In this document: one piece after another, positions 1 to 8,274 of the stretch | How positions within the stretch are numbered: position 1 is the stretch's first letter | Layout: the number at the start of each line of letters is the position of its first letter | DNA from: a virus | UHGV virus genome: UHGV-1341087 | Direction: 5' to 3' (one strand) | Length of the DNA: 8,274 nt | The notes under the pieces: model-generated | Told to the model about the DNA's origin: nothing | Seen by the model: the letters and a program-made list of their open reading frames with translations, nothing else | Database searches by the model: none | Made by a program: the position numbers and the translations under genes

Positions 1-53
1 GCACCGTCATGGGGTGTCGGGGGTCGGAGGTTCAAATCCTCTCGTGCCGACCA
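1..53 (+). tRNA. proL: tRNA-Pro (anticodon GGG likely), 3' partial; the 5' ~24 nt lie upstream of the window
   Basis: T-arm GGAGG-TTCAAAT-CCTCT, acceptor 3' strand CGTGCCG, discriminator A and CCA end at 51-53; a GGG triplet sits in the apparent anticodon loop (11-13). From memory this matches the enterobacterial proL sequence; not verified by search. Confidence 0.78.
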
Positions 54-88
54 AATCGCTCATTATTAATTATCGTTTTTATGAAATA

Positions 89-122
89 AGCCCGCTAATT
101 CATTGAATAGCGGGTTTTTTTA
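89..122 (+). terminator. Rho-independent terminator downstream of the tRNA
   Basis: Stem AGCCCGCTA (89-97) pairing with TAGCGGGTT (108-116), 10-nt loop, followed by a T-run (115-121). Confidence 0.55.
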
Positions 123-173
123 TTGTTTTTAGTCATCGTTATTCGACGGTAACAGTGGTTTTCAGCCGTTTTT

Positions 174-230
174 TTTAGTTATATGTTTAGTTATACGGGC
201 TGGCGCATAGCTAAATCCGTATAACTAGAA
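174..230. repeat. Three copies of a 12-mer (TTTAGTTATACG-like) upstream of int; candidate integrase arm-type binding sites overlapping the int promoter region
   Basis: tttagttatatg (174-185) and tttagttatacg (186-197) in tandem, plus an inverted copy cgtataactaga (219-230), 30-90 bp upstream of the int start. Confidence 0.5.
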
Positions 231-259
231 CCTGTTTTTTCCCGTGGATTCATAAACGT

Positions 260-1504
260 ATGGCAAGAAAGGCGACCCCACTCACCACCACACAGATCAA
301 AGCAGCTAAACCAGCGGAAAAAGAATACACCTTACAGGATGGCGGCGGGCTTTTTCTCGTTATTAAGCCGTCTGGTTCGAAACTATGGCGATTCAACTAC
401 TATCGACCATCGAACAAAAAACGAACAATCATTAGTTTGGGATCGCTTGATGAAGTCTCCCTGGCTGATGCCAGAAAACGCCGTAGCGAGTACAGGACGT
501 TAATTGCGGCAGGAACCGACCCGCAGGAATACGAACGGCAAAAACTCGAAGCAGAGGCTCGACGACAGGGCAACACGTTCGAAAATGTGGCCGCATCGTG
601 GTACGAAATGAAAAAAAACCAGAATCTCGCCCACAATACGATCAAGGACATCTGGCGCTCGCTAGAGAAATATGTATTCCCGTATATCGGAAACACACCG
701 ATAGATACTCTCACCGCTCGCCGCTTTGTTGAGATACTCACACCCATCAAGGCGCGTGGCAACCTGGAAACACTGAAACGCGTTTTACAGCGCATCAATG
801 AAGTGATGGATTTTGCTGCCAACAGTGGACTGATTGACATCAACACCGCCGCGAACGTCCGCAAGGCATTCCCTTCCCCCACCAAAAAGCACATGCCAAC
901 TATTCGACCAGAGCAGTTGCCGCAACTTATGAACGATTTAACGATTGCCAGCATAGAACGACAAACCAAGTTGTTGATTGAGTGGCAGTTGTTAACCGCA
1001 ACCCGTCCAGCCGAAGCCTCCGCCGCACGGTGGGAAGAAATCAATCTTGAGGCGGCAACATGGACGATACCAGCCGGACGCATGAAGATGCGCCGTGACC
1101 ATGTGATCCCTCTTTGCACTCAGGCGATGGCAGTGCTTGAAGCCATGAAGCCGATTAGCGCACGAAGGGAGCATGTTTTCCCAAGTCTTAAAAATCCAGT
1201 GCAACCAATGAGCAGCCAGACAGCAAACGCAGCATTACGGCGAATGGGTTACGCTGGTGTGCTGGTATCTCACGGACTACGCGCAATATTCAGCACGGCG
1301 GCGAATGAGGAAGGATTTGAGCCTGACGTGATCGAAGCCGCACTAGCCCACGTAGACACAAACGAAGTTAGACGGGCATACAACCGAAGCAACTACCTGG
1401 AAAAACGTAAAGTGTTAATGTGCTGGTGGGGGAATTTTGTGGAAGCAGCCGCAACCGGAACAACCATCGCCAGCGGGCACAGGGGATTACGCGGAATAAA
1501 ATAA
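260..1504 (+). CDS. int: Tyrosine site-specific integrase, P4-type (N-terminal arm-binding domain plus catalytic domain)
   Basis: 414-aa ORF beside the tRNA 3' end. N-terminus (LTTTQIKAAKP..YTLQDGGGLFLVIKPSGSKLWRFNYY) is typical of P4-family integrases; C-terminus carries HGLRAIFST and RRAYNRSNYLEKR, consistent with the His/Arg/Tyr catalytic residues. Confidence 0.95.
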   Translation: MARKATPLTTTQIKAAKPAEKEYTLQDGGGLFLVIKPSGSKLWRFNYYRPSNKKRTIISLGSLDEVSLADARKRRSEYRTLIAAGTDPQEYERQKLEAEARRQGNTFENVAASWYEMKKNQNLAHNTIKDIWRSLEKYVFPYIGNTPIDTLTARRFVEILTPIKARGNLETLKRVLQRINEVMDFAANSGLIDINTAANVRKAFPSPTKKHMPTIRPEQLPQLMNDLTIASIERQTKLLIEWQLLTATRPAEASAARWEEINLEAATWTIPAGRMKMRRDHVIPLCTQAMAVLEAMKPISARREHVFPSLKNPVQPMSSQTANAALRRMGYAGVLVSHGLRAIFSTAANEEGFEPDVIEAALAHVDTNEVRRAYNRSNYLEKRKVLMCWWGNFVEAAATGTTIASGHRGLRGIK

Positions 1505-1530
1505 AATATTTAAAAATTATTGGTTCCTAA

Positions 1531-1700
1531 TTGACACCAACCAAGAGCCAATTTGGAGCCAATTTAAACCGCTTAGTTTTATGTTAGAAAAATACATTTA
1601 ACTTTCTAACGCCCATTATTTAAAGTTAGAAGAAAAATAATTAGTTTTTGCCAAATGGCTCTTGACTTACTTTTTTATAGATTTGTATTCTTTTTATATG
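1531..1700 (+). promoter_or_regulatory. int-alpA intergenic control region: tandem GAGCCAATTT repeats, GTTAGAA inverted/direct repeats, candidate sigma70 promoter
   Basis: TTGACA (1531-1536); gagccaattt twice (1545-1554, 1556-1565); GTTAGAAA (1583-1590) / TTTCTAAC (1603-1610) inverted repeat and a third GTTAGAAG (1624-1631); TTGACT (1662-1667) followed ~18 bp later by TATTCT (1686-1691). Promoter assignment is by eye only. Confidence 0.35.
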
Positions 1701-1763
1701 CTTCATGTGGTTACCGTCACTTTCATTCAAGAAGTGATATTTGCTGTCTTTAGGAGAAATAAG

Positions 1764-1955
1764 ATGAGAGCTATTCTTTTACGACCAGAGGTAAAGGCCT
1801 TGCTACGCATCAAGTCTGACTCGACCCTAACGGAGATGATTAACAAGGGCGGGTTCCCCAAAGGATTCCGTATCGGGCTGCGTCGCATTGGCTGGTATGA
1901 AGATGAGGTGCTCGCTTGGTTGAAAGAACGTGAGAGAGAAACTCGCGAAGCGTAA
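1764..1955 (+). CDS. alpA: AlpA/Vis-family small DNA-binding regulator (possible excisionase/transcriptional regulator)
   Basis: 63 aa from the ATG at 1764, preceded by an AGGAGA Shine-Dalgarno (1752-1757). Sequence (LLRPEVKALLRIKSDSTLTEMINKGGFPK..RRIGWYEDEVLAWL) fits the AlpA helix-turn-helix family. The longer 1662 start in the ORF track adds an implausible hydrophobic extension with no RBS. Confidence 0.85.
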   Translation: MRAILLRPEVKALLRIKSDSTLTEMINKGGFPKGFRIGLRRIGWYEDEVLAWLKERERETREA

Positions 1956-2014
1956 GCGTGATTAACGCTCGCCTGATTACTATCAAGCAACAAGACAATT
2001 AAGAGAGAACATTA

Positions 2015-2119
2015 TGAATACTGGCAAAAATGCCCAAACAGGGGCAGGTTTTCGTTCAACCATAAAAAATATGGCTGATGTTATTATTCAGTTCAAACCT
2101 TACGAAAGAATCAATTGAA
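2015..2119 (+). CDS. Possible 34-aa small ORF (MNTGKNAQTGAGFRSTIKNMADVIIQFKPYERIN)
   Basis: ATG at 2015 with AAGAGAG 6-12 nt upstream; below the ORF-track length cutoff; no recognisable family. May be non-coding leader instead. Confidence 0.25.
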
Positions 2120-2413
2120 CTAATCGCACTTCCGTTTTAAACGGAAACGTACAATCGCATAGCTTAAACGACAAAAGAAATATGCTTGTTACAAATAAAA
2201 TAAAGGCGACCGCAGAGGGCCGCCAGAGGACATGTATTAAACTTGAACGCATCGCTAACAATGCCACATTTGCGGCTGGTGGGCAAAGTAATTTGTATGG
2301 TGGACATACCATCAACACATCCGACCACATGAGCCGGAAAACGGGATATACTCACCGAATCCCTTATAAAACGGGGATCGGGATTACCACCCCGCTGAAG
2401 CAAAAGGCGATAC

Positions 2414-2436
2414 AGACGCGCCACGCGTCTTTTTTT
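2414..2436 (+). terminator. Strong rho-independent terminator inside the alpA-to-replication-operon leader
   Basis: Perfect 7-bp GC-rich stem AGACGCG (2414-2420) / CGCGTCT (2424-2430), loop CCA, then a run of T (2431-2436). Confidence 0.6.
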
Positions 2437-2600
2437 GTATCGACGCACACGCACACCTTATCAATGGTGGGCTGTATGGGGCTGACTTCGGTCAGGCTGG
2501 TTTCCTTTTGCGCCAGTTGTGGTAACCCTGTACAGTCCACCGCCAGCGAGCTTACCACCTCCTGCGGTGGGTATATCCCAACGCAAAAGGAGGCTGCCAA

Positions 2601-2789
2601 ATGGCTACTATCCCTGCCCTCGCACATACTCAGAACGCCTTTATCTGGCGCTTTATCATCGTTAATCCGAGTGATTCCCGCGTCGTTCACGTCGTGGCGT
2701 CAACCGAGCAGGAAGCGCGTAACCGTTGCCCGTCCGGCTGTGTTGCTGTATTCGCTGCCCGTATTCGTCAGGGGGTAAGTCATGCTTAA
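2601..2789 (+). CDS. Icd-like small protein (host cell division inhibitor Icd-like family, tentative)
   Basis: 62-aa ORF with a strong AAGGAGG RBS (2587-2593). The segment RVVHVVASTEQEARNRCPSGCVAVFAARIRQG resembles Icd-like proteins found in P4-like regions (from memory). Its stop overlaps the next ORF's start (ATGCTTAA). Confidence 0.65.
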   Translation: MATIPALAHTQNAFIWRFIIVNPSDSRVVHVVASTEQEARNRCPSGCVAVFAARIRQGVSHA

Positions 2790-2967
2790 GCGATTCCAGA
2801 TAACCGCACGCGCTGTAAATCATCAAGGCCACGTTATTGATATTCGGCAAAACGTGAACGCCACCTGCGTTAGTGCAGCTATAGAAATATTGAAAGAAGA
2901 GTTAATCGGCTGTGGGTTCACGCAGGTGATGATCCGTGTCGTAGTTGAAGTGTCGACTATTCATTAA
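2782..2967 (+). CDS. Hypothetical small protein, translationally coupled to the upstream ORF
   Basis: 61-aa ORF whose ATG lies 8 nt inside the end of the preceding ORF; same strand and operon context; no recognised motif. Confidence 0.55.
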   Translation: MLKRFQITARAVNHQGHVIDIRQNVNATCVSAAIEILKEELIGCGFTQVMIRVVVEVSTIH

Positions 2968-2996
2968 TTCAGCTTTAACAAAACGTAATTCGACAA

Positions 2997-3284
2997 ATGA
3001 AAGTAAAAAATTCTGGCTTTACTGCCAGCGGTAAAACTCGTCCTAAATTCATGCACGGCGATATTTACCGCGATAAATACGGCAGCACGGTAATGATTAA
3101 GGGCGTGAGTGAACGACGCATTACCTACCGCCGTGAAGGATACAAATATGACTGCGTGATGCCTGTTTATCAGTTCCAGCGTGATTTTACGCTGGTGGAT
3201 CATCGTGAAACCGTAAATCAGAACCGTGCAGCAAGATACATCCGCAAAATCCGCGAAATGATGGTTACTGGGGGCAAGAAATGA
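2997..3284 (+). CDS. Hypothetical basic protein, translationally coupled to the primase/helicase gene
   Basis: 95-aa ORF; its TGA stop overlaps the downstream ATG (ATGA at 3281-3284); weak RBS, so the exact start is uncertain (alternative ATGs at 3049 and 3093). Confidence 0.55.
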   Translation: MKVKNSGFTASGKTRPKFMHGDIYRDKYGSTVMIKGVSERRITYRREGYKYDCVMPVYQFQRDFTLVDHRETVNQNRAARYIRKIREMMVTGGKK

Positions 3285-5416
3285 AACGCGCACCGAACTT
3301 AAAGCACCAGCCAGCCGACAAAATGACGGAGGTTATCATTTTTGCGGGTAGTGATGCGTGGAGCCATGCGAAAGAGTGGCAGGAATGGGCAGGTAAGCAT
3401 ATTGCCGCCGACAATGTGCCGCCTGTCGTTCTGTCAGATGAACACCTGAAAGATATTACCGGTTATCAGATTATTGATGATAGCCGTCAGTGTGTGCGTG
3501 TTTACCGCGCAGGGCACATCACTGAACGTAGCCTTACACAGATCGTCACATTGCTGGCTGTGGCTGGCGTGAAGACCGTATACGAATATGCGGGAATAAC
3601 TGACACCAGCCCGGCGGATTTATCCGACCAGTTGCCTCGCCTCAAAGACGAATACGAGCGCGGGGAAAGTCTGGTGTTGCCCTTAAAGAAAAAAATCACA
3701 GAAAGCCAGGGCGATGATGAATTAAAACCCCGCGTTGAAAGTCGCGCCGATGGTGTTTTCTGGGTAACGCCCAAAGTTGACAAACAGTCAGGCGAAATTA
3801 TCCGGCCTGAGACGTGGTTATGTTCCCCGCTTGAACTACTGGGAACGGGAACAATCGGTAAAGAGCATTACCGCGTGATGCGCTGGAAAAAACCGGCAAA
3901 CCATGAATCCATCACAATGGCGATCCCGTGTGGTGGCATTGGCGACCGTGACGGCTGGCGGTTGCTTAAAGATCACGGCCTGAACGTGACAACAAACGGC
4001 AAATACAGGGCTATCCTGGCTGACTGGATGCAGTTAAGCGGAAACCATGAGGAATGGCAGTTAAGCACAACAACGGGGTGGCATTTTGGCGCGTACATCA
4101 TGCCGGACGGTTCAGTCATTGGTGAGTCTGAAAAACCGATCCTGTTTACCGGAAAAACGGCAGCCGTTAATGGTTATTCCGTAGCAGGAACGGCGGAGGG
4201 CTGGCGCGATACCGTGGCGCGACTGGCTGGTGGTAATCCGTCCATGATGCTGGGTGTGGCGGTATCGTTATCAGCACCATTAATCGGGCTGGTGGGCGCT
4301 GACGGCTTCGGGGTACATCTTTTCGAACAATCATCAGCAGGGAAAACCACCACACAGAACATAGCATCAAGTTTATGGGGAGAGCCGGACGCGCAACGGC
4401 TGACCTGGTACGGAACGGCGTTAGGTATCGCCAACGAGGCAGAGGCACACAACGACGGGCTGTTACCCCTAGATGAAATAGGCCAAGCCGGAAACGCACG
4501 GGAGGTGTCCACGTCGGCTTATACGCTGTTTAACGGTTCGGGGAAATTACAGGGGGCGAAGGACGGCGGCAACAGGGAGATCAAACACTGGCGCACGGTG
4601 GCAATCAGCACCGGAGAAATGGACGTTGAGACATTCCTCAAAACGGAGGGGATAAAAGTCAAAGCGGGGCAGCTTGTCCGCCTGCTTAACGTGCCGATGG
4701 AGAAGTCTACGCAGTATCACGAATACAGCACAGGAAAGGCGCACGCAGACGCGTTAAAAGCCGCCTGGACAGAAAACCACGGGGCGGCGGGTCGTGAATG
4801 GGTTAAATGGCTGGCAGCCCACCAGCAGGAGGCTAAGGACACGGTAAGGGCGTGTCGTGAACGGTGGCGCAACCTGATACCGGAGTGCTACGGCGAACAG
4901 GTTCATCGCGTGGGGGAACGATTCGCCATACTGGAGGCCGCGCTTGTGCTGTCCGGTCATGTTACGGGCTGGAATGTTCAGACGTGCCGTGATGCCATTC
5001 AGCATAACTTTAATGCCTGGGTGAAGGAGTTCGGCACGGGTAACAAGGAACACAGGCAGATTATTGAACAGGCAGAAGCATTTCTTACTGCCTACGGCAT
5101 GAGCAGGTTTGCGCCTGTCAATTATGACCCTGCAAGCCTGCCGATTTCAGAACTGTACGGCTACAGGGAAAGCGAGGGGCGTTACGGTGAGCCTGTTTTG
5201 TTTTACGTCCTGCCGGAGCCATTTAAATCGCATGTGGCGAAGGGATTTAACAAGGATGCCGTAGCAAGAGCCCTTCACGAAGCCGGAATGCTGAAAAAGC
5301 CAGCCAGCGGGGAAGGATGGCAAATCAGAACACCACGTCTTAAGCACATGAAGGGGGCACGACTAAGGGTGTACGGCCTTTTACTTGCACAGGATCATGA
5401 TGATGAAGGTGGTTAA
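3281..5416 (+). CDS. Replication protein, primase/helicase-like P-loop NTPase (toprim-like N-terminus plus DUF927-type P-loop domain; functional analogue of P4 alpha)
   Basis: 711-aa ORF. Walker A GADGFGVHLFEQSSAGKTTT (about nt 4325-4354) and Walker B-like LLPLDEIG (about 4459-4482); N-terminal EVIIFAGSDAW...IIDDSRQ resembles a degenerate toprim fold. Domain names are from recall, not from a search. Confidence 0.88.
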   Translation: MKRAPNLKHQPADKMTEVIIFAGSDAWSHAKEWQEWAGKHIAADNVPPVVLSDEHLKDITGYQIIDDSRQCVRVYRAGHITERSLTQIVTLLAVAGVKTVYEYAGITDTSPADLSDQLPRLKDEYERGESLVLPLKKKITESQGDDELKPRVESRADGVFWVTPKVDKQSGEIIRPETWLCSPLELLGTGTIGKEHYRVMRWKKPANHESITMAIPCGGIGDRDGWRLLKDHGLNVTTNGKYRAILADWMQLSGNHEEWQLSTTTGWHFGAYIMPDGSVIGESEKPILFTGKTAAVNGYSVAGTAEGWRDTVARLAGGNPSMMLGVAVSLSAPLIGLVGADGFGVHLFEQSSAGKTTTQNIASSLWGEPDAQRLTWYGTALGIANEAEAHNDGLLPLDEIGQAGNAREVSTSAYTLFNGSGKLQGAKDGGNREIKHWRTVAISTGEMDVETFLKTEGIKVKAGQLVRLLNVPMEKSTQYHEYSTGKAHADALKAAWTENHGAAGREWVKWLAAHQQEAKDTVRACRERWRNLIPECYGEQVHRVGERFAILEAALVLSGHVTGWNVQTCRDAIQHNFNAWVKEFGTGNKEHRQIIEQAEAFLTAYGMSRFAPVNYDPASLPISELYGYRESEGRYGEPVLFYVLPEPFKSHVAKGFNKDAVARALHEAGMLKKPASGEGWQIRTPRLKHMKGARLRVYGLLLAQDHDDEGG

Positions 5417-5441
5417 TCTCTCGCGTGTAGGTATAAAAACT

Positions 5442-5577
5442 CTTGTCCCACCTGTCCCAACCTGTGAAAAACACACATAACACACTGAATTATACTGGGT
5501 TACATCAGAAAAAGTGGGACAAGAGCGGGACAAGTTAAGGTGATTTTGGGACAAGTTAGGAGCATTTTGGGACAAGT
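5442..5577. repeat. Iteron-like array A: six copies of a TTGTCCCA(C) motif (2 direct, 4 inverted) around an AT-rich spacer
   Basis: cttgtcccac (5442-5451), ctgtcccaac (5452-5461); inverted gtgggacaag (5514-5523), cgggacaagt (5526-5535), tgggacaagt (5547-5556 and 5568-5577, 21 bp apart). Lies in the 235-bp gap between the primase and ssb genes. Confidence 0.6.
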
Positions 5578-5651
5578 CAGCAGGCGTTATTTTTACCTGG
5601 CTGGTGGACATTAAAAATCCAACCAACATTTAAAACCAGAGAGCAGACAAT

Positions 5652-6077
5652 ATGACGGCACAAATATCAGCTTACGGGCGGCTGGTGGCTGACCCGCAGT
5701 TAAAGACCACCAGCAAGGGAACACCAATGGCGCTGGTGAGTATGGCTGTTCCCCTTCCGTGCAGTCAGGCATATGACGGAACAGCGACGATGTGGTTATC
5801 CGTCCTGGCGTTTGGCAGACAGGCCGATGCGCTGGCAAAACACCAGAAAGGCGAACTGGTGAGCGTGGCGGGTAACATGCAGATAAGCCAGTGGACAGAC
5901 CAGAACGGGGAAATGCGACAGGGCTGGCAGGTCATCGCAGACAGCGTAATCAGTGCGCGAACCGTACGACCAGGAGGCAGGAAAGGACAGCAAGGGCAGG
6001 CTACTGACGCACTGAACAGGGCAAAGCAGCAGACGGGCCTGCAGGATGCCCCATATGAGGACGAAATACCATTTTAA
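5652..6077 (+). CDS. ssb: Single-stranded DNA-binding protein (SSB-like, short form)
   Basis: 141-aa ORF with an OB-fold-like N-terminal pattern (W..V..FG..A...KG..V...G....W.D..G..R) and a C-terminal acidic tail ending DAPYEDEIPF, matching the canonical SSB tail (...DDDIPF). Confidence 0.85.
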   Translation: MTAQISAYGRLVADPQLKTTSKGTPMALVSMAVPLPCSQAYDGTATMWLSVLAFGRQADALAKHQKGELVSVAGNMQISQWTDQNGEMRQGWQVIADSVISARTVRPGGRKGQQGQATDALNRAKQQTGLQDAPYEDEIPF

Positions 6078-6112
6078 CTGCCAGTGGATTCACTAACAGA
6101 GGCTAACAAATA

Positions 6113-6649
6113 ATGACTACACTGACTATTAGCAGAAAACCGAAAGGCATTTACGGCATACCACAGAAAAAGACACAGACGACACAGCAGCAGGATAAAA
6201 CCACATCAGCGCATAAAGTGATACCCGGCAATCAGAACGCACCGCAGAGCCGCAAACAGAAGCCCACAGGGGCGACACCGTGGCGGCATATGACCAAACG
6301 CCAGGGCAAAAACCGCAGGCGCGTTAACCGTCTTATTGAACTATGGCCTGAATTATTCAGCCTGGAATCACCGAAGCCGCTTAAGGTAGGGATATTTGAA
6401 GACCTGATACAGGATATTGCCGTCAGGGCGCTGGCTTTTGGGTCAGGGGCATTACGTGCGGCGCTAGCATCTTATGCTCATTCTCCGGGTTATTACCGTG
6501 CCTTAATGGCTGGTGGCGTGCGTTACGATCTGAATTGCCAGCCATGCGGTGAGGTGACACAACAGGAACAGCAGGACGCGGAAGCACGACTGATGGCACT
6601 GAAAGAGAAGCGCAAACGTAAGTCGAACAAGGAACAAGCTGGCGTATGA
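6113..6649 (+). CDS. FinO/ProQ-domain RNA chaperone-like protein
   Basis: 178-aa ORF with a K/R/Q-rich N-terminal extension followed by RVNRLIELWPELFSLESPKPLKVGIFEDL...YRALMAGGVRYDLNCQPCGEVTQQE, closely resembling the ProQ/FinO domain (compare ProQ ...KPLKIGIFQDL... RVDLDGNPCGEL...). Confidence 0.85.
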   Translation: MTTLTISRKPKGIYGIPQKKTQTTQQQDKTTSAHKVIPGNQNAPQSRKQKPTGATPWRHMTKRQGKNRRRVNRLIELWPELFSLESPKPLKVGIFEDLIQDIAVRALAFGSGALRAALASYAHSPGYYRALMAGGVRYDLNCQPCGEVTQQEQQDAEARLMALKEKRKRKSNKEQAGV

Positions 6650-6930
6650 GTATGATTCACGACAGTAAAGCGGAAGATCTGGAGGCTAAAGGCCTGTACC
6701 GGAGAGCGGCGACCCGATGGGCTGAGATCATGCAACAGGTGAACACCGATAAGGAGCGCGAACAGGCAGTAAAGCGTCGCGCGGAATGTATCCACAAGGC
6801 AGCACGTTCGCCCGTCATGCTGGATAATTTCGGGGGCTTGAGAGAGGCAGCAAACCGCACACAGGCGGATATGGGGATAGAAATCGCAAAATCTGTCTGG
6901 CGGAACTACCAGACAGACAAAGTTTTATAG
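6646..6930 (+). CDS. PerC-family-like small transcriptional regulator (tentative)
   Basis: 94-aa ORF whose start overlaps the finO-like stop (ATGA). The motif AEDLEAKGLYRRAATRWAEIM recalls PerC/Pch-type activators common in enterobacterial prophages; family assignment from memory only. Confidence 0.6.
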   Translation: MSMIHDSKAEDLEAKGLYRRAATRWAEIMQQVNTDKEREQAVKRRAECIHKAARSPVMLDNFGGLREAANRTQADMGIEIAKSVWRNYQTDKVL

Positions 6931-6994
6931 TGGCAGTTCTGCATTATTTTTGTGTTATTGAGTTGTAGAGCGTTTCAGGAGTTTTTTGAATCAC

Positions 6995-7195
6995 ATGAAC
7001 GTTTCGCTGGTGGATATTCTTGACAAGTTGCAGCCAGGCCGACGCGTGCCAGCTCGCCGCAGTGCCTGGCATCTTCCGTACATCGTCTTTCTCGAACGGC
7101 GCGGAAACGATTTGATTGCGTTGAATCCCGTCACAGAGGATAGCGTTACGCTATCTCCTGAGAGTCTACTAGCCACAGACTGGGAGTACTGCTAA
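6995..7195 (+). CDS. Hypothetical small protein
   Basis: 66 aa from the ATG at 6995 (CAGGAG 13-18 nt upstream); the ORF track starts at a TTG at 6986. No recognised family. Confidence 0.45.
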   Translation: MNVSLVDILDKLQPGRRVPARRSAWHLPYIVFLERRGNDLIALNPVTEDSVTLSPESLLATDWEYC

Positions 7196-7241
7196 ACACA
7201 AACGCATCGAGGGTGCTGGCGTGTTGCCAGCCCCACCCCCT

Positions 7242-7463
7242 CCGAAATGATCCCCCAAAAAGTGCAAAATGATCCCCCATTAACGAACAGAAAACAAACA
7301 AAGAGCAACAAATAAGCATTATTTACAATTCTTGACAAAAACACCCCCTATTTATAACCCTACCAAATTTAAAATTACATATACAAAACAATAAGTTACA
7401 AAATCAGCAACGGATCATTTCGGAAAAAACGGTTAGTCCCTTTTTCGAAAAGGGATCATTTTG
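7242..7463. repeat. Four GATC-containing 13-mer repeats (2 direct, 2 inverted) flanking a ~130-bp AT-rich tract; candidate origin/unwinding element or methylation-sensitive control region
   Basis: aaatgatccccca exact at 7245-7257 and 7267-7279; inverted partners cggatcatttcgg (7411-7423) and gggatcattttg (7452-7463); GATC at 7249, 7271, 7413 and 7454; near-palindrome tccctttttcgaaaaggga (7437-7455). Confidence 0.5.
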
Positions 7464-7727
7464 TTGCTTAAACTCATATGCGGATTACATATCAATACGC
7501 TAGTGATAGCCGTTCTGGAATGCCACAGAAACGCGCTGTAATCGATTCTGGCGCAATTAGCTGTGCTAGGTAATGATTTACCTATCTGGGGATGTTGCGC
7601 ACGTCTGGATTGCGTTACCACCGAAGATTGTGCGCGTATGGTGGCTGTTACGGTGGCCTCCCGACAACGCAAAATTGCGGCGGCACAGTCGGTTTACCGC
7701 GCTAACACGGCTTGATTCACTCGCTCG

Positions 7728-7853
7728 ACTTGTCCCACCTCCCCCCAACTTGTCCCAAAACAGCCTAGACTTGTCCCACCTTACCTAATTTATTTCTAAC
7801 AAAATCAATTTGTTAGGTGCTAGCGGGACAGGTGGGACGGGTGGGACGGGTGG
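7728..7853. repeat. Iteron-like array B: three direct ACTTGTCCCA copies at ~21-bp spacing, AT-rich spacer, then three inverted GGGAC(A/G)GGT copies at 9-bp periodicity
   Basis: acttgtccca at 7728-7737, 7748-7757 and 7769-7778; gggacaggt / gggacgggt / gggacgggt within 7825-7851. Same core motif and same direct-then-inverted polarity as array A. Confidence 0.6.
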
Positions 7854-8126
7854 TTTTGTATATATATACGAAAAATTGCATTCAGGAGGGGGGCGAAATT
7901 CCTGCAATCCATTACTTATGGAACTGTCCGCCCCGTCAAATTTTTACGCCCGCGCAATTAAAAAAATGCGTCACGCAGGTGGGCATGATGCCGATATGCT
8001 TGTCGGGTTCAGCTTTTTAAGGCGGCTGTAGATGTCAGGTTATCCGTGCTCATCCACCAGCCAGCTTCATAGCGGATAGCCGGAAAATGGTAACGGTTAA
8101 AGCTGTACATTTTTGCAGCAAATCAT

Positions 8127-8150
8127 TTTAGTTATACGTTTAGATATACG
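8127..8150. repeat. Second tandem pair of the TTTAGTTATACG 12-mer (candidate integrase arm-type sites near the distal end)
   Basis: tttagttatacg (8127-8138) and tttagatatacg (8139-8150); 22 of 24 positions identical to 174-197. Confidence 0.4.
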
Positions 8151-8226
8151 ATTTCAAAACTCAATCAATCTACATCTTTAAAATCATGCAGTTACAGAAT
8201 CAATTAAACTACTCTCGTGGAAAAAA

Positions 8227-8250
8227 CCAACCCTTACGGTTGGTTTTTTT
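8227..8250. terminator. Rho-independent terminator, possibly bidirectional
   Basis: A-run (8221-8226), stem CCAACC (8227-8232) / GGTTGG (8238-8243), loop CTTAC, then a T-run (8244-8250). Confidence 0.5.
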
Positions 8251-8274
8251 ATATCTGCAATTAATTCGATAAAC

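What the first reader, a model, noticed from the sequence alone, without database searches (positions are those of the whole stretch)
54..8274. Possibly a complete compact element: arm-type 12-mers at both ends, but no capsid-hijack genes and no clear right-hand att repeat
The 12-mer TTTAGTTATACG occurs three times just upstream of int (174-230) and as a tandem pair at 8127-8150, about 7.95 kb away. In P4, Int arm-type sites lie on both sides of the att core and overlap the int promoter, giving autoregulation. If 8127-8150 is the distal arm, the element would be only ~8.2 kb and would lack sid/psu/delta/ogr-type capsid-redirection genes, carrying ssb, finO-like and perC-like genes instead. That would make it either a different satellite/island type or a degraded one. 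Only an 8-bp match to the tRNA 3' end (CTCTCGTG, 8212-8219) is present near the right end, so the boundary is not established here.
Basis: partly seen in the sequence, partly recalled or inferred. Interest (0 to 1): 0.6.

Follow-up and report, generated by a model that had tools for sequence, protein, structure and literature searches.

The report
Compact phage satellite island at tRNA-Pro
The window holds one complete 8.2-kb mobile island of a known kind (a Gram-negative phage-inducible chromosomal island) inserted at the end of the proL tRNA gene. The repeated 12-mers at both ends are its integrase's arm binding sites, so the finding is real but mostly ordinary.

Summary
TTTAGTTATACG-type 12-mers occur six times at the two ends, against 0.6 matches expected by chance in the whole window.

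The element is complete. It is one 8,173-bp unit lying between proL (tRNA-Pro GGG) and the native proL terminator/yejO. This was shown by comparison with the empty K-12 site.

The weak right-hand repeat has a known cause. The host-side tRNA fragment in attR has lost 17 bp immediately after CTCTCGTG. Eight other Escherichia copies carry different deletions (2 to about 13 bp) at or next to the same point. This is the published "attR damage" of Gram-negative PICIs.

A metagenome contig carries the exact predicted attP junction with an intact 17-bp core.

The 12-mers sit at fixed offsets in seven tRNA-Pro elements (-85/-73 before the core; +135/+147 direct and about +165/+179 inverted after it). 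The motif changes with the integrase, as arm-type sites should.

Gene order is int, alpA, isrK/C4 RNA plus icd-like, DUF927 primase-helicase with two iteron clusters, ssb, ProQ/FinO, PerC. This matches the PICI family of EcCIED1a, not P4.

There is no capsid, terminase or Rpp gene. However, 7885-7964 resembles the cos site of phiP27/SfI-type HNH phages. I infer, without proof, packaging as 4-5-mers in full-size heads.

Verdict: a new member of a known kind.

The parts
1..53 (+). 3' part of tRNA-Pro(GGG) gene proL (the window starts inside the gene)
   Evidence: Rfam tRNA partial hit. Annotated tRNA-Pro at the same place in CM2 and K-12.
39..55 (+). attL core: CTCTCGTGCCGACCAAA, the 17-bp block shared by attB and attP
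   Evidence: K-12 empty site and window diverge after position 55. The same 17 bp are intact in the attP junction contig and in the Erwinia psidii attR.
85..120 (+). Hairpin plus T-run supplied by the element, likely replacement terminator for proL
   Evidence: Read directly from sequence (aagcccgctaattcattgaatagcgggttttttt). Its function is inferred.
174..229 (.). P' arm: direct pair of 12-mers (174-185, 186-197) and inverted pair (204-215, 218-229), 30-85 bp upstream of int
   Evidence: Offsets of +135/+147/+165/+179 from the core start are kept in E. albertii, Citrobacter and Erwinia elements; strain 042 keeps three of the four sites. The Citrobacter and Erwinia elements use a different motif.
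260..1504 (+). Tyrosine integrase with N-terminal arm-DNA-binding domain
   Evidence: Pfam Arm-DNA-bind_3, Phage_int_M, Phage_integrase. PHROG 1. dN/dS 0.05-0.11.
1662..1955 (+). Promoter-like site (1662-1691) and alpA (1764-1955), regulator/excision factor
   Evidence: Pfam Phage_AlpA. Promoter scan. dN/dS 0.03-0.04.
2182..2789 (+). P4/P1-type RNA immunity zone: Ash-family remnant ORF containing isrK-like RNA (2359-2435) and C4 antisense RNA (2460-2547), followed by icd-like gene (2601-2789)
   Evidence: Rfam C4 78.3 bits and isrK 55.1 bits, both above gathering score. Pfam Phage_ASH. RefSeq 'Icd-like' annotation.
2782..3284 (+). Two small genes: orf61 (2782-2967) and DUF4222 (2997-3284), which precedes the replication gene in all relatives
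3281..5416 (+). DUF927 primase-helicase (Pri-Rep)
   Evidence: Pfam DUF927. PHROG 1139 'DNA primase' 1.9e-166. PDB 8tch 'Pathogenicity island protein' 1.3e-14. dN/dS about 0.1.
5441..5577 (.). Iteron cluster 1 (GGGACAAGT-type repeats in opposed orientation around an AT-rich spacer), just after pri-rep: likely ori
   Evidence: 10 matches against 1.7 expected, in two clusters.
5652..6077 (+). Single-strand DNA-binding protein
   Evidence: Pfam SSB. dN/dS 0.13-0.24.
6113..6930 (+). Accessory genes: ProQ/FinO-domain RNA-binding protein (6113-6649) and PerC-family activator (6646-6930)
   Evidence: Pfam ProQ and PerC. Both are listed as PICI accessory genes in PMC6092414 and PMC13612085.
6986..7195 (+). 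orf69, small conserved ORF of unknown function
   Evidence: PHROG 7206. Intact in all copies compared.
7728..7852 (.). Iteron cluster 2: three GGGACAAGT on the minus strand, AT-rich spacer, then GGGACAGGT/GGGACGGGT repeats on the plus strand. A second ori-like or crr-like site.
7885..7964 (+). cos-like block; the equivalent of the 10-nt cohesive end is 7925-7934 (TGTCCGCCCC)
   Evidence: 79.5% identical to the annotated cos region of phage phiP27, which lies between the HNH and TerS genes. It differs by one base from the sequenced cohesive end of phage SfI, TGCCCGCCCC (PMC3636060). The same block lies near the right end of other satellites.
8127..8150 (+). P arm: direct pair of 12-mers
   Evidence: The pair starts 85 and 73 bp before the attR core in six of the seven tRNA-Pro elements compared; the E. 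albertii copy scored only the -85 site within 2 mismatches.
8212..8219 (+). attR core remnant CTCTCGTG. The next 17 bp of host sequence (CCGACCAAAAATCCCAA) are deleted.
8220..8274 (+). Host DNA: native proL terminator and the spacer before yejO. Not part of the element.
   Evidence: Identical to the K-12 empty site. yejO is annotated just beyond.

Best explanation
The window contains one complete integrated phage satellite of the Gram-negative PICI family. Its unit length is 8,173 bp (attL core start 39 to attR core start 8212). It sits in the 3' end of proL.

What is shown:
- The boundaries.
- An attP-type junction exists in nature.
- The six 12-mers form a conserved architecture that co-varies with the integrase.
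- The gene set.
- Purifying selection on int, alpA, the DUF927 gene and ssb.
- The attR deletion scars.

What is inferred (proposed life cycle):
1. The 12-mers are arm-type sites bound by the N-terminal Arm-DNA-binding domain of Int. Because they lie 30-85 bp upstream of int, they may also let Int regulate its own promoter.
2. A helper phage switches on alpA.
3. AlpA and Int excise a circle.
4. The DUF927 primase-helicase fires the GGGACAAGT iteron origin(s), aided by the element's own SSB.
5. The resulting concatemers are cut at the cos-like block (7885-7964) by the HNH-TerS-TerL terminase of a phiP27/SfV/SfI-type helper.
6. With no capsid-size or Rpp gene, they are packed as 4-5 copies into full-size heads. 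Five copies make 40.9 kb, against 42.6 kb for phiP27.
7. After injection, Int integrates the circle at proL. The element supplies a new tRNA 3' end and terminator. The displaced host 3' fragment suffers a deletion that starts right after CTCTCGTG.

The isrK/C4 RNA pair plus icd-like gene is a P4/P1-type RNA immunity module. ProQ/FinO and PerC are accessory regulators.
For: Boundaries:
- Empty site compared with occupied sites.
- Metagenome contig ERZ1034969 NODE_11656 joins window 6934-8219 (95.2%) to window 31-829 (97.2%) through an intact CTCTCGTGCCGACCAAA. A reconstructed attP aligns without gaps over 333 nt.

Arm sites:
- Enrichment of the motif.
- Identical offsets in seven tRNA-Pro elements: TTTAGTTATACG in Escherichia, TTTGGGACTAGA in Citrobacter and Erwinia, whose Int is 75-76% identical.
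- Doubled 12-bp motifs upstream of int across the clade, recurring 5-11 kb downstream.
- Arm-DNA-bind_3 domain in Int.

Family:
- Reference PICIs EcCIED1a, SdCI1012, SbCISb277, EcCI11368, EcCI11128 and EcCIATCC25922 share the proL site, the core, the doubled motif and the attR deletions (PMC10111431, supplementary file 6).
- Same gene order as EcCIED1a-like islands in NCTC9112 and Nissle.
- The Pri-Rep is homologous to a staphylococcal pathogenicity-island protein.

Activity:
- dN/dS is 0.03-0.24 for int, alpA, the DUF927 gene and ssb.
- 53 of 5,426 complete E. coli genomes carry the element, as does E. albertii.
- Scar lengths differ between copies.

cos:
-, and PMC3636060.
- Partial matches to the P27 packaging module, mostly at 60-90% identity, occur in 1,477 of 5,426 genomes.
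- Multimer packaging in full-size heads was proposed for EcCICFT073 (PMC6092414) and shown for PICMI (PMC10803314).
Against: - No experiment shows excision, replication or packaging for this element.
- The cos block is only 79.5% identical to phiP27 over 80 bp. Its 10-nt cohesive-end equivalent differs at 1-2 positions from the phage versions, and its flanks are satellite-specific.
- Most carrier genomes show no second cos-type match, so they hold no resident helper of this type.
- The attP-type contig could come from a tandem chromosomal array rather than a circle or concatemer.
- In this copy attR has lost 17 bp. That may include part of the crossover region, so this particular copy may excise poorly or leave a broken tRNA.
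- One sister copy has a stop codon in the DUF927 gene.
Confidence: 0.7

Rival explanations
1. It is a P4-family satellite that has lost its capsid-redirection genes (sid, psu, delta, ogr).
For: - The integrase has the same Pfam architecture as P4-type integrases and sits next to a tRNA.
- There is a C4/CI-type RNA with an isrK/seqA-like partner inside an Ash-family ORF, as in P4 (PMC10111431 section 20).
- There are two separated iteron clusters, reminiscent of P4 ori and crr (the P4 comparison is from my own knowledge).
Against: - No P2/P4 cos within 3 mismatches.
- No sid/psu/delta/ogr hits.
- The replication protein is DUF927, not annotated as a P4 alpha type.
- The same att site, core, arm motif and gene order are shared with the named PICIs EcCIED1a and SdCI1012.
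- The right-hand region shows no gene remnants of a lost late module. It is conserved non-coding DNA.
Confidence: 0.05
2. It is a decaying, immobile remnant that is only inherited vertically. The end repeats are relics.
For: - attR is damaged in all nine Escherichia copies examined, and in this window by 17 bp.
- One copy has a premature stop in the DUF927 gene.
- IS insertions are seen in two copies (H4 and H6).
- There are no packaging genes.
Against: - Strong purifying selection on int, alpA, the DUF927 gene and ssb.
- Different scars in near-identical copies imply repeated integrations.
- The element is present in two species, E. coli and E. albertii.
- An intact attP-type junction was recovered from a metagenome.
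- The arms, cos block and iterons are conserved.
Confidence: 0.1
3. It is a real mobile island, but it does not use the cos-like block or phiP27/SfV-type helpers. It could move with another helper, by generalised transduction, or as an integrative mobilisable element riding conjugation.
For: - ssb and FinO-like genes are typical of plasmid leading regions (my own knowledge).
- Enterobacter PICIs with ProQ or PerC carry VirB/VirD4 genes (PMC13612085).
- A relative (L013) carries ProQ-PerC followed by very large unknown genes.
- Carriers usually lack a resident cos-type helper.
Against: - No relaxase, oriT-associated or T4SS gene in the window.
- The cos-like block is the best conserved non-coding stretch. 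It is shared by several otherwise different satellites at the same right-end position and by 39-45 kb phage contigs.
- One of these satellites carries an HK97-type capsid/protease fusion.
Confidence: 0.15

Closest known systems
Gram-negative PICIs at tRNA-Pro proL: EcCIED1a, SdCI1012, SbCISb277, EcCI11368/11128, EcCIATCC25922 (Fillol-Salom 2018, PMC6092414; att data in PMC10111431)
   Same: - Same attB (proL 3' end), same core CTCTCGTG..., and the same doubled TTTAGTTATACG arm motif 85/73 bp before the core.
- The same attR deletion phenomenon.
- Same order: int, alpA, ash/icd zone, DUF4222, primase, then ssb or PerC.
- int is 78% identical at DNA level.
   Different: - Those islands are about 11.3 kb. 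They carry a late zone (major capsid, decoration protein, TerS-like gene) and a 582-aa 'DNA primase family' Rep.
- This one is 8.2 kb. It has a 711-aa DUF927 Rep, a ProQ/FinO gene, no late genes, and a phiP27-type cos-like block.
- Its attR sequence is not among the eight tRNA-Pro reference PICIs listed.
EcCICFT073 (cos-type Gram-negative PICI with Rpp; PMC6092414, PMC6739421)
   Same: - int-alpA-pri core.
- AlpA as inducer.
- No TerS.
- cos-dependent packaging, proposed as multimers in full-size heads.
   Different: - EcCICFT073 uses lambda/phi80-type cosN and needs RppA (144 aa) to retarget phage TerS.
- Here there is no lambda cosN and no ORF that could be an Rpp.
- The cos-like block also resembles the phage site on both sides of the cohesive-end position.
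Satellite phage P4
   Same: - tRNA-targeting integrase with arm sites on both sides of the core.
- CI/C4-type RNA immunity within an Ash/Eta-type ORF.
- Carries the helper's cos.
- Two iteron regions.
   Different: - No sid, psu, delta or ogr.
- No P2-type cos.
- Different replication protein family.
PICMI (Vibrionaceae minimalist islands, PMC10803314)
   Same: - Small genome with an int, alpA, primase core.
- Large non-coding regions.
- No capsid remodelling genes.
- Packaged as concatemers in full-size heads (8 copies shown there).
   Different: - PICMIs sit next to fis in Vibrionaceae, are about 6 kb, and use virulent helpers.
- This island is in a tRNA gene of Escherichia.
- It has an RNA immunity module and ssb/ProQ/PerC.
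cos-type SaPIs such as SaPIbov5 (Quiles-Puchalt 2014, cited in PMC6092414; PMC5052747)
   Same: Exploits HNH-dependent cos phages by carrying a copy of the helper's cos site rather than a terminase gene.
   Different: Gram-positive lineage with an unrelated regulatory scheme (Stl repressor). The likeness is one of mechanism only.

Membership tests
Gram-negative PICI (Fillol-Salom 2018) | Specific attachment site, with the integrase gene at one end reading inward | tested here: met
   proL 3' end. int at 260-1504 reads into the element. The boundaries are proven by the empty site and the attP contig.
Gram-negative PICI (Fillol-Salom 2018) | alpA regulator downstream of int, same orientation | tested here: met
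   Pfam Phage_AlpA at 1764-1955.
Gram-negative PICI (Fillol-Salom 2018) | pri/rep gene followed by an iteron origin | tested here: met
   DUF927 primase-helicase. Iterons at 5441-5577 immediately downstream.
Gram-negative PICI (Fillol-Salom 2018) | No phage structural, tail or lysis genes | tested here: met
   Pfam and PHROGs scans of all ORFs.
Gram-negative PICI (Fillol-Salom 2018) | Own packaging determinant: terS, or cos plus Rpp | tested here: inconclusive
   A cos-like block is present. There is no terS and no Rpp-like ORF. Function is untested.
Gram-negative PICI (Fillol-Salom 2018) | Helper-phage-dependent induction, replication, packaging and high-frequency transfer | not testable with these tools
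   Only indirect evidence: an attP-type junction in a metagenome and varied integration scars.
P4-like satellite | Capsid and late-gene control genes sid, psu, delta (and ogr/epsilon) | tested here: not met
   No hits in Pfam or PHROGs.
P4-like satellite | P2-type 19-nt cos | tested here: not met
   No match within 3 mismatches. The query sequence was taken from my own memory of the P2/P4 cos.
P4-like satellite | CI/C4-type immunity RNA | tested here: met
   Rfam C4 78.3 bits and isrK 55.1 bits. Some PICIs share this feature (PMC10111431).
cf-PICI | Own capsid, portal, protease, HNH, terS and terL genes | tested here: not met
   None present.
PICMI | Integration next to fis in Vibrionaceae; int-(iolg)-alpA-prim core of about 6 kb | tested here: not met
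   Integrated in proL of Escherichia. The core trio is present, but the site and host differ.

The most novel reading that the evidence does not exclude
This is the type example of an undescribed minimalist branch of enterobacterial PICIs. These would parasitise HNH-dependent cos phages (phiP27/SfV/SfI type) with nothing but a cos mimic: no Rpp, TerS or capsid gene, and packaging as 4-5-mers. A six-site arm architecture would be common to the whole PICI integrase clade. An element-encoded ProQ/FinO protein would possibly serve the C4/isrK RNA switch.
Probability: 0.4. Interest if true: 0.5.

Novelty: new member of a known kind. Interest (0 to 1): 0.38.

Why it matters
- It turns an ambiguous "island with a fuzzy right end" into a precisely bounded satellite. 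It also shows why the att repeat looks degraded: the integrase family leaves deletion scars in the displaced tRNA fragment.
- It gives a clean comparative case for arm-type sites, with fixed geometry and a motif that changes with the integrase. The spacing is about the same as reported for helper-embedded PICIs (PMC10111431). This suggests the architecture is general to the clade rather than special to them.
- If the cos inference is right, E. coli has very small satellites that ride HNH-cos phages without any interference or capsid genes. They would carry a PerC-type virulence regulator and an RNA chaperone between strains, including the EAEC prototype strain 042.

Tried and rejected
- **tRNA scan.** ARAGORN found no tRNA in the window because only the 3' half is present. 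Identity was settled from annotated genomes instead.
- **Whole-element search against phage records.** It gave only the isrK/C4 region, shared with Stx phages. There is no packaged copy of the element in the phage collection.
- **IMG/VR relatives of the DUF927 protein.** Those inspected, including the two metagenome-derived 8-kb contigs, show no terminal repeats, and most of the hits come from isolate genomes. They say nothing about packaging.
- **attP junction in IMG/VR.** Not found.
- **Lambda cosN and P2/P4 cos.** Absent.
- **Defence genes.** PADLOC found none.
- **Small ORFs 7563-7715 and 7810-8031.** Rejected as genes. They have no family hits, and both have frame-breaking indels in sister copies.
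- **Possible sRNA at 7255-7470.** Only a modest folding z-score of -2.58, driven by one long-range inverted repeat. Left open.
- **EcCI042 of Fillol-Salom 2018.** This is a different locus (marker in gene 1749), so it is not a prior description of this element, even though strain 042 carries this element at proL.

Full report
**Observation.** TTTAGTTATACG with up to two mismatches occurs seven times in the window, against 0.63 expected (0 of 200 shuffles reached 7). Six copies lie at the ends:
- a direct pair at 174-197,
- an inverted pair at 204-229, just upstream of int,
- a direct pair at 8127-8150.

CTCTCGTG is at 39-46, inside the tRNA 3' end, and again at 8212-8219. Only two copies are exact, and two of the int-proximal copies are inverted.

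**Where the window lies and where the element ends.**
- The first 53 bases are the 3' part of proL, tRNA-Pro(GGG).
- In E. coli CM2 the same DNA (99.8% identical) lies between yejM-proL and yejO. yejO starts about 40 bp beyond the window's end.
- K-12 has the empty site...CTCTCGTGCCGACCAAAAATCCCAAGAAAAAACCAACCCTTACGG....
- The window follows K-12 up to position 55 and again from 8220 (GAAAAAACCAACCC...).
- The insert is therefore bounded by the core CTCTCGTGCCGACCAAA at 39-55 and its remnant at 8212-8219. The unit length is 8,173 bp.

**Why the right-hand repeat is so short.**
- In the window the host-side sequence after CTCTCGTG has lost 17 bp (CCGACCAAAAATCCCAA).
- Eight other Escherichia copies, about 95-99.8% identical to the window, each have a deletion at or next to the same point but of a different length. 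Among six E. coli copies they are 2, 2, 4, 5, 5 and about 9 bp. Strain 042 and E. albertii show further variants, about 3 and about 13 bp.
[quoted passage not shown] They saw it only for PICIs, not prophages, and suggested it disables the tRNA on excision (PMC10111431, sections 19 and 22).
- Their attR alignment lists eight reference PICIs at tRNA-Pro: EcCIED1a, SdCI1012, SbCISb277, EcCI11368, EcCI11128, EcCIATCC25922 and two Pectobacterium islands. All show the same CTCT-CGTG core and scars.
- A relative in Erwinia psidii has an undamaged attR, CTCTCGTGCCGACCAAA.

**Direct evidence for the joined ends.**
- I searched for the junction that only a circle, a concatemer or a tandem array would have (AAACTACTCTCGTGCCGACCAAAT). 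It found one metagenome contig, ERZ1034969 NODE_11656, 2,136 bp.
- The contig runs from the equivalent of window 6934-8219 (95.2% identical) straight into window 31-829 (97.2%) through an intact 17-bp core.
- An attP reconstructed from the window aligns to it without gaps over 333 nt.
- This confirms both boundaries. It also shows that attP carries the full core, so the deletions arise on the chromosomal side.

**The 12-mers behave as arm-type sites.** I compared seven tRNA-Pro elements: the window, E. albertii, E. coli 042, two EcCIED1a-like islands, Citrobacter sp. FP75 and Erwinia psidii.
- The distal pair starts 85 and 73 bp before the attR core in six of the seven. In the E. albertii copy only the -85 site was within two mismatches.
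- The int-side sites start 135 and 147 bp after the attL core start (146/158 in the EcCIED1a type).
- These are followed by an inverted pair at about +165/+179 (176/190 in the EcCIED1a type); in strain 042 only the +179 copy was within two mismatches.
- The geometry is fixed while the motif changes. It is TTTAGTTATACG in Escherichia, and TTTGGGACTAGA in the two elements whose integrases are 75-76% identical to this one.
- Doubled 12-bp motifs also precede int in Pasteurellaceae, Colwellia and Paraglaciecola relatives. They recur 5-11 kb downstream where the contig allows.
- Int has an Arm-DNA-bind_3 domain.
- Binding itself is inferred, as is autoregulation of int from sites 30-85 bp upstream of its start codon.
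- The spacing is close to that described for the different doubled motif of helper-embedded PICIs: 81 bp upstream and 132 bp downstream of the attP centre. Here it is about 81 and 139 bp if the centre is placed at the scar site.

**Gene content.** All genes read rightward.
- Integration: int (260-1504) and alpA (1764-1955).
- RNA immunity zone: an Ash-family remnant ORF holds an isrK-like RNA (2359-2435) and a C4 antisense RNA (2460-2547). Both score above Rfam gathering thresholds. An icd-like gene follows.
- Replication: orf61, DUF4222 and a 711-aa DUF927 primase-helicase (3281-5416). The latter matches PHROG 1139 'DNA primase' and PDB 8tch 'Pathogenicity island protein'.
- Iterons: GGGACAAGT iterons form two clusters at 5441-5577 and 7728-7852 (10 matches against 1.7 expected).
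- Accessory genes: ssb, a ProQ/FinO-domain protein, a PerC-family activator and orf69.
- This is the four-zone PICI layout (integration, Bro/immunity RNA, replication, late) of PMC10111431, but with an almost empty late zone.
- EcCIED1a-like islands at the same site in NCTC9112 and Nissle 1917 are about 11.3 kb. They add a major capsid gene, a decoration protein gene and a TerS-like gene.
- PerC and ProQ are already noted as PICI accessory genes (PMC6092414; PMC13612085).
- No PADLOC defence hit was found.

**The right-hand 1.2 kb is non-coding but conserved.**
- The two small ORFs there have no family hits. Both (7563-7715 and 7810-8031) have frame-breaking gaps in sister copies.
- Within this region, 7885-7964 is 79.5% identical (E = 1e-7 against 2.3 Gb) to the annotated cos region of Stx2e phage phiP27. 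That region lies between the phage's HNH endonuclease and P27-family TerS genes.
- The 10-nt cohesive-end position reads CGCCCGCCCC in phiP27 and TGTCCGCCCC here (7925-7934). The following 30 bp are nearly identical.
- The related phage SfI has a sequenced 10-nt end, TGCCCGCCCC. It shares its packaging genes with SfV, phiP27, ST64B and e14 (PMC3636060).
- The same block lies near the right end of other, otherwise different satellites. One, near clpS, has an HK97-type protease/capsid fusion. Another, near dinD, has ProQ-PerC and large unknown genes.
- The 20-mer CCGCCCCGTCAAATTTTTAC is shared exactly by 39-45 kb phage contigs and by 5-13 kb contigs, several of which carry the satellite-type flanks.
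- There is no lambda cosN, no P2/P4 cos, no TerS and no Rpp-sized ORF.

**Is it alive?**
- Pairwise dN/dS against five sister copies is 0.05-0.11 for int, about 0.03 for alpA, about 0.1 for the DUF927 gene and 0.13-0.24 for ssb. ProQ and PerC show few changes, with ratios of about 0.3-0.7.
- 53 of 5,426 complete E. coli genomes hold at least 80% of the window, from many hosts and countries.
- E. albertii NBRC 107761 has the element at 95.2% identity.
- The EAEC prototype strain 042 carries it at proL.
- Together with the different scars and the attP contig, this argues for a functioning, repeatedly integrating element. Individual copies can still be crippled: there is a stop codon in the DUF927 gene of LH10-b-1, IS insertions in two copies and the 17-bp scar here.

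**Most likely mechanism.**

Shown:
- boundaries,
- attP-type junction,
- arm architecture,
- modules,
- selection.

Inferred, by analogy with EcCICFT073, where AlpA is necessary and sufficient for excision and replication and is switched on by the helper (PMC6092414):
1. A helper activates alpA.
2. Int plus AlpA excise the circle using the six arm sites.
3. The DUF927 protein replicates it from the iterons.
4. The concatemer is cut at the cos-like block by an HNH-TerS-TerL terminase of a phiP27/SfV/SfI-type phage.
5. Without capsid-size genes, four or five units fill a normal head. Five units are 40.9 kb, 96% of phiP27's 42.6 kb. Four units are 32.7 kb, 88% of SfV's 37.1 kb.

Multimer packaging was proposed for EcCICFT073 and demonstrated for PICMI.

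Partial matches to the P27 packaging module, mostly at 60-90% identity, occur in 1,477 of 5,426 E. coli genomes. Full P27-type modules occur in 22. Most carriers show no second cos-type match, so a helper would usually have to come from outside.

**Comparison and verdict.**
- The element passes the sequence-testable features of Gram-negative PICIs and shares its integration module with named members of that family.
- It fails the defining features of P4-like satellites, cf-PICIs and PICMIs.
- It works like a cos-type SaPI or a PICMI in carrying no packaging or capsid gene.
- Its exact attR is not among the eight reference tRNA-Pro PICIs, and I found no paper describing it.
- It would nevertheless be called a PICI by current criteria.
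- I rate it a new member of a known kind with modest interest.

The parts that go slightly beyond the literature are two. One is the clade-wide six-site arm geometry. The other is the cos mimic of HNH-type phages in an island with no late genes. The second is not proven.

Noticed in passing
window 2303-2567: The isrK/C4 RNA region is 86% identical to a stretch inside 'regulatory protein/antirepressor' genes of 61 phage records, mostly Stx1/Stx2-converting phages. The satellite may therefore share, or cross-talk with, the RNA immunity module of those phages.
   Followed up: no
window 5441-5577 and 7728-7852: There are two separate iteron clusters 2.2 kb apart. Each has opposed repeats around an AT-rich spacer, and the second lies next to the cos-like block. 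This is reminiscent of P4 ori plus crr. Which one is the origin is unknown.
   Followed up: partly
window 7246-7463: GATC-containing repeats: AATGATCCCCC occurs twice (7246-7279), with inverted partners CGGATCATTTC and GGGATCATTTTG (7411-7463). They bracket about 150 nt of A-rich DNA and a terminator-like hairpin at 7436-7456. The fold z-score is -2.58. This could be a regulator or Dam/SeqA site, or a small RNA.
   Followed up: partly
whole window compared with L004, L005, L008, L015, L169: Synonymous divergence is uneven along the element. It is 0.10-0.20 in int and alpA but 0.00-0.07 from ssb to orf69. The 042 copy has a much more divergent DUF927 gene (88%, with gaps). This points to mosaic exchange of modules between satellites.
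   Followed up: no
L013 1-10100 (E. coli UTAK-6, near dinD): Another island has ProQ/FinO, PerC (frameshifted) and the same cos-like block at its right end. It also carries three very large hypothetical genes (about 600-820 aa). These are a candidate cargo system, or T4SS-like genes as reported for Enterobacter PICIs.
   Followed up: no
L018 9931-15118 and L040 8035-13211: In an Enterobacteriaceae strain and in Ursidibacter, the two arm-motif pairs are only about 5.2 kb apart. This implies even smaller relatives of this island type.
   Followed up: no
L026, L031-L038, L044, L053, L066, L067 (Pasteurellaceae): The same doubled TTTAGTTATACG motif precedes integrases that are only 43-46% identical to this one. 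Some of these sit next to tRNA-Met, -Ser or -Ala genes. Closer relatives (75-76% identical) at tRNA-Pro use another motif. Arm specificity therefore does not track overall integrase similarity.
   Followed up: partly
L170 (metagenome contig ERZ1034969 NODE_11656), first ~55 nt in the orientation of the window: In the attP-junction contig, the sequence upstream of the orf69 region differs from the window's PerC end. That relative therefore has a different gene in place of PerC.
   Followed up: no
window 85-120: The element brings its own hairpin plus T-run right after the rebuilt tRNA 3' end, replacing the native proL terminator. The native terminator is displaced to 8221-8250.
   Followed up: no

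Follow-up and report, generated by a model that had tools for sequence, protein, structure and literature searches.

What occupies the 645 nt that separate alpA, ending at 1955, from the next supported open reading frame at 2601 in UHGV virus genome UHGV-1341087? A sequence-only reading of the window (the whole stretch of 8,274 nt that was analysed) had noted this gap, which the gene ends bear out, and had proposed that it holds a long structured leader, possibly with a riboregulatory switch like that of the phage P4 CI RNA or with a small RNA ending near 2436. All the features listed there lie at the coordinates given, and both the switch and the small RNA are supported. To judge from its sequence, the 3' part (2343-2600) is a complete IsrK-C4 module, with isrK and C4 family matches in the order of P4 and C4 loops predicted to pair over the ribosome-binding site. 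It is very probably an RNA-based immunity or repression cassette of the type found in P4 (seqA-CI-seqC) and P1 (a1b1-c4-a2b2-icd). The RNA immunity switch was known before from satellite phage P4 and phage P1, and the copy in the window is real but ordinary.

The first ~390 nt (1956-2342), which had been counted as part of the structured leader, are mosaic DNA. They include the orphan 3' end of a YlcI/YnfO-type gene, and relatives carry that gene in the place of the RNA module. The start region of an ORF at 2014-2118 shows a 46-nt DNA match (80%) to L087; the likeness is limited to this match, and no protein alignment with the AntA/AntB protein of L087 was obtained, so there is little to suggest a truncated ant gene. 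The predicted palindrome exists (2130-2146), with 8-nt arms TTCCGTTT and AAACGGAA (2130-2137 and 2139-2146) that are 100% complementary; no conservation or function was found for it. A conserved block on the minus strand (2195-2303) was considered as a structured RNA and rejected, its fold z-score being only -0.87.

An Rfam search of 1900-2700 with E-values up to 5 returned only isrK, C4 and a sub-threshold c4-a1b1 match. The isrK model (RF01394) matches 2359-2435 with 55.1 bits, a marginal pass at 5 bits above the gathering cutoff of 50, and the match ends at the intrinsic terminator, in line with the small RNA predicted to end near 2436. In the consensus structure of 16 homologues, 7 of the 15 pairs show compensatory changes. 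Since the c4-a1b1 model (RF03163) reaches 19.3 bits against a threshold of 46.7, the element belongs to the isrK/seqA subtype with its own terminator.

The GC-rich terminator noted earlier at 2414-2436, a stem followed by a T-run, might do no more than end the int-alpA transcript in a plain intergenic spacer where the other hairpins are incidental. There is no other quality plus-strand terminator between alpA and 2414, so that transcripts from the alpA promoter would stop here, and the local promoter looks weak. As the whole story this is hardly credible at all: the terminator lies inside the Rfam match and is an integral, covarying part of a conserved small RNA family, in P4, P1-like, Stx and APSE phages the same cassette is preceded by unrelated genes, and a passive terminator cannot explain the three-way covariation of the a and b words described below. 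It may nevertheless stop upstream transcripts as well.

The IsrK-like RNA is preceded by a putative -10 hexamer, TATACT, 6 nt ahead of where the Rfam match begins, which aligns with TATAGT in P4, TATATT in a Stx phage and TATGAT in P4-like loci. Relatives have a TTGNNN -35 element at 17-18 nt; in the window, which has a 3-nt insertion, this element is absent or displaced, and a GAC-containing hexamer is found 20 nt upstream of the -10. With a good -10, no good, well-spaced -35 and no call of this promoter by the promoter scan, autonomous transcription is uncertain. The displaced -35, the marginal isrK score and the mosaic DNA with orphan fragments upstream could also mark a decaying relic that no longer functions in the island. 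This is unlikely, given that none of the six words (a1, b1, b', a', a2, b2) is damaged or mismatched, that the C4 score is as high as that of P4, that the same cassette variant is kept in E. albertii (L004) and that at least 80% of the 645-nt region is covered in 66 E. coli genomes. E. coli EF7-18-51 and C21 are examples of strains with the island.

Table 1. Predicted RNA elements, pairing words and genes of the IsrK-C4 cassette and the operon behind it (window coordinates).
Feature	Position	Strand	Remarks	Basis
Putative -10 hexamer TATACT of isrK-like promoter	2347-2352	+	equivalent of P4 PLE	alignment with relatives
IsrK/P4-seqA-like small RNA	2359-2436	+		Rfam RF01394, terminator scan, 16-homologue consensus structure
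IsrK hairpin 1	2359-2378	+		
IsrK hairpin 2	2379-2394	+	a1 in loop	
a1 word TTACCAC	2384-2390	+	in IsrK; decoy copy of a2, complementary to a'	
IsrK single-stranded linker	b1 at 2400-2407	+	carries b1	
b1 word GCAAAAGG	2400-2407	+	in IsrK; decoy copy of b2, complementary to b'	
Intrinsic terminator	stem 2414-2430, T/U-run 2431-2436	+		terminator scan
C4/P4-CI-like antisense RNA	2460-2547	+		Rfam RF01695, fold, 20-homologue covariation
C4 closing stem	2465-2481 with 2526-2542	+		
C4 inner hairpin 1, CTGAC-TTCG-GTCAG	2482-2495	+	UUCG loop	
C4 inner hairpin 2	2496-2517	+	12-nt loop	
b' word UCCUUUUGCG	2503-2512	+	hairpin-2 loop of C4; anti-Shine-Dalgarno and specificity word	
C4 single-stranded junction	2518-2525	+		
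a' word GUGGUAA	2519-2525	+	in C4 junction	complementary to a1, a2
CCA	2543-2545	+	right after closing stem; tRNA-like 3' end, as an RNase P substrate should have	sequence
a2 target word TTACCAC	2552-2558	+	leader of icd-like mRNA	
GCGGTGGGT, partner of C4 3' arm 2535-2543	2564-2572	+	conserved alternative helix, a2 in loop	
b2 target word CGCAAAAGGA	2582-2591	+	overlaps Shine-Dalgarno AAGGAGG (2587-2593)	
icd-like ORF, 62 aa	2601-2789	+	first translated gene of regulated operon	NCBIfam phage_ICD_like
orf61	2782-2967	+	follows icd-like ORF	
DUF4222 gene	2997-3284	+		Pfam
DUF927 primase-like gene	3281-5416	+		Pfam

The C4 model (RF01695) is matched over its full length (1-87) with 78.3 bits against a gathering cutoff of 45, a score as high as that of the P4 CI RNA itself (74.9 bits). 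The 88-nt segment has a minimum free energy of -41.2 kcal/mol (z = -4.0), and none of 200 shuffles folds as well. Its long closing stem enclosing two hairpins is backed by covariation: in the consensus of 20 homologues, which include P4 CI and a P1-like phage, 16 of the 27 pairs show compensatory changes and almost none is broken. The UUCG hairpin that had been singled out before is the first of the two inner hairpins. The CCA behind the closing stem occurs in 18 of the 20 aligned homologues; the C4 RNA of P1 and P7 is an RNase P substrate (PMC2190699).

The IsrK-like RNA, C4 and the leader of the icd-like mRNA are linked by two short words, a and b (Table 1). The a' word is complementary to a2 at 7/7 positions and b' to b2 at 10/10, with a b'-b2 duplex of -15.9 kcal/mol; the b1:b' duplex amounts to -11.4 kcal/mol. 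An unguided repeat search recovers the relations a1/a2, b1/b2, b'/b2, b1/b' and a1/a'. The b1 word is found three times in the window, always within the module (expected 0.51), and TTACCAC five times, three of them within the module (expected 0.93; 0/200 shuffles reach 5).

Family membership, RNA structures, complementarities and a three-way covariation across relatives were computed in this analysis. A search of genome contigs with the Icd-like protein yielded only 2 loci, and a viral collection was used for the homologues instead; 60 parsed homologous modules gave 20 distinct a'/b' combinations. The covariation that had been suggested as a check is found across 15 specificity types, with ~92% of cells paired versus 65-68% in shuffles. 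For C4 and its target, 92.2% of cells pair versus 68.2% in shuffles (0/500) and 24-51% when the words are slid, and 12 of 17 pairs have changed on both sides. For IsrK and C4 the values are 91.6% versus 65.4% (0/500) and 30-51%, and both partners have changed in 11 of 15 pairs. Both the a1:a' helix, in which 5 of 7 pairs covary, and the a':a2 helix are 100% paired in the 15 types. Cognate duplexes are much stronger than non-cognate ones (-8.9 versus -4.9 kcal/mol for a'-a2, -13.9 versus -6.6 kcal/mol for b'-b2). The a and b words assort independently: L024, for example, has its a word in common with L015 and its b word with L004, and another type carries TTGGCGT and TAACGAAG.

The GGTGGG segments (2279-2284, 2466-2471, 2566-2571) and CCACC(C) segments (2387-2392, 2555-2559), earlier proposed as possible alternative pairings, are present but are not the real interaction code. 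The two CCACC(C) segments are part of a1 and a2, respectively; the GGTGGG segments belong to an unrelated conserved block, to the 5' arm of the C4 closing stem and to the conserved alternative helix. Likewise, the hairpin at 2552-2573 upstream of the ribosome-binding site exists, as a type-specific rather than a conserved feature. The alternative helix, in which the 3' arm of C4 pairs downstream of the element, lies at a constant position in all module types (CCGCCAC/GTGGCGG, TCACCAC/GTGGTGA, CTGCCAC/GTGGCAG; in P4 GCTATCGCC/GGCGATAGC), with 89.6% of cells paired versus 30-53% when slid. A 15-nt inverted repeat (2343-2357/2565-2579), considered as a long-range pairing of alpA-promoter transcripts, was dropped as probably fortuitous because its complementarity is not conserved in other module types.

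The pairing of the C4 3' arm with 2564-2572 in read-through RNA, and that of a1/b1 with a'/b' in cis, would also suit a purely cis-acting attenuator, in which exclusive terminator and antiterminator folds sense a metabolite or translation and no RNA acts in trans. We consider this highly improbable. The mutually exclusive folds for which a check had been suggested were not seen, as no fold competing with the 2414-2430 stem was found; no riboswitch or leader family matched, even with E-values up to 5; and the P1, P4 and Gifsy-1 homologues are documented to act in trans (PMC4825925, PMC12197685).

Does the conservation of the region instead reflect an "Ash family protein", encoded by the ORF at 2182-2778 or by a shorter one from the AUG at 2464? 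Pfam Phage_ASH (PF10554) matches with E = 2.3e-8 (34.8 against a cutoff of 26), PGAP places an ash-family pseudogene in the region, many relatives keep the frame open, and for orf45 of Gifsy-1, in the same frame, both translation and translational coupling to the gene downstream have been reported (PMC4825925). A protein of this kind is still very unlikely, because the match is limited to nt 2353-2622, that is isrK, C4 and the targets, and the same model matches the obsolete "cI protein" ORF of P4 that lies over the CI RNA. Moreover, the frame is not conserved among homologues: 23 of the 60 modules have no open frame across the region, in 12 of the 60 the ORF that begins at the conserved AUG is interrupted by stops at codons 15-42, the window is offset by 1 nt from most relatives in how this frame relates to icd, and C4 lengths of 83, 87, 88 and 93 nt imply frameshifting indels. 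The substitutions in the C4 and IsrK RNA stems are compensatory, and no Shine-Dalgarno sequence precedes the AUG at 2464. It appears that the "Ash" ORF is an RNA locus read as protein. The ORF at 2182-2778, named earlier as one whose translation would count against the RNA reading, carries the annotation "ash family protein", but what this family represents is apparently the RNA locus in translation. The Pfam/PGAP "Ash" family is thus probably an RNA gene read as protein, an annotation worth correcting.

The ORF behind the cassette scores 62.7 bits with phage_ICD_like (cutoff 25), and its product is 41% identical to Icd of the P1-like phage RCS47 (E = 2e-9); PGAP names an icd-like gene in the identical E. 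coli locus. As in P1 immI, icd is thus the first gene after c4. No Ant, Rha or BRO domain was found after icd, where the genes are orf61, DUF4222 and DUF927.

For this locus we infer transcription, RNase P processing, a translational block, polarity on the primase gene and the direction of the IsrK effect as follows. Transcription would enter from a promoter that closely precedes 2359 and perhaps from that of alpA (1662-1691) as well. Most transcripts would stop at 2414-2436 and give an IsrK/seqA-like RNA of ~77 nt that displays a1 and b1, while read-through transcripts would contain the C4/CI-like element. As its closing stem and CCA suggest, C4 may be excised as a stable, tRNA-like RNA of ~80 nt, whose b' (hairpin loop) and a' (junction) would pair with b2 and a2 in the read-through mRNA leader. 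Since b2 covers the icd Shine-Dalgarno sequence, translation of icd would be blocked, and by polarity, presumably Rho-dependent, this block would keep the DUF4222 and DUF927 primase genes off, a control target suggested only by gene order. The IsrK-like RNA, with its slightly weaker copies of the targets, may compete for C4 as a decoy or anti-antisense RNA and so set the threshold of the switch, and the variable parts of the a and b words would define immunity specificity. The direction of the IsrK effect varies among systems: seqA pairing in P4 contributes to immunity, whereas IsrK of Gifsy-1 activates (PMC4825925).

A bolder reading, which we put forward as doubtful, is that immunity is encoded by combinations of the a and b words (at least 10 a-types and at least 8 b-types, freely reassorted), that the swappable cassette replaced a YlcI/YnfO-type protein repressor in this family of islands and that a helper or competitor is sensed via titration by IsrK. 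If true, an incoming phage or satellite whose IsrK has matching words could titrate the resident C4 and turn island replication on, since IsrK carries decoy copies of the targets. A search of IMG/VR with the a/b combination of the window gave chance matches only; no locus in that collection had both word pairs on one strand, and no partner phage of the same specificity was identified in it.

The cassette explains how the replication genes of a small island at tRNA-Pro are probably kept silent. The nucleotides that determine immunity specificity are pinpointed, which makes compensatory-mutation tests straightforward. In E. coli, P4-like islands, plasmid prophages like P1 and Stx phages all share one RNA cassette, and 1,519 of 5,426 complete genomes hold sequences that resemble window 2343-2620. 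The cassette can take the place of a protein repressor. The current understanding of the mechanism is unchanged.

The resemblance to the P4 CI system is one of homology and not of analogy. P4 has isrK (seqA region) and C4 (CI RNA) matches in the order and on the strand seen in the window, a pairing of families described as the P4 immunity system (PMC3632133; PMC4825925). Its immunity region runs PLE - seqA - CI RNA - seqC - first small ORF ... alpha primase; the -10 hexamers align, the covarying alternative helix is present, and an ORF of ~65 codons that starts with MAT comes after an a2 word and a b2 word, the latter over GGAGGCTGCCA..ATGGCTAC. Upstream lies a Vis/AlpA-family gene (AlpA of the window shares 41% identity with P4 Vis), and replication genes follow downstream, so that with the Icd-like gene behind the cassette and the AlpA/Vis homologue before it the gene order matches P4. 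The C4-family RNA starts 24 nt downstream of the isrK-family RNA in the window, against 107 nt in P4, and the -10 of PLE pairs with a TTGNNN -35 that the window promoter lacks in proper form. The a and b words differ between the two, and immunity specificity should therefore differ as well. The first ORF is clearly Icd-like in the window, whereas that of P4 has no NCBIfam or BLASTP match; as the 65-aa P4 ORF gave no significant match to the Icd-like protein of the window with BLASTP or NCBIfam, we claim only positional equivalence and a resemblance of the N-termini, read off the sequences as MATTLTPSHPEF in P4 and MATVPTPTHPEF in the P1-like phage RCS47. The replication protein is of the DUF927 type, without similarity to P4 alpha, and neither the ORFs of the window nor the PGAP annotation of the identical E. 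coli locus include sid, delta, psu, epsilon or the alpha primase. What the element has in common with P4-like satellites is limited to int, the Vis/AlpA homologue and the immunity cassette.

The layout is also like that of immI in P1 and P7 (a1 b1 - c4 - a2 b2 - icd - ant), and in the P1-like phage RCS47 the isrK and C4 matches are followed by icd and ant. The work of Citron and Schuster in 1990 reportedly gives icd as the first downstream gene in P1. P1 couples ant to icd, whereas the window has replication genes after icd; and P1 is a plasmid prophage, whereas the window is a small integrated island at tRNA-Pro. In P1 the C4 word lies over the ribosome-binding site of the gene next downstream (PMC12197685), and the c4 and c4-a1b1 motifs have been listed before (PMC2864571).

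The isrK-orf45 (STnc1160)-anrP locus of Gifsy-1 in Salmonella resembles the layout predicted for the window: an IsrK with a leaky terminator is followed by a processed RNA of ~80 nt (PMC4825925). There, IsrK has been shown to target its own read-through mRNA in trans, with the ~80-nt STnc1160 arising downstream (Hershko-Shalev 2016, PMC4825925). The Gifsy-1 IsrK is complementary to the downstream RNA, as in the window, and two AUGs 12 nt apart stand at the 5' end of that RNA, as at 2464 and 2476 here. The downstream gene is the antirepressor-like anrP, and in the authors' interpretation the C4-like stretch is an orf45 that is translated, and IsrK activates (PMC4825925); in the window the orf45 frame enters icd in a different frame, and relatives do not conserve it.

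Finally, Stx phages are ~84% identical to window 2343-2620 along all of its 278 nt, which take in the first codons (MATIP); one Stx phage has isrK and C4 matches in the order of the window, and so has APSE-7, where the depositors have annotated isrK, C4 and a'/b' regions. The cassettes of Stx, lambdoid and APSE phages precede Rha/BRO/Ant-type regulators instead of icd and replication genes, and their a and b words differ from those of the window.

The interval that separates alpA from the icd-like ORF carries two adjacent plus-strand Rfam matches, to isrK and to the C4 antisense RNA, both over the gathering threshold (see the table). All the features that a sequence-only reading had listed for this interval are present at the positions given and exceed chance expectation, as judged from fold z-score and word enrichment: 2460-2547 (88 nt) folds at -41.2 kcal/mol (z = -4.0), and GCAAAAGG and TTACCAC occur more often than expected and cluster within the region. 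The "GC-rich terminator" of that reading is the third hairpin of the isrK match, and its UUCG hairpin is the first inner hairpin of the C4 match. The interaction words, i.e. the single-stranded a' and b' of C4, their targets a2 and b2 near the icd-like ribosome-binding site and the decoy copies a1 and b1 in the IsrK-like RNA, were recovered independently by an unguided repeat search. The cassette belongs to the C4 and isrK families and shows every defining feature that could be tested.

Coordinates of the genes, RNA matches and interaction words
Feature	Position	Strand	Rfam family	Remarks
int	260-1504			
alpA	1764-1955			
645-nt region				between alpA and icd-like ORF
isrK	2359-2435	+	RF01394	
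a1	2384-2390			loop of second hairpin, IsrK-like RNA; repeat of a target word
b1	2400-2407			IsrK-like RNA linker 5' of terminator; repeat of b target word
C4 antisense RNA	2460-2547	+	RF01695	
b'	2503-2512			within 12-nt loop of C4 hairpin 2; 10/10 complementary to b2
a'	2519-2525			single-stranded C4 junction; complementary to a2
a2	2552-2558			target word
b2	2582-2591			overlaps Shine-Dalgarno AAGGAGG of icd-like gene
icd-like ORF	2601-2789			followed by orf61, then DUF4222
DUF927 primase-like gene	3281-5416			
SSB, ProQ/FinO, PerC genes				3' of DUF927 gene

A candidate -10 box, TATACT, lies at 2347-2352 and coincides in alignments with the -10 boxes of P4 PLE and other cassettes. No -35 is found at a usable distance from it, there being a 3-nt insertion, so that the cassette may need an activator, or transcription reading through from the alpA promoter (1662-1691), to be expressed. 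A 15-nt inverted repeat of 93% complementarity, GGGATATACTCACCG (2343-2357) and CGGTGGGTATATCCC (2565-2579), links the -10 region to the a2-b2 interval; it is not conserved in the other module types and is probably fortuitous.

The proposed pairing was examined in loci gathered via the Icd-like protein (80 viral loci) and via a conserved C4 stem word (120 loci), from which 60 distinct modules were parsed. These contain 20 distinct a'/b' combinations, made up of 11 a' words and 16 b' words. In every type the a1/a'/a2 and b1/b'/b2 words match, at constant positions, and the a and b types reassort independently of each other. Cognate duplexes are more stable than non-cognate ones, both for a'-a2 (-8.9 versus -4.9 kcal/mol) and for b'-b2 (-13.9 versus -6.6 kcal/mol). 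In an alignment of 15 types, 92.2% of the C4:target cells are paired, versus 68.2% after shuffling (0 of 500 shuffles reach the observed value) and 24-51% when the partner columns are shifted; both sides have changed in 12 of the 17 pairs. The IsrK:C4 interaction behaves similarly (91.6% paired versus 65.4% shuffled and 30-51% shifted, with both sides changed in 11 of 15 pairs), and the two helices formed by a', with a2 and with a1, are 100% paired. The internal structures are supported as well, C4 by 27 pairs (16 compensatory) and IsrK by 15 pairs (7 compensatory). An alternative helix, conserved and covarying and found in P4 too, joins 2564-2572 to positions 2535-2543 of C4, which form the 3' side of its closing stem and take in the first C of a CCA; a2 lies in the loop of this helix. 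Through the helix, target accessibility may be coupled to the folding or processing of C4. In one IMG/VR contig (2879724737_000004; locus L159) with an otherwise Stx-type cassette, some nine tandem CACCAAT heptamers lie between a2 and b2, which greatly alters the spacing of the targets.

The locus thus comprises two RNA genes with their folds, target sites and decoy sites, and all three partners have coevolved. To judge from characterised homologues, transcripts would begin just 5' of 2359 and mostly stop at 2436, yielding the IsrK-like RNA, and read-through RNA would give rise, after processing, to the C4-like RNA. The processing enzyme is likely to be RNase P: the locus has the closing stem and the CCA (2543-2545), and RNase P acts on C4 of P1/P7 (PMC2190699). 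Pairing of C4 with a2 and b2 would occlude the icd-like ribosome-binding site, and the loss of translation would exert polarity on the downstream replication genes. IsrK would compete for C4 via a1 and b1; in the window C4 forms a less stable b duplex with the decoy (-11.4 kcal/mol) than with the target (-15.9 kcal/mol). Least certain in this scheme is the sign of the IsrK effect, on which P4 genetics and the Gifsy-1 study disagree (PMC4825925).

A translated ORF (2182-2778) could in principle account for the region instead: it matches Pfam PF10554 (Phage_ASH), and PGAP places an ash-family pseudogene at 2182-2562. The Pfam match is confined to nt 2353-2622, that is, the RNA genes and their targets, and the obsolete P4 "cI protein" ORF over the CI RNA (L003 8168-8584) likewise matches the family. 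The Ash frame is not conserved among homologues, being closed in 23 of the 60 modules. In 12 of the 60, stops at codons 15-42 interrupt the ORF that begins at the conserved AUG; in most relatives this ORF runs in frame into icd, whereas the window has a 1-nt shift. For these reasons Ash is unlikely to be a real protein, and both Phage_ASH and the PGAP 'ash family protein' appear to be an artefact, the translated isrK-C4 RNA locus, with the reservation that translation has been reported for Gifsy-1 orf45, which lies in the same frame (PMC4825925).

The structured leader that the sequence-only reading had extended over 1956-2600 holds for 2343-2600, the isrK-C4 module, but not for 1956-2342. Homology to the Stx-phage cassettes begins exactly at 2343, which marks the cassette boundary. 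The full stretch is common to only 66 E. coli genomes; the roughly 100-nt block 2195-2303 has matches in 730, about 80-87% conserved. Relatives that share the int-alpA...icd-DUF4222 backbone have neither isrK nor C4; at the position of the RNA cassette they carry a minus-strand YlcI/YnfO-family gene with a divergent promoter, and the block corresponds to the 3' end of that gene together with its terminator. The gene itself is absent from the window. Judged from this arrangement, the minus-strand terminator-like hairpin 2224-2205 was left behind when a protein-regulator cassette was replaced. On its minus strand the block holds a small hairpin (GCCGCAAAUGUGGC) and a terminator, and a 3'-UTR-derived sRNA is conceivable; it has no Rfam match and a fold z-score of only -0.87. 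In relatives of this island family, among them L086 (2622-3000), L087 (2877-3372) and class-B viral loci such as L005, L025, L063 and L082, a divergent YlcI/YnfO-type small gene lies 5' of icd, with a promoter region bearing GTGTTCAACAC-type inverted repeats where the window has isrK-C4. RNA and protein regulatory cassettes seem to be interchangeable at this position. Further upstream, ORF 2014-2118 (34 codons) matches no family. Its initial ~46 nt share 80% DNA identity with the start of an antA/antB antirepressor gene of the related island L087; possibly the ORF is what remains of a truncated gene. No conservation or function was found for the palindrome 2130-2146.

The window, which begins within the 3' end of tRNA-Pro (region 1-50), represents a small integrative element adjoining this tRNA; an identical copy occupies the yejM/yejO interval of E. 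coli EF7-18-51. Both sides of the SSB-ProQ-PerC block carry iteron-like repeats (CTTGTCCCAC; complement, GGGACAAGT / GGTGGGAC) at 5442-5463, 5527-5568, 7729-7750, 7770-7791 and about 7826-7855, which probably mark the replication origin(s) of the island. Near both ends, a 39-nt direct repeat (159-197 and 8112-8150, 79% identical to each other) that contains TAGTTATAYGTTTAGWTATACG may represent arm-type integrase sites.

The words of the window are laid out as a1 b1 - c4 - a2 b2 of P1 and seqA - CI - seqC of P4, and the cassette is expected to work like these immunity systems. Indeed, the comparison with the P4 CI RNA made from sequence alone was borne out: P4 gives the same pair of Rfam matches, first isrK (over the seqA region) and then C4 (over the CI RNA). 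Colinear with the window, there follow a word that matches the a' of P4 itself, another that matches its b' and lies over GGAGGCTGCCATCATGGCTAC, and a 65-codon ORF that starts with MATT. P4 Vis is 41% identical to the AlpA of the window. Nevertheless, the element is not a strict P4-like satellite, since it lacks sid, delta, psu and epsilon and no relationship of its replication protein to P4 alpha was found; nor is it a P1 immI operon, as no ant gene follows icd. The P1-like phage RCS47 carries isrK, C4, Icd (41% identity to the window protein) and ant. Stx-converting phages share ~84% identity over window 2343-2620, with the cassette 5' of Rha/Ant-type regulators; in one of them, P13374 (L002), an Rfam sRNA-Xcc1 match (RF02221, 4540-4623, 79.6 bits) adjoins antB 3' of the cassette. 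Some P4-like loci have a second C4 module 3' of the icd-like gene (L015, c4-a1b1 1720-1769; L019, c4-a1b1 1720-1769 and C4 1837-1924; L077, C4 1030-1117) and thus two RNA switches in series, whereas the window has only one. The isrK-C4 arrangement was already described by Barquist et al., and the two RNAs are annotated in tandem in the deposited APSE-7 sequence; Hershko-Shalev et al. (2016) noted the same homology and saw a processed RNA of ~80 nt 3' of IsrK (PMC4825925), and Weinberg et al. (2010) listed the c4 and c4-a1b1 motifs (PMC2864571). To the known P4 and P1 systems our analysis makes modest additions: the exact word code of this locus, the breadth and independent reassortment of the specificity types, the covarying alternative helix, evidence for the exchange of RNA and protein regulatory cassettes, and the problem with the Ash annotation.

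Follow-up and report, generated by a model that had tools for sequence, protein, structure and literature searches.

The window, by which we mean the whole stretch of 8,274 nucleotides analysed here, comprises an entire island of ~8 kb situated at tRNA-Pro between yejM and yejO. Its genes are arranged in the order int, alpA, the C4/isrK RNAs, an icd-like gene, a DUF4222 gene, a DUF927 gene, and genes for SSB, ProQ and PerC proteins, an order that matches that of EcCICFT073. The int and alpA genes and the replicase with its downstream origin of replication (ori) all point rightward and lie at a specific att site, the arrangement by which Gram-negative PICIs are recognized (PMC6092414, PMC10111431), and the DUF927 protein is the replication protein of such a Gram-negative PICI-type satellite. 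No exact copy of the 3' end of the tRNA was found at the right border of the island, where there is just a 12-nt exact match within a 39-nt imperfect repeat. Searches with Pfam and PHROG recovered no capsid, terminase, packaging or recognized interference gene in the 8-kb island; relatives carry such genes, and homologues of the DUF927 protein with 87% and 65% identity are encoded in capsid-forming satellites. The island also contains an "ash family" pseudogene.

The DUF927 gene, the "Pri-Rep" or Rep gene of the satellite, occupies positions 3281-5416 on the + strand as an intact and complete ORF encoding 711 residues, in agreement with the first-pass annotation. Its ATG and the stop codon of the DUF4222 gene (2997-3284, + strand; identified with Pfam) overlap in the sequence ATGA at 3281-3284, and a GGGGG run is located 7-11 nt 5' of this ATG. 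The DUF4222 gene belongs to the same operon and has the same position in EcCICFT073. Downstream lies the SSB gene of the island (5652-6077, + strand; Pfam SSB, E 2e-16); the succession of replicase and SSB is also seen in EcCICFT073 and in the related locus L002, and the SSB has been assigned to the replication zone (PMC10111431). The 711-residue protein matches PHROG 1139 (E 2e-166), corresponds to RefSeq entry WP_032353618.1 and has more than 2000 homologues, every one of which is named DUF927. At the DNA level the gene is 96-99.8% conserved across 53 E. coli genomes from varied hosts and 99% identical in its E. albertii copy, and the architecture with a short N-terminal module (N-module) is retained from Enterobacterales to Pasteurellaceae at 38-41% identity.

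DUF927 (PF06048) is the only Pfam family found in the protein, with an E-value of 3e-46 and a score of 158.8 bits against a cut-off of 22.6, the alignment covering profile positions 15-283 of 284; the toprim and D5_N families gave no match. The Pfam region, residues 168-435 (3782-4585, + strand), consists of a β-rich collar domain, with strands at residues 151-289 predicted at pLDDT 80-90 in the AF2 model, and the first half of the ATPase. Among proteins of solved structure, PDB 8tch, deposited as "Pathogenicity island protein", is matched over query residues 209-606 with E-values of 1e-14 (single sequence) and 6e-19 (profile), and PDB 5dgk (Cch) with a profile E-value of 1.6e-4 over positions 304-705; the match to the NCBIfam model Cch1 falls far under its cut-off (36 versus 700 bits). 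A Foldseek search with the full model returned Cch as the sole significant match (E 3e-7), with the ATPase core (residues 340-476) of that model at pLDDT <50. The C-terminal domain is also below this value, and for these two regions the full-length AF2 model was discarded as too low in confidence. Cch, SaPIbov1 Rep and Rep2 have been assigned to the MCM-like SF6 class of self-loading 3'-5' helicases, in which a C-terminal winged helix binds iterons just 3' of rep (PMC7581432, PMC9371898). The profile and alignment data demonstrate membership of the 711-residue protein in this already described DUF927/Cch/SaPI Rep2 class of initiator-helicases. The first-pass view of a replication protein with a P-loop motor is hence well founded, while its suggestion of a distinct primase-helicase lineage has to be given up.

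The motor is defined by three motifs on the + strand, whose invariance was judged among 27 homologues. These are the Walker A or P-loop SSAGKTTT (residues 351-358; 4331-4354), with G354, K355, T356 and T357 invariant; the Walker B LLPLDEIG (residues 394-401; 4460-4483), with D398 and E399 invariant; and AISTGE after Walker B (residues 441-446; 4601-4618), with S443, T444, G445 and E446 invariant. They align, respectively, with STGKT of 8tch and STGKS of Cch, with the acidic pair of 8tch and vfDEl of Cch, and with ISTGE of 8tch and ISTSE of Cch; the AISTGE motif probably occupies the position of a sensor-1-like element. Both Walker motifs had been picked out from the sequence by eye and are borne out by the homologues and the structural alignments; they are situated in the middle of the protein (49-56% of its length), as had been said, and not clearly in its C-terminal half. 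The ATPase is followed by a helical domain that is conserved across the family (residues 485-605; 4733-5095, + strand), with helices at 485-604 in the AF2 model and the 8tch alignment extending to query residue 604-606. The last ~250 residues, which had been described as devoid of recognizable motifs, therefore include a portion, about 480-606, that aligns with the solved island protein. Beyond it lies the C-terminal domain, residues 612-705 (5114-5395, + strand), with a wing at ~655-700.

The iteron arrays at 5442-5577 and 7728-7853, both proposed earlier from the sequence, contain between them all 12 GGGACRRG sites of the window, against 0.94 expected. They form two inverted sets around AT-rich spacers, the first beginning 26 nt past the stop codon of the DUF927 gene. 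The first origin half (5442-5577) has two iterons on the - strand placed 9 nt apart (5442-5458), an AT-rich spacer at about 5466-5514, and four iterons on the + strand at 5516, 5527, 5548 and 5569 (spacing 11, 21 and 21 nt). The second half (7728-7853) is its mirror image, with three iterons on the - strand at 7729, 7749 and 7770 (spacing 20-21 nt), an AT-rich spacer, and three on the + strand at 7825, 7834 and 7843 (spacing 9 nt). This ori architecture is demonstrated by recurrence: about 60 related loci show it, starting 22-30 nt past the stop codon, and differ in their iteron sequences, and the first half agrees with the published layout of PICI origins (PMC6092414, PMC9371898). In most relatives the second iteron set directly adjoins the first, whereas in the window the sets are 2.15 kb apart, and the functional origin may therefore consist of one set only.

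This separation, along with the ash family pseudogene and the small size of the island (only about 8 kb, without capsid and packaging genes), might be taken to indicate a decaying remnant, i.e. a former primase-helicase that has lost its primase and, in a defective island, now replicates nothing. We consider this very improbable, in view of the intact ORF and its conservation in the E. coli and E. albertii genomes, the invariance of all the ATPase motifs, and the retention of the short N-module form between Enterobacterales and Pasteurellaceae. The short form is moreover used by complete capsid-forming satellites, and its N-module by the functional EcCICFT073 replicon (PMC6092414).

The C-terminal domain falls into discrete sequence types, and their co-variation with the iterons is demonstrated by several comparisons. 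Across 66 loci, iteron type was predicted with an AUC of 0.78 from the identity of the core, 0.93 from the whole C-terminal domain and 0.96 from the wing, values that derive from phylogenetically non-independent pairs, and C-terminal identity was higher for same-iteron pairs in every bin of core identity. About 15 iteron variants pair with variants of the C-terminal domain and wing, near-isogenic switches included. Natural swaps of the domain are seen between the window and L002 and between L040 and L045; in the former pair the cores are 96% identical, the C-terminal domains 30% identical, and the iterons different (GGGACAAG in the window and TAACCCGC in the L002 type). As the iteron sequence follows the final ~90 residues much more closely than it follows the core, the iteron-binding domain is probably this short tail and not the last 250 residues; the first-pass annotation had correctly looked for it at the C-terminus, where only the last ~90-100 residues are concerned. 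These comparative data suggest that the last ~90 residues set iteron recognition, and on this basis a change of the wing from QRKSPRID to QGRVRED in a TGAACCAAC-type protein should confer a preference for TGAGACAAC. The profile alignment to Cch continues past the ATPase and enters the DNA-binding domain at the C-terminus of that protein, and the C-terminal domain profile alone gave a chance match only against PDB sequences. The domain is thus predicted to be a winged-helix iteron reader from the longer Cch alignment, its position and the literature.

The family is to this day named a "domain of unknown function", and the weak NCBIfam Cch1 score (36 bits against a cut-off of 700) might be cited for a non-replicative P-loop ATPase, such as an NTPase of defence or packaging, to which the repeats would just happen to be adjacent. 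Against this, the homologues with solved structures are replicative helicases, the iterons, which start 26 nt past the stop codon, vary in step with the C-terminal domain of this protein, an SSB gene adjoins, and paralogues are fused to primases; the probability of such a function is accordingly minimal.

The N-module (residues 1-127; 3281-3661, + strand) is a four-strand α/β domain that occupies the slot of the Zn-ribbon/Toprim or AEP/PriCT primase domains in paralogues. It is followed by a low-confidence linker of variable length (residues 128-148; 3662-3724, + strand), in which pLDDT drops below 50 at residues 135-145 of the AF2 model and alignment columns are rich in indels. Since tblastn matches to the paralogues with longer N-termini (long forms) begin at query residues 127-148, the linker is, from these alignments, the junction at which N-terminal modules are swapped. 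A role of the DUF4222 protein as dedicated partner of the short N-module was considered and rejected, since a DUF4222 gene precedes 8 of the 22 short forms and also 16 of the 49 long forms.

The first-pass annotation had seen a toprim-like E...G.D and DD pattern in this region, and an active but very divergent Toprim-type primase of ~130 residues, priming the replication of the island as part of a bifunctional primase-helicase, has to be weighed. In the Toprim motif, strand 1 reportedly ends in a conserved Glu (EG), and strand 3 is followed by a DxD. E17, G23 and D25 are present in the N-module; however, E17 precedes strand 1 rather than ending it, an Ala stands directly before G23, strand 1 ends in F-A-G, and the end of strand 3, the position of DxD, reads R-A-G or R/x-A-G. 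D66-D67 are not conserved, E17, D25 and D44 are lost in the Pasteurellaceae homologues, and once these are counted the module has no invariant acidic residue. Neither the Glu at the end of strand 1 nor the DxD, a Toprim profile match or a zinc-binding domain is thus found. An EGYATA-type primase motif, which had been sought by eye in vain, is indeed absent from the 711-residue protein. With three divergent N-modules as queries, Pfam gave no Toprim, zinc-ribbon or AEP match at E<=10, whereas a long form used as control in this search returned Toprim_3 at 2e-16 and Zn_Ribbon_Prim at 4e-13. Homology of the N-module to the Zn-ribbon/Toprim region of the long paralogues was also rejected by hhalign, with probabilities <1% in every run; local, greedy and global modes were applied to the tool alignments as well as to trimmed ones of greater size (69 and 45 sequences). 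A by-eye alignment of the two regions (FAG with AEG, RAG with DND, ENWxxYL with ADWNDY) stays a mere lead because of these probabilities. Foldseek of the N-module against the PDB returned nothing significant, the best match, to a non-primase, having an E-value of 0.07.

Several observations speak for a primase all the same: the N-module sits in the exact slot of the primase domains of paralogues, its most conserved loops (FAG.DA after strand 1 and AG after strand 3) probably fall where EG and DxD lie in the Toprim topology, fragments are labelled "DNA primase" in source records, and EcCICFT073 Pri-Rep, which has the same N-module, drives helper-free plasmid replication (PMC6092414). They are countered by the missing zinc ribbon, the Ala before G23, the R/x-A-G at the DxD position, the lack of any invariant acidic residue, and the Pfam, hhalign and Foldseek results given above. 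The N-module comprises just ~125 residues, about half of the catalytic core of DnaG-type primases. Furthermore, host DnaG can serve plasmid replication in E. coli, and the Rice laboratory has cautioned that helicases of this kind frequently receive a mistaken primase annotation (PMC10061031). We accordingly regard an active primase as unlikely.

The same N-module heads four helicase classes, namely DUF927 proteins, SF3 D5-like proteins (including EcCICFT073 Pri-Rep), VapE/VirE and RepA/DnaB-like AAA_25 proteins. We tentatively suggest, at somewhat less than even odds, that it is an undescribed portable "primase-slot" domain of Gram-negative satellites that heads four unrelated ATPase classes, serving as an adaptor for a primase or host factor or, less likely, as a new minimal primase on a stripped Toprim fold. 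Whether adaptor or structural, the role given to it here is speculative. If the suggestion were true, the "Pri" part of the Pri-Rep proteins in many Gram-negative PICIs would be no primase, and as an adaptor it would recruit to the self-loaded helicase either a primase, from the host or the helper, or some other host factor.

We take the 711-residue protein to be a replication helicase that binds the origin of a small phage-satellite island in E. coli, its N-terminal domain being the sole unexplained part. The best explanation of the whole, which we consider highly probable, is that the protein serves a small PICI-type island beside tRNA-Pro as its self-loading initiator and helicase of replication. 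For Cch and the SaPI Reps, a hexamer with ATP-dependent 3'-5' helicase activity is known (PMC9371898, PMC7581432); hexamer formation, polarity, melting and the winged-helix role of the C-terminal domain would, by analogy with such characterized relatives, extend to the present protein. Replication might then begin with the C-terminal ~90 residues, the predicted winged helix, reading the 9-bp iterons (T)GGGACAAG(T), upon which hexamers would form on both sides of the AT-rich spacer and open it. The MCM-like AAA+ motor (Walker A K355, Walker B D398/E399) would move 3'->5' and unwind the excised island DNA, with the island-encoded SSB covering the strands. As the protein has no primase active site, priming would most likely be provided by host DnaG or an enzyme of the helper phage. 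The 130-residue N-terminal module, in the Zn-ribbon/Toprim or AEP primase slot of paralogues, would most likely be a non-catalytic adaptor or structural domain.

Since the class is already described and the protein is an ordinary representative of it, the main value of the analysis is its correct annotation as an initiator-helicase, neither a primase-helicase nor a P4 alpha protein. Two by-products may be of use to the phage-satellite field. The iteron/C-terminal specificity code, being natural, renders origin recognition and satellite incompatibility directly testable, and the N-module shared by four helicase classes raises the questions of how satellites are primed and whether the Gram-negative "Pri" label is justified.

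P4 alpha follows the same overall logic, being a satellite replicase in which a helicase motor is joined to an origin-binding domain at the C-terminus, and the island resembles P4 in its C4/isrK immunity RNAs, its P4-like integrase and its AlpA/Vis-like and Icd-like genes. P4 alpha combines a Toprim-type primase carrying EGYATA with an SF3 (D5-like) helicase. Membership of the 711-residue protein in the P4 alpha or SF3 group, which the first-pass annotation had doubted, was rejected, there being no match to D5_N, Pox_D5, Primase_Cterm or Toprim HMMs and no EGYATA. PICI Pri-Rep and P4 alpha have likewise been regarded as different in sequence (PMC6092414). Cch, the helicase of SCCmec type IV (5dgk), is a DUF927 member like the present protein (PMC7581432), with about 14% identity to it; it lacks such an N-terminal module, its partner is LP1413, a small protein that binds ssDNA, and its setting is a cassette mobilized by serine recombinases rather than a phage satellite.

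SaPIbov1 Rep and SaPI2 Rep2, initiator-helicases of staphylococcal pathogenicity islands, share with the present protein the DUF927-type MCM-like motor, PDB 8tch being the best sequence match. From the name of the deposit we take 8tch to be Rep2 or SaPIbov1 Rep; a literature search found no paper describing it, and its alignment is patchy (HMMER mean posterior 0.77-0.84, E just 1e-14 to 6e-19). The SaPI Reps likewise have an ori of opposed iterons around an AT-rich centre directly 3' of the gene and a C-terminal domain that sets ori recognition (PMC9371898, PMC7581432). The present system differs in its Gram-negative host, in iterons of 9 bp as opposed to 5-6 bp, in the extra N-terminal module of ~130 residues and in the lack of a separate pri gene upstream.

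Among satellites of Enterobacterales, the long-form DUF927 paralogues (900-950 aa) are 57-69% identical to the present protein from residue ~146 to the end and have the same ori architecture and types of C-terminal domain. In place of the 130-residue module they carry Zn_Ribbon_Prim and Toprim_3 with the motifs AEG[LY]ATA and ADNDxxxxxNxG, which are missing here, and by this domain content they are true primase-helicase fusions. A third DUF927 form contains PriCT_2 in its N-terminus. EcCICFT073 Pri-Rep, the Gram-negative PICI prototype, is flanked as here by DUF4222 upstream and SSB and PerC downstream, has the same ori placement and logic (PMC6092414), and starts with an N-module of the same kind as here (40% identical across 164 residues, E 9e-27). 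However, this 584-aa protein has as its motor an SF3 helicase (D5_N, DUF5906, Pox_D5) unrelated to DUF927, and its iterons are GGTAGAYA-like as against GGGACRRG in the window. Its pri-rep and ori have been shown to replicate a plasmid with no helper (PMC6092414).

The replicase gene of the window (3281-5416, plus strand, by ORF translation) encodes a 711-residue protein with a single Pfam family, DUF927 (residues 168-435, E 3e-46), and a sole, sub-threshold NCBIfam match to the SCCmec helicase Cch1. The top match among PDB sequences is 8tch, a 'Pathogenicity island protein' (E 1e-14; 6e-19 with the family profile; residues 209-606), followed by the SCCmec Cch helicase 5dgk (profile E 1.6e-4), with which the ATPase through the C-terminus is aligned. 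A Foldseek search with the full-length AF2 model, whose ATPase and C-terminus are poorly modelled, gave Cch as its sole significant match (E 3e-7). The motifs SSAGKTTT (residues 351-358) and LLPLDEIG (394-401) are invariant across 27 homologues of 61-91% identity and correspond in the alignments to the P-loop and Walker B motifs of these two solved helicases. The first-pass annotation had recognized genuine ATPase motifs, but its placement of the P-loop in the C-terminal half must be amended to the middle of the protein. As D5_N or Pox_D5 SF3 domains and the EGYATA motif are lacking, a P4-alpha-like identity is ruled out. DUF927 was earlier predicted to be a mobile-element helicase (PMC5862659), and DUF927/Cch proteins are akin to the SaPIbov1 Rep (Rep2) class, self-loading initiator-helicases of 3'-5' polarity with an MCM-like (SF6) ATPase and a C-terminal winged-helix domain that binds iterons just 3' of the gene (PMC7581432, PMC9371898). 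The window protein is an ordinary member of this already described class; the fitting annotation is PICI-type DUF927 replication initiator-helicase, lacking a recognisable primase domain. Its value is modest, and rests mainly on its N-terminal module and on a natural code relating the C-terminal domain to the iterons.

The tblastn alignments of most relatives begin at query residues 127-148. Reconstruction of the ORFs at 80 species-representative loci yielded a short form of ~700-740 aa, like the window protein (17/80), a long form of ~900-950 aa (49/80), and truncated or ambiguous versions (14/80). The long forms open with a zinc ribbon, CPxCGG...CxxCG (Pfam Zn_Ribbon_Prim, 4e-13), followed by a Toprim_3 domain (2e-16), and this region bears the P4-alpha-like EGYATA motif as AEG[LY]ATA, along with ADNDxxxxxNxG. 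It is in these paralogues that EGYATA resides, and its absence from the window protein, first noted by eye, holds. Two loci (L074 and L080) join the same DUF927 core to an N-terminus of ~340 residues with PriCT_2, which suggests an AEP-type primase.

In the window protein the zinc ribbon and Toprim_3 are replaced by a module of 130 residues (N-module, 3281-3661). Modelled alone, it adopts a confident β-α fold (pLDDT 90, pTM 0.85), for which Foldseek returned nothing significant; Pfam gave no match at E<=10, and profile-profile comparison with the DUF927 family's own Toprim region was negative. Toprim domains carry a glutamate at the end of strand 1 and a DxD at the end of strand 3. In the N-module these strand ends read F-A-G and R-A-G, and none of the residues that are invariant with Pasteurellaceae included (G23, P48, L51, L56, G78 and A93) is acidic. 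The residues behind the toprim-like 'E...G.D' and 'DD' pattern proposed earlier are present (E17, G23, D25, D66, D67), but they form no Toprim signature. We conclude that the N-module lacks a primase active site, though its fold might possibly be derived from Toprim. An N-terminal peptide, M-K-x-A-P-N-[LV]-K (residues 1-8, 3281-3304), is kept from Enterobacterales to Pasteurellaceae, where the remainder of the module is weakly similar, and may be a docking motif.

A scan of all of 1.84 billion representative proteins recovered only 90 cluster representatives carrying the N-module, and a phage collection contained it in only three records. In full-length carriers it is followed by mutually unrelated motors of four kinds, namely DUF927, D5_N/DUF5906/Pox_D5 (SF3), VapE/VirE and AAA_25 (RepA/DnaB-like); besides the window, instances are proteins P0189, P0191, P0195 and P0217 and the locus segment L086:10242-10650. 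Pri-Rep, the replicase of the model Gram-negative PICI EcCICFT073, shares this module (40% identity over 164 residues, E 9e-27), where it precedes an SF3 helicase rather than DUF927; together with its ori, Pri-Rep enables a plasmid to replicate in E. coli with no helper present (PMC6092414). Each of the four helicase families usually has a primase in its N-terminal slot (PMC5862659). Because the N-module is portable and kept from Enterobacterales to Pasteurellaceae, it is probably not a mere remnant. The simplest, albeit speculative, reading is that the N-module is a non-catalytic adaptor, for example for the host primase; a minimal primase is the less likely alternative. Helicases of this kind are often mis-annotated as primases (PMC10061031).

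The iteron arrays named earlier were upheld: there are 12 copies of GGGACRRG where 0.94 would be expected, all of them inside 5442-5577 or 7728-7853. The first array begins 26 nt past the replicase stop codon, with two minus-strand copies 9 nt apart, an AT-rich spacer of ~50 nt and four plus-strand copies at spacings of 11, 21 and 21 nt. The second set mirrors it (21-nt-spaced copies, AT-rich spacer, then 9-nt-spaced copies) and is separated from it by 2.15 kb containing ssb, proQ, perC and a 69-aa ORF, whereas at most related loci both sets are adjacent, within 300 nt of the stop codon. Across the 80 species-representative loci and three others, the first-array architecture recurs at an equal distance from the stop codon with varying 9-mers, most commonly TGAACCAAC, and further TGAGACAAC, TGGGACAAC/G, TGGGATAAG, TGGTACAAC, TGAACCACG, TGAACCGA, TAACCCGC, TAACCCAC, TAACCCGT and others.

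The final ~90-100 residues of the replicases fall into discrete types that track the iteron. Among 2145 pairs from 66 loci, C-terminal identity was higher in same-iteron pairs in every core-identity bin, and a shared iteron was predicted with an AUC of 0.78 by the core (150-600), 0.93 by residues 625-711 and 0.96 by residues 655-700; as the pairs are not phylogenetically independent, these identity and AUC figures are descriptive. The window protein and that of the related locus L002 share 96% identity over the core and 30% over the C-terminal domain; the iterons that they face are GGGACAAGT and ATAACCCGC, respectively. L040 and L045 (core 97% identical) differ mainly in a wing segment (GYQRKSPRIDGRQ versus GYQGRVREDGRQ), and their iterons are TGAACCAAC and TGAGACAAC. 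The same short-segment and iteron alternatives separate the near-isogenic replicases of L040, L045, L046 and L049 (core 96-97% identical), compared over the C-terminal ~50 residues and 450 nt past the stop codon, in what looks, from sequence comparison, like a natural specificity switch. Of the last ~250 residues previously proposed to bind iterons, the co-variation supports about residues 612-705 as the predicted specificity domain, while ~480-606 form a helical domain that is conserved and also present in 8tch. The family profile aligns the tail to the DNA-binding C-terminus of Cch; as a profile of the tail alone found nothing in PDB and the AF2 model is of low confidence there, its winged-helix fold is a probable one, deduced indirectly.

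Alongside the directly established family membership, ATPase motifs, ori architecture, C-terminal-domain/iteron co-variation and absence of primase signatures, characterised relatives suggest how initiation might proceed. The C-terminal domain would bind the iterons without ATP, hexamers would load on both sides of the AT-rich spacer and then melt it, the motor would move 3'-5', and the displaced strands would be coated by the island's SSB. More speculatively, primers might come from host DnaG, with the N-module as adaptor.

The window contains the entire island of ~8 kb, which in RefSeq genomes adjoins tRNA-Pro between yejM and yejO, and is found at >=80% coverage in 53/5426 complete E. coli genomes and also in E. 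albertii. ARAGORN found no tRNA in the window because the latter starts inside the 3' part of tRNA-Pro (1-53, the left end). An imperfect 39-nt direct repeat surrounds the island (159-197 and 8112-8150) and includes the exact 12-mer TTTAGTTATACG; at the right border, the 3' end of the tRNA was not found repeated. The gene order is P4-type integrase, AlpA, C4 antisense and isrK RNAs, Icd-like, 61-aa ORF, DUF4222, replicase, SSB, ProQ/FinO protein and PerC. The isrK (55 bits) and C4 antisense RNA (78 bits) Rfam matches (2359-2435 and 2460-2547, plus strand) exceed the gathering score, resemble a P4-type immunity RNA and its target, and lie inside an 'ash family' pseudogene annotated in RefSeq. 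The stop codon of the DUF4222 gene (2997-3284, plus strand) overlaps the replicase start (ATGA), with a G-rich stretch 7-11 nt 5' of the ATG; the two genes are therefore in one operon, translationally coupled. DUF4222 precedes short and long replicase forms alike, and is directly upstream also in L002 and, with a stop/start overlap, in EcCICFT073. The ProQ/FinO-domain protein (6113-6649, plus strand) has a long basic N-terminal extension, and its stop overlaps the start of the PerC-family regulator (6646-6930, plus strand); both genes are cargo or regulatory, with no connection to replication. In some strains, the PerC homologues that PICIs carry are reported to activate LEE (PMC6092414).

This picture agrees with what has been published: Pri-Rep has four allelic variants, the PICI ori lies 3' of the replicase with an AT-rich region between two iteron sets, PICIs contain PerC genes (PMC6092414), and DUF927 belongs to a 'Primase' family in a replication zone together with SSB (PMC10111431). 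The satellites that carry the homologues P0005 (87% identical) and P0057 (65% identical) have genes for capsid, protease, portal and connector proteins as well. At L002 (1-1494) a single gene-caller product has terminase-large-subunit and integrase domains; that satellite is therefore apparently inserted in a prophage terL gene, comparable to helper-embedded PICIs (PMC10111431). EcCICFT073 itself matches the window in order (int, alpA, ..., icd-like, ..., DUF4222, Pri-Rep, ..., SSB, PerC), with capsid genes following PerC.

What the first reader, a model, noticed from the sequence alone, without database searches (positions are those of the whole stretch)
5442..7853. Two TTGTCCCA iteron arrays bracket the ssb-finO-perC module, resembling a bipartite ori/crr origin
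The 8-9 bp core TTGTCCCA(C) occurs at least 12 times and, as far as I can see by eye, only in two non-coding blocks: 5442-5577 (2 direct, 4 inverted) and 7728-7853 (3 direct, 3 inverted). Both blocks have the same layout: direct copies, a ~45-bp AT-rich spacer, then inverted copies, with several copies spaced 21 bp (two helical turns) or 9 bp apart. In phage P4 the alpha primase/helicase binds iterons in two separated regions, ori and crr. Here the first array sits directly after the primase/helicase gene and the second ~2.2 kb away, so the 711-aa protein's C-terminal region is the obvious candidate binder. The alternative reading is an operator set for a regulator such as the PerC-like protein.
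Basis: partly seen in the sequence, partly recalled or inferred. Interest (0 to 1): 0.78.

Follow-up and report, generated by a model that had tools for sequence, protein, structure and literature searches.

The report
Split mirror-image replication origin of satellite
The two TTGTCCCA repeat blocks are most likely the two mirror-image halves of the replication origin of a small E. coli phage-satellite island, recognised by the tail end of the island's own replication helicase. In this island the accessory genes sit between the halves, whereas in most relatives the halves are adjacent.

Summary
YYGTCCCR occurs 12 times in the window: 6 in 5443-5575, 6 in 7730-7849, and none elsewhere. Dinucleotide shuffles give a mean of 1.9.

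The window is an ~8.2-kb PICI-type phage satellite at tRNA-Pro in E. coli. It carries int, alpA, P4-like immunity RNAs, DUF4222, a DUF927 Rep, ssb, finO, perC and a phiP27-like cos.

The 711-aa protein is a sequence and fold homologue of the SaPIbov1 Rep and SCCmec Cch initiator-helicases. It is not related to P4 alpha, and no primase domain is detectable.

About 25 related islands carry the same architecture after rep, in at least nine iteron classes. The class tracks only the last ~100 residues of Rep, and both arrays always carry the same class. In one pair the Rep core is 95% identical, the C-terminal domain is 35% identical, and the iterons are TTGTCCCA versus TAACCCGC.

Array 2 is an inverted copy of array 1. 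In 16 loci the two are adjacent, forming a ~300-bp quasi-palindromic origin. In five lineages, this one included, 2-7.5 kb of cargo lies between them.

The PerC-operator alternative is rejected. The resemblance to P4 is analogy, not homology. This is a new variant of a known kind.

The parts
3281..5416 (+). rep: 711-aa DUF927 initiator-helicase
   Evidence: Pfam DUF927 E 3e-46. phmmer to the SaPIbov1 Rep chain 8tch E 1.3e-14 and to Cch 5dgk. Foldseek of the AF2 model gives 5dgk E 6e-14 and 8tch E 3e-12 over ~580-610 columns. No Toprim or zinc-ribbon hit, unlike the 893-aa relative L008.
5084..5413 (+). Segment coding the Rep C-terminal domain (about residues 602-711), the inferred iteron-specificity module
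   Evidence: Homology to L021 (93.9% DNA identity) stops at 5083 and resumes at 5630. CTD identity tracks iteron class while the core does not. In the full-length AF2 model, residues 640-700 have pLDDT 83-86 with a strand-helix-helix-hairpin order.
5428..5441 (.). A-rich outer box of unit A (GTATAAAAACTC), mirror counterpart of the box after unit B
   Evidence: Inverted repeat I1, 5415-5459 versus 7833-7877. Alignment of unit A with reverse-complemented unit B.
5442..5459 (+). Unit A tight iterons: 2 direct copies, 9-bp step
5460..5514 (.). Unit A spacer, 65% AT
5515..5576 (-). Unit A spaced iterons: 4 inverted copies, steps 11, 21, 21 bp
5597..5607 (+). CTGGCTGGTGG (contains Chi GCTGGTGG) at the unit A/cargo junction, which is the centre of the palindrome in relatives
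   Evidence: Conserved at this position in L004, L112, L010, L013, L014 and L020. Similarity to relatives with adjacent units ends here.
5652..7195 (+). Cargo between the units: ssb 5652-6077, ProQ/FinO 6113-6649, perC 6646-6930, orf69 6986-7195 (followed by ~530 bp non-coding)
   Evidence: Pfam SSB, ProQ and PerC. phrog_7206 for orf69. PGAP annotation of the identical island.
7729..7778 (+). Unit B spaced iterons: 3 direct copies, steps 20 and 21 bp
7779..7823 (.). Unit B spacer, 71% AT, among the least stable duplex in the window; holds an IHF consensus at 7803-7815
   Evidence: Nearest-neighbour dG -24.5 against a window mean of -34.0 +/- 3.4, rank 37 of ~8250. WATCAANNNNTTR is found in unit B of 7 of 22 loci, against a background of 0.10 per kb.
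7824..7852 (-). Unit B tight iterons: 3 inverted, degenerate copies, 9-bp step
7853..7870 (.). Conserved box GTTTTGTATATATATAC, independent of iteron class
   Evidence: Directly follows the tight iterons of unit B in 19 of 24 loci, whatever the iteron class. dG -24.5.
7885..7964 (+). cos-like region (cosN-like 10-mer at 7925-7934); a neighbour of the origin, not part of it
   Evidence: 79.5% identity to the annotated cos region of phage phiP27. In L009, L015 and L006 the same core lies 5-6 kb from the origin.

Best explanation
The two arrays together form the replication origin of a PICI-type phage satellite integrated at tRNA-Pro. Each array is a complete SaPI-type origin unit: opposed iterons on either side of an AT-rich stretch. 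The iterons are most likely bound by the C-terminal winged-helix-like domain of the island's own DUF927 Rep, a self-loading initiator-helicase homologous to the SaPIbov1 Rep. Unit B (7729-7870) is an inverted copy of unit A (5428-5576), so the whole is a large imperfect palindrome. In most relatives the two arms touch. In this island, and in four other lineages, the accessory genes lie at the centre between the arms. After induction by a helper phage, Rep would bind both units, melt the AT-rich DNA and load itself as the replicative helicase. Unit B has the least stable spacer, an IHF consensus and a conserved TATATA box. The amplified island would then be packaged through its phiP27-like cos site. 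Shown here: motif confinement and geometry, Rep homology, co-variation of the iterons in both units with the Rep C-terminal domain, the mirror symmetry, and the adjacent versus split states. Inferred: binding, melting, which unit fires, and whether both are needed.
For: The motif statistics and spacing hold up. Rep is a sequence and fold homologue of SaPIbov1 Rep and Cch. In SaPIs the ori lies immediately 3' of rep, has at least 2 iterons pointing in opposite directions on each side of an AT-rich region, and is recognised by a winged-helix domain in the Rep CTD (PMC9371898). The same organisation is reported for Gram-negative PICIs (PMC6092414). About 25 related loci show the same architecture with iteron classes TTGTCCCA, TTATCCCA, TTATCCCG, TTGCCTCA, TTGTCTCA, TAACCCAC, TAACCCGC, TGAACCAAC, TGAACCAC and GAACCGAC, and both units always carry the same class. 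The class follows the last ~100 residues of Rep. Window versus L021: core 95%, CTD 35%. L003 versus L005: core 97%, CTD 49%. Same-class pairs have a mean CTD identity of 79%, different-class pairs 45%. DNA breakpoints against L021 bracket exactly the CTD plus unit A, and unit B has switched as well. Unit B reverse-complemented aligns collinearly with unit A in three elements (inverted repeats I1-I3). L116 has rep-A-B-ssb, whereas L021, with the same iteron, has rep-A-ssb...TerL-B. The gene set is that of a Gram-negative PICI.
Against: No binding, melting or replication experiment exists for this Rep or these sites. The C-terminal-domain-only structure prediction failed (pLDDT 44), so the winged-helix assignment rests on the full-length model, on homology to SaPI Rep and on co-variation. 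The inverted copies in unit B are degenerate (CCGTCCCA, CTGTCCCG). The spacer of unit A is only moderately AT-rich and is not among the least stable DNA in the window. L010 and L011 show only unit A in the DNA held, so unit B may be dispensable. Co-variation shows that the two arrays share one specificity determinant linked to the Rep CTD, not that both are used for initiation.
Confidence: 0.78

Rival explanations
1. Only one unit is the true origin. The other is an auxiliary Rep-binding site that acts in cis, like P4 crr, or that controls copy number by titrating or pairing Rep, or that controls transcription. Unit B, with the weaker duplex, the IHF site and the TATATA box, would be the initiating site, and unit A next to rep would be the helper, or the reverse.
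For: P4 has exactly this division, with the same octamer in both regions and crr abutting the alpha gene. Unit B holds the least stable DNA, an IHF consensus and a box conserved across iteron classes; unit A does not. L010 and L011 have unit A alone in the DNA held.
Against: Both units have the full opposed-iteron and AT-spacer design that suffices for a SaPI origin, and they are mirror copies. Nothing in the sequence distinguishes an enhancer from an origin. This is a refinement of the best explanation rather than a contradiction of it.
Confidence: 0.15
2. The repeats are operators for a transcription regulator of the island (PerC, AlpA or another small protein) that controls the bracketed operon.
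For: Repeats flank an operon containing perC. The tight iterons of unit B abut a TATATA-rich box that could act as a -10 element in relatives where a gene starts ~30 bp downstream.
Against: Islands without perC or finO keep both arrays (L003, L005, L021, L115). The iteron class changes with the Rep CTD while the rest of Rep and the neighbouring ssb stay similar. The promoter scan finds nothing at either array. In the window nothing is encoded downstream of unit B.
Confidence: 0.03
3. Array 2 belongs to the packaging site (terminase small-subunit or cosB-like repeats), or the arrays are integrase/excisionase arm sites.
For: Array 2 ends 32 bp before a region similar to the phiP27 cos site. The same juxtaposition is seen in L021.
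Against: phiP27 itself has no such repeats next to cos. In L009, L015 and L006 the cos core lies 5-6 kb from the arrays. The identical motif right after rep has no packaging rationale. A different repeat (TTTTAGTTATAyGTTTAGwTATACG at 175-197 and 8128-8150) occupies the att arms.
Confidence: 0.02
4. Unit B is a functionless relic of an old duplication or rearrangement.
For: Its inverted copies are degenerate, and L004 has one mutated direct copy.
Against: Unit B is retained with matched iteron class in every lineage examined, across at least nine classes and both the adjacent and split states, with conserved spacing.
Confidence: 0.02

Closest known systems
SaPI replicons (SaPIbov1, SaPI1, SaPI5): Rep initiator-helicase plus ori
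   Same: Rep is a sequence and fold homologue (8tch). The ori starts right after the rep stop codon. Each unit has at least 2 iterons pointing in opposite directions on each side of an AT-rich region. Specificity lies in the Rep C-terminal domain (compared).
   Different: Here there are two such units in mirror orientation, 2.2 kb apart with genes between them. The iterons are 8-9 bp rather than 5-6 bp. A separate or fused primase is not detectable. The host is Gram-negative and transcription is unidirectional.
EcCICFT073, the experimentally validated E. coli PICI (pri-rep-ori)
   Same: The gene order is the same: DUF4222 - initiator - iteron origin - ssb - perC. The icd-like/immunity region and cos-based transfer also match. 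The N-terminal ~160 residues of the two initiators are 40% identical. Its origin also holds several opposed iteron sets (GTCTACC) in one 290-bp gap.
   Different: Its helicase part belongs to another family, D5_N/DUF5906/Pox_D5. All of its iterons lie in one intergenic region upstream of ssb-perC, and no distal array was found in that island.
Satellite phage P4: alpha protein with ori and crr
   Same: One octamer iteron occurs in both orientations in two cis regions kilobases apart, and one region lies directly 3' of the initiator gene (annotation of NC_001609). Both are satellites with int, an AlpA-like regulator, CI/C4-type immunity RNA and cos.
   Different: There is no sequence similarity between the initiators (E 1.2). 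P4 crr is a pair of 120-bp direct repeats, built differently from ori, whereas here the two regions are inverted copies of one unit. In P4 the region next to the gene is crr. The requirement for both regions is proven for P4 (established knowledge) and untested here.
Capsid-forming and helper-embedded PICIs of E. coli (for example L021/L022)
   Same: The Rep is 87% identical, with the same split-origin plan and the same TATATA box and cos-like sequence after unit B.
   Different: They carry a different Rep C-terminal domain and iteron (TAACCCGC). The 7.5 kb between their units holds a full capsid and terminase module instead of ssb-finO-perC.

Membership tests
SaPI/PICI-type Rep-ori replicon | Initiator is a SaPI-Rep/Cch-like (DUF927) hexameric helicase | tested here: met
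   Pfam DUF927 E 3e-46. 8tch E 1.3e-14. Foldseek 5dgk and 8tch, E 6e-14 to 1.5e-11. Oligomeric state not tested.
SaPI/PICI-type Rep-ori replicon | Origin lies immediately 3' of the rep gene | tested here: met
   The stop codon ends at 5416 and the first iteron starts at 5442.
SaPI/PICI-type Rep-ori replicon | At least two iterons on each side of an AT-rich region, pointing in opposite directions | tested here: met
   Unit A is 2 direct / 55 bp at 65% AT / 4 inverted. Unit B is 3 direct / 45 bp at 71% AT / 3 inverted. The criterion is taken from PMC9371898.
SaPI/PICI-type Rep-ori replicon | Iteron specificity resides in a winged-helix domain of the Rep C-terminus | tested here: inconclusive
   Co-variation of iteron class with residues ~610-711 is strong. 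The full-length model has a confident strand-helix-helix-hairpin at 639-702. The domain-only model failed, and no fold match restricted to the domain was obtained.
SaPI/PICI-type Rep-ori replicon | Rep binds the iterons, melts the AT region and drives autonomous replication | not testable with these tools
   Needs EMSA or footprinting and plasmid maintenance assays.
Gram-negative PICI (island level) | int, alpA and pri/rep transcribed in one direction, a specific att site, cos or terS, small size | tested here: met
   int, AlpA and Rep are all on the + strand. The island lies between tRNA-Pro and yejO with arm repeats at both ends. A cos-like region is present. Size is ~8.2 kb. Helper-dependent induction not testable.
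P4 alpha-ori-crr replicon | Initiator is a P4 alpha-type protein (primase plus D5/SF3-type helicase plus C-terminal DNA-binding domain) | tested here: not met
   BLASTP against P4 alpha has a best E of 1.2. Pfam finds only DUF927.
P4 alpha-ori-crr replicon | The same octamer repeat in two separated cis regions, in both orientations | tested here: met
   Window. P4 type-1 repeats lie at 4314-4585 and 9310-9413.
P4 alpha-ori-crr replicon | crr is built of two 120-bp direct repeats, distinct in design from ori | tested here: not met
   The two units are inverted copies of each other. No long direct repeat links them.
P4 alpha-ori-crr replicon | Both regions required in cis for replication | not testable with these tools
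   Needs deletion analysis.

The most novel reading that the evidence does not exclude
DUF927-Rep satellites use a dyad-symmetric, two-unit origin whose centre, marked by a conserved Chi-containing CTGGCTGGTGG, is a recurrent slot for cargo. Accessory or even whole packaging modules (2-7.5 kb) are repeatedly placed between the two arms, and the split origin still works because the distal arm acts in cis with the proximal one. That would be a P4 ori/crr-like solution reached independently by a SaPI-type initiator. The arm far from rep, with the weak duplex, the IHF site and the TATATA box, would be where melting starts.
Probability: 0.3. Interest if true: 0.65.

Novelty: new variant of a known kind. 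Interest (0 to 1): 0.5.

Why it matters
Iteron origins placed just after rep are textbook for SaPIs and have been reported for E. coli PICIs. A mirror-image two-unit origin that can be pulled apart by kilobases of cargo was not described in any paper I could find in the searched library.

If both arms are needed, this family offers a natural series for studying long-range cooperation between origin halves with a self-loading helicase. The series runs from adjacent arms to arms split by 2.2, 4.4, 4.6-6.1, 6.9 and 7.5 kb.

The clean pairing of the Rep C-terminal domain with iteron class gives at least nine natural specificity variants. These would help in predicting satellite incompatibility and in building orthogonal replicons.

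On the practical side, the arrays mark the boundaries of the variable cargo, including the virulence regulator perC, in islands that genome annotation leaves unlabelled.

Tried and rejected
- **Exact-pattern scan of IMG/VR** for GGGACAAG-N13-GGGACAAG. It gave 83 scattered environmental hits at about the chance level. None was followed up.
- **Structure prediction of the C-terminal 112 residues alone**. pLDDT was 44, which is unusable, so no domain-level fold search was run.
- **Promoter/terminator scan of 5300-8274**. It found no promoter-like site at either array and fewer sites than shuffles give, so a promoter/operator reading gains nothing.
- **Rfam scan of the window**. No RNA family falls in or near the arrays. 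The hits (isrK, C4) lie at 2359-2547.
- **PerC, AlpA or DUF4222 as the binder.** Rejected, because iteron class follows only the Rep C-terminus and perC is absent from many islands that keep the arrays.
- **cosB/terminase sites.** Rejected, because cos and the arrays are unlinked in relatives.
- **Integrase arm sites.** Rejected, because a different repeat occupies both att ends.
- **DnaA boxes.** TTATCCCAC-type iterons differ from TTATNCACA at three positions, so this was not pursued.
- **Phage-database DNA search of 6930-8274**. It returned only the phiP27 cos match.
Full report
**1.

- Exact TTGTCCCA occurs seven times in the 8,274-bp window. All seven lie in 5443-5575 or 7730-7778. Chance expectation is 0.33, and no shuffle out of 200 reaches 7.
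- Allowing the degeneracy seen in the remaining copies (YYGTCCCR) gives 12 sites: six per block and none elsewhere. In 1000 dinucleotide shuffles the mean is 1.95, and the largest cluster is 6 observed against at most 3.
- Block 1 is 2 direct copies (9-bp step), 55 bp at 65% AT, then 4 inverted copies (steps 11, 21, 21).
- Block 2 is 3 direct copies (steps 20, 21), 45 bp at 71% AT, then 3 inverted copies (steps 9, 9).

**2. What the window is**

The window matches a chromosomal island found in about 1% of complete E. coli genomes (53 of 5,426 at 80% coverage or more). These include strain 042, and the island is also in E. albertii (L004). It lies between tRNA-Pro and yejO.

All genes are on the + strand:
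- integrase
- AlpA
- an ash pseudogene holding Rfam isrK and C4 (P4 CI-type) RNAs
- an icd-like ORF
- DUF4222
- a 711-aa DUF927 protein
- ssb
- a ProQ/FinO-family gene
- perC
- a 69-aa ORF

Positions 7885-7964 resemble the annotated cos region of the HNH-cos phage phiP27 (79.5% identity). A 23-nt repeat at both ends looks like integrase arm sites.

This is the gene set and order of Gram-negative phage-inducible chromosomal islands (PMC6092414; PMC10111431). The validated EcCICFT073 has the same order: DUF4222 - initiator - origin - ssb - perC.

**3. The protein**

- The 711-aa protein is homologous to the SaPIbov1 replication initiator-helicase (8tch, E 1.3e-14) and to the SCCmec helicase Cch.
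- An AlphaFold model has mean pLDDT 69, with the ATPase core poor and the N- and C-terminal parts good. It finds the same two structures by Foldseek, at E 6e-14 and 3e-12.
- It has no similarity to P4 alpha.
- Pfam detects no Toprim or zinc ribbon, whereas an 893-aa relative has both. The 'primase' label is therefore unsupported.
- Its first ~160 residues are 40% identical to the N-terminus of the EcCICFT073 initiator, whose helicase belongs to a different family.

**4. Comparative test**

I collected Rep relatives from one genome per species, a phage record, and contigs encoding Rep variants of 61-87% identity.

Every locus has iterons directly after rep with the same geometry, but the sequence differs by lineage. 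The classes are TTGTCCCA, TTATCCCA, TTATCCCG, TTGCCTCA, TTGTCTCA, TAACCCAC, TAACCCGC, TGAACCAAC, TGAACCAC and GAACCGAC. In each locus both arrays carry the same class.

The class is predicted by the last ~100 residues of Rep and by nothing else in the protein:

| Pair | Rep core identity | C-terminal identity | Iterons |
|---|---|---|---|
| Window vs L021 | 95% | 35% | TTGTCCCA vs TAACCCGC |
| L003 vs L005 | 97% | 49% | TGAACCAAC vs TAACCCAC |

- Same-class pairs average 79% C-terminal identity, and different-class pairs 45%.
- Related C-terminal types pair with related iterons. For example...GWQIRTPRLKH... goes with TTGTCCCA...GWKIKTPRLKH... with TTGCCTCA, and ...RGYQRKSPRI... versus ...QRFQQKSPRI... 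with TGAACCAAC versus TGAACCAC.
- At the DNA level, similarity between the window and L021 stops at 5083 and resumes at 5630. It thus brackets exactly the C-terminal coding segment plus unit A. The distal unit B has switched class as well.

This is the pattern expected if the C-terminal domain reads the iterons, as shown experimentally for SaPI Reps (PMC9371898). It also implies that matching at the distal array is under selection.

**5. Architecture**

Reverse-complemented unit B aligns collinearly with unit A in three elements (inverted repeats I1-I3). Each unit reads: A-rich/TATA box, tight iterons at a 9-bp step, AT spacer, then spaced iterons at a 21-bp step.

In 16 loci the two units are adjacent, forming a ~300-bp imperfect palindrome right after rep. 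In five lineages they are apart:

| Lineage | Separation | Cargo between the units |
|---|---|---|
| This island | 2.2 kb | ssb, finO, perC, orf69 |
| L023/L024 | 4-4.4 kb | orf138, ssb, ProQ, PerC and further genes to an antiterminator Q homologue |
| L013/L014 | 4.6 / 6.1 kb | tail/baseplate-like genes |
| L114 | 6.9 kb | second integrase, Hok-like, HTH, P2-type capsid scaffold and Ogr/Delta genes |
| L021/L022 | 7.5 kb | ssb plus a capsid, portal and terminase module |

- The same iteron class occurs in both states, so the change happened repeatedly. TAACCCGC is adjacent in L116 and split in L021. TTGTCCCA is adjacent in L117 and split here and in L114.
- L116 against L021 shows it directly: rep-A-B-ssb versus rep-A-ssb...TerL-B.
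- In several split lineages, this one included, the break falls just after a conserved CTGGCTGGTGG at the palindrome centre.
- A box TTTTGTwTATATA follows the tight iterons of unit B in 19 of 24 loci, whatever the iteron class.
- Unit B's spacer and this box are among the least stable duplex in the window (dG -24.5 against a mean of -34.0). The spacer carries an IHF consensus, found in unit B of 7 of 22 loci. Unit A's spacer is less extreme.

**6. Mechanism**

By homology with SaPIs, Rep would bind the opposed iterons through its C-terminal domain without ATP. It would then melt the AT-rich DNA and load itself, probably as two hexamers per unit (PMC9371898).

I infer that both units are Rep-bound parts of one origin. 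Whether they fire independently or cooperate over 2.2 kb as P4 ori and crr do cannot be decided from sequence, and neither can whether one serves as a Rep sink. The features of unit B make it the better candidate for the melting site. That would make the rep-proximal unit A the counterpart of P4 crr, which also abuts its initiator gene.

**7. Rivals**

- **PerC or another regulator as binder.** Excluded by islands that lack perC and finO yet keep both arrays, and by the exclusive link to the Rep C-terminus.
- **Packaging or cosB role for unit B.** Excluded because cos and the arrays are 5-6 kb apart in L009, L015 and L006, and because phiP27 has no such repeats.
- **Integrase arm sites.** These are a different repeat.
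- **A dead relic.** Unlikely, given matched class and spacing in all lineages.

**8. Comparison with known systems and novelty**

As a replicon this is a member of the SaPI/PICI Rep-ori kind; every feature that could be tested was met.

It is not a member of the P4 alpha-ori-crr family. The initiator is unrelated and the crr design is absent. It does resemble that family in having one iteron in two distant cis regions.

The literature searches in the held library found the PICI origin described only as two iteron sets flanking an AT-rich region next to rep. They found no description of a mirror-duplicated or split origin. I therefore rate it a new variant of a known kind, of moderate interest. 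The basic reading (satellite origin, Rep iterons) is expected. The dyad design, the recurrent placement of cargo between the arms, and the clean specificity code are new details.

Noticed in passing
window 1422, 2275, 3191, 4226, 4288, 5600, 5681, 6509, 7006 (+ strand); 4819, 5707, 8054 (- strand): The Chi octamer GCTGGTGG occurs 12 times in 8.3 kb, 9 of them on the + strand. Shuffles give a mean of 0.27 and a maximum of 3. Related PICIs hold 0.6-1.1 per kb, against 0.10 per kb in 49 kb of CFT073 chromosome plus lambdoid prophage. The majority orientation would face RecBCD entering from the cos-proximal right end. This may protect the satellite's linear or rolling-circle DNA.
   Followed up: partly
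window 3281-3760 (Rep residues 1-160); L028 10242-10720: The N-terminal ~160 residues of the DUF927 Rep are 40% identical (E 9e-27) to the N-terminus of the EcCICFT073 Pri-Rep, whose helicase belongs to an unrelated family (D5_N/DUF5906). This is a shared, confidently folded alpha/beta domain (pLDDT 85-91) of unknown role, with no Pfam Toprim hit.
   Followed up: partly
window 2359-2547: Rfam isrK (55 bits) and C4/P4-CI-type antisense RNA (78 bits) lie inside an ash pseudogene, followed by an icd-like ORF. This is a P4-style RNA immunity module in a PICI with a SaPI-type Rep.
   Followed up: no
window 7885-7964: A cos-like region is 79.5% identical to the annotated cos region of Stx phage phiP27 (HNH-cos-TerS-TerL). 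The 10-mer TGTCCGCCCC at 7925-7934 compares with phiP27 CGCCCGCCCC. This points to an HNH-cos (HK97-like) helper.
   Followed up: partly
window 175-197 and 8128-8150; about 8204-8230: The direct repeat TTTTAGTTATAyGTTTAGwTATACG sits near both ends of the island and probably represents integrase arm-type sites. A degraded copy of the tRNA-Pro 3' end (…CTCTCGTG…ACCA) marks the right junction.
   Followed up: no
window 7803-7815: A perfect IHF consensus (AATCAATTTGTTA) lies in the AT spacer of unit B. The consensus is present in unit B of 7 of 22 related loci and in unit A of 1, against a background of 0.10 per kb.
   Followed up: partly
window 7196-7727: About 530 bp of non-coding DNA lies between orf69 and unit B, with a terminator-like hairpin at 7436-7456 and very AT-rich DNA at 7365-7390. 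This might encode a small RNA, possibly a partner of the FinO-domain protein. PGAP calls only a 50-aa hypothetical ORF at 7563-7715.
   Followed up: no
L012 5152-5411, 9734-9993, 10915-11204; L025/L026 10200-10510: Yersinia pekkanenii carries three copies of the double iteron array in 6 kb, perhaps from tandem or rearranged islands. In the E. coli TTGTCTCA-class islands the two units are adjacent but in swapped order, with the B-like unit and its TATATA box first.
   Followed up: no
L021/L022 (E. coli contigs), 1-18124: A capsid-forming PICI with an 87%-identical Rep is inserted in the terminase large-subunit gene of a prophage (helper-embedded type). Its origin units lie 7.5 kb apart, around the whole capsid, portal and terminase module.
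   Followed up: partly
L114 11530-17463: In another TTGTCCCA-class E. coli island, the 6.9 kb between the origin units holds a second integrase, a Hok-like gene, a P2-type capsid scaffold gene and an Ogr/Delta-type zinc-finger activator. This may be a P4-like element or module nested between the origin arms.
   Followed up: no

What the first reader, a model, noticed from the sequence alone, without database searches (positions are those of the whole stretch)
6113..6649. FinO/ProQ-domain RNA chaperone encoded inside a satellite-like integrative element
The ORF has an unmistakable ProQ/FinO-type core (KPLKVGIFEDL ... GGVRYDLNCQPCGEVTQQE) behind a ~60-residue Lys/Arg/Gln-rich, probably disordered N-terminus. 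FinO-domain proteins are best known from conjugative plasmids (FinO with FinP RNA) and chromosomes (ProQ). Finding one between a dedicated SSB and a PerC-like regulator, downstream of a primase gene and near a structured leader RNA, suggests an element-encoded RNA chaperone that could stabilise or present a regulatory RNA of the element, or manipulate host sRNA networks. I have not seen this described as a feature of P4-like satellites, though I cannot exclude that it has been.
Basis: partly seen in the sequence, partly recalled or inferred. Interest (0 to 1): 0.7.

Follow-up and report, generated by a model that had tools for sequence, protein, structure and literature searches.

The report
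FinO-type RNA-binding gene in phage satellite
The ORF is a genuine, intact FinO/ProQ-family RNA-binding protein carried by a small phage-satellite island of E. coli; similar genes sit in about a fifth of E. coli genomes, always at the tail of the island's replication operon next to a PerC regulator, and their RNA targets are still unknown.

Summary
Observation confirmed. ORF 6113-6649 (178 aa) hits Pfam ProQ/FinO (E=1.4e-23). Its AlphaFold model matches FinO, RocC and NMB1681, and the residues of the 3'-nucleotide pocket and N-cap are kept. The basic N-terminal ~60 residues are predicted to be disordered.

The window holds a whole ~8.2 kb island at tRNA-Pro (proL). Its order is int, alpA, isrK-like/C4 immunity RNAs, icd-like, DUF4222, DUF927 primase, iterons, SSB, FinO, PerC. 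This is the layout of a Gram-negative PICI-type satellite, not of P4.

Homologues occur in 1091 of 5426 complete E. coli genomes, all on chromosomes. In about 95 loci the gene always follows the primase/SSB. It is usually translationally coupled to PerC and sits just before the early-operon terminator. The model PICI EcCICFT073 lacks it: [PerC-FinO] replaces [PerC] as a cassette, so it is accessory.

It cannot be the general ligand, and I found no universal cis antisense RNA.

Best reading: an accessory binder of terminator-type 3' ends that tunes satellite transcripts after induction. The target is unproven. RefSeq already annotates the gene and two 2026 papers mention such genes in passing. 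New member of a known kind; moderate interest.

The parts
1..55 (+). 3' part of tRNA-Pro (proL) with the attL core; left end of the island
   Evidence: Window 1-55 is 100% identical to K-12 proL; RefSeq annotates tRNA-Pro here
260..1504 (+). P4-type tyrosine integrase
   Evidence: Pfam Arm-DNA-bind_3, Phage_int_M and Phage_integrase; NCBIfam PRK09692 at 552 bits
1764..1955 (+). AlpA-family regulator/excisionase
   Evidence: Pfam Phage_AlpA E=2e-6, 28 bits against a cut-off of 21
2359..2435 (+). isrK-like leader RNA (seqA/a1b1-type target of the C4 RNA), ending in an intrinsic terminator at 2414-2430 plus a U-run
   Evidence: Rfam RF01394 at 55.1 bits against a gathering score of 50; terminator scans
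2460..2547 (+). C4/CI-type antisense immunity RNA
   Evidence: Rfam RF01695 at 78.3 bits, E=1.6e-14
2601..2789 (+). Icd-like small protein, first gene of the rightward early operon
   Evidence: RefSeq annotation; PHROG hits
2997..3284 (+). DUF4222 protein; its stop overlaps the primase start. Conserved hairpin CTGGC-N6-GCCAG at 3013-3028
   Evidence: Pfam DUF4222 E=2e-24; hairpin perfect in 38 of 40 unique sequences
3281..5416 (+). DUF927 primase/helicase-type replication protein
   Evidence: Pfam DUF927 E=3e-46
5442..5577 (.). Iteron cluster (GGGACAAG units) directly 3' of the primase; putative ori
   Evidence: Repeat families D1, D10, I1-I4; motif map; this is the layout described for GN-PICI origins (PMC6092414)
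5652..6077 (+). SSB with a C-terminal EDEIPF tip
   Evidence: Pfam SSB E=2e-16; TIGR00621 at 61.8 bits
6113..6292 (+). FinO-like protein, residues 1-60: basic Lys/Arg/Gln-rich extension predicted to be disordered
   Evidence: pLDDT below 50 for residues 11-57; sequence nevertheless conserved across the family
6293..6649 (+). FinO-like protein, residues 61-178: FinO/ProQ domain plus a C-terminal basic helix. Key residues K91, G93, D97, R115, Y127 (6491-6493), R137 (6521-6523), D139
   Evidence: Pfam PF04352 E=1.4e-23; PDB profile alignments; Foldseek; invariant columns
6646..6930 (+). PerC-family regulator, tightly coupled to FinO (ATG 6646 overlaps the stop TGA 6647-6649; the RefSeq start ATG 6652 lies 2 nt after it)
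   Evidence: Pfam PerC E=1.1e-32; junction sequences
7436..7465 (+). First terminator-like hairpin downstream of the FinO-PerC pair in this island (weak, -8.8 kcal/mol)
7718..8078 (.). Second iteron cluster (7718-7852), AT-rich block (7853-7880) and a right-end element conserved among many islands
8211..8219 (+). attR core (CTCTCGTG, a repeat of the tRNA 3' end); K-12 flank resumes at 8220

Best explanation
The ORF encodes a functional FinO/ProQ-domain RNA-binding protein of a distinct, island-borne clade. It is carried by a minimal (~8.2 kb) AlpA/primase-type phage satellite (Gram-negative PICI layout) integrated at proL. It is not a core life-cycle gene. It belongs to an exchangeable accessory cassette with a PerC-family regulator at the very end of the rightward early (replication) operon. 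It is therefore made together with the primase, SSB and PerC when the island is de-repressed.

Mechanism. Shown: the fold and the conserved 3'-nucleotide pocket and N-cap. Inferred: the domain clamps a hairpin followed by a single-stranded pyrimidine tail with a free 3'-OH, that is an intrinsic-terminator 3' end. Also inferred: the basic disordered N-terminus and C-terminal helix supply extra RNA contacts or annealing activity, as in FinO.

Most likely role (inferred): post-transcriptional tuning of the satellite's own transcripts after induction. In most islands the nearest ligand is the early-operon 3' terminator, which lies 2-100 nt after the cassette. In this island, which lacks that terminator, the candidates are the isrK-like attenuated leader (3' end about 2436) and the 7436-7465 terminator. 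The expected effect is to adjust the stability or pairing of these RNAs, and so the output of PerC and the replication genes.
For: - **Identity:** Pfam E=1.4e-23; PDB profile hits to ProQ, FinO and RocC; confident AF2 core; Foldseek hits only FinO-fold structures.
- **Binding residues:** the equivalents of RocC Gly52, Arg75, Tyr87 and Arg97 (G93, R115, Y127, R137) are invariant or nearly so in 20 diverse homologues. These residues bind the terminal nucleotide and the hairpin in the RocC-RNA structure (PMC9674577).
- **Maintained gene:** more than 115 clusters; 1559 places in 1091 of 5426 complete E. coli genomes, all chromosomal.
- **Fixed position:** in about 95 loci it follows SSB or the primase, whichever of two unrelated primase families is present.
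- **Coupling:** its stop overlaps the PerC start in 56 of 93 loci. In the others it is coupled to another small ORF or follows PerC.
- **Operon tail:** 59 of 70 distinct downstream contexts have a strong intrinsic terminator right after the cassette, 47 of them within 100 nt. The GCCGG-type stems vary with compensatory changes.
- **Accessory status:** an EcCICFT073-like island carries [PerC-FinO] (1026 bp) where EcCICFT073 has [PerC] (281 bp), with flanks 83-94% identical. EcCICFT073 is fully inducible and transferable (PMC6092414).
- **Expression:** no sigma-70-like promoter is predicted directly upstream of SSB or FinO, consistent with co-transcription.
Against: - No RNA ligand has been shown; everything about the target is inference.
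- The early-operon terminator is also present in FinO-less EcCICFT073, so it is not FinO-specific.
- That terminator is absent from this window's island.
- Synonymous-site analysis of the gene shows no embedded RNA element.
- FinO sequences are fairly uniform (mostly 70% identity or more) while the other island modules vary. This fits a common host or helper target equally well.
- All characterised element-borne FinO proteins use a cis-antisense RNA, and I found none here.
Confidence: 0.42

Rival explanations
1. Trans-acting regulator aimed outside the satellite. The protein, delivered together with PerC, would bind terminator-bearing RNAs of the host, the helper phage or co-resident plasmids. 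It could act as a ProQ competitor or mimic lacking the Tudor domain, or as a surrogate FinO for F-like plasmids, rewiring their expression to the satellite's benefit.
For: - It is in a cassette with PerC, whose relatives act on host virulence loci (EcCIMP1 PerC silences LEE; PMC11773190).
- The EHEC ProQ paper PMC12426089, citing a separate EPEC study, says that PerC modulates ProQ's effect on ler in EPEC.
- Accessory, swappable status.
- FinO sequences are conserved across islands with unrelated primases, integrases and immunity regions, as expected for a shared external target.
- Minimal FinO domains such as NMB1681 bind many RNAs (PMC7272453 abstract).
Against: - There is no evidence of expression in the integrated state; the gene sits in an operon that in this island lies behind a C4-type immunity leader.
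- Only 33% identity to plasmid FinO.
- No target can be named.
Confidence: 0.25
2. Replication (copy-number) control in the manner of FopA or PcnR. The protein would chaperone a cis-antisense RNA against the 5' end of the translationally coupled DUF4222-primase mRNA.
For: - Precedent: FinO, FopA and PcnR all work with antisense RNAs that control transfer or rep genes (PMC9977716; PMC7491321; PMC8053102, title and abstract).
- The gene lies in the replication module next to the ori.
- The hairpin CTGGC-N6-GCCAG sits 16 nt after the DUF4222 start. It is perfect in 38 of 40 unique sequences, with five different loops; stems are 99% identical against 75% for the next 30 nt.
- On the minus strand this hairpin is followed by a T-run over the start codon, which is terminator-like (3028..3013).
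Against: - No conserved antisense promoter; the best matches are 8 of 12 and present in only some islands.
- The stem is only 5 bp.
- The hairpin is equally present in FinO-less EcCICFT073.
- Its conservation could instead reflect the peptide SGFTAS or a DNA site.
- FinO occurs with two unrelated primase families.
Confidence: 0.12
3. One reading: a dedicated chaperone for the island's structured leader, promoting pairing of the C4 immunity RNA (2460-2547) with its isrK-like target (2346-2435).
For: - Both RNAs are real.
- The leader ends in a textbook terminator with a U7 tail.
- Loop-loop pairing of structured RNAs is what FinO assists in FinP/traJ (PMC9977716).
Against: - A covariance model of C4 finds it in only 7 of 74 FinO-bearing loci scanned; Rfam gathering-threshold scans agree.
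- To my knowledge P4 and P1 C4/CI systems work without such a protein, and P4 has no FinO homologue.
- The gene lies downstream of the attenuator it would control, so it is not made while immunity holds.
Confidence: 0.1
4. A decaying passenger gene with no current function.
For: The island in the window is minimal (no packaging genes) and carries relics, for example the orphan minus-strand terminator at 2197-2224.
Against: - Intact ORF with the functional residues invariant.
- Present in more than 1000 genomes at a fixed position with translational coupling.
Confidence: 0.03

Closest known systems
FinO of F-like conjugative plasmids (PDB 1dvo)
   Same: Same fold (best Foldseek hit). Same overall build: basic N-terminal extension, core, C-terminal helix. 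Encoded by a mobile element at the distal end of a long operon. About 33% identity in the domain.
   Different: Scores 67.6 bits against the NCBIfam FinO cut-off of 136. Never on plasmids in E. coli complete genomes. No tra genes and no FinP/traJ-like antisense pair found. The N-terminal region is unrelated in sequence.
ProQ (chromosomal global RNA-binding protein; PDB 5nb9)
   Same: Best sequence-profile match to the N-terminal FinO domain (E=5e-20). The equivalents of K35, G37, D41, R58, Y70, R80 and D82 are conserved.
   Different: No linker or C-terminal Tudor-like domain. 58 bits against the equivalog cut-off of 127. Island-borne and present in only about 20% of strains.
FopA (pCol1B9) and PcnR (IncI2): plasmid FinO-domain proteins that control copy number through antisense RNA
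   Same: Element-encoded FinO domain with its own basic N-terminal extension. Associated with a replication module.
   Different: Only 31% identity over 83 residues to FopA. No Inc-like antisense RNA identified. The host element is a phage satellite, not a plasmid.
Minimal FinO-domain proteins (N. meningitidis NMB1681, L. pneumophila Lpp1663, RocC domain)
   Same: Single FinO domain with short extensions. Structural matches with TM (target-normalised) 0.62-0.83.
   Different: Those are chromosomal, not satellite-borne. Here there is a 60-residue conserved N-terminal extension.
Gram-negative PICIs such as EcCICFT073 (the element, not the protein)
   Same: Same gene order: int-alpA-...-icd-like-DUF4222-primase-iterons-SSB-PerC, all rightward. 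Iterons lie 3' of the primase as described (PMC6092414). Some FinO-bearing relatives carry the EcCICFT073 capsid and decoration genes, or a full cf-PICI capsid module.
   Different: EcCICFT073 has no FinO gene. This island has no packaging or capsid genes. It has a P4/P1-type C4 immunity leader in place of the leftward YlcI/h57 genes.
Satellite phage P4
   Same: P4-type integrase at a tRNA gene. CI/C4-type RNA immunity with an isrK/seqA-like target. Two iteron clusters resembling ori and crr.
   Different: No psu, delta or sid. A different primase family. P4 has no FinO-domain gene.

Membership tests
FinO/ProQ domain family (Pfam PF04352) | Significant match to the family HMM above the curated cut-off | tested here: met
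   83.3 bits against a cut-off of 27, E=1.4e-23, near full-length domain
FinO/ProQ domain family (Pfam PF04352) | FinO fold (alpha-helical core with a beta-hairpin) | tested here: met
   AF2 core pLDDT 88-97. Foldseek: 1dvo, 3mw6, 7rgt, 7rgu and 6s10 at E<=8e-5; the next hit has E>2
FinO/ProQ domain family (Pfam PF04352) | Conserved 3'-nucleotide pocket (Tyr, Arg, beta-turn Gly) and N-cap Arg | tested here: met
   Y127, R137, G93 and R115 align to RocC Tyr87, Arg97, Gly52 and Arg75 (ProQ Y70, R80, G37, R58) and are invariant or nearly so
FinO/ProQ domain family (Pfam PF04352) | Binds hairpin plus 3'-tail RNAs | not testable with these tools
   Needs EMSA, three-hybrid or CLIP
FinO sensu stricto (fertility inhibition) | NCBIfam PRK13754 cut-off; location in a tra operon of a conjugative plasmid; FinP/traJ partner | tested here: not met
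   67.6 bits against 136; chromosomal island; 0 of 1559 E. coli places on plasmids; no tra genes in the window
ProQ sensu stricto | NCBIfam equivalog cut-off and a C-terminal Tudor-like domain | tested here: not met
   58.3 bits against 127; the protein ends at residue 178 after the C-terminal helix
FopA branch | Close similarity to pCol1B9 FopA, including its N-terminal domain | tested here: not met
   31% identity over 83 residues, domain only; N-termini unrelated
Gram-negative PICI (the element) | int, alpA and a primase/rep gene, all transcribed rightward | tested here: met
   same order as EcCICFT073
Gram-negative PICI (the element) | Iteron-type ori immediately 3' of the replication gene | tested here: met
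   GGGACAAG repeats at 5442-5577; criterion from PMC6092414
Gram-negative PICI (the element) | Packaging, interference or capsid-morphogenesis genes, or a helper cos/pac site | tested here: not met
   No such ORF in the window. No lambda cosN beyond chance. Relatives do carry capsid modules
Gram-negative PICI (the element) | Helper-phage-dependent induction and transfer | not testable with these tools
   Needs experiments
P4-like satellite (the element) | psu-delta-sid capsid-hijack module and an alpha-type primase | tested here: not met
   No matching ORFs. Only the integrase type and the C4 RNA immunity resemble P4

The most novel reading that the evidence does not exclude
FinO-PerC is a two-tier takeover cassette of phage satellites. 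PerC acts on transcription. The FinO-domain protein acts on the terminator 3' ends of RNAs from the host, the helper phage or co-resident plasmids (a ProQ competitor or a trans-acting FinO surrogate). On this reading about a fifth of E. coli strains carry one to nine extra, inducible global RNA-binding proteins that have never been profiled.
Probability: 0.25. Interest if true: 0.7.

Novelty: new member of a known kind. Interest (0 to 1): 0.45.

Why it matters
FinO-domain proteins form one of the three major families of bacterial sRNA-binding proteins. So far only plasmid-borne members (FinO, FopA, PcnR) and chromosomal members (ProQ, RocC, NMB1681) have been studied. This work shows a distinct clade that is:

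- common (1091 of 5426 complete E. coli genomes, up to 9 copies per genome);
- confined to phage-satellite islands;
- kept in a fixed place, at the tail of the early replication operon and translationally coupled to a PerC regulator;
- exchanged as a cassette.

That gives a concrete experiment: compare natural FinO-plus and FinO-minus versions of the model PICI EcCICFT073. Satellite biology would learn what the cassette adds to induction, replication, transfer or helper interference. RNA biology would learn how another FinO domain picks its targets in a cell that already has ProQ and often FinO. It also bears on virulence regulation, because PerC relatives control the LEE island.

Tried and rejected
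- **C4/isrK leader as the general partner: rejected.** Rfam scans of 11 related loci and my own C4 covariance model over 75 loci find it in only 7.
- **Embedded antisense or structured RNA inside the FinO gene: no signal.** A minus-strand hairpin at 6264-6283 recurs in homologues. Synonymous-site identity there (0.90-0.92) barely exceeds the gene average of 0.83. I treat it as a coding constraint.
- **Antisense RNA over the DUF4222 start: unresolved.** The hairpin is conserved, but no conserved promoter was found and it is also present in a FinO-less island.
- **Minus-strand terminator 2197-2224 as the 3' end of a partner sRNA: rejected.** It is the relic 3' end of the leftward h57/YlcI operon of related islands.
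- **Conserved right-end element 7853-8078 as a structured RNA: not supported.** RNAalifold gives -5 kcal/mol and no supporting covariation term. It looks more like an ori/DUE-adjacent DNA element.
- **Lambda cos site in the window:** nothing beyond chance.
- **Species-representative genome scan:** only 2 loci, so I used IMG/VR and exact-protein look-ups instead.
- **One wrong coordinate guess for EcCICFT073** returned a lambdoid prophage instead.
- **Phage phiSG1 context of a distant FinO homologue:** uninformative.
- **FopA membership:** rejected.
Full report
**1.

It is preceded by AGAGG at 6098-6102.

- Pfam gives ProQ/FinO (PF04352) at E=1.4e-23, 83 bits against a cut-off of 27. The match covers residues 69-171 and nearly the whole profile.
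- A profile of 20 homologues hits the solved structures of ProQ (5nb9, 5e-20), FinO (1dvo, 1e-17), RocC (7rgt/7rgu), Lpp1663 and NMB1681.
- An AlphaFold2 model is confident for residues ~61-170 (pLDDT 88-97) and unstructured for residues 11-57 (pLDDT below 50).
- Its 26 significant Foldseek PDB matches are all FinO-fold proteins; the next hit has E>2.

The RocC-terminator crystal structure shows that Gly52, Arg75, Tyr87 and Arg97 bind the terminal 3'-OH nucleotide and the hairpin backbone (PMC9674577). The equivalent residues here are G93, R115, Y127 and R137 (ProQ G37, R58, Y70, R80). They are invariant or nearly so in the family alignment.

The domain call and the 'disordered basic N-terminus' are therefore correct. 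The N-terminal 60 residues are well conserved despite the predicted disorder.

**2. What the element is**

Comparison with the empty K-12 site shows where the island sits:

- Window 1-55 is the 3' part of proL (tRNA-Pro).
- Window 8220-8274 is the K-12 sequence downstream of proL.
- A short repeat of the tRNA end (CTCTCGTG) lies at 8211-8218.

The window therefore contains one complete ~8.2 kb island between yejM/proL and yejO. All genes are on the + strand:

| Feature | Coordinates |
|---|---|
| P4-type integrase | 260-1504 |
| AlpA | 1764-1955 |
| isrK-like RNA (55 bits) | 2359-2435 |
| C4 antisense RNA (78 bits) | 2460-2547 |
| icd-like | 2601-2789 |
| small ORF | 2782-2967 |
| DUF4222 | 2997-3284 |
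| DUF927 primase/helicase | 3281-5416 |
| iterons | 5442-5577 |
| SSB | 5652-6077 |
| FinO-like | 6113-6649 |
| PerC | 6646-6930 |
| right arm with a second iteron cluster | 7718-7852 (iterons) |

(Protein assignments; repeats.)

There are no capsid, terminase, psu, delta or sid genes. The order is that of Gram-negative PICIs. The model element EcCICFT073 reads int-alpA-(YlcI, h57 leftward)-icd-like-...-DUF4222-primase-h85-SSB-PerC-capsid-decoration. Iterons directly 3' of the replication gene are the ori layout described for these elements (PMC6092414). Only the immunity leader is P4/P1-like. C4 and isrK Rfam hits in some GN-PICIs have been noted before (PMC10111431).

**3. Distribution and context**

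*Distribution*
- The protein search returned 115 clusters from Escherichia, Shigella, Salmonella and Citrobacter.
- At the DNA level, 1091 of 5426 complete E. coli genomes hold a homologue. That is 1559 places, up to 9 per genome, and none on plasmids.
- A DUF4222/primase-junction probe finds 2717 places in 1928 genomes. Roughly half of such islands would then carry the gene. This is a rough figure: DUF4222 also occurs in prophages and blastn sensitivity differs between the two probes.
- The exact 8.2 kb island is in 53 genomes.

*Position.* I mapped reference proteins onto about 95 loci. The gene always lies after the replication genes:
- directly after SSB in 44 loci;
- after a D5-type primase in 32;
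- after PerC in 5;
- after another replication-module gene (DUF4222, DUF927 primase or h85) in the remaining 8.

It occurs with two unrelated primase families (DUF927 or D5_N/DUF5906), with at least five integrase types, and with or without AntA/Bro genes.

*Coupling and the operon tail*
- In 56 of 93 loci its stop overlaps the PerC start (ATGA).
- In 12 it overlaps a 138-aa ORF that is followed by a PerC-like gene.
- In about 20 loci, which are capsid-forming PICIs with HK97 capsid, protease and portal, it overlaps an 82-aa ORF.
- In 59 of 70 distinct downstream contexts a strong intrinsic terminator follows the cassette, within 100 nt in 47. The stems are GCCGG-type and differ by compensatory changes.

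FinO and its small partner are therefore the last genes of the early operon.

**4. It is accessory**

EcCICFT073 is induced, replicates and transfers at high frequency (PMC6092414), and it has no FinO gene. An EcCICFT073-like island (L098) is 83-94% identical on both sides. It carries PerC-FinO (1026 bp) where EcCICFT073 has PerC alone (281 bp). Homology resumes 25 nt after the FinO stop, at the shared terminator.

**5. Search for the RNA partner**

Rfam finds it only in the window, L010 and L012 among 12 sources scanned (the window plus 11 loci). A covariance model built from five copies finds it in 7 of the 74 FinO-bearing sources scanned; the 75th source, FinO-less EcCICFT073, also has none. 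It cannot be the family's ligand. The gene also lies downstream of the attenuator, so it is not made while immunity holds.
- *(b) Antisense RNA within the gene.* A minus-strand hairpin at 6264-6283 recurs in homologues, but synonymous-site conservation is not distinctive.
- *(c) Antisense RNA at the replication genes.* The hairpin CTGGC-N6-GCCAG, 16 nt into DUF4222, is almost invariant (38 of 40 unique sequences, five loop variants, stems 99% against 75% for the next 30 nt). On the minus strand it is followed by a T-run over the start codon. However, no conserved antisense promoter was found, and the hairpin is also in FinO-less EcCICFT073.
- *(d) The minus-strand terminator at 2197-2224.* It is a relic of the leftward YlcI/h57 operon of related islands.
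- *(e) The conserved right-end element 7853-8078.* It adjoins the second iteron cluster and an AT-rich block. It gives no convincing consensus RNA fold and looks like origin DNA.
- *(f) The early-operon terminator.* It is the only terminator-type 3' end that is both general and adjacent. It also exists without FinO and is missing from this particular island. Here the first terminator-like hairpin after PerC is the weak one at 7436-7465.

**6. Mechanism**

*Shown:* a maintained FinO-domain protein with an intact pocket for a terminal 3'-OH nucleotide and an N-cap for the hairpin. It is placed and coupled so that it is made with PerC at the tail of the early operon. It is dispensable for the basic PICI cycle.

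*Inferred:* it binds hairpin plus U-tail 3' ends, and its basic extensions add affinity or annealing activity, as in FinO.

| Reading | Probability |
|---|---|
| Tunes the satellite's own transcripts after induction (own operon 3' end in most islands; in this one the attenuated leader ending near 2436 or the 7436-7465 terminator) | about 0.4 |
| Acts on host, helper or plasmid RNAs | about 0.25 |
| Antisense-based replication control | about 0.12 |
| A dead gene | about 0.03 |

The trans reading is favoured by the PerC partnership and by the uniformity of FinO across otherwise mosaic islands.

**7. Comparison with known families**

It is a member of PF04352 by sequence, fold and pocket residues. 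It is not any of the named subfamilies:

- Not FinO: 67.6 bits against a cut-off of 136, never on plasmids, no tra genes or FinP.
- Not ProQ: 58.3 bits against 127, no Tudor domain.
- Not FopA: 31% identity over 83 residues.

Four PHROG families match it, all labelled 'unknown function'. Only six phage records hold distant homologues.

**8. Novelty**

- RefSeq already labels the gene 'ProQ/FINO family protein'.
- A 2017 survey listed a pathogen-specific proQ/FINO cluster (PMC5571608).
- The 2023 family review notes phage- and island-associated members in general terms (PMC9977716).
- Two 2026 papers list ProQ/FinO-like genes among accessory genes of Enterobacter PICIs and Vibrio episomal satellites (PMC13612085; PMC13230959).
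- I found no paper that studies function, the conserved position, the coupling to PerC or the cassette exchange.

I therefore rate it as a new member of a known kind, of moderate interest, with a clear experimental route.

Noticed in passing
window 3013-3028 (within DUF4222, 2997-3284): Hairpin CTGGC-N6-GCCAG, 16 nt after the DUF4222 start codon. It is perfect in 38 of 40 unique sequences from about 85 islands, with five loop variants. Three synonymous sites in the stem never vary. On the minus strand it is followed by a T-run over the start codon (terminator-like). It is also present in FinO-less EcCICFT073. It could be an mRNA element, an antisense terminator or a DNA site controlling the coupled DUF4222-primase pair.
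   Followed up: partly
window 5442-5577 and 7718-7880: Two clusters of GGGACAAG-type iterons. One is directly 3' of the primase. The other is 2.2 kb away, next to an AT-rich block (GTTTTGTATATATATACGAAAAATT). SSB, FinO and PerC lie between them, an arrangement resembling P4 ori/crr. Iteron sequences differ between islands, while the AT-rich block is shared.
   Followed up: partly
window 7853-8078; e.g. L002 19905-20278, L034 15318-15367: An element of about 150-220 nt at the right end is conserved (73-92% identity) among islands with different integrases and cargo, including capsid-forming PICIs. It was not detected in EcCICFT073. RNAalifold gives no convincing structure. Its function (origin, packaging signal or remnant gene) is unknown.
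   Followed up: partly
window 2329-2562: RefSeq annotates a partial 'ash family protein' pseudogene here. It lies on top of the isrK-like and C4 RNA hits, so it is probably RNA genes read as a CDS.
   Followed up: no
window 2197-2292 (minus strand): Orphan intrinsic terminator GGCGGCC-CTCTGC-GGTCGCC-TTTATTTT plus about 70 nt. It is homologous to the 3' end of the leftward h57/YlcI operon of related islands (motif in 35 of 77 loci). In this island the genes themselves have been replaced by the C4/isrK leader, which marks a recombination junction near 2292.
   Followed up: yes
L034 8001-12057 and similar loci (L032-L042, L056, L060-L064): FinO-like genes also occur in capsid-forming PICIs. There the gene is followed by an overlapping 82-aa ORF, a terminator, then HK97-type capsid, prohead protease and portal genes.
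   Followed up: partly
L002-L009, about 11.5-18.9 kb: In the most widespread variant (protein P0056, indexed in 4005 collection blocks) the FinO cassette is followed by three very large ORFs (about 600-920 aa) with no Pfam hits. They may be a defence system or other cargo.
   Followed up: no
window 7332-7465: A TTGACA-15 nt-TATAAC promoter-like site at 7332-7358 followed by the hairpin and T-run at 7436-7465 could define an sRNA of about 95 nt. The region is found only in this island and its E. albertii twin (L010).
   Followed up: no
L002, L005, L007, L009, L011, L012 (between int and alpA): The Rfam int-alpA RNA motif (RF02996, 47-50 bits) is present in several FinO-bearing islands but not in the window's island.
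   Followed up: no
window 6056-6077: The island SSB keeps the C-terminal acidic tip (…YEDEIPF). This resembles the canonical DDDIPF tip, which as far as I know recruits host replication and repair proteins.
   Followed up: no

What the first reader, a model, noticed from the sequence alone, without database searches (positions are those of the whole stretch)
6646..6930. PerC-like regulator translationally coupled to the finO-like gene
The 94-aa ORF begins with an ATGA overlap on the finO-like stop and carries an AEDLEAKGLYRRAATRW segment reminiscent of PerC/Pch activators, which in EPEC/EHEC switch on the LEE regulator ler. A mobile-element-encoded PerC-like protein could reprogramme host or element transcription; alternatively it may be the regulator that recognises the TTGTCCCA arrays or the TAGGTAA/TTACCTA palindrome (7567-7584, with a further TTACCTA at 7781-7787).
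Basis: inference. Interest (0 to 1): 0.5.

Follow-up and report, generated by a model that had tools for sequence, protein, structure and literature searches.

The report
PchE-like PerC gene of a satellite island
The ORF is a genuine, already catalogued PerC-family (PchE-like) small regulator carried by an 8-kb phage-satellite-type island of E. coli, tightly coupled to an upstream FinO/ProQ-type gene, and it is not the protein that reads the island's TTGTCCCA repeats.

Summary
ORF 6646-6930 (+) exists, and its ATG overlaps the TGA of the upstream ProQ/FinO-domain gene. It matches Pfam PerC at E=1e-32 (112.6 bits against a cutoff of 22.6).

It is not new. The identical protein is in NCBI as 'PerC family transcriptional regulator'. 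The closest named relative is PchE of O157:H7 (56% identity). PerC alleles are a described feature of Gram-negative phage-inducible chromosomal islands (PICIs). The window is one such island, about 8.2 kb, inserted in tRNA-Pro(proL).

The FinO-PerC pair recurs with the same 4-nt ATGA overlap in 35 fetched loci, and 237 of 5426 complete E. coli genomes carry the contiguous pair. However, perC is just as tightly packed behind ssb where FinO is absent, so the coupling is not specific to FinO.

The idea that PerC reads the TTGTCCCA arrays is refuted. Iteron type follows the C-terminal ~110 aa of the DUF927 replicase, and identical PerC proteins sit in islands with different iterons.

The model shows a TPR-like helical N-domain related to ANR anti-activators and no HTH. 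The likely mode of action is therefore protein-protein or H-NS-directed modulation, which is inferred, not shown. This is an ordinary finding of low interest. The FinO-PerC module is the only mildly new angle.

The parts
6646..6930 (+). PerC-family (PchE-like) ORF, 94 aa. The alternative, family-conserved start at 6652 gives 92 aa.
   Evidence: PF06069 at 112.6 bits. The exact protein is named 'PerC family' in NCBI. It is 56% identical to Sakai PchE. dN/dS is 0.15-0.36.
6113..6649 (+). ProQ/FinO-domain gene whose TGA (6647-6649) overlaps the perC ATG.
   Evidence: PF04352 at 83 bits. PGAP calls it 'ProQ/FINO family protein'. The ATGA junction is conserved in 35 loci.
6629..6633 (+). AAGGA Shine-Dalgarno-like motif inside the FinO 3' end, 12 nt upstream of ATG 6646.
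   Evidence: It lies in the same register as the conserved AAAGGAG upstream of the ATGA start in related loci. The junction RNA is no more folded than shuffled sequence (z=+1.6).
5652..6077 (+). ssb, the first gene of the ssb-finO-perC block.
   Evidence: PF00436. ssb directly precedes perC, with a 10-15 nt gap, in cf-PICIs that lack FinO.
3281..5416 (+). DUF927 primase/helicase-type replicase. Its C-terminal ~110 aa (about 5081-5413) track the iteron type.
   Evidence: PF06048. The C-terminal block is 86-100% identical in loci with TTGTCCCA and 29-38% identical in loci with GCGGGTTA.
5442..5577 (.). Iteron array 1 (TTGTCCCA and its complement), a putative ori just downstream of the replicase gene.
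   Evidence: It co-varies with the replicase, not with PerC.
7728..7853 (.). Iteron array 2: inverted TTGTCCCA/GGGAC repeats flanking an AT-rich stretch. It resembles the second site (crr) of phage P4.
6986..7195 (+). Small ORF (69 aa) downstream of perC, function unknown.
   Evidence: Only phrog_7206, of unknown function. Conserved only in near-identical islands.
7436..7465 (+). Terminator-like hairpin plus T-run. It is the first such site downstream of perC on the + strand.
   Evidence: This is a consensus scan only, and the number of sites found is not above shuffles.
7567..7584 (.). TAGGTAA-N4-TTACCTA palindrome.
   Evidence: Present. Marginal statistics, and no link to PerC was found.
39..46 (+). 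attL core (CTCTCGTG) within the 3' end of tRNA-Pro(proL).
   Evidence: The K-12 empty site joins window position 55 to position 8220.
8211..8219 (+). attR core (CTCTCGTGG). The island is about 8.17 kb.

Best explanation
The ORF encodes a PerC-family protein of the PchE (group 3 Pch) type. It is the last gene of the ssb-finO-perC block of an ~8.2-kb PICI-like phage satellite integrated in tRNA-Pro(proL) of E. coli or E. albertii.

It is most likely translated by termination-reinitiation from ribosomes finishing the FinO-domain gene. The stop and start overlap as ATGA, a Shine-Dalgarno-like AAGGA lies 12 nt upstream, and the junction is unstructured.

The protein is a small all-helical molecule. 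Its conserved N-terminal ~50 residues form TPR-like helical hairpins homologous to the ANR anti-activator family, and it has no helix-turn-helix. The most likely mechanism is therefore protein-protein contacts with nucleoid or regulatory proteins, namely the H-NS/StpA/Hha complexes shown for Pch and the H-NS and AraC-type regulators shown for ANR. Through these it would retune H-NS-controlled host genes (curli/csgD, flagella and LEE for PchE-type proteins) and possibly island genes. It would not act by sequence-specific binding to the island's repeats.

The TTGTCCCA arrays are instead the iterons of the DUF927 replicase.

Shown here: family membership, gene geometry and its conservation, purifying selection, the fold class of the model, and the independence of the iterons from PerC. 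Inferred from the literature on relatives: the interaction partners, the target genes and the direction of regulation.
For: Family and catalogue status:
- Pfam PerC at 112.6 bits.
- The identical protein is catalogued as PerC family.
- The closest named homologue is PchE on Sakai Sp7/CP-933C.

Synteny:
- The order int-alpA-...-DUF4222-DUF927-ssb-(finO)-perC is shared with PICIs and cf-PICIs.
- The literature states that E. coli PICIs carry PerC alleles (PMC6092414, PMC11773190, PMC3378721).

Coupling:
- An ATGA (once GTGA) overlap occurs in 35 loci with FinO 74-80% and PerC 59-82% identical to the window.
- A 17-nt overlap occurs in a Klebsiella-type locus.
- 237 of 5426 complete E. coli genomes carry the contiguous pair.

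Selection and fold:
- dN/dS is 0.15-0.36.
- The AF2 model has three helices at pLDDT ~90.
- 33 of 38 homologues hit the ANR model, best E=2.6e-9.
- The ANR signature spacing A-x3-E-x7-A-x3-W is present (PMC4983702).

Mechanism in relatives:
- Pch relieves H-NS silencing and displaces H-NS in vitro (PMC4764244).
- ANRs act by protein-protein interaction with AggR and H-NS (PMC5570504, PMC10148876).
- PchE represses csgD/curli and raises flhDC (PMC6265319, PMC7369912).

Iterons track the replicase C-terminus and vary among islands with identical PerC.
Against: - No experiment exists on this protein.
- The C-terminal half of the model is of low confidence (pLDDT 54-66).
- The window protein scores below the ANR cutoff (17 against 32 bits).
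- No AraC-family gene lies in the island.
- Regulatory direction differs among relatives: PerC and PchA-C activate LEE1, EcCIMP1_025 represses it, and PchE and the CFT073 homologue are neutral. Targets therefore cannot be transferred with confidence.
- ChIP data show Pch associated with specific DNA regions, so some DNA contact is not excluded.
- perC is decayed in the commonest E. coli FinO-bearing island type, so it is dispensable for the island.
Confidence: 0.6

Rival explanations
1. PerC is the sequence-specific DNA-binding regulator of the island that recognises the TTGTCCCA arrays or the TAGGTAA/TTACCTA palindrome.
For: The repeats exist and lie within about 1.2 kb of perC on either side. 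Pch proteins are found at defined chromosomal regions by ChIP (PMC4764244).
Against: Iteron type (TTGTCCCA or GCGGGTTA) follows the last ~110 aa of the DUF927 protein: 86-100% identity against 29-38%. PerC identity is the same in both groups, 73-76%. Proteins 100% identical in PerC sit next to AAAGTGAG, CTGTTCAC or AAAGTGTC iterons, and next to AAGTGGGG or GCGGGTTA. The PerC model has no HTH or other DNA-binding fold. The palindrome is confined to near-identical islands, whereas PerC is widespread.
Confidence: 0.03
2. PerC works mainly for the satellite itself. It would activate or de-silence the genes downstream of the replication module (the packaging operon in cf-PICIs, the accessory region elsewhere), or interact with a helper phage, rather than act as a host virulence regulator.
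For: perC always sits at the boundary between the replication module and the packaging or accessory module, in the same orientation. In cf-PICIs it lies just upstream of the capsid-portal-terminase operon. It is retained in commensal and non-LEE strains.
Against: It is kept under purifying selection in islands with no packaging genes at all, including this one. It is frameshifted in the most widespread FinO-bearing island type without loss of the island. No experimental hint was found in the papers read.
Confidence: 0.15
3. FinO-domain protein and PerC act as one functional unit, either as a physical complex or as a two-level post-transcriptional plus transcriptional switch. On this view the translational coupling sets their stoichiometry.
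For: The pair with an identical ATGA junction moves between islands that have different replicases (the DUF927 type and the D5_N/Pox_D5 type) and different iterons. Overlapping genes are also found in a distant Klebsiella-type pair.
Against: perC is equally tightly packed behind ssb (10-15 nt gap) in 20 loci without FinO. FinO occurs without an intact perC. So each gene works without the other, and close packing is a general property of this operon. No cognate RNA was found: isrK/C4 is absent from most FinO-bearing loci.
Confidence: 0.1
4. The ORF is a decaying remnant with no function.
For: perC is frameshifted or truncated in some islands, and many partial copies are in databases.
Against: In this lineage it is full length with all invariant family residues. 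dN/dS is 0.15-0.36. The identical protein is seen on hundreds of contigs.
Confidence: 0.03

Closest known systems
PchE (ECs_1588) of E. coli O157:H7 Sakai prophage Sp7 / CP-933C / O-island 51 (cf-PICI EcCIEDL933)
   Same: Same Pfam family. 56% identity over the full length, the closest named relative. Similar size (90 against 92-94 aa). Same position after ssb in a P4-integrase/AlpA/DUF4222(RgdR)/DUF927 island (PMC3378721).
   Different: In Sakai, pchE follows ssb directly and precedes a capsid-portal-terminase operon. Here a FinO-domain gene is inserted upstream and there is no packaging module. The replicase C-terminus and iterons differ (GCGGGTTA against TTGTCCCA).
PerC (EPEC pEAF plasmid) and PchA/B/C (EHEC lambdoid prophages), activators of LEE1/ler
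   Same: Shared PF06069 domain with the invariant KGLYRRAAxRW core. The mechanism shown for Pch is relief of H-NS/StpA/Hha silencing (PMC4764244).
   Different: Only about 45% identity to a 104-aa PerC-family protein from lambdoid-type contexts, whose size matches group-1 Pch. Those copies have no ssb/FinO neighbour. The PICI-borne homologues were reported not to activate LEE1 (cited in PMC6265319, PMC11773190).
EcCIMP1_025, PerC-family protein of the E. coli PICI EcCIMP1
   Same: A PerC-family gene carried by a PICI with integrase, AlpA and primase. Its authors also noted the resemblance to ANR proteins (PMC11773190).
   Different: It is reported to be about 40% identical to the EDL933 and CFT073 PICI homologues, and it represses LEE1-lux in C. 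rodentium. No FinO partner is mentioned for it.
ANR family (Aar, Rnr, CnrA; NCBIfam NF033650)
   Same: Three-helix small proteins with the A-x3-E-x7-A-x3-W signature. 33 of 38 PerC homologues hit the ANR model. ANRs act by protein-protein binding to AraC-type regulators and H-NS (PMC4983702, PMC5570504).
   Different: The window protein scores 17 bits, below the 32-bit cutoff. It is about 30 residues longer, with an extra C-terminal region. No AraC-family partner gene is in the island.
Phage P4 alpha protein with its ori/crr iterons (for the repeats, not for PerC)
   Same: Two clusters of short octamer repeats, one just downstream of the primase/helicase gene and one about 2.2 kb away. The specificity lies in the C-terminal part of the replicase (P4 biology from own knowledge).
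   Different: The replicase is of the DUF927 type, not P4 alpha. The iteron sequence is TTGTCCCA, not the P4 octamer. P4-like CTGTTCAC iterons are seen in other loci.

Membership tests
PerC family (Pfam PF06069) | Profile HMM score above the gathering threshold over most of the domain | tested here: met
   112.6 bits against a cutoff of 22.6, E=1.1e-32, profile positions 1-88 of 90. phrog_994 at E=9e-36.
PerC family (Pfam PF06069) | Conserved N-terminal core (K-A-x2-L-E-x2-G-L-Y-R-R-A-x2-R-W) in a small stand-alone protein of about 90-105 aa | tested here: met
   All 12 columns that are invariant across 38 homologues are present in the window protein. Family members are 36-161 aa stand-alone proteins.
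PerC family (Pfam PF06069) | Activates the LEE1/ler promoter, the function that gave the family its name | not testable with these tools
Literature on the nearest relatives (PchE and the PICI homologues) reports no activation, or repression (PMC6265319, PMC11773190).
Group 3 Pch (PchE-type) | Closer to PchE than to the 104-aa group-1 Pch, and encoded after ssb in a P4-integrase/AlpA/primase island | tested here: met
   56% identity to Sakai ECs_1588, against 45% to the 104-aa lambdoid-context protein. Synteny.
ANR family (NCBIfam NF033650) | Score at or above the curated cutoff (32 bits) | tested here: not met
   17 bits, E=0.004. The relationship holds at superfamily level only: 33 of 38 homologues give weak to moderate hits.
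ANR family (NCBIfam NF033650) | Accompanies an AraC/XylS-family regulator that it antagonises | tested here: not met
   No AraC-family gene among the island's ORFs. A trans partner elsewhere in the host cannot be excluded.
Translationally coupled gene pair | Start codon of the distal gene overlaps or abuts the stop of the proximal gene, and the geometry is conserved across divergence | tested here: met
   ATGA at 6646-6649. A -4 overlap in 35 loci, a +2 variant in 2 loci plus the window, and a -17 overlap in L066.
Translationally coupled gene pair | Distal-gene translation depends on proximal-gene translation | not testable with these tools
   This needs reporter fusions with premature stops in the FinO gene.
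Phage-inducible chromosomal island (Gram-negative PICI) | Integrase at one end, alpA, primase/replicase followed by an iteron ori, genes co-oriented, att sites, and no lysis or tail genes | tested here: met
   The gene order is shared with EcCIEDL933/Sp7 and the cf-PICI loci.
Phage-inducible chromosomal island (Gram-negative PICI) | Carries packaging functions (rpp/terS, capsid-size or capsid genes) and is induced and mobilised by a helper phage | tested here: inconclusive
   No packaging-related ORF was found in the 8.2-kb island. Related islands at the same site carry a Phage_Nu1-type gene. Induction is not testable here.
P4-like satellite | [quoted passage not shown] | tested here: not met
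   None of these were found. Only P4-type traits are present: integrase, an ash remnant, isrK plus C4/CI-type antisense RNA, and an Icd-like ORF.
ProQ/FinO family (the upstream partner) | FinO-domain profile above threshold | tested here: met
   PF04352 at 83.3 bits against 27, residues 69-171. It is below the equivalog cutoffs for FinO proper and ProQ proper.

The most novel reading that the evidence does not exclude
The FinO-domain RNA chaperone and the PerC/ANR-like TPR protein may form a co-inherited, translationally coupled two-gene regulatory cassette of enterobacterial phage satellites. The cassette is swapped as a unit between islands with unrelated replicases. On this reading it would let the satellite reprogramme host gene expression at two levels at once, the RNA level and the H-NS/nucleoid level, possibly through a physical FinO-PerC complex.
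Probability: 0.1. Interest if true: 0.5.

Novelty: already known. Interest (0 to 1): 0.2.

Why it matters
Little changes for the field. PerC-family genes on Gram-negative PICIs are described, and this exact protein is already named in RefSeq.

The useful outcomes are corrective:
- The TTGTCCCA arrays should be read as replicase iterons (an ori plus a second site), not as PerC operators.
- This PerC belongs to the PchE-like subgroup, which is not a LEE activator.
- Its fold and its ANR kinship argue for action through protein partners rather than DNA sequence recognition.

The conserved FinO-PerC junction occurs in about 4% of complete E. coli genomes. It is a cheap, testable lead for anyone studying how satellites tune host regulation.

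Tried and rejected
- A genome-contig scan with the single FinO protein returned only one near-identical locus, in E. albertii, so it gave no breadth.
- A PDB sequence search with PerC gave no hit even at E<=10.
- The first literature query ('PerC', 'PICI' with word-start matching) returned only irrelevant papers.
- Porter et al. 2005 (PMC543544) is not held, so its results are cited second-hand.
- The hypothesis that the FinO-domain protein serves the island's isrK/C4 antisense RNAs was rejected. Of 11 FinO-bearing loci scanned, only one has isrK/C4.
- PerC, FinO, ssb and the small ORFs have no match to known defence systems in PADLOC.
- No RNA structure was found at the FinO/perC junction (z=+1.6).
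- The promoter scan of 5300-8274 found fewer sites than shuffles, so no promoter for perC can be named.
- A FinO+PerC complex prediction was not attempted. The structure tool takes one chain and reports no interface metrics.
- A link between PerC and the 7567-7584 palindrome could not be tested by comparison, because that region exists only in near-identical islands.

Full report
**Observation.** The mechanical ORF list contains 6646..6930 (+), 94 aa, and 6113..6649 (+), 178 aa. The DNA reads GGCGTATGAGTATGATT. The 94-aa product matches Pfam PerC (PF06069) at E=1.1e-32. The score is 112.6 bits against a gathering cutoff of 22.6, and the match covers profile positions 1-88 of 90. The upstream product matches ProQ/FinO (PF04352) at E=1.4e-23.

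**Start codon.** A second in-frame ATG lies at 6652. PGAP annotates the gene from there, as WP_047668756.1, 'PerC family transcriptional regulator'. Nearly all homologues begin M-[IV]-x-D-S-K-A-E.
- I extracted the FinO/perC junction from every fetched locus that has both genes.
- In 35 loci the FinO TGA overlaps the ATG of the MIHD start (ATGA, once GTGA). A conserved AAAGGAG lies 11 nt upstream.
- The window, its near-identical E. coli copy and an E. albertii copy carry a 6-nt insertion immediately after that ATG (ATG-AGT-ATG-ATT).
- The 6646 ATG therefore sits in the ancestral register relative to the Shine-Dalgarno-like motif and the stop. The 6652 ATG restores the conserved N-terminus 2 nt after the stop.
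- Either start allows termination-reinitiation. The junction RNA is not structured (z=+1.6 against shuffles).
- Which start is used needs an experiment.

**What the window is.** The window is 99.8% identical to a segment of E. coli strain CM2 lying between tRNA-Pro(proL) and yejO. Only 53 of 5426 complete genomes carry at least 80% of it.
- Alignment with the empty K-12 site joins window position 55 to position 8220.
- The short direct repeat CTCTCGTG occurs in the tRNA 3' end and again at 8211-8219. The window is thus essentially one ~8.17-kb island.
- Its genes run in this order:
  - a P4-family integrase;
  - an AlpA-type HTH;
  - an ash remnant;
  - isrK plus a C4/CI-type antisense RNA;
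  - an Icd-like ORF;
  - DUF4222, the RgdR family (PMC3378721);
  - a DUF927 primase/helicase;
  - an iteron array;
  - ssb;
  - the FinO-domain gene;
  - perC;
  - a 69-aa ORF;
  - a second iteron array.
- This is the backbone of Gram-negative phage-inducible chromosomal islands. There is no psu/delta/sid module, so it is not P4-like in the strict sense, and no packaging gene was found.

**Relatives of the PerC protein.**
- The exact 92- and 94-aa sequences are already in public collections on hundreds of contigs, named 'PerC family'.
- The closest named relative is PchE. Sakai ECs_1588 on prophage Sp7 (CP-933C, O-island 51) is 56% identical.
- A 104-aa PerC-family protein from lambdoid-type contexts, the size class of PchA-C, is 45% identical.
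- The literature describes OI-51 as a P4-like element with integrase, alpha-like replicase, AlpA, ssb, PchE and head genes (PMC3378721).
- It also states that E. coli PICIs carry PerC alleles (PMC6092414), and calls them common in Gram-negative PICIs (PMC11773190).
- Synteny look-ups agree. In cf-PICIs the order is DUF4222-DUF927-ssb-perC-capsid-protease-portal-...-terL. In other islands it is ssb-finO-perC followed by variable cargo.
- The family is small: 321 clusters at 50% identity among 1.84 billion representatives, all short stand-alone proteins.
- The gene evolves under purifying selection, with dN/dS 0.15-0.36 against seven diverged homologues.

**Is the coupling to FinO special?** Among the 102 fetched loci that have a full-length perC match, I recorded the gene immediately upstream.

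| Upstream neighbour of perC | Geometry | Loci |
|---|---|---|
| FinO | 4-nt overlap | 35 |
| FinO | 6-nt-insert variant | 2, plus the window |
| ssb | 10-15 nt gap | 20 |
| ssb | 85-nt gap | 1 |
| Neither (lambdoid Pch type) | - | 34 |

- A Klebsiella-type locus has a 43%-identical FinO gene overlapping perC by 17 nt.
- The FinO-perC pair occurs next to DUF927 replicases with different C-termini and next to D5_N/Pox_D5-type primases. It therefore behaves as a portable two-gene cassette.
- 237 of 5426 complete E. coli genomes carry it contiguously.
- perC is equally close-packed behind ssb when FinO is absent.
- The commonest E. coli FinO variant is followed by an inserted Ant-like ORF and a frameshifted perC remnant.
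- One Salmonella island has FinO and no perC.
- The coupling is real and conserved, but it is a property of this compact operon rather than proof of a FinO-PerC partnership.
- I looked for a cognate RNA for the FinO protein. The island's isrK/C4 RNAs are not it, since 10 of 11 other FinO-bearing loci lack them.

- Each island type has its own clustered octamer downstream of the replicase gene: TTGTCCCA, GCGGGTTA, GAACCAAC, CTGTCTAC, CTGTTCAC, AAAGTGAG, AAGTGGGG and others.
- For the 26 loci with a full-length DUF927 protein, I scored identity to the window protein in 100-residue blocks.
- Every locus with TTGTCCCA arrays has a last block 86-100% identical. Every locus with GCGGGTTA instead has a last block 29-38% identical, even where the rest of the protein is 90-100% identical.
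- PerC identity is 73-76% in both groups.
- Groups of loci whose PerC proteins are 100% identical contain two or three different iteron types.
- The arrays are therefore iterons read by the C-terminal domain of the replicase. This parallels P4 alpha with ori and crr (own knowledge), and PerC is excluded as their specific binder.
- The TAGGTAA-N4-TTACCTA palindrome is real but statistically marginal. It lies in a stretch found only in near-identical islands, so nothing ties it to PerC.

**How the protein most likely works.**
- An AlphaFold2 model built on 38 homologues has mean pLDDT 75. It shows helices at residues 5-13, 16-29 and 33-51 with pLDDT ~90, and a poorly defined C-terminal half.
- The NCBIfam ANR model matches residues 6-52 weakly in the window protein (17 bits, cutoff 32) and matches 33 of 38 homologues, best E=2.6e-9.
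- The ANR signature spacing A-x3-E-x7-A-x3-W (PMC4983702) is present as A7, E11, A19, W23.
- ANR proteins act by binding AraC-type activators and H-NS (PMC5570504, PMC10148876).
- Pch activates LEE1 only where H-NS/StpA/Hha/YdgT silencing exists, and it displaces H-NS in vitro (PMC4764244).
- PchE represses csgD/curli and raises flhDC independently of Ler (PMC6265319, PMC7369912).
- A PICI-borne PerC homologue represses LEE1 (PMC11773190).
- I therefore commit to a small TPR-like adaptor that modulates nucleoid or regulator proteins by direct contact, with host surface and motility genes as the likeliest targets. Partners, targets and sign are inferred, not shown.
- The protein is kept in islands without any packaging genes. 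That argues against a role limited to switching on a capsid operon.

**Comparison with the known, and verdict.**
- Membership in the PerC family is met on sequence criteria. Membership in ANR proper is not met.
- The island meets the structural criteria of a PICI, but it lacks recognisable packaging functions, and helper dependence is untested.
- The gene is already known and routinely annotated.
The LEE-activator flavour and the repeat-binding suggestion are not supported.
- Interest is low (0.2). The only mildly new element is the conserved, portable FinO-perC cassette.

Noticed in passing
window 1422, 2275, 3191, 4226, 4288, 5600, 5681, 6509, 7006 (+) and 4819, 5707, 8054 (-): The recombination hotspot Chi (GCTGGTGG) occurs 12 times in 8.3 kb, 9 of them on the + strand, against 0.28 expected from shuffles. 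Its complement is the top 8-mer in almost every PICI and cf-PICI locus fetched, for example 26 copies in the 16.3-kb locus L002. This suggests selection for protection from RecBCD. A literature search of the held library returned no paper whose title or abstract addressed it.
   Followed up: partly
window 3281-5416 with 5442-5577 and 7728-7853: The C-terminal ~110 aa of the DUF927 replicase swap as a cassette together with the iteron sequence, while the rest of the protein stays 90-100% identical. This is modular exchange of ori specificity among satellites. There are two iteron clusters about 2.2 kb apart, resembling P4 ori/crr.
   Followed up: yes
window 2359-2547: isrK (55 bits) and a C4/CI-type antisense RNA (78 bits) lie just upstream of an Icd-like ORF (2601-2789). 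This is a P1/P4-type RNA immunity module inside a PICI-like island.
   Followed up: partly
window 7853-7998: A ~145-bp non-coding stretch is about 85% conserved at the right ends of otherwise different islands, including cf-PICI L009 downstream of terL. It could be a packaging (cos/pac) or att-proximal site.
   Followed up: no
L016-L020, 7479-8129: In the commonest E. coli FinO-bearing island, an ORF with an Ant-like segment (phrog_63) is inserted between FinO and perC. perC survives only as a frameshifted remnant.
   Followed up: partly
L002-L005, 9102-14025: Larger islands at the same proL site carry a Phage_Nu1-type small-terminase-like gene, a second and more distant PerC paralogue (49% identity), and a SocA_Panacea gene downstream of the FinO-perC pair.
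   Followed up: no
window 2997-3284: The DUF4222 ORF overlaps the replicase start by 4 nt. It belongs to the RgdR family, which was shown to regulate type III secretion in O157 (PMC3378721). The island thus carries two families of small 'virulence-regulator' genes.
   Followed up: no
window 7436-7465: A 9-bp hairpin followed by a T-run lies in the AT-rich non-coding stretch after the 69-aa ORF. It could end the ssb-finO-perC transcript, or a small RNA that might be a FinO ligand. It is not conserved outside near-identical islands.
   Followed up: no

What the first reader, a model, noticed from the sequence alone, without database searches (positions are those of the whole stretch)
7242..7463. 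GATC-bearing 13-mer repeated four times around an AT-rich tract
AAATGATCCCCCA occurs twice as an exact direct repeat 22 bp apart (7245-7257, 7267-7279), and each copy's extended form has an inverted partner about 170-190 bp downstream (7411-7423, 7452-7463). Every copy carries a Dam site (GATC), and the copies flank a ~130-bp AT-rich stretch. A near-palindrome TCCCTTTTTCGAAAAGGGA (7437-7455) lies between the inverted copies. This looks like a DNA-unwinding-element / initiator-site arrangement or a methylation-gated switch, and is distinct from the TTGTCCCA iterons 300 bp further on.
Basis: seen in the sequence. Interest (0 to 1): 0.6.

Follow-up and report, generated by a model that had tools for sequence, protein, structure and literature searches.

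The report
Orphan four-site GATC array in satellite
Four copies of a short GATC-containing DNA word sit as two facing pairs around an easily melted AT-rich stretch in the non-coding tail of a small E. coli phage satellite; the layout resembles a satellite replication origin or an operator set, but the protein that reads it is unknown and the array occurs in only one narrow lineage.

Summary
AAATGATCC occurs exactly four times in the window, at 7245 and 7267 (+) and 7412 and 7453 (-). No 9-mer reached four copies within 250 bp in 1000 simulated sequences. The copies form two perfect inverted pairs, 13 nt and 12 nt long. They flank 132 bp of 27% GC that includes the joint least stable duplex of the window.

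The window is an ~8 kb PICI/P4-like satellite at tRNA-Pro (proL). It encodes Int, AlpA, C4 RNA, a DUF927 primase, SSB, ProQ and PerC, and carries a phiP27-like cos.

The layout follows the PICI origin plan: repeat sets in opposite orientation, about 21-bp phasing, and an AT-rich centre. The island's own TTGTCCCA arrays follow this plan twice. The repeat word here is different, and no cognate binder was found in the island, in phiP27-type initiators, or in IMG/VR and GTDB scans.

A promoter-like element lies in the centre, with invariant hexamers and a hypervariable spacer. That keeps an operator-loop reading alive.

Within Escherichia the sites are no better conserved than their flanks, and site 2 is broken in 2 of 9 copies. 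There is no evidence of inversion, no RNA covariation and no multicopy spread.

Verdict: a real orphan protein-binding array, most likely origin-like, with function unproven. Interest is moderate to low.

The parts
7241..7253 (+). Site A-left, TCCGAAATGATCC (core AAATGATCC 7245-7253; GATC 7249-7252)
   Evidence: (I3). The 9-mer core is invariant in 9 natural copies; MIN9 has a C->T change in the TCCG flank (L137).
7265..7276 (+). Site B-left, CAAAATGATCCC (core 7267-7275; GATC 7271-7274), 22 bp after site A-left
   Evidence: (I6, D8). The GATC is destroyed in strains ET210 (1-nt deletion) and NCCP13717 (A->C).
7280..7411 (.). AT-rich centre, 132 bp at 27% GC. Segment 7347-7406 is the joint least stable 60-bp duplex of the window. 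It is also C-rich and G-poor on the + strand.
   Evidence: Segment 7300-7349 is the most variable 50-bp bin of the array region, and only 7800-7849 is more variable in the whole alignment (12 of 50 columns).
7291..7303 (+). (AAAC)n tract whose copy number varies among strains. This changes the left-to-right set distance by 4-8 bp.
   Evidence: Alignment A1
7332..7358 (+). Promoter-like element TTGACA-15 nt-TATAAC. The hexamer blocks are invariant and the 5-nt spacer segment 7341-7346 is hypervariable.
   Evidence: plus L137. The consensus promoter scan does not call it because of the 15-nt spacer.
7412..7424 (-). Site A-right, reverse complement TCCGAAATGATCC (GATC 7413-7416)
   Evidence: (I3). 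One strain (AL.H8) has GGATCATTG.
7436..7456 (+). Near-palindrome GTCCCTTTTTCGAAAAGGGAT followed by a T-rich tail (terminator-like). It overlaps site B-right.
   Evidence: The stem changes in natural copies do not preserve pairing (TGCC..., TCAC...).
7452..7463 (-). Site B-right, reverse complement CAAAATGATCCC (GATC 7454-7457), 41 bp after site A-right
   Evidence: (I6). Invariant in 9 copies.
7211..7234 (+). GC-rich hairpin just after the last ORF of the operon and immediately upstream of site A-left. It has no T tail.
   Evidence: Direct reading; it forms in the MFE fold.
5442..5577 (.). Comparator: Rep-adjacent TTGTCCCA iteron array. Two + copies, a 52-bp AT-rich centre, and four - copies in ~21-bp phasing.
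7728..7852 (.). Comparator: cos-adjacent TTGTCCCA iteron array. Three + copies at 20/21 bp, a 46-bp AT-rich centre with an IHF consensus at 7803-7815, and three - copies.

Best explanation
The four sites are recognition sites for one sequence-specific DNA-binding protein. The core is 5'-C-R-AAATGATCC-3'. They are laid out on the plan used by replication origins of PICI-type satellites: two repeat sets in opposite orientation, phased in multiples of about 21 bp (22 and 41 bp), around an AT-rich tract that melts easily.

The repeat word differs from the iterons of the island's own primase-helicase (TTGTCCCA, present in two arrays elsewhere). The array is therefore an orphan, non-cognate origin-like module. 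Its binder must come in trans, from a helper phage, another satellite or the host.

The inferred mechanism has three steps. The protein occupies both arms. This bends or pairs the arms. The 132-bp centre is thereby destabilised, or access to it is controlled. Every site has GATC at its centre, so Dam methylation state would be read by whatever binds.

Shown here: the sites, their non-randomness, their geometry, the low duplex stability of the centre, and the non-identity with the island's iterons. Inferred: protein binding, origin function and any methylation effect.
For: 1. Four perfect 9-mers and two perfect 12-13-nt inverted pairs show no flanking similarity, and 0 of 1000 simulations reach this. 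That pattern fits binding sites rather than a segmental duplication.
2. The plan is the same as the island's TTGTCCCA arrays (5442-5577 and 7728-7852) and the arrays of related satellites L158, L003 and L004. [quoted passage not shown]
3. Site spacing of 22 and 41 bp compares with 20-22 bp in those arrays.
4. The centre contains the joint least stable duplex of the window.
5. PICI tails can carry arrays that are not cognate to their Rep. The GCGGGTTA array next to cos occurs in L158 (CTGTCTACC-type Rep) and in the STEC383 island (TTGTCCCA-type Rep).
6. Arrays of the same GATC-containing word occur as iterons inside O-like replication-initiator genes of uncultivated phages: L080, L034, L128, L142, L164, L173 and L162. 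Such a word is therefore a credible initiator site.
Against: - The array is not next to a rep gene. It lies 1.8 kb downstream, past four genes.
- There are only 2+2 copies, and the centre is two to three times longer than in proven arrays.
- No cognate initiator was found. It is not encoded in the island. The ATGATCC pair in the phiP27 initiator gene is a variable coding repeat across 80 related loci. No enterobacterial hit appeared in the IMG/VR or GTDB pattern scans apart from the same satellite in E. albertii.
- Related satellites with the same ProQ/PerC module lack it.
- The sites are no more conserved than their flanks, and site 2 has lost its GATC in 2 of 9 copies.
- The (AAAC)n length variation changes the phasing between the arms.
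Confidence: 0.3

Rival explanations
1. Operator loop around a promoter. A repressor or activator binds the upstream pair (about -120 and -98) and the downstream pair (about +47 and +88) of a rightward promoter (TTGACA 7332, TATAAC 7353). Looping then controls a transcript running toward the highly conserved 7470-7720 region and the cos-adjacent origin.
For: - TTGACA and the TATTTATAACCC block are invariant in 9 copies, while the 5 nt between them are hypervariable at fixed length (L137).
- A terminator-like hairpin lies downstream.
- Region 7500-7650 downstream is nearly invariant.
- The converging sites span 171-187 bp, a typical loop size.
Against: - The spacer is 15 nt and the consensus scan does not call the promoter.
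- The hairpin changes are non-compensatory.
- There is no credible ORF with a ribosome-binding site downstream and no Rfam family there.
- The downstream RNA folds no better than shuffles.
- No regulator was identified.
Confidence: 0.25
2. Dam-methylation-gated epigenetic switch of the pap, agn43 or opvAB type. A regulator and Dam compete at the four GATCs, giving heritable ON and OFF states.
For: There are four GATCs in two pairs, each inside a repeated putative binding site, around a promoter-like element.
Against: - The flanks do not resemble OxyR (ATAG-N7-CTAT) or Lrp/PapI (ACGATC) sites, by direct reading.
- One GATC is lost in 2 of 9 copies.
- No regulated gene is evident.
- The methylation state is unknown.
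Confidence: 0.08
3. Host initiator or sequestration site. The TGATCC core mimics the GATC-containing low-affinity DnaA sites of oriC. Alternatively, the 22-bp GATC pair binds SeqA when hemimethylated.
For: - oriC contains TGATCC or GGGATCA at three places, plus GGATCATT and AATGATC.
- Two 8/9 DnaA-box matches lie in the array, at 7261-7269 and 7319-7327.
Against: - What the four sites conserve is the 5' AAA and not positions 7-9 of a DnaA 9-mer.
- DnaA-box-like matches are below chance in the window overall (9 against 16.7).
- There is no high-affinity anchor box.
- The right-hand pair is 41 bp apart, beyond the usual SeqA pairing range (established knowledge, from memory).
Confidence: 0.07
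4. Functionless relic in a decaying island. The repeats arose by local events, or came in with a captured module, and are drifting neutrally.
For: - The island is confined to Escherichia, at one locus.
- Many genomes hold deletion derivatives, and one has an IS66 insertion beside the array.
- attR lacks 17 bp of the tRNA copy.
- The sites are no better conserved than their flanks.
Against: Two perfect 12-13-nt inverted pairs without any flanking similarity are hard to get by duplication or by chance. All four 9-mer cores are intact in 6 of 9 diverged copies.
Confidence: 0.15
5. RNA element or invertible/mobile DNA. Three variants were considered: the inverted arms pair in a transcript (sRNA or attenuator); they are recombination sites of an invertible promoter; or they are the ends of a MITE.
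For: - The 13- and 12-nt perfect inverted repeats give RNA fold z-scores of -3.6 (+ strand) and -1.9 (- strand).
- The inverted repeats flank a promoter-like element.
Against: - The arms are interleaved, so both helices cannot nest.
- Natural changes break the pairs without compensation.
- All 68 of 68 genomes are colinear, so no inversion is seen.
- The array is single-copy per genome, with no target-site duplication.
- There is no nearby recombinase other than the P4-type Int.
Confidence: 0.05

Closest known systems
PICI/SaPI replication origins (iteron sets flanking an AT-rich melting region; Fillol-Salom et al. 2018, PMC6092414)
   Same: Two repeat sets in opposite orientation, about 21-bp phasing, an AT-rich and easily melted centre, and a location in a PICI-type island.
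   Different: The repeat word is not that of the island's Rep. The array is not adjacent to a rep gene. It has only 2+2 copies, a centre two to three times longer, and GATC in every copy.
P4 ori/crr (alpha-protein iterons, TGTTCACC; from memory)
   Same: The island itself follows the P4 plan: an alpha-like primase with two separated arrays of TGTnnnCC-type iterons (TTGTCCCA). A relative, L004, uses CTGTTCACC.
   Different: The GATC array is a third array with a different word. TGATCCCC matches TGTTCACC at only 6 of 8 positions, and the right-hand copies lack the terminal CC.
Non-cognate GCGGGTTA array next to cos in EcCICFT073-like satellites (L158 and the STEC383 island)
   Same: It is an iteron-like array in a PICI tail whose word differs from the Rep-adjacent iterons. 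It has the same 3+3 opposed layout with 21-22-bp phasing.
   Different: It directly abuts cos and is shared by satellites with different Reps. The present array lies 265 bp upstream of the cos-adjacent array and is lineage-specific.
Iterons inside phage O-like replication-initiator genes (lambda O type); uncultivated phages L080, L164, L173, L162
   Same: They share the GATC-containing word (AAATGATCCC / GGGATCAAAATGATCCC), repeated 3-5 times at 20-30-bp spacing, next to an AT-rich stretch.
   Different: Those arrays are tandem, often dyad-symmetric, and embedded in the initiator gene. None of the hosts is enterobacterial. Here there are half-sites only, and no initiator gene.
Dam-controlled origins (oriC 13-mers, P1 oriR GATC heptamers) and Dam phase-variation switches (pap, agn43, opvAB)
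   Same: Clustered GATCs sit in or next to an AT-rich regulatory or unwinding region.
   Different: The motifs differ (GATCTnTTnTTTT; GGATCTA). There is no DnaA box and no OxyR or Lrp context, and the sites flank the AT tract rather than fill it.

Membership tests
PICI/SaPI-type replication origin | Two sets of short repeats in opposite orientation flanking an AT-rich region | tested here: met
   Two + and two - copies around 132 bp of 27% GC; definition from PMC6092414.
PICI/SaPI-type replication origin | Located immediately 3' of the replication initiator gene | tested here: not met
   The primase ends at 5416 and the array starts at 7241, with SSB, ProQ, PerC and a 66-aa ORF in between.
PICI/SaPI-type replication origin | Repeats are the iterons recognised by the island's own Rep | tested here: not met
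   The Rep-adjacent and cos-adjacent arrays use TTGTCCCA, as does the L002 island with the same DUF927 Rep. AAATGATCC is absent from those arrays.
PICI/SaPI-type replication origin | Supports initiator-dependent autonomous replication | not testable with these tools
   Requires a plasmid maintenance assay.
oriC / P1 oriR type Dam-controlled unwinding element | Tandem GATC-initiated AT-rich repeats inside the unwinding region, next to DnaA boxes | tested here: not met
   The sites flank the AT tract. The word is GATCATTTYG, against oriC GATCTnTTnTTTT and P1 GGATCTA. There is no perfect DnaA box in the array.
oriC / P1 oriR type Dam-controlled unwinding element | Function depends on GATC methylation or SeqA | not testable with these tools
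   Requires a dam/seqA genetic test or methylation calling.
Lambda-type origin (O-like initiator) | Four or more tandem, dyad-symmetric iterons inside the initiator gene | tested here: not met
   There are only half-sites, no partner GATC 10 bp away, no O-like ORF on either strand and no initiator Pfam hit.
Dam phase-variation switch (pap, agn43, opvAB) | GATCs embedded in Lrp/PapI or OxyR binding sites upstream of a regulated operon | tested here: not met
   No ACGATC, and no ATAG/CTAT tetrads at the GATCs (reading). No credible downstream gene.
Dam phase-variation switch (pap, agn43, opvAB) | Alternative heritable methylation patterns | not testable with these tools
   Needs long-read methylation data.
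Invertible promoter (inverton) | Both orientations occur in natural populations; a dedicated recombinase is nearby | tested here: not met
   All 68 of 68 complete genomes are colinear in one BLAST piece. The only recombinase is the tRNA-targeting Int at 260-1504.
MITE / IS remnant | Multiple dispersed copies and a target-site duplication | tested here: not met
   69 places in 68 genomes, no plasmid or phage copies, and no duplication at either pair of ends.

The most novel reading that the evidence does not exclude
The array is a second origin of foreign specificity. An initiator not encoded by the island (from a helper phage or a co-resident satellite) fires it, or is titrated by it, with binding gated by Dam methylation of the central GATC. 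A minimal satellite without packaging genes would then couple its replication, or its interference with the helper, to another element's replication protein.
Probability: 0.12. Interest if true: 0.65.

Novelty: new variant of a known kind. Interest (0 to 1): 0.33.

Why it matters
If the array binds an initiator supplied in trans, it would show that PICI-type satellites carry origin modules of mixed specificity. Together with the non-cognate GCGGGTTA arrays seen next to cos in related islands, this would point to cross-talk between satellites, or between satellite and helper, at the level of replication. That would be a layer of molecular piracy not yet described for Gram-negative PICIs.

If instead it is an operator set or a drifting relic, it is an ordinary lineage-specific cis element in a small, partly decayed island.

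Tried and rejected
1. Helper initiator via phiP27. The cos-like site points to phiP27-type helpers. The phiP27 initiator gene L17 has two AAAACATGATCCGCAAG repeats. Across 80 related initiator loci this pair varies as a coding repeat (KHDPQ/KHEPP) and the true iterons are TGACCCTTCAGAATCTG. Rejected.

2. Pattern scans for the repeat pair in IMG/VR and GTDB genomes. The only homologous hit was the same satellite in E. albertii. The other hits were unrelated phage or actinobacterial iteron arrays, coding repeats and tandem arrays. They are useful as an analogy, not as a cognate partner.

3. tblastn of the L080 initiator against GenBank phages: no match.

4. Homology of the region. Nothing appeared in phages or plasmids except cos. 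There was no tblastx or blastn similarity of 7196-7700 to four related satellites.

5. The 66-aa ORF next to the array as a candidate binder. It is Escherichia-only, has no Pfam hit and matches PHROG 7206 of unknown function. The AlphaFold model is a small beta-barrel with pLDDT 71 and no significant PDB match. No support.

6. RNA readings. The fold z-scores only reflect the repeats. There is no covariation and no Rfam hit.

7. Inverton, MITE, DnaA array, IHF site, Tus/Ter and CRP/FNR/Fur look-alikes were considered by reading or by pattern and not supported.

8. A literature search for the word returned only primers. A search for the P1 oriR heptamers found nothing in the library, so the P1 record itself was read.

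Full report
**Observation**

Reading 6600-8274 and running the repeat finder confirm the finding. AAATGATCCCCCA lies at 7245-7257 and 7267-7279. Two perfect inverted pairs exist: TCCGAAATGATCC at 7241-7253 with 7412-7424 (13 nt), and CAAAATGATCCC at 7265-7276 with 7452-7463 (12 nt).

The shared core AAATGATCC occurs exactly four times in the 8274-bp window, all here. No weaker copy lies between them. In 1000 first-order Markov simulations no 9-mer reached four copies within 250 bp.

The flanks beyond 12-13 nt are unrelated, so this is not a segmental duplication. The sites fall into two types, A (TCCG-) and B (CA-), one of each per side. They are interleaved in the order A, B ... A', B'.

The GATCs are at 7249, 7271, 7413 and 7454. 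The spacings of 22 and 41 bp are about two and four helical turns. GATC is not enriched in the window as a whole. The tract between the pairs is 132 bp at 27% GC and holds the joint least stable 60-bp duplex of the window.

**Context**

The window is an ~8 kb satellite integrated at tRNA-Pro (proL), between yejM and yejO in E. coli (empty site in K-12).

- Genes: Int; an AlpA-like regulator; a P1/P4-type C4 antisense RNA with isrK; DUF4222; a DUF927 primase-helicase; SSB; ProQ/FinO; PerC; and a 66-aa ORF.
- The ~1 kb non-coding tail then carries the GATC array and a nearly invariant stretch (7500-7650).
- Next comes a TTGTCCCA iteron array (7728-7852) with an IHF consensus.
- It ends with a cos-like site 79.5% identical to the annotated cos of phage phiP27 and the integrase arm repeats.
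- A second TTGTCCCA array lies directly 3' of the primase gene (5442-5577).

Related E. coli satellites share the replication and regulatory module but carry terS, capsid or DUF1441 genes. This places the island among the Gram-negative PICIs.

**Comparison of arrays**

In these satellites the Rep-adjacent iterons track the Rep type:

- TTGTCCCA in the window and in L002 (DUF927 Rep).
- CTGTCTACC in L003 and L158.
- CTGTTCACC in L004, which equals the P4 type I iteron as I recall it.

All have two opposed repeat sets around an AT-rich centre, with one set phased at 20-22 bp. The literature gives exactly this as the hallmark of PICI origins (PMC6092414). The GATC array follows the plan with a different word.

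PICI tails can hold arrays that are not cognate to their Rep. A GCGGGTTA array abuts cos in L158 and also in the STEC383 island, whose Reps differ. An orphan origin-like module is therefore not without precedent in this family.

**Search for a reader of the word**

Pattern scans of IMG/VR and GTDB genomes found the word repeated in many places. Several hits lie inside O-like replication-initiator genes of uncultivated phages, confirmed by Pfam HTH_36 and by PHROG 'replication initiation O-like'. One contig, L177, even repeats TTCCGAAATGATCC, which is identical to site A over 13 nt. None of these is enterobacterial, and the only homologous hit is the same satellite in E. albertii.

The phiP27 initiator gene has a pair of ATGATCC-containing repeats. 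Eighty related loci show this to be a variable coding repeat, not an iteron. No binder was identified.

The adjacent 66-aa ORF is Escherichia-only. It models as a small beta-barrel with no informative match.

**Conservation**

The region occurs once per genome in 68 of 5426 complete E. coli genomes, at 93-100% identity and always colinear. Many other genomes keep only deletion remnants of the island.

In nine copies, the cores of sites A-left and B-right are invariant (MIN9 changes a flank base of A-left). A-right has one change, and B-left has lost its GATC twice. Overall the sites vary about as much as their flanks. The AT-rich centre is the most variable part of the array region and includes (AAAC)n length changes.

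The near-palindrome changes without compensation, so a hairpin is not selected. The same holds for the long-range arms, so RNA pairing is not supported.

Inside the centre, TTGACA and a TATAAC-containing block are invariant while the 5 nt between them are hypervariable at constant length. That is a promoter-like signature. However, the spacer is only 15 nt and the scan tool does not call it.

**Interpretation**

The array is a real, non-random set of binding-site-like repeats.

The best-supported reading is an orphan origin-like (iteron/AT-rich) module whose binder acts in trans (confidence about 0.3). Close behind is an operator loop around the internal promoter-like element (0.25).

A Dam-gated switch (0.08) and DnaA/SeqA binding (0.07) remain possible but lack specific support. 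oriC does contain TGATCC-type sites, but the positions conserved here do not fit a DnaA 9-mer, and DnaA-box matches are not enriched.

A drifting relic is a fair null (0.15), given the decayed att site and the lack of extra constraint. Inversion, MITE and RNA readings are disfavoured.

**Novelty and score**

The array is a variant of a known kind of element, not a new category. It is confined to one narrow lineage and has no demonstrated function, so interest is moderate to low. The point worth following is the recurrence of non-cognate iteron arrays in PICI tails.

Noticed in passing
window 2359-2547: Rfam matches above gathering score to isrK (2359-2435) and C4 antisense RNA (2460-2547). This is a P1/P4-type antisense immunity module between the AlpA-like gene and the primase operon; the neighbouring ORFs are annotated Ash and Icd-like in RefSeq.
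   Followed up: no
window 7853-7998 (core 7885-7964): A cos-like site 79.5% identical to the annotated cos of Stx2e phage phiP27. It is 94% identical to the tail of an EcCICFT073-like satellite (L158). The island has no terS, rpp (DUF1441) or capsid genes, so it would depend wholly on a helper for packaging.
   Followed up: partly
window 5442-5577 and 7728-7852: Two separate TTGTCCCA iteron arrays 2.2 kb apart, one 3' of the primase and one next to cos, reminiscent of P4 ori and crr. The second has an exact IHF consensus at 7803-7815.
   Followed up: partly
L158 19845-19997; STEC383 chromosome 3279612-3279807 (H132): An iteron-like array (TTGCGGGTTA x3, AT-rich centre, TAACCCGC x3) abuts cos in satellites whose Rep-adjacent iterons differ (CTGTCTACC or TTGTCCCA). 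It is not Rep-cognate and its function is unknown. It matches in 300 of 5426 E. coli genomes.
   Followed up: partly
window 7500-7650: A non-coding stretch with 0-3 variable columns per 50 bp across 9 copies, less variable than the neighbouring genes. It has no convincing ORF, no Rfam hit, and an RNA fold no better than shuffles on the + strand.
   Followed up: partly
window 6995-7195: A 66-aa ORF, mostly unannotated in RefSeq and found only in Escherichia (>=94% identity). It matches PHROG 7206 (unknown function). The AlphaFold model (pLDDT 71) is a small SH3/Tudor-like beta-barrel without a significant PDB match.
   Followed up: partly
window 1-60 and 8205-8274; L374 (K-12): attL regenerates tRNA-Pro. 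attR keeps only CTCTCGTG of the tRNA 3' end and lacks 17 bp present in the K-12 empty site (12 bp are missing in E. albertii). The 23-nt repeats TTAGTTATAYGTTTAGWTATACG at 175-197 and 8128-8150 look like integrase arm sites.
   Followed up: partly
L157 (ECCWS199) and L129 (NCCP13717): The island is decaying in place. One strain joins an int fragment directly to window position ~7505. Another has an IS66 insertion right after the array (~7475). About 150 genomes match only parts of the tail.
   Followed up: no
L004 3031-3320: A capsid-encoding relative uses CTGTTCACC iterons, the same word as the P4 alpha-protein type I iteron (from memory). This links these PICI Reps to the P4 alpha family.
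   Followed up: no
L050, L164, L165, L172; L080, L034, L128, L142: Uncultivated phages carry GATC-rich dyad iterons (GGGATCAAAATGATCCC; GGGGATCATTTTCGATCCCC) inside the linker of O-like initiator genes. GATC-centred iterons appear to be a recurrent design.
   Followed up: partly
window 3793-3810 and 6815-6832: An 18-nt inverted repeat (89%) within the primase and perC genes contains CGAAATTATCC, a near-copy of site A with GATC changed to TATC. It is about what chance allows in 8 kb.
   Followed up: no
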